Shown here: positions 1 through 20,000 of the stretch, one piece after another
How the letters are laid out: each line of letters opens with the position of its first letter
How positions within the stretch are numbered: the first letter of the stretch is position 1
Source: an uncultured virus (IMG/VR IMGVR_UViG_3300045996_002278)
Taxonomy: Duplodnaviria; Heunggongvirae; Uroviricota; Caudoviricetes
Virus record (IMG/VR): IMGVR_UViG_3300045996_002278
Reading direction: 5' to 3' (one strand)
Length of the DNA: 20,000 nucleotides
Made by a program: the position numbers and the translations under genes
Notes under the pieces: generated by a model
Databases searched by the model: none
What the model was told of the DNA's origin: nothing
Seen by the model: the letters and a program-made list of their open reading frames with translations, nothing else

Positions 1-10
1 TTGACCGTGG

Positions 11-1558
11 TCATAGGGGAACGGACGCACCGCCGATGGTAGCCCCGAACGAGACTTGTCTAATAAAGTTCCAGTACACCGCCGAGTCGCCCTTGTCCGG
101 CGACCGCTTGAGCTTTTTACGAATTTCTTCTTTATCCTCGATGTAGATCTTTCCTCCCCTTACACCCCACCTTACTACCGTGAGGTCCTGGAGAAGCTCG
201 TCATCGTCTGGTAGGGCGATCTTGCCTTCCTGGACATCGAGCCGCATGATCCAGTACATCTGGGCACGGAGGTTGAGGAACTTTTCAGACTTGGTACGCC
301 GTAGCTCGAGGGGCTTGGCCCCGCCGTTGAGGCCCACGATGTGGATGCCCAACCGGGTCAGCTCATTGACCGCCGAGCCACCCACGCCGATCGGGTCACA
401 CCCGACCCGGCGGGCGCGAATGCCGCCCGACTGAATCCAGGGGTGAACATCCCGTCTGGCCCACGCCGCCGCATCGGGACAGGGCTTGGGGATCAGCTCG
501 AGGAGGACGGCGCCCTTGCCACGGGCTACGCAGCTCTTGTCGCCCTTGGGGCTGTTGGCGACGTCTAGCCCGAGCGCGGCCTCGCCCTTCTCCTGCAGGA
601 GCTGCCGTTCCTCGACCGACTTGTTAACGCACTTCTGGAGCCAGTCCCGGCGGATCAGGGAGTCGGTCGCCTGCTGCGGCGACTGGCCGCGGACACGGGA
701 GAGGTAGAGGTTGGACTCCTCACCGTACTCGACCTTCCGCTCCTCCACCTTCTGGAAGGACACGGCGCCCGGAATCATCTGCTCCTTCGTCACCACGTTC
801 GGGTGGTCCAGGGCGGAGATGACGACGTGGGTGACGTTGTCTCGCTCGCAGAACTGGTGAAGGGTGTCGAACTGGTTGTCCGGGTTGCCCAGCCCCAGGA
901 TCAGGTTGTGGGGGTCCACGCAGGTGTTCACCACGGCGGTGAGCACGGCGTTGTCGATACCCGGCATTTCCTCCATGATGAACAGCATGTGAGCCGCGTG
1001 GAAGCCCTGGGCCTTGGTGGCGGACTCTTCGTCCGCACCGACGCCCACCGGGAAGCCCAGCATGATCCATTCGTCTCGCATCGGGCGGACCCGGATGCGC
1101 ATGGTGTCCAGGGTGGCGTTGGGTCGCCGTGCCTGGAACCGTGGCCAAAGGGACTGGATTTCCTTCCACAGGTTCAGCTTGAGCTGGTCAGCCTTCGGTG
1201 CGAGGGTGATGATGAGGCTGTTCTCGAAGGCGTCGAGGAACCACAGCCCGATGCCGGCGGCCAGGCGGGTCTTGCCCGTCCCGGTGCCGGACTCGACACC
1301 CACCCACTTGCCGTTGGACAGCTCGTCGCAGATAACCTTGAGGGGGTTGACCGACCCGTCCCACTCCCGGTTCTGGTACTCCGGGAGGAGGGTCCAGTCC
1401 AGGCTCCATGGGTCGAACTTCAGGACTTCGGTGAGGTAGAGGTAGGCGGACTTCTTGTGCCGGGCCGCGGTAATGGTCCGGTTCTTCCGGCTCTCTCCAC
1501 CTTCGAGGGAGACGCAGAAGTCATCCAACACCCGGTTGAACAGGGTATCGTCGCCCAC
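11..1558 (-). CDS. terL: Phage terminase large subunit
   Basis: 515 aa, GTG start. Walker A (ESGTGTGKT), Walker B (LFIMEE), coupling motif GLGNP, RNase H-like nuclease motifs LGLDVA..GDKS and C-terminal RSPDKGDS. Confidence 0.93.
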   Translation of the reverse strand: MGDDTLFNRVLDDFCVSLEGGESRKNRTITAARHKKSAYLYLTEVLKFDPWSLDWTLLPEYQNREWDGSVNPLKVICDELSNGKWVGVESGTGTGKTRLAAGIGLWFLDAFENSLIITLAPKADQLKLNLWKEIQSLWPRFQARRPNATLDTMRIRVRPMRDEWIMLGFPVGVGADEESATKAQGFHAAHMLFIMEEMPGIDNAVLTAVVNTCVDPHNLILGLGNPDNQFDTLHQFCERDNVTHVVISALDHPNVVTKEQMIPGAVSFQKVEERKVEYGEESNLYLSRVRGQSPQQATDSLIRRDWLQKCVNKSVEERQLLQEKGEAALGLDVANSPKGDKSCVARGKGAVLLELIPKPCPDAAAWARRDVHPWIQSGGIRARRVGCDPIGVGGSAVNELTRLGIHIVGLNGGAKPLELRRTKSEKFLNLRAQMYWIMRLDVQEGKIALPDDDELLQDLTVVRWGVRGGKIYIEDKEEIRKKLKRSPDKGDSAVYWNFIRQVSFGATIGGASVPL

Positions 1559-1747
1559 TTAGGCGTCTCTCCAACCCTGCCAGCGCCAGTTGACACCGTA
1601 GATACTGCAGCCGACGAGGATGCCTGCCCCGATGTTGGACCATTCGAAGCGTGACTGAAGCTCTGGGGGCGGTGGTCCGCCCCACGAGGCGAGCTTGCCG
1701 ATGTAGAGGGAATGGAACCACCAGCCCCCGGGCGCGCGGGCGATCAT
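1559..1747 (-). CDS. Hypothetical protein (62 aa, MIARAPGGWW...)
   Basis: ATG overlaps the upstream TAA (TAATG), GGAGGAG Shine-Dalgarno, stop abuts the terL start. Confidence 0.55.
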   Translation of the reverse strand: MIARAPGGWWFHSLYIGKLASWGGPPPPELQSRFEWSNIGAGILVGCSIYGVNWRWQGWRDA

Positions 1748-2046
1748 TACTCCTCCGCCTTCAGGAACAGGTCGTTGAACTCGTCTTCCTTGAGGTGGGT
1801 GATCTTTCCATGGGGGTGGAAGATCAGCCACTCGTACAGCATGACCTTCTGGGACCAAAGGCCGGTGGGACCGGGATACTCGGCAAAGAGGATGGCCGCC
1901 GTCTCAAAGCTCGAGCCCAGCACGGCCGGGTCGAACCGGAGGCGGACCCCCTGGTGCATCAGCCACCGCCGGGTATCGGCCGGCAGGTAACGATCCAGCT
2001 CAACCGCCTTGTAGCGGATGGCCTTGGGGATAACGGTCTGGATCAT
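1747..2046 (-). CDS. Hypothetical phage protein (99 aa, MIQTVIPKAIRYKAVE...)
   Basis: GGAGGAG SD and ATGA overlap with the upstream gene. Start trimmed relative to the ORF track. Confidence 0.7.
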   Translation of the reverse strand: MIQTVIPKAIRYKAVELDRYLPADTRRWLMHQGVRLRFDPAVLGSSFETAAILFAEYPGPTGLWSQKVMLYEWLIFHPHGKITHLKEDEFNDLFLKAEE

Positions 2047-2303
2047 CGGCTCCTCCGATACCGGTGCTTGGTGTGCCACCACAGCTGAAAGAAGCCGAGC
2101 TGCCAGATGTACAGGCATGAGTCCAGCCTCGGCAGAATCCAGAGCTTGTAGAAGTATGGCAGCCGGACCACGTGGATGGTTGTCCGACCGGAGATGATGT
2201 CCTCGAGCCGGTAGATCAGGAGCCAGAGCCACCAGCACACCAACCCGGTGGCCACCCAGTACAAGGTCCAGATAACGTCCGGGTTGATGTCGACGTGGAT
2301 CAC
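2043..2303 (-). CDS. Hypothetical membrane protein (86 aa)
   Basis: GTGA overlap with the upstream stop; hydrophobic Trp-rich N-terminal segment. Confidence 0.6.
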   Translation of the reverse strand: MIHVDINPDVIWTLYWVATGLVCWWLWLLIYRLEDIISGRTTIHVVRLPYFYKLWILPRLDSCLYIWQLGFFQLWWHTKHRYRRSR

Positions 2304-2476
2304 CCCAGCTCCTTGATCAGCTTCTCGATCCGGAGATAGTGGTTCAGCGCGGCCTTCAGCTCGGGGCTGGGATTGCGCTGGTCCATGGCCGCGTCCACCA
2401 GCCGCAGCCGCGCCTGGGTCATCCGACCCTTGAGCGACTGGCGCTGGTGGTAGGTGGCGCGATCGCCGGGGGTCAC
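2300..2476 (-). CDS. Hypothetical protein (58 aa, MTPGDRATYHQ...)
   Basis: GTGA overlaps at both ends, consistent with translational coupling in the operon. Confidence 0.6.
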   Translation of the reverse strand: MTPGDRATYHQRQSLKGRMTQARLRLVDAAMDQRNPSPELKAALNHYLRIEKLIKELG

Positions 2477-2742
2477 TTGGCGTTGACCGTCTTGACCAGC
2501 TGCTCCCACTCGATGCGGGCAGCCTCGAGGTTCTTCTGGACCCGGGCCAGGAGCTCGATCACGTCAGTCGGCACCCCGTTCACCGGGTACTTCAGCTTGA
2601 TCCGATCCTCCGCCCACTTGTCCAGCTGGCCCAGGCTCTGGGTAAAGGAATCCGTCGCCCCCTGGCTCAGGGGGTCCGCCGGCGTCTGCTGCATCGGGTT
2701 CCCCTGGACCTGATTGATCGAGCCCGCTACCTTCCCCTCCAT
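2473..2742 (-). CDS. Hypothetical helical protein (89 aa)
   Basis: GAGGGAGG SD upstream of ATG; coupled to the next gene; overlaps the low-complexity tail of the TerS-like gene. Confidence 0.6.
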   Translation of the reverse strand: MEGKVAGSINQVQGNPMQQTPADPLSQGATDSFTQSLGQLDKWAEDRIKLKYPVNGVPTDVIELLARVQKNLEAARIEWEQLVKTVNAK

Positions 2743-3529
2743 CTTCGCCTCCCTCGTTAAGAATGATTTCGTCCAGCTGCCCGGTCAGTTGCTCCTGCGT
2801 CCGGCTGGGCAGCTCGGGCCGGTTGGCCAGGTGCCGGATGCGACGGGTTAGGGCCGACAGGATGTGGGGGTCGTGAACCTCCTCCACGATCGCCTGTTGG
2901 ATCAGCCCCATGAAGGTGATCATCTGCTTGCTGTTGATGTACGTCTGGAGGGCTTCCTCGCGCCGGCGCTCCGTGTCCGCCAGTTTGCGGCGCAGCTCGA
3001 TCCATTCCTGGATCTCGGCCCAGTGCTGGTGGTCGGTCTTCTTCAGCTCTAGGGCAGATTCGAGCAGGGCAGTGCTGAGAAGAATATCCCCTAGCTTATT
3101 ATCATCTACCGCTTTTCTGAGCTTGCGGATACCGTCAACGATCAGCTGCCAGGCGTGGGGAATCTCACCCGACTCCAGTCGCTCAAGGAGTTCACCCACC
3201 CGGGCGTCGGTGAGCCGCATCTCGGCGTTAAGGGAGAGGAGGTCGTGATCTCCCGCGAAAGTGTCCAGCATCTCCACCAGGCGGGCTGGTATCTTCCGAG
3301 CGTAGCCGCGGCCGTAGAAGTGCTCGGGGCCAAAGTCGAACCTCCGGTCTACTGGTGTGGCGCCCCCGTGATGCTTGCAACGATCCCGGCCGGTGACCGG
3401 GTAGTTGTGGCAATAAAGATCTTCTCCGGTAGTACCACGCCCCTGAAGAACGGCGTTGCACCTGCCCGCGGCAGGCTTACGCTTGTCCATCCGGTTCTCG
3501 TGGTTGGGAGCTGGGACGTTGGTCGGCAT
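2564..3529 (-). CDS. Putative terminase small subunit (HGG-motif Cys/His N-terminus)
   Basis: RCNA...YC...GRDRCKHHGG motif typical of HGGxSTG-type phage proteins, followed by a helical region. First gene of the operon that leads to terL. Confidence 0.65.
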   Translation of the reverse strand: MPTNVPAPNHENRMDKRKPAAGRCNAVLQGRGTTGEDLYCHNYPVTGRDRCKHHGGATPVDRRFDFGPEHFYGRGYARKIPARLVEMLDTFAGDHDLLSLNAEMRLTDARVGELLERLESGEIPHAWQLIVDGIRKLRKAVDDNKLGDILLSTALLESALELKKTDHQHWAEIQEWIELRRKLADTERRREEALQTYINSKQMITFMGLIQQAIVEEVHDPHILSALTRRIRHLANRPELPSRTQEQLTGQLDEIILNEGGEDGGEGSGLDQSGPGEPDAADAGGPPEPGGDGFLYPEPGPAGQVGGGSDQAEVPGERGAD

Positions 3530-3869
3530 GGGTAAGACTCTATGAACTGGTGGAGCTCGGATGACACCCCCTAGTTCAGGGTTTAGAGATCTTACTACAC
3601 ACTAGAGGAGGAAAGCTACAGAAATTTCTAGAAAAATTTTGGAGGGTGCCCCCTGGACCTGGGGCTGTATCCCGTTATACGAGAACGCAATGCCTATTTG
3701 AGAAGCTTCCCCTACCAGGGTTTCGAAGGCAATCCCGAAGGGTATAGGTACGTCAGTGCACCTGCCTCCTAATATCCGTACCCTGGATATGAATGTTCTA
3801 AGTACAAAGCTTTTTCTAAAACTTTAGTTTCCCGTATAGGATACGCGTGCCGATACAGTGGGGCGTCAA

Positions 3870-4270
3870 CGTTTCATTATGAAAAATACCCCTCCCATAC
3901 CTTATAAATATTCATCCATAATGTATAATTATAAATTGAAATGTATAAATGAACCTAAGTCCTTTAAAATCAATAAGTTATAAATGATCCTGGAATGGCA
4001 TTATGCATAATGTGAATAAAAAGTAAACGAAATGTATATTTATGAATAGGATTAATGGGTTATGAAAACAGCCTATCTTAATACAAAAAAGTTACTGGCA
4101 TATACATATTGAATTTCTTATATTCATTTCAAGTTAAATGATTAATAAAAATTAGTTAGTCAATAGTAATTAAAATTGTTACAAAACAAAGTATTGACAA
4201 AAAGATAATAAACGATTAAATTATTCCTAAGTTAAATGAAAGGAAAATACAAATAAGAATAAAAAGTTTG
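3870..4270. other. AT-rich non-coding island at the divergent junction (candidate origin, packaging or regulatory region)
   Basis: Lines 3901-3960 and 4141-4200 have only 11 and 10 G+C per 60 nt, against GC-rich flanks. Contains palindromes and short direct repeats. Confidence 0.8.
4194..4222 (+). promoter_or_regulatory. sigma70-type early promoter
   Basis: TTGACA (4194-4199), 17 nt spacer, TAAATT (4217-4222); A/T-rich UP-like sequence upstream; precedes the rightward gene array. Confidence 0.75.
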
Positions 4271-4340
4271 AGAAATACCGGCCGGGCGGCTCCCGGATCA
4301 ACCTGGGCACCTGGTGTGCCCCCAGAACGGAGAATGACAT

Positions 4341-4592
4341 ATGGCGAAGCGTGGATACCAGTTCATGGTCGACAGCGCCGACCTGCAGGCGGGCGTGCGC
4401 AAGGTCCCCCTGGACTACAAGCCGGAGCAGACCCAACAGCTGTACGCAACGTACTCGGTCGCGCGCCTTAACCTGTTCGCGGAGCACCGCAAGGTTATCG
4501 TGGCCCACCAGCAGATGATCCAGGATTGGGTGACGATCAAGCTGGAGGACGTGCCGACCCTCGAGCTGGCCGAGGAGCAGGAGACCGCGTAA
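4341..4592 (+). CDS. Hypothetical protein (83 aa)
   Basis: First ORF after the promoter; ACGGAG SD-like site; GC-rich third codon positions. Confidence 0.8.
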   Translation: MAKRGYQFMVDSADLQAGVRKVPLDYKPEQTQQLYATYSVARLNLFAEHRKVIVAHQQMIQDWVTIKLEDVPTLELAEEQETA

Positions 4593-4599
4593 GCGGGGC

Positions 4600-4623
4600 G
4601 GGGGACCGGGCAACCGGTCCCCC
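4600..4623 (+). terminator. 10-bp GC hairpin with GCAA tetraloop (weak terminator or stabilising hairpin)
   Basis: GGGGGACCGG-GCAA-CCGGTCCCCC just after the stop codon; only a short T tract follows. Confidence 0.45.
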
Positions 4624-4629
4624 AGCTTT

Positions 4630-4678
4630 CCTCCGCGCTGTAGGGCGCGTACGGCCCGGTGCAACTCCGGGGCGGAGG
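4630..4678 (+). ncRNA. tRNA-like mini-element 1
   Basis: CCTCCGC/GCGGAGG stem; internal CTGTA/TACGG hairpin; T-arm CCCGG-TGCAACT-CCGGG. Confidence 0.65.
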
Positions 4679-4721
4679 GCTGGTAGTGCAGCATGGGTTC
4701 CATCCCCAACTGGAGGTCCAG

Positions 4722-4877
4722 ATGTACCAGGTTTTCTACGGCCAGCACTGGCTCCGCTCCCGGAGCAAGACGTTCCCCACGAAGGCACTGGCCCTCAAGT
4801 TCGCCCGCCAGCGCAAGACCCCGTACGTCCGCGTGATCCGAATCCAGCGCGACGTCGTGTGGTCCCGGGGGAGCTGA
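4722..4877 (+). CDS. Small basic protein (51 aa, MYQVFYGQHW...)
   Basis: TGGAGG SD 5 nt upstream of ATG 4722. Confidence 0.7.
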   Translation: MYQVFYGQHWLRSRSKTFPTKALALKFARQRKTPYVRVIRIQRDVVWSRGS

Positions 4878-4892
4878 CCCCCCAGCAGAATC

Positions 4893-4935
4893 CCCTGGTT
4901 CCCGGCGCACTGGAGGTTCGATTCCTCCGCCAGGG
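4893..4935 (+). ncRNA. tRNA-like mini-element 2
   Basis: CCCTGGT/GCCAGGG stem; 12-nt linker TCCCGGCGCACT; T-arm GGAGG-TTCGATT-CCTCC. Confidence 0.8.
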
Positions 4936-4980
4936 CTGCAGGCCCCGCAGTAGAACGGAGAACTTTAACTGGAGGTACAG

Positions 4981-5127
4981 ATGAGACCCCTGCTTGCCGC
5001 GGTATGCGTGCTCGTGATGGTGGGTGCAGCGATGGCCCAGATCACGAAGGCGCTGCCCCTCGAGTTCGCCGCCGTGCTCTCGGTGACGGCGTTCCTGGTG
5101 CTGATTACCAAGTGCGGGGAGGCGTAA
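4981..5127 (+). CDS. Small two-helix membrane protein (48 aa, MRPLLAAVCVLVMVG...)
   Basis: TGGAGG SD; two hydrophobic stretches. Too short to appear in the ORF track. Confidence 0.7.
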   Translation: MRPLLAAVCVLVMVGAAMAQITKALPLEFAAVLSVTAFLVLITKCGEA

Positions 5128-5133
5128 TCCCCC

Positions 5134-5250
5134 ATGCTCAGCCCTGAGCGGTACCAGCTGCTCCTCCACCTGCTTGGAAAGGCGTGGGAGCTGAAGTCCC
5201 AGCACCTGCACAACATGACGCTAGCGATGGCGCAGGTTCACCAGCAGTAG
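5134..5250 (+). CDS. Hypothetical micro-protein (38 aa, MLSPERYQLL...)
   Basis: GGAGG upstream; fills the gap between neighbouring genes. Confidence 0.55.
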   Translation: MLSPERYQLLLHLLGKAWELKSQHLHNMTLAMAQVHQQ

Positions 5251-5268
5251 CAAGGGAGGCTACACCAG

Positions 5269-5451
5269 ATGTTCCACACGCTTGTGGAGGCGCACCACGC
5301 CCTGAACGCGTGGCTCAGCGCCCCGAACCGCGGGGGATGCTGCGGGTGGACCTTCGGCGTCCCCAGCACCAAGGGCAGCATGGTGTACAGCTACACGATC
5401 ATCTCCGGGGTCGACAAGACCATGCACGCCCCGATCCCCTGGATGCAGTGA
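5269..5451 (+). CDS. Hypothetical protein (60 aa)
   Basis: GGGAGG SD; present in the ORF track. Confidence 0.7.
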   Translation: MFHTLVEAHHALNAWLSAPNRGGCCGWTFGVPSTKGSMVYSYTIISGVDKTMHAPIPWMQ

Positions 5452-5494
5452 ACCTGGCCCAGGTGCAGCTGGGGGTTCGACTCCCCCACCAGGT
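5452..5494 (+). ncRNA. tRNA-like mini-element 3
   Basis: ACCTGG/CCAGGT stem; 12-nt linker CCAGGTGCAGCT; T-arm GGGGG-TTCGACT-CCCCC. Confidence 0.75.
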
Positions 5495-5530
5495 TTGGCA
5501 GGTGCAGTTCCACTCCAACAGGAGGTCCAG

Positions 5531-5656
5531 ATGAACCGCGAGTATCTCGACAAGCTGTTTTCCTGGTTTACGGGCGCGCCCCAGCTGCCGACCCTGTTCA
5601 TGCTTCGGCAGCGGCGCCAGGAGTACTACCGCTCGTTCGGGCTGCGCCGGAGGTAG
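5531..5656 (+). CDS. Hypothetical micro-protein (41 aa, MNREYLDKLF...)
   Basis: AGGAGG SD 5 nt upstream of ATG. Confidence 0.7.
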   Translation: MNREYLDKLFSWFTGAPQLPTLFMLRQRRQEYYRSFGLRRR

Positions 5657-5695
5657 CAGCAGCTGAGGTTCCAATCCTCGTAGGAGGTACAGCAG

Positions 5696-5893
5696 ATGAC
5701 GGAGCGTGAACAACTGCTCGCCCGCGTGGCTGCGAAAAAGTTCGCCAGCCGTCTAAAGACGGAGCGCTGGGCCGAGCCGATCCCCATGGAGTGGGAGAAG
5801 CTGTCCGACGAGCAGGTACGCTATGCGATCGAGGTGCTGCCACAGTTCGGCGTGCACCGACGCCCCGACCTGAAGTGGGAGGCATCCTGGTAG
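5696..5893 (+). CDS. Hypothetical protein (65 aa)
   Basis: TAGGAGG SD; present in the ORF track. Confidence 0.75.
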   Translation: MTEREQLLARVAAKKFASRLKTERWAEPIPMEWEKLSDEQVRYAIEVLPQFGVHRRPDLKWEASW

Positions 5894-5903
5894 CAGCATA
5901 ACC

Positions 5904-5946
5904 GGCCGGCCACGGGCGCACTGGAGGTTCGACTCCTCCGCCGGCC
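5904..5946 (+). ncRNA. tRNA-like mini-element 4
   Basis: GGCCGGC/GCCGGCC stem; 12-nt linker CACGGGCGCACT; T-arm GGAGG-TTCGACT-CCTCC. Confidence 0.8.
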
Positions 5947-5995
5947 CATGCAGGTACAGCAGCACGGGTTCCACTCCCAACTGAAGGAGCAGCGC

Positions 5996-6238
5996 ATGGC
6001 CACGCAAGTCCGCACGTTCCGGCTCTCGATTCTGCTCGAGGCCCCACTGAAGCACCTCCGCGGGTACAAGTTCGAGGCCCGACTGGTCCGCGTGATCACG
6101 ACCGCGCTGAACCCCGACAAAGTGAAGGACACGTTTTTCCAGCAGACGATCGAGCAGCTCAAGATCCCGCACGAATACATATCGGGCTACGAGTGGAGGG
6201 AGATGAAGCCCGGTGAACTGGTCCCTATGAGCAGCTAA
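5996..6238 (+). CDS. Hypothetical protein (80 aa, MATQVRTFRL...)
   Basis: AAGGAG SD before ATG 5996. Confidence 0.75.
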   Translation: MATQVRTFRLSILLEAPLKHLRGYKFEARLVRVITTALNPDKVKDTFFQQTIEQLKIPHEYISGYEWREMKPGELVPMSS

Positions 6239-6282
6239 CGACAGGAGGATCTATGCGTAGGGCCGCGTAAAAAGCCGCGGCA

Positions 6283-6330
6283 GCTGGGAGGACGACAGGC
6301 GTCCGTGCTGGTTCGAGTCCAGCCCCCAGT
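6283..6330 (+). ncRNA. tRNA-like mini-element 5
   Basis: GCTGGG/CCCAGT stem; internal GGACG-ACAGG-CGTCC hairpin; T-arm GCTGG-TTCGAGT-CCAGC. Confidence 0.75.
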
Positions 6331-6378
6331 GTGCAGGACAAGCAGCATGGGTTCCAACCCCAACAGGAGGTACAGCTT

Positions 6379-6507
6379 ATGCAGGTGCCCGACCAGCTTC
6401 TCGTGCGCTGTCCCGATTGCGGCCAGCTGCACCGTCCCCTGTACATCGGTAAGCTCGTGGATCAGCTGTTCATCCAGTGGCTCGCCGACAACAGTTCGAC
6501 CAACTGA
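6379..6507 (+). CDS. Micro-protein with CPDCGQLH motif (42 aa)
   Basis: AGGAGG SD; CxxC motif. Confidence 0.65.
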   Translation: MQVPDQLLVRCPDCGQLHRPLYIGKLVDQLFIQWLADNSSTN

Positions 6508-6518
6508 AGGAGCAGCAC

Positions 6519-6698
6519 ATGCAAGCGTACCACTGGAAGCTCCGGCTCCAGGTGCAGGGCCGGCTGGTCGAGGAGCTGGAGATCAAGCTCGTGGCGCACA
6601 GCGAGCAGGACTCCAAGCACCTGATCGAGATGTACCTGGCACCCCAGTTCCCCATCATGAAGTGGACCCTGCTCAACATCGAACCGGAGGATAAGTAA
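6519..6698 (+). CDS. Hypothetical protein (59 aa, MQAYHWKLRL...)
   Basis: AAGGAG SD before ATG 6519. Confidence 0.7.
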   Translation: MQAYHWKLRLQVQGRLVEELEIKLVAHSEQDSKHLIEMYLAPQFPIMKWTLLNIEPEDK

Positions 6699-6872
6699 AT
6701 GCGCGTACAAATCGAGGGCCGCCAGCTGATCCTCACGATTGATCTGGACAACGTGGCGGGCCACACGTCGAACGGGAACATCTCAATCGCCAGCACCCAC
6801 GGCTGGCTGAAGATCGAGGAGGGCGTCAGCTTGTCCCTCAACTTGGTCAAGAAAGTGAAGGCCAACTCATGA
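6699..6872 (+). CDS. Small beta-rich hypothetical protein (57 aa, MRVQIEGRQLILTIDL...IASTHG...LSLNL)
   Basis: GGAGG SD; coupled to neighbours at both ends; resembles a widespread small 'IAST.G...LN' protein family. Confidence 0.75.
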   Translation: MRVQIEGRQLILTIDLDNVAGHTSNGNISIASTHGWLKIEEGVSLSLNLVKKVKANS

Positions 6873-7099
6873 AATGGCAGGAGCTGAACGACGAGCTGAT
6901 CGGCTGGCACGTGGACGAGGTGATCGAGTGCCTGGACGTCAAGCCGACCACCGAGCGCGCCCTGATGCTTGCTGCTCCGACAGCATATATGGACGACCAG
7001 GTTGAGCTGGAGACCGTGTGGGAGCAGCTGGAATCGGAGGTCCAGCAGGACATCATCCTCGCGCAGCGGAAGCAGATCGCGGATCTGATGGGTAAGTAG
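6869..7099 (+). CDS. Hypothetical acidic protein (76 aa)
   Basis: ATGA overlap; present in the ORF track. Confidence 0.75.
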   Translation: MKWQELNDELIGWHVDEVIECLDVKPTTERALMLAAPTAYMDDQVELETVWEQLESEVQQDIILAQRKQIADLMGK

Positions 7100-7128
7100 C
7101 AGGATGGTCTGTTAAATGCGGCACAGGT

Positions 7129-7173
7129 TGGCCGGCCGTTCCTGGGGCACGGGGTTCGACTCCCCACCGGCCA
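7129..7173 (+). ncRNA. tRNA-like mini-element 6
   Basis: TGGCCGG/CCGGCCA stem; T-arm GGGG-TTCGACT-CCCC; followed by a CTCCCCAC/GTGGGGAG hairpin (7174-7195). Confidence 0.75.
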
Positions 7174-7228
7174 CTCCCCACAACTGGGTGGGGAGCACAA
7201 CGGAGAACCTCAGCATCAGAGGTGTGCC

Positions 7229-7342
7229 ATGCAATACTACGAGCATGAAGGCTTGCCGGCCGCTCCATCGGTGGAAGCGTCCATTACCCAGGCCCTGCTG
7301 ATCATCCAGCGCAGGATCGTGGGCAGCAGGAGGACCACGTGA
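7229..7342 (+). CDS. Hypothetical micro-protein (37 aa)
   Basis: GAGGTG SD; stop overlaps the next start (GTGA). Confidence 0.55.
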   Translation: MQYYEHEGLPAAPSVEASITQALLIIQRRIVGSRRTT

Positions 7343-7503
7343 TCCGTCGACAGAAGGGCAAGAAGCGGCGCATGCACGGCCTGGGACTCCGCGAAGAGGT
7401 CGAGCGCGTGATGCGCTACCAGCAATTCCTGGACCGCACCGCCAAGGAGCGCGTCGGCCAGATGGTCCGCCTCAGCGTCCCCACCAGCAAGGAGGACAGG
7501 TGA
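7339..7503 (+). CDS. Small basic protein (54 aa, MIRRQKGKKRR...)
   Basis: AGGAGG SD; GTGA overlaps at both ends. Confidence 0.65.
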   Translation: MIRRQKGKKRRMHGLGLREEVERVMRYQQFLDRTAKERVGQMVRLSVPTSKEDR

Positions 7504-7754
7504 AGGTCGAGGTGATGTGGCACTGGCAGGTCTGTCCGGCCTCCGATGACATCTGCCACCTGCTCTACGAGCAGGAAGTGGCCGGCAAGAAGTTCGGTCT
7601 GATGATCAACCACTCGCAGAACGACCAGCTCGTAGTATTCCTGGACGGTGACTTCGGTCTCCTGCTCATTGACGGAGAGATTGTCCAGAACCCCAGCCAG
7701 GTATTCCAACTGGCCGGCCCCGCGCTGGACGCGGTACGTGGAAGGGACGACTGA
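7500..7754 (+). CDS. Hypothetical protein (84 aa)
   Basis: AAGGAGG SD; coupled to neighbours. Confidence 0.75.
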   Translation: MKVEVMWHWQVCPASDDICHLLYEQEVAGKKFGLMINHSQNDQLVVFLDGDFGLLLIDGEIVQNPSQVFQLAGPALDAVRGRDD

Positions 7755-7858
7755 TGCCCCATCCCATAAAGGCGCTGGTATTCGCTCTTCTATACCAGCC
7801 CAAATACGAGTGGTCCGCAGCGCTGGATCACTATCTGGCCATCGTGAAGGAGCGGTAG
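7754..7858 (+). CDS. Hypothetical micro-protein (34 aa, MPHPIKALVF...)
   Basis: TGATG overlap; ends 1 nt before the next ATG. Confidence 0.55.
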   Translation: MPHPIKALVFALLYQPKYEWSAALDHYLAIVKER

Positions 7859-7859
7859 C

Positions 7860-8111
7860 ATGTATCCCAGGTTCACGCACGAGGACATGCACCTGTTCGA
7901 GTCAGACCAGGCGCGCATCGACTACGTGGTCGCCGAGGCGGAGGCCCAGTACAAGCAGTTGACGGCCGACGCCGGACCACACGAGATCGTGATCCCCGAG
8001 GAAGATTTCCTGGAGAACCTCTGGGAGCAGACGTTCACATGGACACAGACGCTCACGCTCCGGGGTGAGCGCATCACCGTCTACTGCCTGGCCTGGATTC
8101 GGGAGGACTGA
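7860..8111 (+). CDS. Hypothetical acidic protein (83 aa)
   Basis: AAGGAG SD; coupled to the next gene. Confidence 0.75.
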   Translation: MYPRFTHEDMHLFESDQARIDYVVAEAEAQYKQLTADAGPHEIVIPEEDFLENLWEQTFTWTQTLTLRGERITVYCLAWIRED

Positions 8112-8332
8112 TGAAGGAGCGCAAGTTCCTGCTCCGCCTGGTGGTGCTCGATGAGGAGATCAAGGAGCACCCCCGCACGGAGGAGCACATGTTCAACCTC
8201 AAGGGGCCGTCCGTGTGGGCGGCCCTGGAGGCCGTTCGCCAGGCCTGGGTGCGCAACCGGGATTACTATGGGATACGCGCCCATGAGGTACTCGAGATGC
8301 ACGTGGAGGAACAGTACGATGGCACTAACTGA
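8111..8332 (+). CDS. Hypothetical protein (73 aa)
   Basis: GGGAGG SD; TGATG overlap. Confidence 0.75.
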   Translation: MKERKFLLRLVVLDEEIKEHPRTEEHMFNLKGPSVWAALEAVRQAWVRNRDYYGIRAHEVLEMHVEEQYDGTN

Positions 8333-8660
8333 CGCGCAGATCAAAAAGCACATCGACTGGCATAAGTACGTCACCACGATGGGGCCACACATCGTCGACG
8401 CGCTGCGCAGGATAGACCCCAGTCTGAGGTGCTGGTGGGAGGAGTTTCAGAACAACATCGTGGTGCAAGTGGCCATCGACAGGGACGCCTGGTTCGGGAT
8501 CGACAGCGACGAGGGCAAGTGGTACGCCAGCGTCCTGGACCACAGGGAGGGCGGCTACACGGGCGGCATCGAGACCGAGGTGCTGGCCTCCGCGCTCGAC
8601 CCGTGGCTGATCGCCCAGGGCATCCACCAGGCGGCGAAGAAGCTGCAGGGGAGGGTCTGA
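8319..8660 (+). CDS. Hypothetical protein (113 aa, MALTDAQIKK...)
   Basis: GGAGG SD before ATG 8319; start trimmed relative to the ORF track. Confidence 0.75.
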   Translation: MALTDAQIKKHIDWHKYVTTMGPHIVDALRRIDPSLRCWWEEFQNNIVVQVAIDRDAWFGIDSDEGKWYASVLDHREGGYTGGIETEVLASALDPWLIAQGIHQAAKKLQGRV

Positions 8661-8854
8661 TGGACCAGCAGGACGACAAGCCAATCACCCTCCAGGAGCT
8701 GGCCGAAGACATCCTGGACGAGGTTAAGCACCTGGAACAGATGAACCGACCGGAGTTCAAGCTGAACACCATCGGACGCATCTACCTGTTCTGGAGCATG
8801 ATGGATCGCCGGCTTAAGGAGATGGATAGACAGATCAGGCAGGAGAACTTCTGA
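8660..8854 (+). CDS. Hypothetical protein (64 aa, MDQQDDKPIT...)
   Basis: TGATG overlap; GGGAGG SD. Confidence 0.7.
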   Translation: MDQQDDKPITLQELAEDILDEVKHLEQMNRPEFKLNTIGRIYLFWSMMDRRLKEMDRQIRQENF

Positions 8855-9021
8855 TGCCGATCTTCCACAAGCCGGCCCGCGTGGTGATCGAAACGGTGAG
8901 CTCCCACCAGGCTGACCGACGCCTCGCGAAGTTCTACGAGGAGCTGCTCCAGCTGTGCATTGACCGGTTTCCCGACGTGCATTTCGAGTACACCGACGAC
9001 CTGAAGAAAGGAGAACAGTAG
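8854..9021 (+). CDS. Hypothetical protein (55 aa, MPIFHKPARV...)
   Basis: TGATG overlap; AGGAG SD. Confidence 0.65.
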   Translation: MPIFHKPARVVIETVSSHQADRRLAKFYEELLQLCIDRFPDVHFEYTDDLKKGEQ

Positions 9022-9024
9022 CCT

Positions 9025-9225
9025 ATGAACCCGAAATTCCCGGAGGTCGAGGTCCAGCTCACGGGCCAGGATGGCAACGCGTTCAACATCATCGGCCGGG
9101 TATCGCGCGCCCTCAAGCAGGCCGGCATGCCGGCCGAGGCGACGGAGTTCACGAACCGAGCGTTCTCCGCGGGGAGCTACGATGAGTTGCTTCAGCTGGC
9201 CATGGAGACCGTAACGGTCCACTAG
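9025..9225 (+). CDS. Conserved small phage protein (66 aa, L.G.DGNAF.I.G.V..AL..AG motif)
   Basis: AAAGGAG SD; motif recognised from other phage hypothetical proteins; function unknown. Confidence 0.8.
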   Translation: MNPKFPEVEVQLTGQDGNAFNIIGRVSRALKQAGMPAEATEFTNRAFSAGSYDELLQLAMETVTVH

Positions 9226-9229
9226 CAGA

Positions 9230-9278
9230 AGCAGGGACCGGGACCGGCCGGCATGCAGCCTCGAGAGCTGCCCCTGCT
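9230..9278 (+). ncRNA. tRNA-like mini-element 7 (divergent)
   Basis: AGCAGGG/CCCTGCT stem; internal CCGG/CCGG hairpin; arm GCAGC-CTCGAGA-GCTGC stacked directly on the 3' stem strand. Confidence 0.55.
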
Positions 9279-9319
9279 TTGTAACAAGTGTTGGACTTCT
9301 GGCCAGCAGATGGTATATT
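9279..9319 (+). promoter_or_regulatory. Repeated phage promoter, copy A
   Basis: TTGTAAC..TGGACT (9292-9297), 16 nt spacer ending GCAGATGG, TATATT (9314-9319); extended -10 TG. Confidence 0.7.
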
Positions 9320-9362
9320 TATACATGGGGAAAGAGACCCCATAAGAACGGAGAGCTGAACT

Positions 9363-9614
9363 ATGAGCGAGATCCCCAGCAGCCGACTCCATGCCTATGT
9401 GCAGGAGTTCGAGCGCCTGTGGCGGTCCCGCACGCCCTCCACCAGTATCTACGACGCCCTTCCTGGAACCCGCGTAACCTTCAGCGATATGAACGACTGG
9501 TACTTCCGCACGTACGGGGAATATCTCTCGGCTACCGCCAGGTTAGAGATCACGCCGGCCCTTAGGCCGGTCTTCAGGAGGCTGCGTAGAGAGTTCCCGC
9601 AGGAGCAGTGGTAA
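9363..9614 (+). CDS. Hypothetical protein (83 aa)
   Basis: ACGGAG SD-like site; first gene after promoter A. Confidence 0.7.
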   Translation: MSEIPSSRLHAYVQEFERLWRSRTPSTSIYDALPGTRVTFSDMNDWYFRTYGEYLSATARLEITPALRPVFRRLRREFPQEQW

Positions 9615-9636
9615 ACCTACAGAACGGAGAACCAAC

Positions 9637-9852
9637 ATGGTCGGCATCTGGATCGGTGACCAGCGTCACCCACAGCTGGCGGAGGACCAGGAACACGCCC
9701 GCATGATCGTGAAGAATCTGGGCCGGAAGGTTCGCAACAAGCTCGTGCGCTTCGTCACGGAGCCGGGCGTGCTTTCCTGGGGTCGCGGGAAGGTACACCG
9801 CGGCGTGATCGGCCCCCGTGGTGGTGTCCAGCACCTCCGCCGGATGGTCTAA
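9637..9852 (+). CDS. Hypothetical basic protein (71 aa)
   Basis: AGAACGGAGAAC leader directly upstream. Confidence 0.75.
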   Translation: MVGIWIGDQRHPQLAEDQEHARMIVKNLGRKVRNKLVRFVTEPGVLSWGRGKVHRGVIGPRGGVQHLRRMV

Positions 9853-9855
9853 CCG

Positions 9856-10044
9856 TTGTTGACCAAGGCCTACCTGGTGAGCTTGAAGAAGCTCACCAGG
9901 GAGCTGGTCTCACTGGCGGCCAGGGTGAGCAAGCTGAAGGGCGAGGAAGCACTGGCCTCCGAGCTGTACGGTATGGCCGACACCCTGGCGGGTGTCGTGG
10001 ACCGCGTTGAGCACCCCGAAAACTACGAGGGAGGGAGCAATTGA
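9856..10044 (+). CDS. Hypothetical protein (62 aa)
   Basis: TTG start; fills the gap and is coupled to the next gene. Confidence 0.6.
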   Translation: MLTKAYLVSLKKLTRELVSLAARVSKLKGEEALASELYGMADTLAGVVDRVEHPENYEGGSN

Positions 10045-10457
10045 GCACTAACAAGCTCGAGATTCCAGTCGATACCCCGGCGCTACAGATCCTTCGTGCC
10101 CTGAACCAGTGGGCCGAAGAGAGCGACTACCGGGAGGTCCGACGGTTGTGGTTCGTGCTCACTGCCCTGCGCGGACCTGATGACGAGCGCGATCAGAAGT
10201 TCGTGAAGTGGGGCTCCACCGCCGCCCTACGGCAGCTGGCCCTATCGGTTATGGCCGAGAAGTCGGGGTCAGACGTGTCGTACGACATCTCGGATCGCCC
10301 AATCCTGGAGCAGCTGAGCCTGATTCGCTCGGGGGCTAACAGCGCGATGAACTGGCACTTCCGGGGGCACATCCGCCAGGCGGCAGACGCCTTCCACGCC
10401 ATGCTGTTCAACGCGGAAGAGGTGGACCTGCCACCCCAGAACGATCCCGGGGAGTAG
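10041..10457 (+). CDS. Hypothetical protein (138 aa)
   Basis: GGAGGGAG SD; TTGA overlap. Confidence 0.75.
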   Translation: MSTNKLEIPVDTPALQILRALNQWAEESDYREVRRLWFVLTALRGPDDERDQKFVKWGSTAALRQLALSVMAEKSGSDVSYDISDRPILEQLSLIRSGANSAMNWHFRGHIRQAADAFHAMLFNAEEVDLPPQNDPGE

Positions 10458-10460
10458 CCC

Positions 10461-10844
10461 GTGGAGCTGCTCGAGCTACTACCCTGGGAGGACGTGCCGG
10501 AGCTGGGGCATGTCCCGGAGGAGGATGAGGCGCTGCTCCTTGAGCACTGGATCAAGACGGTGACCGGGTGGCAGCGGTACCAGCAGGTGCACTACGACAT
10601 GGAAGGGGATTATCCCGAGCTGGACTGGGAGTCCCTGTGGGACGAGGTGTGGCGCTCCACGCGAGAAGGCGGACGTCGCCGCACGTACACGGAACGTATC
10701 ACCGAACCACCGCCCCCGGGTCTGGGCCACTGGTACCTGACCCCGGCGGATGACCTGTTCGGCCTCGAGACGCCCTACTGGTTCCTCGAGACGGGCGACC
10801 ACAAGATGGGGTGCCTGCTACGGCAGGCGCCCAAGGAGGTGTAG
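10461..10844 (+). CDS. Hypothetical acidic Trp-rich protein (127 aa)
   Basis: GGGGAG SD; GTG start. Confidence 0.7.
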   Translation: MELLELLPWEDVPELGHVPEEDEALLLEHWIKTVTGWQRYQQVHYDMEGDYPELDWESLWDEVWRSTREGGRRRTYTERITEPPPPGLGHWYLTPADDLFGLETPYWFLETGDHKMGCLLRQAPKEV

Positions 10845-11084
10845 GTGATAAGATACTCCGACGTGGAAATCCTGGAAGCGCTGAAGAAGGCGTTTCCCGA
10901 GGCGTCCACGTCCAAGCTGATAGAAGAGCAACAGCTCCTGGTGAACGGTGGCTTCGGGACCTACCCGCATGACCGATACATGCTCCTGACGGTAGACGCG
11001 GGCTGGCTTCGCTGGGACGCCATTCAATTCCTGTACCACCTTCAGAACTCGGCGCTACAATCGGATCTAAGGAGCATGCCATGA
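10845..11084 (+). CDS. Hypothetical protein (79 aa)
   Basis: AAGGAGGT SD. Confidence 0.75.
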   Translation: MIRYSDVEILEALKKAFPEASTSKLIEEQQLLVNGGFGTYPHDRYMLLTVDAGWLRWDAIQFLYHLQNSALQSDLRSMP

Positions 11085-11404
11085 AGACCACGCAGGACAA
11101 GGTGCTCAAGCACCTCCAGGTGATGGCGGATCACCGGGACCTGGAGCTGGTCGTGGATTTCAGCTTCTCGAACACCGGCACGATCCGCTTCCAGGAAGGA
11201 TTCAGCACGCTGTGCACGATCGGATTCTCGTTCCAGACGAACTACGCAGATTTCAACCTGATCAAGGGCGGAGGTGGCAGCCGCCTGGACGCCCTGAACC
11301 AGGGCACGAAGCACCTCGTCCAGTATGGCAACGTGCAAGACTGGACGATGCTGTGGGCAGCGATCGAGGCACGCATCGGGCCGGCTAAGGACGAGGAGGA
11401 GTAG
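11081..11404 (+). CDS. Hypothetical protein (107 aa)
   Basis: TAAGGAG SD; ATGA overlap. Confidence 0.8.
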   Translation: MKTTQDKVLKHLQVMADHRDLELVVDFSFSNTGTIRFQEGFSTLCTIGFSFQTNYADFNLIKGGGGSRLDALNQGTKHLVQYGNVQDWTMLWAAIEARIGPAKDEEE

Positions 11405-11407
11405 AAG

Positions 11408-11617
11408 GTGATGGTTAACGTAATCGACGCGATGGCCCGCGTGATCGGCGGCACGGTGATGGCTCTGATCGCTGCCTATCTGGCGTATCGGTTAGGCCGC
11501 TTCATGTTCTTCCTGTGTGTGATCCTCTGGATGCGGTATAAGCTGCGTCGAAACTACCCAAGGCGTCAGCTCCCATCCATGTGGCCATCCTTTCTAAAAG
11601 AAGGATGGAAGCTATGA
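11408..11617 (+). CDS. Small membrane protein (69 aa)
   Basis: GAGGAG SD; long hydrophobic segment followed by a basic tail. Confidence 0.65.
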   Translation: MMVNVIDAMARVIGGTVMALIAAYLAYRLGRFMFFLCVILWMRYKLRRNYPRRQLPSMWPSFLKEGWKL

Positions 11618-11757
11618 AGATCCACCTGATCTGGATGCCGCGCACCGCCCACACGGCCTGTGGGCTGCCGGTCACCCAGGAGCGTCAGGTGACGCTGGAG
11701 CTGGATGACGTTACCTGCAACATCTGTCGGGTACGTGCCGGGCTTCTGCCGAAGTAA
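11614..11757 (+). CDS. Micro-protein with H/C..CxxC putative zinc site (47 aa, MKIHLIW...TACG...CNICR)
   Basis: ATGA overlap; His/Cys pattern. Confidence 0.65.
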   Translation: MKIHLIWMPRTAHTACGLPVTQERQVTLELDDVTCNICRVRAGLLPK

Positions 11758-11760
11758 CGA

Positions 11761-11807
11761 CTCCCGCGGGCGAAGAGCCCCCGCCAGGTTCACGACCTGG
11801 CCGGGAA
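11761..11807 (+). ncRNA. tRNA-like mini-element 8 (divergent)
   Basis: TCCCG/CGGGA stem; internal GGGC-GAAGA-GCCC hairpin; T-arm CCAGG-TTCACGA-CCTGG. Confidence 0.55.
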
Positions 11808-11848
11808 TTGTAACAAGCATTGGACATCTGTCCAGCAGATGGTATATT
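11808..11848 (+). promoter_or_regulatory. Repeated phage promoter, copy B
   Basis: TTGTAACAAG..TGGACA (11821-11826), 16 nt spacer ending CCAGCAGATGG, TATATT (11843-11848); closely similar to copy A. Confidence 0.7.
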
Positions 11849-11911
11849 AGAGCATGGGAGGAGAACCTTCCCATGATGGTGCAGGAGAACGGAGAACAGA
11901 AAGGAGAGCAG

Positions 11912-12250
11912 ATGCAAGATCCCCTGCTATCACTGGAGGTACATCGCGTACCCCAGCTGATTGGCGACCGGGGCGATTTCAGCGTTCCCTACTACTTCGA
12001 GGGCAGTCCCGACACCGGCTTGATGAGGGAGCTGGTCACGCTCTATCATCGGTACCACTACGGGAGCGGGAAGACCATCACGGAGGTCAACTGGGCGGCG
12101 CTCGGGTCGGTGCGGGATGACCGACAGATCGAGCGCTTCCTGGGGGCGCTGCAAGATGCCTTCAAGCTGAAGAAGGCGATCGACAACGGACTGGTGGTGA
12201 TGAACCCCACGTCCGGCAAGCTGATTGGAGCGTACTGGTGGTCACTCTAA
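11912..12250 (+). CDS. Hypothetical protein (112 aa, MQDPLLSLEV...)
   Basis: AAAGGAG SD before ATG 11912. The upstream in-frame extension in the ORF track crosses the promoter. Confidence 0.75.
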   Translation: MQDPLLSLEVHRVPQLIGDRGDFSVPYYFEGSPDTGLMRELVTLYHRYHYGSGKTITEVNWAALGSVRDDRQIERFLGALQDAFKLKKAIDNGLVVMNPTSGKLIGAYWWSL

Positions 12251-12570
12251 TCGGCCGAGCCACCCACATACAACGCGGAACGGAGGGACCGAAGCACGAC
12301 CCCTACGGCTGGACGGAGTACACCATGTGGGTCACCTTCCAGGATGAGCACGGACAGGTGATGAACTGGACGTTCACGCTGCATGAGGGGCTGATCGACT
12401 GGCTCTCAGTCAACCACCGACGCGAACGGGTGCTCAATCCCCGCCGCGCCTGGGAGCTACTCACCCGTGTAGATCTTCCGCGGTTCAACAAGCTGTACGA
12501 GACCCGGCTGCATCCCTGGGAGCCGGACCCCATGACCGAACACTACGGCGGCATGAGGAGCATCGCATGA
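12238..12570 (+). CDS. Hypothetical protein (110 aa)
   Basis: GGAG SD; GTG start; overlap coupling. Confidence 0.7.
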   Translation: MVTLIGRATHIQRGTEGPKHDPYGWTEYTMWVTFQDEHGQVMNWTFTLHEGLIDWLSVNHRRERVLNPRRAWELLTRVDLPRFNKLYETRLHPWEPDPMTEHYGGMRSIA

Positions 12571-12923
12571 TGATGTTCAAGGAACACCCCGACGTCCAGA
12601 TACCCGTGTGGCTGTTGGGCCTGGGCTTCACCGACGAGAGCTGGCACCACGACGCGTGCCCCAAGATGGTCCGCACGCTGCTCTCGTGGAAGGACCGTAC
12701 AGACATCGGCGAGTCCATGCTTCAATCCACCCTGCAGCTGGTGGTGTGGGTGAACTTCGAAGAGAAGGAGCGCCGGGAGGTGCCGGACAAGTGGCAGGTG
12801 TCCCTGGAAATTAACGGGGAAGGCGTCGACTGGATGCCGGCCGGCGTGTATGCTGGGGAGGACGAGACCGTGGCGATTGCCTCGGTGGTGCGGGTGCTCG
12901 ACGGGTTGAGGACGATTCCATGA
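12567..12923 (+). CDS. Hypothetical phage protein (118 aa, GF.D.SWHHDACP motif)
   Basis: GAGGAG SD; ATGA overlap. Confidence 0.8.
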   Translation: MMMFKEHPDVQIPVWLLGLGFTDESWHHDACPKMVRTLLSWKDRTDIGESMLQSTLQLVVWVNFEEKERREVPDKWQVSLEINGEGVDWMPAGVYAGEDETVAIASVVRVLDGLRTIP

Positions 12924-13312
12924 CTCGGTTCAAGCGCCGGCCAGATCTCGAGATACCTCAGTGGGCGGAGGAGCTCGGGTTCCAGGATTTCTCCGAGTGG
13001 GATGTTGACGAGGAGCTGGACCCGGGTGGTTTGCTCATCAAGCAGATCTTCAAGAATGAGGTGCAGGTACTCCACCTTTCGGTGTACTACGAGTCGGCCG
13101 AGCGTTCCGAGCAGATGAAAACCATCATGCCGGATGCCACCCGATTTGGTCTGCACGTCATGGCGCACAGCATCGTTCCAGCCGCAGAATACGTTCACCA
13201 ACTCTACCTCGGGGATAACGAGGAGGAGCTGCTCCAGGCCATACGCAGCACCCTGGAGACGATCGCGATGTACAAGGATGTGCCGCCCCGGTTTGGGAGG
13301 AACGTCCACTAA
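12920..13312 (+). CDS. Hypothetical protein (130 aa)
   Basis: GAGG SD; ATGA overlap. Confidence 0.75.
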   Translation: MTRFKRRPDLEIPQWAEELGFQDFSEWDVDEELDPGGLLIKQIFKNEVQVLHLSVYYESAERSEQMKTIMPDATRFGLHVMAHSIVPAAEYVHQLYLGDNEEELLQAIRSTLETIAMYKDVPPRFGRNVH

Positions 13313-13322
13313 GGAATAGACG

Positions 13323-13388
13323 ATGCGATGGTTGGCCGCGTTCATTAAGCTATGGGCCGACCTGATGCGGGTATTCTTCTTCCCCTAA
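13323..13388 (+). CDS. Amphipathic micro-peptide (21 aa, MRWLAAFIKLWADLMRVFFFP)
   Basis: TAAGGA SD upstream of ATG. Confidence 0.5.
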   Translation: MRWLAAFIKLWADLMRVFFFP

Positions 13389-13397
13389 GGAGGGGAC

Positions 13398-13556
13398 GTG
13401 AGACTTCTCTTAAGCTTGCTCTGCTTCTCAGCGTTAGCGGTGGTGGTAGCCTACACCGCACTGGTGCTACACCGTGGAAGATCGTGGAAGCTCGAGGGAG
13501 AGTACACCGACCAGAAGGGTATCCCGTACGGGACACTCAAGGACCCCCGACCCTAA
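13398..13556 (+). CDS. Single-pass membrane micro-protein (52 aa, MRLLLSLLCFSALAVVVAYTALVL...)
   Basis: TAAGGAGG SD; GTG start; hydrophobic N-terminus. Confidence 0.65.
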   Translation: MRLLLSLLCFSALAVVVAYTALVLHRGRSWKLEGEYTDQKGIPYGTLKDPRP

Positions 13557-13565
13557 GGAGGTGCC

Positions 13566-14366
13566 GTGACCCAGGAGGTCAACGAGAAGCTGCTGGACCG
13601 AATCCGTAAGCTGCACGCCCACGCCGAGTCGGCGAAGAACCTGAAGAACGAGGCGGAGGCGGCGGCATTCGCGGCAAAGGTCCAGGAACTCCTCACACAG
13701 CACAAGCTCGACATGTCCCAGCTGGAGTTTGACCAGCAGGACAAGGACGAGCCGATCGGGCAGACGTACATCGAGACCAGCCCCACGGGCCACAAGAAGT
13801 CCCGGATCGCGTGGCGGGAGCAGCTGGCGAGTGCGGTCGCAAAGGCGCACTACTGCCGCATCCTGGTGATCCCTGGCTCGAGCAAGGTGTTGCTCGTCGG
13901 CCGGCCCGTGGATCGGCAGATCGCCGAGTACATCATCACAACCCTCTCCGGGTTGGCCGAGGTGATGGCCGACGCCGCGTACGTCAAGTACTTCTACGCC
14001 AAGAAGGCGGTTGGTCAGGTGCACGAGGCGCGGGGATACCGGCCGGCCTGGCTGATCGGGTTCGTGAACACGATCCGTCGCCGGTACGCGGAAGAGATGG
14101 TGAAGGCGCAGGCGGCGGCACAGTCCAACGGCATGAGCCTGATCCGGCTGGACCAGGAACAGGCCAAGGTCGAGGCGTACAAGGACCAGATCGGCCGCCC
14201 GGTGCATGGGGTACGTGGCAGCTCGTCCAGCAATCAGGCGGGCTTCCGGCACGGTGCCCAGGCCGGTGAAAAGGTGGACATCCGCCGGACGGGCCTTGGG
14301 GCCGGCAAGCAAGCCACCCACGAGAAGCTGAGCCGGGGGCAGTCGCTCCTGGGCGGTGGCCAGTGA
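13566..14366 (+). CDS. DUF2786 domain-containing protein
   Basis: N-terminal 'KLLDRIRKLHAHAES...EAEAAAFAAKVQELLTQHKL' signature; TAAGGAGGT SD. Confidence 0.8.
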   Translation: MTQEVNEKLLDRIRKLHAHAESAKNLKNEAEAAAFAAKVQELLTQHKLDMSQLEFDQQDKDEPIGQTYIETSPTGHKKSRIAWREQLASAVAKAHYCRILVIPGSSKVLLVGRPVDRQIAEYIITTLSGLAEVMADAAYVKYFYAKKAVGQVHEARGYRPAWLIGFVNTIRRRYAEEMVKAQAAAQSNGMSLIRLDQEQAKVEAYKDQIGRPVHGVRGSSSSNQAGFRHGAQAGEKVDIRRTGLGAGKQATHEKLSRGQSLLGGGQ

Positions 14367-14863
14367 TCCCCCACCGGATGGGAGACCTGTTGAACCCTCG
14401 CGTTCCCCGGTCTATGTACGCCAAGGACCGGGAGCTGGTGTTGGCCCTGGGTTTGAGCCCGATGGACGGCCGACACCGGCACGGCGAATGGTTGAGTCTT
14501 GGGCTGGCCCCCATTCACTGGGGGCCAGACGGGCTCGAGGAGGGGGAGCGAGAGGCCGGCCTGATCGAGATCGAGGTTCAGATGTGGCCGGCGTGTTTCT
14601 TCCGTTTCACCATCACCTGCCACGAGACCGGGCGAGTCACCGTGGTGCAGACAGGCAGCGGTTCCCTCCACGACTACTGGAGATCCGCTGTCATGATCGC
14701 CCAGGGCATGTTCGTGCCGCACAGCACGTCCATACCACAGAAAGGAGAACAGCTTGGCAACACGAGAGAAGACGTTGCACTGGACCCAACGCCCGGAGAA
14801 CAAGGAGCGGGTTCAGCAGATACTGGCCTTGGCGGCAAAGAAGCGCAAGGGACGGAAGGGTAA
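14363..14863 (+). CDS. Hypothetical protein (166 aa)
   Basis: GTGA overlap; the C-terminal tail overlaps the next gene. Confidence 0.65.
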   Translation: MIPHRMGDLLNPRVPRSMYAKDRELVLALGLSPMDGRHRHGEWLSLGLAPIHWGPDGLEEGEREAGLIEIEVQMWPACFFRFTITCHETGRVTVVQTGSGSLHDYWRSAVMIAQGMFVPHSTSIPQKGEQLGNTREDVALDPTPGEQGAGSADTGLGGKEAQGTEG

Positions 14864-15143
14864 GGAGCCCCGTCCCAAGGCCAGCTCGACGCGGGGCAGC
14901 CGAAAGACCCGCCTGGCCAACGCCCTGAAGGTGAACACCGACATGCGCCAGGAAAGGCGCGCCGAGGAGACGCATGAGGGCAACAGCTCGGAGGACCAAG
15001 CAGTCATCTTCGCCACCGGCCACGTCCACGGCTTCCTCGACGCCTTCGCGAGCCGCCATGGCCTCGTTAGCGCGAACCTTAGCCGCCGGGTGGGAGAACT
15101 TCTTCAAGCCGGTGCGGGCGGGAAGGTACGCGGGAATTCCTAA
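14754..15143 (+). CDS. Basic, possibly nucleic-acid-binding protein (129 aa)
   Basis: AAAGGAG SD before TTG; Lys/Arg-rich segment. Confidence 0.7.
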   Translation: MATREKTLHWTQRPENKERVQQILALAAKKRKGRKGKEPRPKASSTRGSRKTRLANALKVNTDMRQERRAEETHEGNSSEDQAVIFATGHVHGFLDAFASRHGLVSANLSRRVGELLQAGAGGKVRGNS

Positions 15144-15264
15144 CGACTGCCCCATCTGCGGGGAACACCCGCCCCACGAGCTGCGGTACAGCTACCAGCG
15201 TCGGCGGTGGCAGGTGACACACCTGATGGTGGCCCACAAGGTCCACCTGAGAAGGGAGAAGTAG
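15112..15264 (+). CDS. C2H2-like zinc-finger micro-protein (CPICGE...HLMVAH); start uncertain
   Basis: CxxC...HxxxxH pattern; stop abuts the next ATG. Confidence 0.55.
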   Translation: MRAGRYAGIPNDCPICGEHPPHELRYSYQRRRWQVTHLMVAHKVHLRREK

Positions 15265-15978
15265 ATGGACTCGCTAGCGATTCCGCCAGACTGGCAGAAG
15301 CGCGCCCTTCCGGTCCTCGTGTCCATGATTGAACGGAACGAGCCGGAGGACGTCGTGCGCTGGGTGGCGGAATCCCTGGCGTCCCGCGCTGGGGCGCCAC
15401 GGGAAGACGTGGATAAGATCATCGAGCAGGCGACCGATCAGGTCATGAACTACTCCGACATCAGGCTGGAGCGAAAGAAGGAGGTCGCGGAAAGCATCGC
15501 CCAGACCACCCCGAAGGAGGAGCCGCTCCGGCTCCGGGATGTTCGGAAGGGCAGCCTGTTCGTGTACCAGGGCACCACCTACAAGAAGATCAGCCTCAAC
15601 ACGGGGAAGCCTCGGTACGGCAACGAGATCACGATCCCCAGCGACACGGTGGTCTCGAAGCCGATCAAGCCGCCCAGCCGCCAGGATCGCTGGAACACCG
15701 CGTGCCAGGAGGCGCGGGACGCCCTGGATTCCTGGCGTGACTCGGTGGACCAGGTGAACAACGCGTTCGAAACCCTGCGGGAGATCCAGTCGGAGTTCTC
15801 GGACTGGAAAGATAACCTGGACGGGAAGTTCGAGGGCTCCGCGCTATCGGAGAAGCTCGAGAACATCACCTCGATTGACCTCGACGCCGACGCCGAGCAG
15901 GAGTCCTTGGGCGACCTGGAATCGAAGCTGGACGAGGCTGAGGGTGCTGAGCTGCCCCTCGGGTTCGGGAGGGACTGA
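15265..15978 (+). CDS. Hypothetical protein (237 aa) with acidic helical C-terminus ending PLGFGRD
   Basis: AAGGGAG SD; long ORF coupled to neighbours. Confidence 0.8.
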   Translation: MDSLAIPPDWQKRALPVLVSMIERNEPEDVVRWVAESLASRAGAPREDVDKIIEQATDQVMNYSDIRLERKKEVAESIAQTTPKEEPLRLRDVRKGSLFVYQGTTYKKISLNTGKPRYGNEITIPSDTVVSKPIKPPSRQDRWNTACQEARDALDSWRDSVDQVNNAFETLREIQSEFSDWKDNLDGKFEGSALSEKLENITSIDLDADAEQESLGDLESKLDEAEGAELPLGFGRD

Positions 15979-16463
15979 TGGCCCACAAAAATATCTTGCC
16001 ATTCATCAAGAAGCCGTCGGTGTTCCGGAAGCGGGTGGCCGCCTGGCTCAGGATTGAGCGTGCCACCGACGAGCAGGCGCTGGAGCTGCTCGACGCCTTG
16101 TACGCAGGAGCCATTGCAGGTTCCAAGTACGGGGGTTTCCGTGACGACCCGCATGGCTTCGTGGAGAGGGCTGGAGGCACACCCCCAACCCACGCGCAGC
16201 ATGTGCCCGAGATCTCGGAAAGCACCTACTACTGGGAGATCGAGAGTACCAGCGGGTGCGGCTGTCTGGTAGATACCCTGGAACAGATTCAGGGTTTTCG
16301 GCCAGAGGGTCGGATGGGGGTGGTAAAGGAGCAGACGTTCGCGCTCGCGATGTACATTCCTCTTGGCGCCACACCCGAGACTCATGAGTGGGCGAAGGCG
16401 GCCGCCGATGGGATCGAGGACTACCTGGCCAGCGGTAAATTCAGGAAATGGAGCTGGGAATGA
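15978..16463 (+). CDS. Hypothetical protein (161 aa)
   Basis: GGGAGG SD; TGATG overlap. Confidence 0.75.
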   Translation: MAHKNILPFIKKPSVFRKRVAAWLRIERATDEQALELLDALYAGAIAGSKYGGFRDDPHGFVERAGGTPPTHAQHVPEISESTYYWEIESTSGCGCLVDTLEQIQGFRPEGRMGVVKEQTFALAMYIPLGATPETHEWAKAAADGIEDYLASGKFRKWSWE

Positions 16464-16642
16464 GCACCAGTAGCACGAAGCTCAGCGACCAACAGATCCA
16501 GCAGATCTTGGATCTCAACGAGAAGAAAGAGGCGCACGACCAGTCACCCTCCTCGGCGTGGATCGTCGCACGGATGGCCGAGGAGATCCAGGCTCACCGG
16601 GCCAAGCAGGTGGCCGTGGACTACGTGAAGAGCATCCCGTGA
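16460..16642 (+). CDS. Hypothetical protein (60 aa, MSTSSTKLSD...)
   Basis: ATGA overlap; GGAG SD. Confidence 0.7.
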   Translation: MSTSSTKLSDQQIQQILDLNEKKEAHDQSPSSAWIVARMAEEIQAHRAKQVAVDYVKSIP

Positions 16643-16809
16643 GCCAGTGCGAGGCGTGGTACCGGGCACCGGGCCGTACGTGGGTCCGGTGCCAGCAGGA
16701 GGCGACGGAGCTGTTCACCTTCGCGCTCCAGCAGAAGGAGTACTGCAAGGAGCATGCGGATCAGTTCGAGCAGAACCTGCCCAAGGGCACGTTCCACAGG
16801 GAAGGGTAA
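16639..16809 (+). CDS. Cys/His micro-protein (56 aa, MSQCEAW...C...YCKEH)
   Basis: GTGA overlap; C..C..CxxH pattern. Confidence 0.65.
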   Translation: MSQCEAWYRAPGRTWVRCQQEATELFTFALQQKEYCKEHADQFEQNLPKGTFHREG

Positions 16810-16848
16810 CGGGTTTAGCAGCTGCCGGGTGCAAGCCCCGGCCCCGTT
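16808..16848 (+). ncRNA. tRNA-like mini-element 9
   Basis: AACGGG/CCCGTT stem; linker contains GCAGCT as in element 3; T-arm CCGGG-TGCAAGC-CCCGG with a loop like element 1. Confidence 0.6.
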
Positions 16849-16928
16849 CTGATGTTATACGGTGCTCCGCGAAGCCCCCGCGGAGTCATCCCAGGTGCCC
16901 CGGGACACATCGCGGCAGCCCTGGCATT

Positions 16929-16974
16929 TTGTTACATTCTTTGGGGTGGACTTCCCTTGTGCAGATGGTAAATT
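16929..16974 (+). promoter_or_regulatory. Repeated phage promoter, copy C
   Basis: TTGTTAC..TGGACT (16947-16952), 16 nt spacer ending GCAGATGG, TAAATT (16969-16974). Confidence 0.65.
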
Positions 16975-16998
16975 GTAGCATAGAAAGGAGAACTAAAC

Positions 16999-17202
16999 AT
17001 GCTCATGTGGACACGCCTGAAGCGAGCGTCCCTTCTGGACCGGGATGTCTTCGCCCACGTGCTGGTCCAGGAGAACCTGGGTGTCGGCGACCCGCCCCAC
17101 CTGGTGGGCACCCTGGTCATGTCGGAGGACGAGTGGCTGGCGATGACCCCGTGCCTCGTGGGACTGGGGCACACGGTGGTAGACGAGGAGCGGATACCCT
17201 GA
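16999..17202 (+). CDS. Hypothetical protein (67 aa)
   Basis: AGAAAGGAG SD. Confidence 0.75.
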   Translation: MLMWTRLKRASLLDRDVFAHVLVQENLGVGDPPHLVGTLVMSEDEWLAMTPCLVGLGHTVVDEERIP

Positions 17203-17396
17203 TGGGCTGCCACCACGACATCGTCAACTCGGCCGGCATCTGCATGCAGTGCCAGAGCCAGGTCGACAAGCCCCTGCCCAAGATCGTGGAATGTACCCGC
17301 TGCCACGAGGAGGTCTACGGGGGTAAGACCTACGACATCCCCGGTCTCTTCGAGAACATCTGTTACACCTGCTACGTGGAGGTGGGCGGCAAATGA
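17202..17396 (+). CDS. Cys-rich zinc-finger micro-protein (64 aa, MGCHH...CMQC...CTRC...CYTC)
   Basis: TGATG overlap; GAGGAG SD; three CxxC motifs. Confidence 0.75.
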   Translation: MGCHHDIVNSAGICMQCQSQVDKPLPKIVECTRCHEEVYGGKTYDIPGLFENICYTCYVEVGGK

Positions 17397-17767
17397 AGAG
17401 CCTCCAGGAAATCTCCTCGATCGCGCGAGACATGGAGTACCAGCTCCGGCAACTTCATGTATCGTTGCGCGAGCTGAAGGAAACGGTACAGAAGATACAG
17501 AACGCAACGAACCGCCAGGTTCTCACCATCGAGCTGGACGTGGCTACACCAGAGGACGTCGAGCAGGGTGATGACTTCATCCGGAGGATGAGCAAGGGAC
17601 GCCCCGGAATGAAGGGGAGACTGGTCTCTAATCAGGGACCAGGCGGTGGTTGGCCGGTGTTCCGATTCACCGGGCCGTACTGGCAGCTCCTCGAGGCCTT
17701 ACAGGAGCAGTACGACTCAGGGATCAGCAACTTGGACGCCTACGTGGTAGATGGGGCGGAGGACTGA
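17393..17767 (+). CDS. Hypothetical protein (124 aa, coiled-coil N-terminus, GPGGGWP motif)
   Basis: GGAGGT SD; ATGA overlap. Confidence 0.8.
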   Translation: MKSLQEISSIARDMEYQLRQLHVSLRELKETVQKIQNATNRQVLTIELDVATPEDVEQGDDFIRRMSKGRPGMKGRLVSNQGPGGGWPVFRFTGPYWQLLEALQEQYDSGISNLDAYVVDGAED

Positions 17768-18003
17768 TGGCCACCCGGGAGCAAGCGATCCAGGCCGTCC
17801 GTGAATATACCGGCGACCCGACGCTAAAACTGAAGACCTGGCCGGACCCCAAGGTACCCGGCTGTTGGGCTCTGCAAGATGAGGAGGGTAACGGGTACCT
17901 GATCTCCGGAAACGTCAGGGGTGTACCTACGATGGGAGATGTGGAAGAGGTCGAGTTCGAAACCTGGCCCCCGAAATCCGGGCCACTCAACTTCTTCATC
18001 TGA
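17767..18003 (+). CDS. Hypothetical protein (78 aa, MATREQAIQA...)
   Basis: TGATG overlap; GGAGG SD. Confidence 0.75.
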   Translation: MATREQAIQAVREYTGDPTLKLKTWPDPKVPGCWALQDEEGNGYLISGNVRGVPTMGDVEEVEFETWPPKSGPLNFFI

Positions 18004-18215
18004 TGGCCAAATACACCGCGGTCTTCATAGACCAAGACGATGAGGTGTTCGAGCCGGTGCTGATCATCTACGCTCGTACCCTTCGAGAAGTAGAGAAGAA
18101 GGCATGGGCCTGGATGGTCGAGGAGATAGCCGACGAGACGCTCGGTCCACCGGAAAACGTCATCCGAGACATGTTCGAGCTGAAGATCAAGGGACCACCG
18201 GAGGAGATATTCTGA
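18003..18215 (+). CDS. Hypothetical acidic protein (70 aa)
   Basis: TGATG overlaps at both ends. Confidence 0.75.
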   Translation: MAKYTAVFIDQDDEVFEPVLIIYARTLREVEKKAWAWMVEEIADETLGPPENVIRDMFELKIKGPPEEIF

Positions 18216-18628
18216 TGCCCATGAGGCTATGCGCGGACCAGTGCAAGGTCTGCCCGTTCCGCCGGACCTCGGCGCCGGGTTGGCTGGGCGGGTACCGCAA
18301 CCTTGAGGTGGTGCAGGCGGCGTGGGACGGTAAGCCGTTCTTCTGTCACAGCCGCATGAACTACCAACGCCCCAACTGGCTCGAGTACGCCATGCGTAAC
18401 GGCCAGCTGTGTCTGGGCTTCCTACTCGCGATCAAGCGCTGGAAGTTCCCGGAACCGAAGGACCCCCTGATCCTGAAGGCGTACCAGGACGCCCTGGTCT
18501 ACGAGTCCAAGGTCCAGATCCTGGGCCATAGCCTGGACATCATGACGCCCCAGGAGTTCCTGCTTCACCACAAGGACCAGGCGTATCTCGACAACAAGCT
18601 CCTGCAAAGGGAGCTGGCTGATGGCTGA
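18215..18628 (+). CDS. DUF6283-like Cys/His protein (137 aa)
   Basis: CKVCPFRR..APGWLG...FFCHS...LCLG pattern; GGAGGAG SD. Confidence 0.65.
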   Translation: MPMRLCADQCKVCPFRRTSAPGWLGGYRNLEVVQAAWDGKPFFCHSRMNYQRPNWLEYAMRNGQLCLGFLLAIKRWKFPEPKDPLILKAYQDALVYESKVQILGHSLDIMTPQEFLLHHKDQAYLDNKLLQRELADG

Positions 18629-19085
18629 TTTCTGCAGGCAGTGCAGCGAGGAACTCTTCGGGCGGGACTTCGGGGACCTGAAAGGTCTCACCACCGAGGA
18701 GGATACCAAGAAGAAGCTATACACCGACGTCGTGATCTGTGAGGGATGCGGCTTCATCCAGGTTAATCACCTGGGCGAGTGCATCTCCACAGACTGCGAC
18801 AAGAAGGGACACAAGCTGTTGGAGCTATTCATCTACGCACCAGCCATGAACGCGAATCTGTTAGATAAGGCTACGCAGATCGCTAACGAGTACGGCTGGC
18901 ATTCCAGGGGATCTCGCTGGCAGCGGACCGATGGCTGGCTCTACCAGCACGTGATACTTATCGGTGGCACATTGGCCGATAAGAGGCGGTTGCAAAGTGC
19001 GATTCGTTACAGGGGATGTCACAGCTACACACCCAACCAAGCGGAATTAGCCGCGAAAGGAGAGAACACTTGCCGGACTACGTAG
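18621..19085 (+). CDS. Cys-rich phage protein (154 aa, MADFCRQC...CEGCG...GEC)
   Basis: AGGGAG SD; putative zinc-binding N-terminal domain. Confidence 0.75.
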   Translation: MADFCRQCSEELFGRDFGDLKGLTTEEDTKKKLYTDVVICEGCGFIQVNHLGECISTDCDKKGHKLLELFIYAPAMNANLLDKATQIANEYGWHSRGSRWQRTDGWLYQHVILIGGTLADKRRLQSAIRYRGCHSYTPNQAELAAKGENTCRTT

Positions 19086-20000
19086 AAACCATGGCGTACG
19101 CCGCATCAGGTGGAGAACCCTGGCACAAGCTGGGGAACCCGGTGGGCGACGCCGCGACCGTCGAGGAGATGAAGGAGCGAGCCGGCCTGGGATGGAAGAC
19201 CCTGACCGCTCCCCTCGTCTACGAGTGGGACGGGGAGATCAAGGAGACCGATCGGTGGGCCATGTTCCGGTCCGACAACGGACAGGTGCTCGATTACGTC
19301 GGTCCCCGCTACGTCCCGTTCCAGAACGACGAGATCCTCGAGTTCTTCCGCGAGTACGTGGAGGCCGGTGACATGCGGCTCGAGACGGCCGGTAGCCTGG
19401 AGGATGGCCGATGGATCTGGGCGCTGGCCAAGATGAACGTGGGCTTCAGCCTGAAGGGTGATGACCGGGTGGAGCTGTACGTCCTCCTGGCGAACCCCAA
19501 CATCTATGGCAAGGGTGGCATCGCGAAGCTCACCGAGGTTCGGGTGGTCTGCTGGAACACCCTGATGCAGGCCCTGGGTTCTGGGGAAGGCCTGAAGCTC
19601 TGGCATACCAGGGAGTTCAACGCCGAGATGCGGGATGAGGCCAAGGAACGGCTCGGCATCGCCAAGAGCCAGGTGGAGGACCTGAAGAACGAGGCCATCC
19701 TCCTGAGCCGTACCAAGCTCGACGACAAGCAGGCGTTCACCCTCTCGGCCCGGATCTTCGAGCTGGAGAAGGACGAGCTCCTCATGGCCGGCGAGCGTCG
19801 TCCTCCGAAGGAGATGGCCCGCACCCTGGCCCTGTACCACGGGGAAGGTACCGGGTCCGACATGCCCTCGTCCAAGGATACGGCCTGGGGTCTCCTGAAC
19901 GGGGTCACCCAGTTCGTAGATCACGAGTACGGGAGAACACCCTCCAGGCGGCTCGAGCGGGCCTGGTTCGGTCAGGGCGATTACGTGAAGCGCCGGGCCA
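19070..20000 (+). CDS. DUF932 / TIGR03299-family phage-plasmid protein (3' truncated by the window)
   Basis: AAAGGAG SD, TTG start. Reads MPDYVETMAY...PWHKLG...AGLGW...YVPFQN...ETAGSL..GRWIWALA...RVVCWNTL...TAWGLLNGVTQFVDH. Absent from the ORF track because it has no stop in the window. Confidence 0.85.
   Translation, partial: MPDYVETMAYAASGGEPWHKLGNPVGDAATVEEMKERAGLGWKTLTAPLVYEWDGEIKETDRWAMFRSDNGQVLDYVGPRYVPFQNDEILEFFREYVEAGDMRLETAGSLEDGRWIWALAKMNVGFSLKGDDRVELYVLLANPNIYGKGGIAKLTEVRVVCWNTLMQALGSGEGLKLWHTREFNAEMRDEAKERLGIAKSQVEDLKNEAILLSRTKLDDKQAFTLSARIFELEKDELLMAGERRPPKEMARTLALYHGEGTGSDMPSSKDTAWGLLNGVTQFVDHEYGRTPSRRLERAWFGQGDYVKRRA

Follow-up and report, generated by a model that had tools for sequence, protein, structure and literature searches.

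Anticodon-less tRNA top-half mimics between the early genes of an uncultured phage

Eight small tRNA-like elements were found in the 20,000-nt stretch of DNA analysed here (the window), which comes from an uncultured soil phage, all on the + strand and intergenic, with six of them among the earliest phage genes. Each resembles an acceptor stem stacked on a T arm, the top half of a tRNA. Their anatomy, placement, copy-specific pairing and conservation pattern are established. The best explanation, which has about an even chance of being right, is that they are cis-acting mimics of the acceptor and T arm and that, like plant-mitochondrial t-elements, they are recognised by the RNase P and RNase Z of the host.

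Anatomy and placement of the elements

The six early copies form an array of ~2.5 kb between small ORFs, with the preceding stop codon 0-44 nt away and the following start codon 35-54 nt away (Table 1). These six had been described in an initial annotation, and its account holds: all lie on the + strand at the coordinates it gave, shortly past stop codons, three are exactly 43 nt long, the stems and loops read as reported (loops TTCGATT, TTCGACT in three copies, TTCGAGT and TGCAACT), and an anticodon arm and an encoded CCA are both absent. Two extra copies lie beyond the range 4630..7173, at the ends of transcription units, and element length is 41-49 nt across the eight. Between 4341 and 9852, an element is present in all seven intergenic gaps of at least 79 nt and in neither of the shorter gaps of 39 and 22 nt.

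Table 1. Coordinates of the mini-tRNA elements and of neighbouring signals in the window.
Feature	Position	Strand	Description
e4630	4630..4678	+	CCTCCGC/GCGGAGG; 18-nt linker with mini-hairpin; CCCGG/CCGGG; loop TGCAACT; 12/12 layers paired
e4893	4893..4935	+	43 nt; CCCTGGT/GCCAGGG; 12-nt linker; GGAGG-TTCGATT-CCTCC; 12/12 paired, one G-U
e5452	5452..5494	+	43 nt; abuts TGA stop 5449-5451; 11/12 paired
e5904	5904..5946	+	43 nt; GGCCGGC/GCCGGCC; GGAGG-TTCGACT-CCTCC; 12/12 paired
e6283	6283..6330	+	48 nt; 5-bp hairpin in linker, making a three-way junction; GCTGG-TTCGAGT-CCAGC; 11/12 paired
e7129	7129..7173	+	45 nt; TGGCCGG/CCGGCCA; GGGG-TTCGACT-CCCC; 11/12 paired
e9230 (eighth copy)	9230..9278	+	AGCAGGG/CCCTGCT; 18-nt linker with hairpin; GCAGC-CTCGAGA-GCTGC; 12/12 paired; 4 nt past stop, end of first transcription unit, 14 nt ahead of promoter-like site
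e16808 (seventh copy)	16808..16848	+	AACGGGT/CCCCGTT; 10-nt linker; CCGGG-TGCAAGC-CCCGG; 11/12 paired; overlaps TAA stop 16807-16809; promoter-like site ~100 nt downstream
10-bp hairpin, GCAA loop	4600..4623	+	Between first ORF's stop and e4630; -28.6 kcal/mol, z -4.1, 0/200 shuffles as stable
8-bp hairpin	7174..7195	+	Begins at discriminator position directly 3' of e7129
Leader motif type B	4688..4710	+	GCAGCA-Y, small hairpin GGG-TTCCAnn-CCC, CAAC; directly ahead of ribosome-binding site
Leader motif type B, further copies	5959-5981, 6342-6364		
Leader motif type B, variants	5657-5687, 5504-5519		
Sigma-70-like promoter candidate	4194..4222	+	TTGACA, 17 nt, TAAATT; right edge of AT-rich region
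Promoter-like motif, conserved	9292..9319	+	TGGACWTC, N6, GCAGATGGTAWATT
Promoter-like motif, more copies	11821-11848, 16947-16974		

Every element consists of a 7-layer acceptor-like helix, a linker (12-18 nt in the six early copies, 10-18 nt across all eight) and a 5-layer stem with a 7-nt loop. The 3' strand of the T stem is continuous with the acceptor 3' strand, giving 7+5 = 12 stacked layers in 8/8 copies. In every copy, C, a purine and A occupy loop positions 56, 57 and 58; the loop-closing pair is G-C in 7/8, and the loop is TTCGAnT in five copies and a non-canonical T-loop in the other three. This layout is that of the canonical tRNA top half (a 7-bp acceptor on a 5-bp T stem, with a 7-nt T-loop U54 U55 C56 R57 A58 and G53-C61), and the anatomical reading as top-half mimics with a 7+5 coaxial helix is borne out. 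The 7+5 fold was obtained with RNAfold for each of the six early elements folded alone. Single-element folding energies are ordinary for GC-rich sequence (z -0.2 to -2.3), and the minimum-energy fold of e5904 within a 105-nt context is another structure.

Copy-specific pairing, enrichment and natural variants

When each copy is paired with its own strands, 92 of 96 cells are paired, a count to be read with the copies having been chosen partly for pairing. Swapping strands between copies lowers the mean to about half (3.6/7 for the acceptor, 3.0/5 for the T stem). Among four sequence-related copies, 4/12 pairs are changed on both sides; their covariation score, subject to the same choice of copies, is 0.486 against 0.213 when shuffled (0/500 shuffles equal it), and slid controls are 40-62% paired, as opposed to 95.7%. 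Since no homologous array was found in relatives, this covariation is that of paralogues of one genome plus two variant contigs. Three copies are alike at 15-18 of 24 stem bases, and the whole gap is a repeated module.

A covariance model was one of the checks proposed in the initial annotation. Models built from three copies (R1) and four copies (R2) recover the four sequence-related copies only, and those at 4630, 6283, 9230 and 16808 are missed at E <= 1; thus the set of eight is defined by architecture and not by sequence homology. Across all eight copies, the 5' strands were not alignable with MAFFT.

The motif GGTTCGANTCC occurs exactly five times in the window, and with at most one mismatch there are 11 matches versus 2.67 expected, a number reached in 0/200 shuffles. 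A structural descriptor (7-bp stem, linker of 4-30, 5-bp stem, T-loop-like 7-nt loop, direct stacking, at least 11 of 12 pairs) has seven matches in the window, every one on the + (coding) strand. In 3.57 Mb of unrelated phage loci (both strands) it has 27 matches, several of which are pieces of true tRNA or tmRNA genes, giving 0.15 expected per 20-kb strand (Poisson P ~3e-10 for seven observed).

The stretch is contained, whole or in part, in seven sequencing runs of soil or terrestrial DNA, with no RNA run listed. In variants from soil metagenome contigs, the linker is changed at 6/26 positions and the stems and loop at 1/62 (Fisher P = 0.002): the variant of e5452 has three changes, all in linker bases, and that of e7129 has three changed linker bases plus base 1. 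A D-loop-like role for the GG noted earlier in the linkers is unsupported, the linker being the fastest-changing part in these variants. That every linker carries GG is true of the six early copies but not of e16808, and GG is commonplace in sequence this rich in GC.

Candidate roles of the elements

If the preferred reading is right, the elements would be embedded in polycistronic phage transcripts, the early one presumably starting at the sigma-70-like promoter candidate, and would be read by host tRNA-maturation enzymes. RNase P would cut where the 12-layer helix begins on its 5' side and RNase Z past the unpaired discriminator base, so that the long early RNA would be divided into short messages whose ends are defined. 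The pieces upstream would terminate near a stop codon, some behind a protective hairpin; the hairpin at 4600..4623 could shield the upstream message at its 3' end once e4630 had been cut at its 5' border. Downstream pieces would start with a uniform leader of 35-54 nt, and RNase P alone would leave a base-paired downstream 5' end resistant to 5'-end-dependent decay. The copies at 9230 and 16808 would set the 3' ends of transcription units that have no canonical terminator. Cutting by the two enzymes is plausible on sequence grounds, as it fits the constant 12-layer geometry, the missing CCA, the preponderance of U just past the discriminator and the presence of an element in nearly every long gap. 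Both the cleavage and its agents are inferred, as is any effect on gene expression.

Bacterial RNase P prefers G at +1, U at -1 and a 3' RCCA. These features are mostly absent from the elements, with G at +1 in 2/8 copies. The base following the discriminator is T in 6/8 copies and C in 1/8 (post hoc P ~4e-4 at 16.5% T). According to one report, cytidines immediately past the discriminator suppress RNase Z, and in the structure of Bacillus subtilis RNase Z with tRNA the contacts are to the T arm and acceptor stem alone (PMC7479834). As e5452 abuts a stop codon and e16808 overlaps one, cutting at the 5' border would deprive the upstream ORF of trailing RNA or truncate its stop. This stop-codon contact is counted against the cleavage reading, together with the weak RNase P features, the alternative fold of e5904, the ordinary folding energies, the three non-canonical T-loops, the four-copy model that misses half the set and the lack of an array in relatives.

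The closest parallel drawn is with plant mitochondria. There, t-elements with the motif GGTTCRANYCC are located at mapped mRNA ends and bear C/A additions that are non-templated, and RNase P and RNase Z are credited with making the mRNA 5' and 3' ends at t-element borders (Forner et al. 2007, PMC1920247). These t-elements likewise are non-decoding tRNA-like folds built on a T-arm motif and lie beside protein genes in long transcripts (PMC1920247). Five of the eight phage copies match the t-element motif exactly (GGTTCGANTCC), and the loops have diverged in three. However, t-elements belong to an organelle, are usually cloverleaf-like, measure ~70 nt and are scattered singly, whereas the phage elements belong to a bacterial virus, are 41-49 nt long without a D or anticodon arm, stand six in 2.5 kb and have no sequence homology to t-elements.

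Other systems share single aspects. In animal mitochondria, RNase P and RNase Z cut polycistronic RNA at the tRNAs that separate its cistrons, and can do so at or within stop codons, as would occur at 5452 and 16808; those are real decoding tRNAs, however, and the phage elements cannot decode. In the mascRNA/menRNA family (RF01684), a non-decoding tRNA-like RNA is cut out by RNase P and RNase Z, and the transcript upstream thereby acquires its 3' end. The alignment of e7129 to the family's model runs from end to end at a sub-threshold score, but mascRNA is eukaryotic and has kept its cloverleaf. In the early operon of phage T7, a host RNase cuts polycistronic RNA at RNase III sites and so yields stable messages of one cistron each. 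Such sites too are structured intergenic signals in phage early polycistronic RNA, but with another enzyme and a long irregular duplex instead of a tRNA top half. Phage tRNA mimics are also known (the species 1 and 2 RNAs of T4, and as RNase P substrates the C4 RNA precursor of P1/P7 and the M3 RNA of phi80); like the tRNA-like domain of tmRNA they have an acceptor and T arm without an anticodon, but they are single genes and not intergenic arrays.

Should RNase P and RNase Z cut the elements, the phage would have independently reached the organelle solution for splitting polycistronic RNA, and 43 nt would be the smallest tRNA mimic accepted by the two enzymes. Host tRNA-processing enzymes would then count among the few RNases put to use by phages in early expression, with T7 and RNase III as the textbook case. 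The eight copies would also be a natural set of minimal substrates for enzymology and compact, sequence-flexible processing tags for synthetic operons.

It is unlikely that the elements are uncleaved structural modules, compact and very stable T-loop-capped helices that act without any tRNA enzyme, whether by insulating neighbouring cistrons, by barring exonucleases or the loading of Rho, or by shaping how the leaders fold. They do always lie in long untranslated gaps, the copies at 9230 and 16808 sit where 3'-end structures are expected, and the weak RNase P preference features point the same way. The plain hairpins at 4600-4623 and 7174-7195 bear on both sides, as they accompany elements and yet indicate that the phage can make simpler structures in the same gaps. 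Exactly 7+5 layers, direct stacking and the T-loop consensus in every copy would be superfluous for a stabiliser, which would not need the U-rich, CCA-free 3' flank either. The possibility that the elements are instead released as trans-acting mini-tRNAs (43-50 nt, with CCA added), accumulating and serving as decoys or sponges to titrate host proteins that bind a tRNA by its top half, is quite unlikely, although many copies per transcript would be made at the very onset of infection, top-half mimicry is complete and the diversity of stems resembles a tRNA population. A cis role better accounts for how closely they keep to gene borders, and they lack the anticodon loop, where most known tRNA-targeting defences cut. 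Candidate targets of such decoys are processing or modification enzymes, acceptor-end-targeting toxins and defence nucleases. Just as improbable is a combined form in which minimal anticodon-less top halves are the bacterial-virus counterpart of mitochondrial tRNA punctuation and the excised, CCA-tailed minihelices of 43-50 nt are themselves effectors, mass-produced in the first minutes of infection and soaking up host tRNA-maturation or acceptor-end-targeting defence enzymes.

Recognition of a T-arm-like hairpin, jointly with the leader hairpin, by a phage or host regulatory protein (translational repressor, antiterminator or RNA chaperone) is very unlikely. The leader GCAGCA-Y-GGGTTCCAnnCCC-CAAC-SD is far more conserved in sequence than the mini-tRNA stems and holds a second T-arm-like hairpin, but variable stems speak against sequence-specific binding, and an RNA-binding family was recognised in none of the 40 ORFs scanned, most of which are unknowns. 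Clusters of phage tRNA genes interspersed with tiny ORFs are common, and in T4-type phages promoter/stem-loop cassettes promote gene shuffling by recombination. A decayed tRNA gene array, or cassette borders for such shuffling, with no RNA-level function of their own, would agree with this, with the likeness of three copies and with the repeated module. This origin is highly improbable: a precise eightfold loss of D and anticodon arms with 92/96 pairs kept is not expected of decay, stems and loop are spared in the variants, and recombination needs identity, yet the stems are the most diverged part.

Known families, relatives and neighbouring signals

As anticipated in the initial annotation, the elements are not called by a tRNA finder. 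They belong to no Rfam family either: ARAGORN reported 0 tRNA or tmRNA genes in the window, and no Rfam family matched the window at its gathering score. For positions 3500-8000, canonical tRNA (RF00005) had no match even at E <= 10, and E-value mode gave four sub-threshold Rfam matches (tRNA-Sec at 18.8 vs 47, mascRNA at 17.8 vs 42.5, and two irrelevant). Thus a canonical tRNA is rejected, there being no cloverleaf, D arm or anticodon arm and linkers of just 10-18 nt, as is the tRNA-like domain of tmRNA (ARAGORN negative; pair 3:70 is C-G, U-A or G-C in all eight copies). The absence of G3:U70 rejects an alanine-type chargeable minihelix, and mascRNA-menRNA membership fails with e7129 at 17.8 bits against a gathering score of 42.5 (E 5.5) and the other copies unmatched. 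An attP-type copy of a host tRNA 3' end does not fit both acceptor strands being present in eight different sequences, nor a CRISPR-like or mobile repeat the non-identity of the copies. Integron attC sites would leave the tRNA-specific T-loop and 7+5 geometry unexplained, and a core-site pair is not evident.

No match to positions 3500-8000 was found by blastn among 50,697 phage records, and the closest relatives by large terminase are ~50% identical. The loci taken for terminase relatives were 80 metagenome and 80 viral, with flanks of up to 10 kb. In 1.78 Mb of relatives' DNA the descriptor has 27 matches in 25/163 loci, with no arrays; the lone intergenic look-alike (32974-33012 of a 52-kb viral record of 67.5% GC, G001) is without a second good copy in the whole record. 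Relatives of the phrog_1933 protein, encoded beside e9230, are found in three low-GC phages, none with an element. An exact-pattern scan for linker plus T arm gave two viral matches, both in coding sequence. In the literature covered, which was that available without subscription, arrays of tRNA-like minihelices or t-element-like signals in phage or bacterial operons were not found.

Scans with the promoter-like motif gave 0 viral matches, and those with the leader motif 0 viral and four bacterial-genome matches, none with the ribosome-binding-site continuation or a mini-tRNA nearby; three of the four look coding, and one is non-coding and lies upstream of a tRNA-Met gene. Intrinsic (Rho-independent) terminators are rejected as an identity for the elements, as a terminator scan of the window placed no canonical + strand terminator-like site at or adjoining any of them. 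A short UUUGU lies 3' of e9230, a follow-on that no other element has. The sole + strand terminator-like call in the window, at 13360-13372, is in the only long gap without an element.

Structure and placement of the elements

The six elements of the initial annotation (starting at 4630, 4893, 5452, 5904, 6283 and 7129) were recovered at those coordinates, with the stems and loops that it had described. Each combines an acceptor-like helix of seven layers with a 12-18 nt linker and a five-layer stem that carries a 7-nt loop; the loop reads TTCGAnT in five elements and TGCAACT in one. The 3' strand of the five-layer stem runs into the 3' acceptor strand without a spacer, giving twelve stacked layers comparable to the top half of a tRNA, and this 12-layer fold is returned by RNAfold for each of the six in isolation. 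Two further elements bring the set to eight (see table), all on the coding strand and intergenic, with no CCA encoded. The base after the discriminator is T in six of the eight copies and C in one, and five copies have a clean helix end at layer 7, with no pairing possible between bases -1 and 73.

A descriptor of this architecture (7-bp stem, linker of 4-30 nt, 5-bp stem, T-loop-like 7-nt loop, direct stacking, at least 11/12 pairs) matches seven times on the coding strand of the window, against 0.15 expected per 20-kb strand (P ~3e-10). The expectation derives from loci that surround related terminases, in which 3.57 Mb (both strands) gave 27 matches, several of them belonging to genuine tRNA or tmRNA genes.

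Every intergenic gap of at least 79 nt between 4341 and 9852 (seven in all) carries an element; gaps of 39 and 22 nt, the only two shorter ones, carry none. The spacing from stop codon to element is 0-44 nt, and that from element end to the next start codon is 35-54 nt for the six array elements and 83 nt for the 9230 element. A second plain hairpin, besides the one in the table, starts at the discriminator after the 7129 element. Transcription units end at the 9230 and 16808 copies, a short distance before a conserved promoter-like motif; the terminator scan made no canonical call at either unit end. The long gap 13313-13397 has a small hairpin followed by a T-rich tail in place of an element.

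Coordinates of elements, repeats and associated sites (window positions unless another record is named)
Feature	Coordinates	Strand	Details
Seventh element	16808-16848	+	loop TGCAAGC; descriptor match
Eighth element	9230-9278	+	loop CTCGAGA; 12/12 pairs; relaxed descriptor and weak covariance-model match
Lone 39-nt look-alike	32974-33012 (L151 record, G001)	+	7+5 perfect pairs; loop TTCGACT
Very stable plain hairpin	4600-4623		z -4.1; stop codon on one side, element on the other
Sigma-70-like site	4194-4222		TTGACA, 17 nt, TAAATT
Leader motif	4688-4710, 5959-5981, 6342-6364		variants 5657-5687, 5504-5519
Promoter-like 28-nt motif	9292-9319, 11821-11848, 16947-16974	+	TGGACWTC, N6, GCAGATGGTAWATT, extended -10 TG
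Decamer GAACGGAGAR	4325, 4953, 9346, 9622, 11887	+	5 copies against 0.12 expected

Pairing, natural variants and relatives

Across the eight elements, 92 of 96 stem cells are paired within copies, whereas the 5' strand of one copy pairs with the 3' strand of another at a mean of only 3.6/7 and 3.0/5 positions. Four copies (4893, 5452, 5904 and 7129) are related in sequence. Among these, changes on both sides are seen in 4 of 12 pairs, sliding the partner strands out of register lowers pairing from 95.7% to 40-62%, and the covariation score exceeds that of all 500 shuffles, this covariation coming from paralogues in one genome that were picked partly for pairing. Of the eight elements, covariance models made from three or four copies retrieve the four sequence-related ones only. 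Copy pairs have 7-18 of 24 stem bases in common, and the eight are united as a class by structure and are not demonstrably a family of homologues. A weak covariance-model match at 689-728 on the plus strand (14-15 bits, E 0.15-0.4; TTGGACT loop), antisense to the terminase gene, is probably due to chance.

Natural variants of two elements were covered by contigs from two other soil runs, at 4-7% divergence. The 5452 variant differs at three positions (5464, 5465 and 5468), all in the linker, and the 7129 variant at three linker positions (7137, 7139 and 7146) and at the outermost base pair (7129). With the two elements pooled, 6 of 26 linker positions are changed versus 1 of 62 in stem or loop (Fisher P = 0.002); thus the minihelix is constrained and the linker not. 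This argues against the D-loop role that had been proposed for the linker GG. The GG is kept in both variants, and is often expected by chance at such GC content.

No gathering-level Rfam match was found in the whole window, the best scores being 18.8 against 47 for tRNA-Sec and 17.8 against 42.5 for mascRNA. Identity with tRNA or tmRNA was ruled out, as no such gene is called in the window; a terminator identity was ruled out by the terminator scan, and charging by the alanine rule by the lack of G3:U70. Only chance matches, and no second array, were found in 160 loci around related terminases, in three loci with a neighbouring phrog_1933 (the protein encoded beside the 9230 element) and in exact-pattern scans. 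A lone look-alike, with a stop codon on one side and a gene on the other, occurs in G001, a 52-kb viral contig of 67.5% GC with a 40%-identical terminase. The same record carries a phage tmRNA at L151 8225-8591 (Rfam 47.2 bits against 47). A full-text literature search returned no account of such arrays in phages or bacteria.

Proposed processing signals and alternative readings

What RNase P, RNase Z and the CCA-adding enzyme recognise in a tRNA is its top half, made up of the T-loop and a 12-bp acceptor/T helix. In the Bacillus subtilis RNase Z-tRNA structure, the contacts described are to the T-arm and acceptor stem only, and the enzyme is described as cutting right after the discriminator, where cytidines inhibit it (PMC7479834). 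From their sequences, there is about an even chance that the elements are cis-acting processing signals for RNase P and RNase Z. Cleavage by RNase P is predicted at the 5' border and by RNase Z behind the discriminator; the products would be short messages that share uniform leaders, or messages with a base-paired 5' end as cap. This reading is favoured because the top half is kept exactly, CCA is absent, T follows the discriminator and the helix end is clean. Counted against it are the unremarkable folding energies, a competing fold of the 5904 element in context, the weakness of features preferred by RNase P (G+1 in two of eight copies) and the stop codons touched by two elements. Of the alternatives, uncleaved structural insulators seem rather unlikely and released decoy RNAs improbable; protein-binding sites are a still less probable reading, and it is very doubtful that the elements are decayed tRNA arrays or recombination cassettes.

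Analogues of the proposed cis-acting processing include tRNA punctuation in animal mitochondria, mascRNA and, in the T7 early operon, the RNase III sites. The nearest analogue known is the t-element of plant mitochondria, described with the same GGTTCRANYCC motif as five of the eight phage copies and with borders that match mapped mRNA ends (PMC1920247). These likenesses are in the probable mode of working, and no family membership is claimed. The phage elements stand out by their density in the array and by a minimal form of 43 nt.

Leader repeats and gene layout

Four of the elements are followed by (T)GCAGG. A strongly conserved leader comes next, in the order GCAGCA-Y, small hairpin GGG-TTCCAnn-CCC, CAAC and ribosome-binding site, the hairpin having 3-4 bp and a T-loop-like 7-nt loop (TTCCAnn). 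Its motif GGGTTCCANYCC has seven matches (at most one mismatch) against 1.2 expected, and is possibly a translational leader or protein-binding site. The kinds of constraint differ within the same gaps: the leader is constrained, much more tightly, in sequence, and the mini-tRNA stems in pairing only. The promoter-like 28-nt motif occurs three times on the plus strand against 0 expected, two copies coming after mini-tRNAs, and has no exact match in IMG/VR. Each GAACGGAGAR copy lies shortly upstream of a start codon, three of them after promoter-like sites, and the decamer is a second class of ribosome-binding context, apart from the CAAC-GGAGGT class. An identical 16-nt leader segment (CAACTGAAGGAGCAGC) lies upstream of two start codons (5978-5993 and 6501-6516); the latter copy falls within the 3'-terminal part of the small ORF before it, indicating duplication of the leader into coding sequence.

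The window belongs to a phage-like soil contig, and contigs holding its DNA come from seven metagenome runs of soil or terrestrial origin, all of them DNA runs. The large terminase gene (11-1558, minus strand; phrog_2, E 3e-22) has closest relatives that are only ~50% identical. No Pfam family was found for 38 of the 40 ORFs scanned; PHROG matches at E <= 0.001 were obtained for six, the terminase being the only one with a known function. The label 'early operon' is therefore inferred from the layout. Between the terminase and a block of rightward, very small ORFs, which have strong GGAGG-type ribosome-binding sites, lies an AT-rich stretch at ~3560-4280 (GC 0.52-0.53 in 1-kb bins, ~0.62 elsewhere). 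This stretch of ~700 bp, which divides leftward terminase-side genes from rightward early genes, is rich in short A/T repeats (words of the ATAAAT type) and has several promoter-like sites, which fall on both strands; its possible identities are a promoter cluster, a replication origin or a genome end. Two tiny ORFs (4981-5127 and 13398-13556; 48 and 52 aa) have hydrophobic cores and no family match, and are read, by eye from these cores, as putative single-pass membrane peptides.
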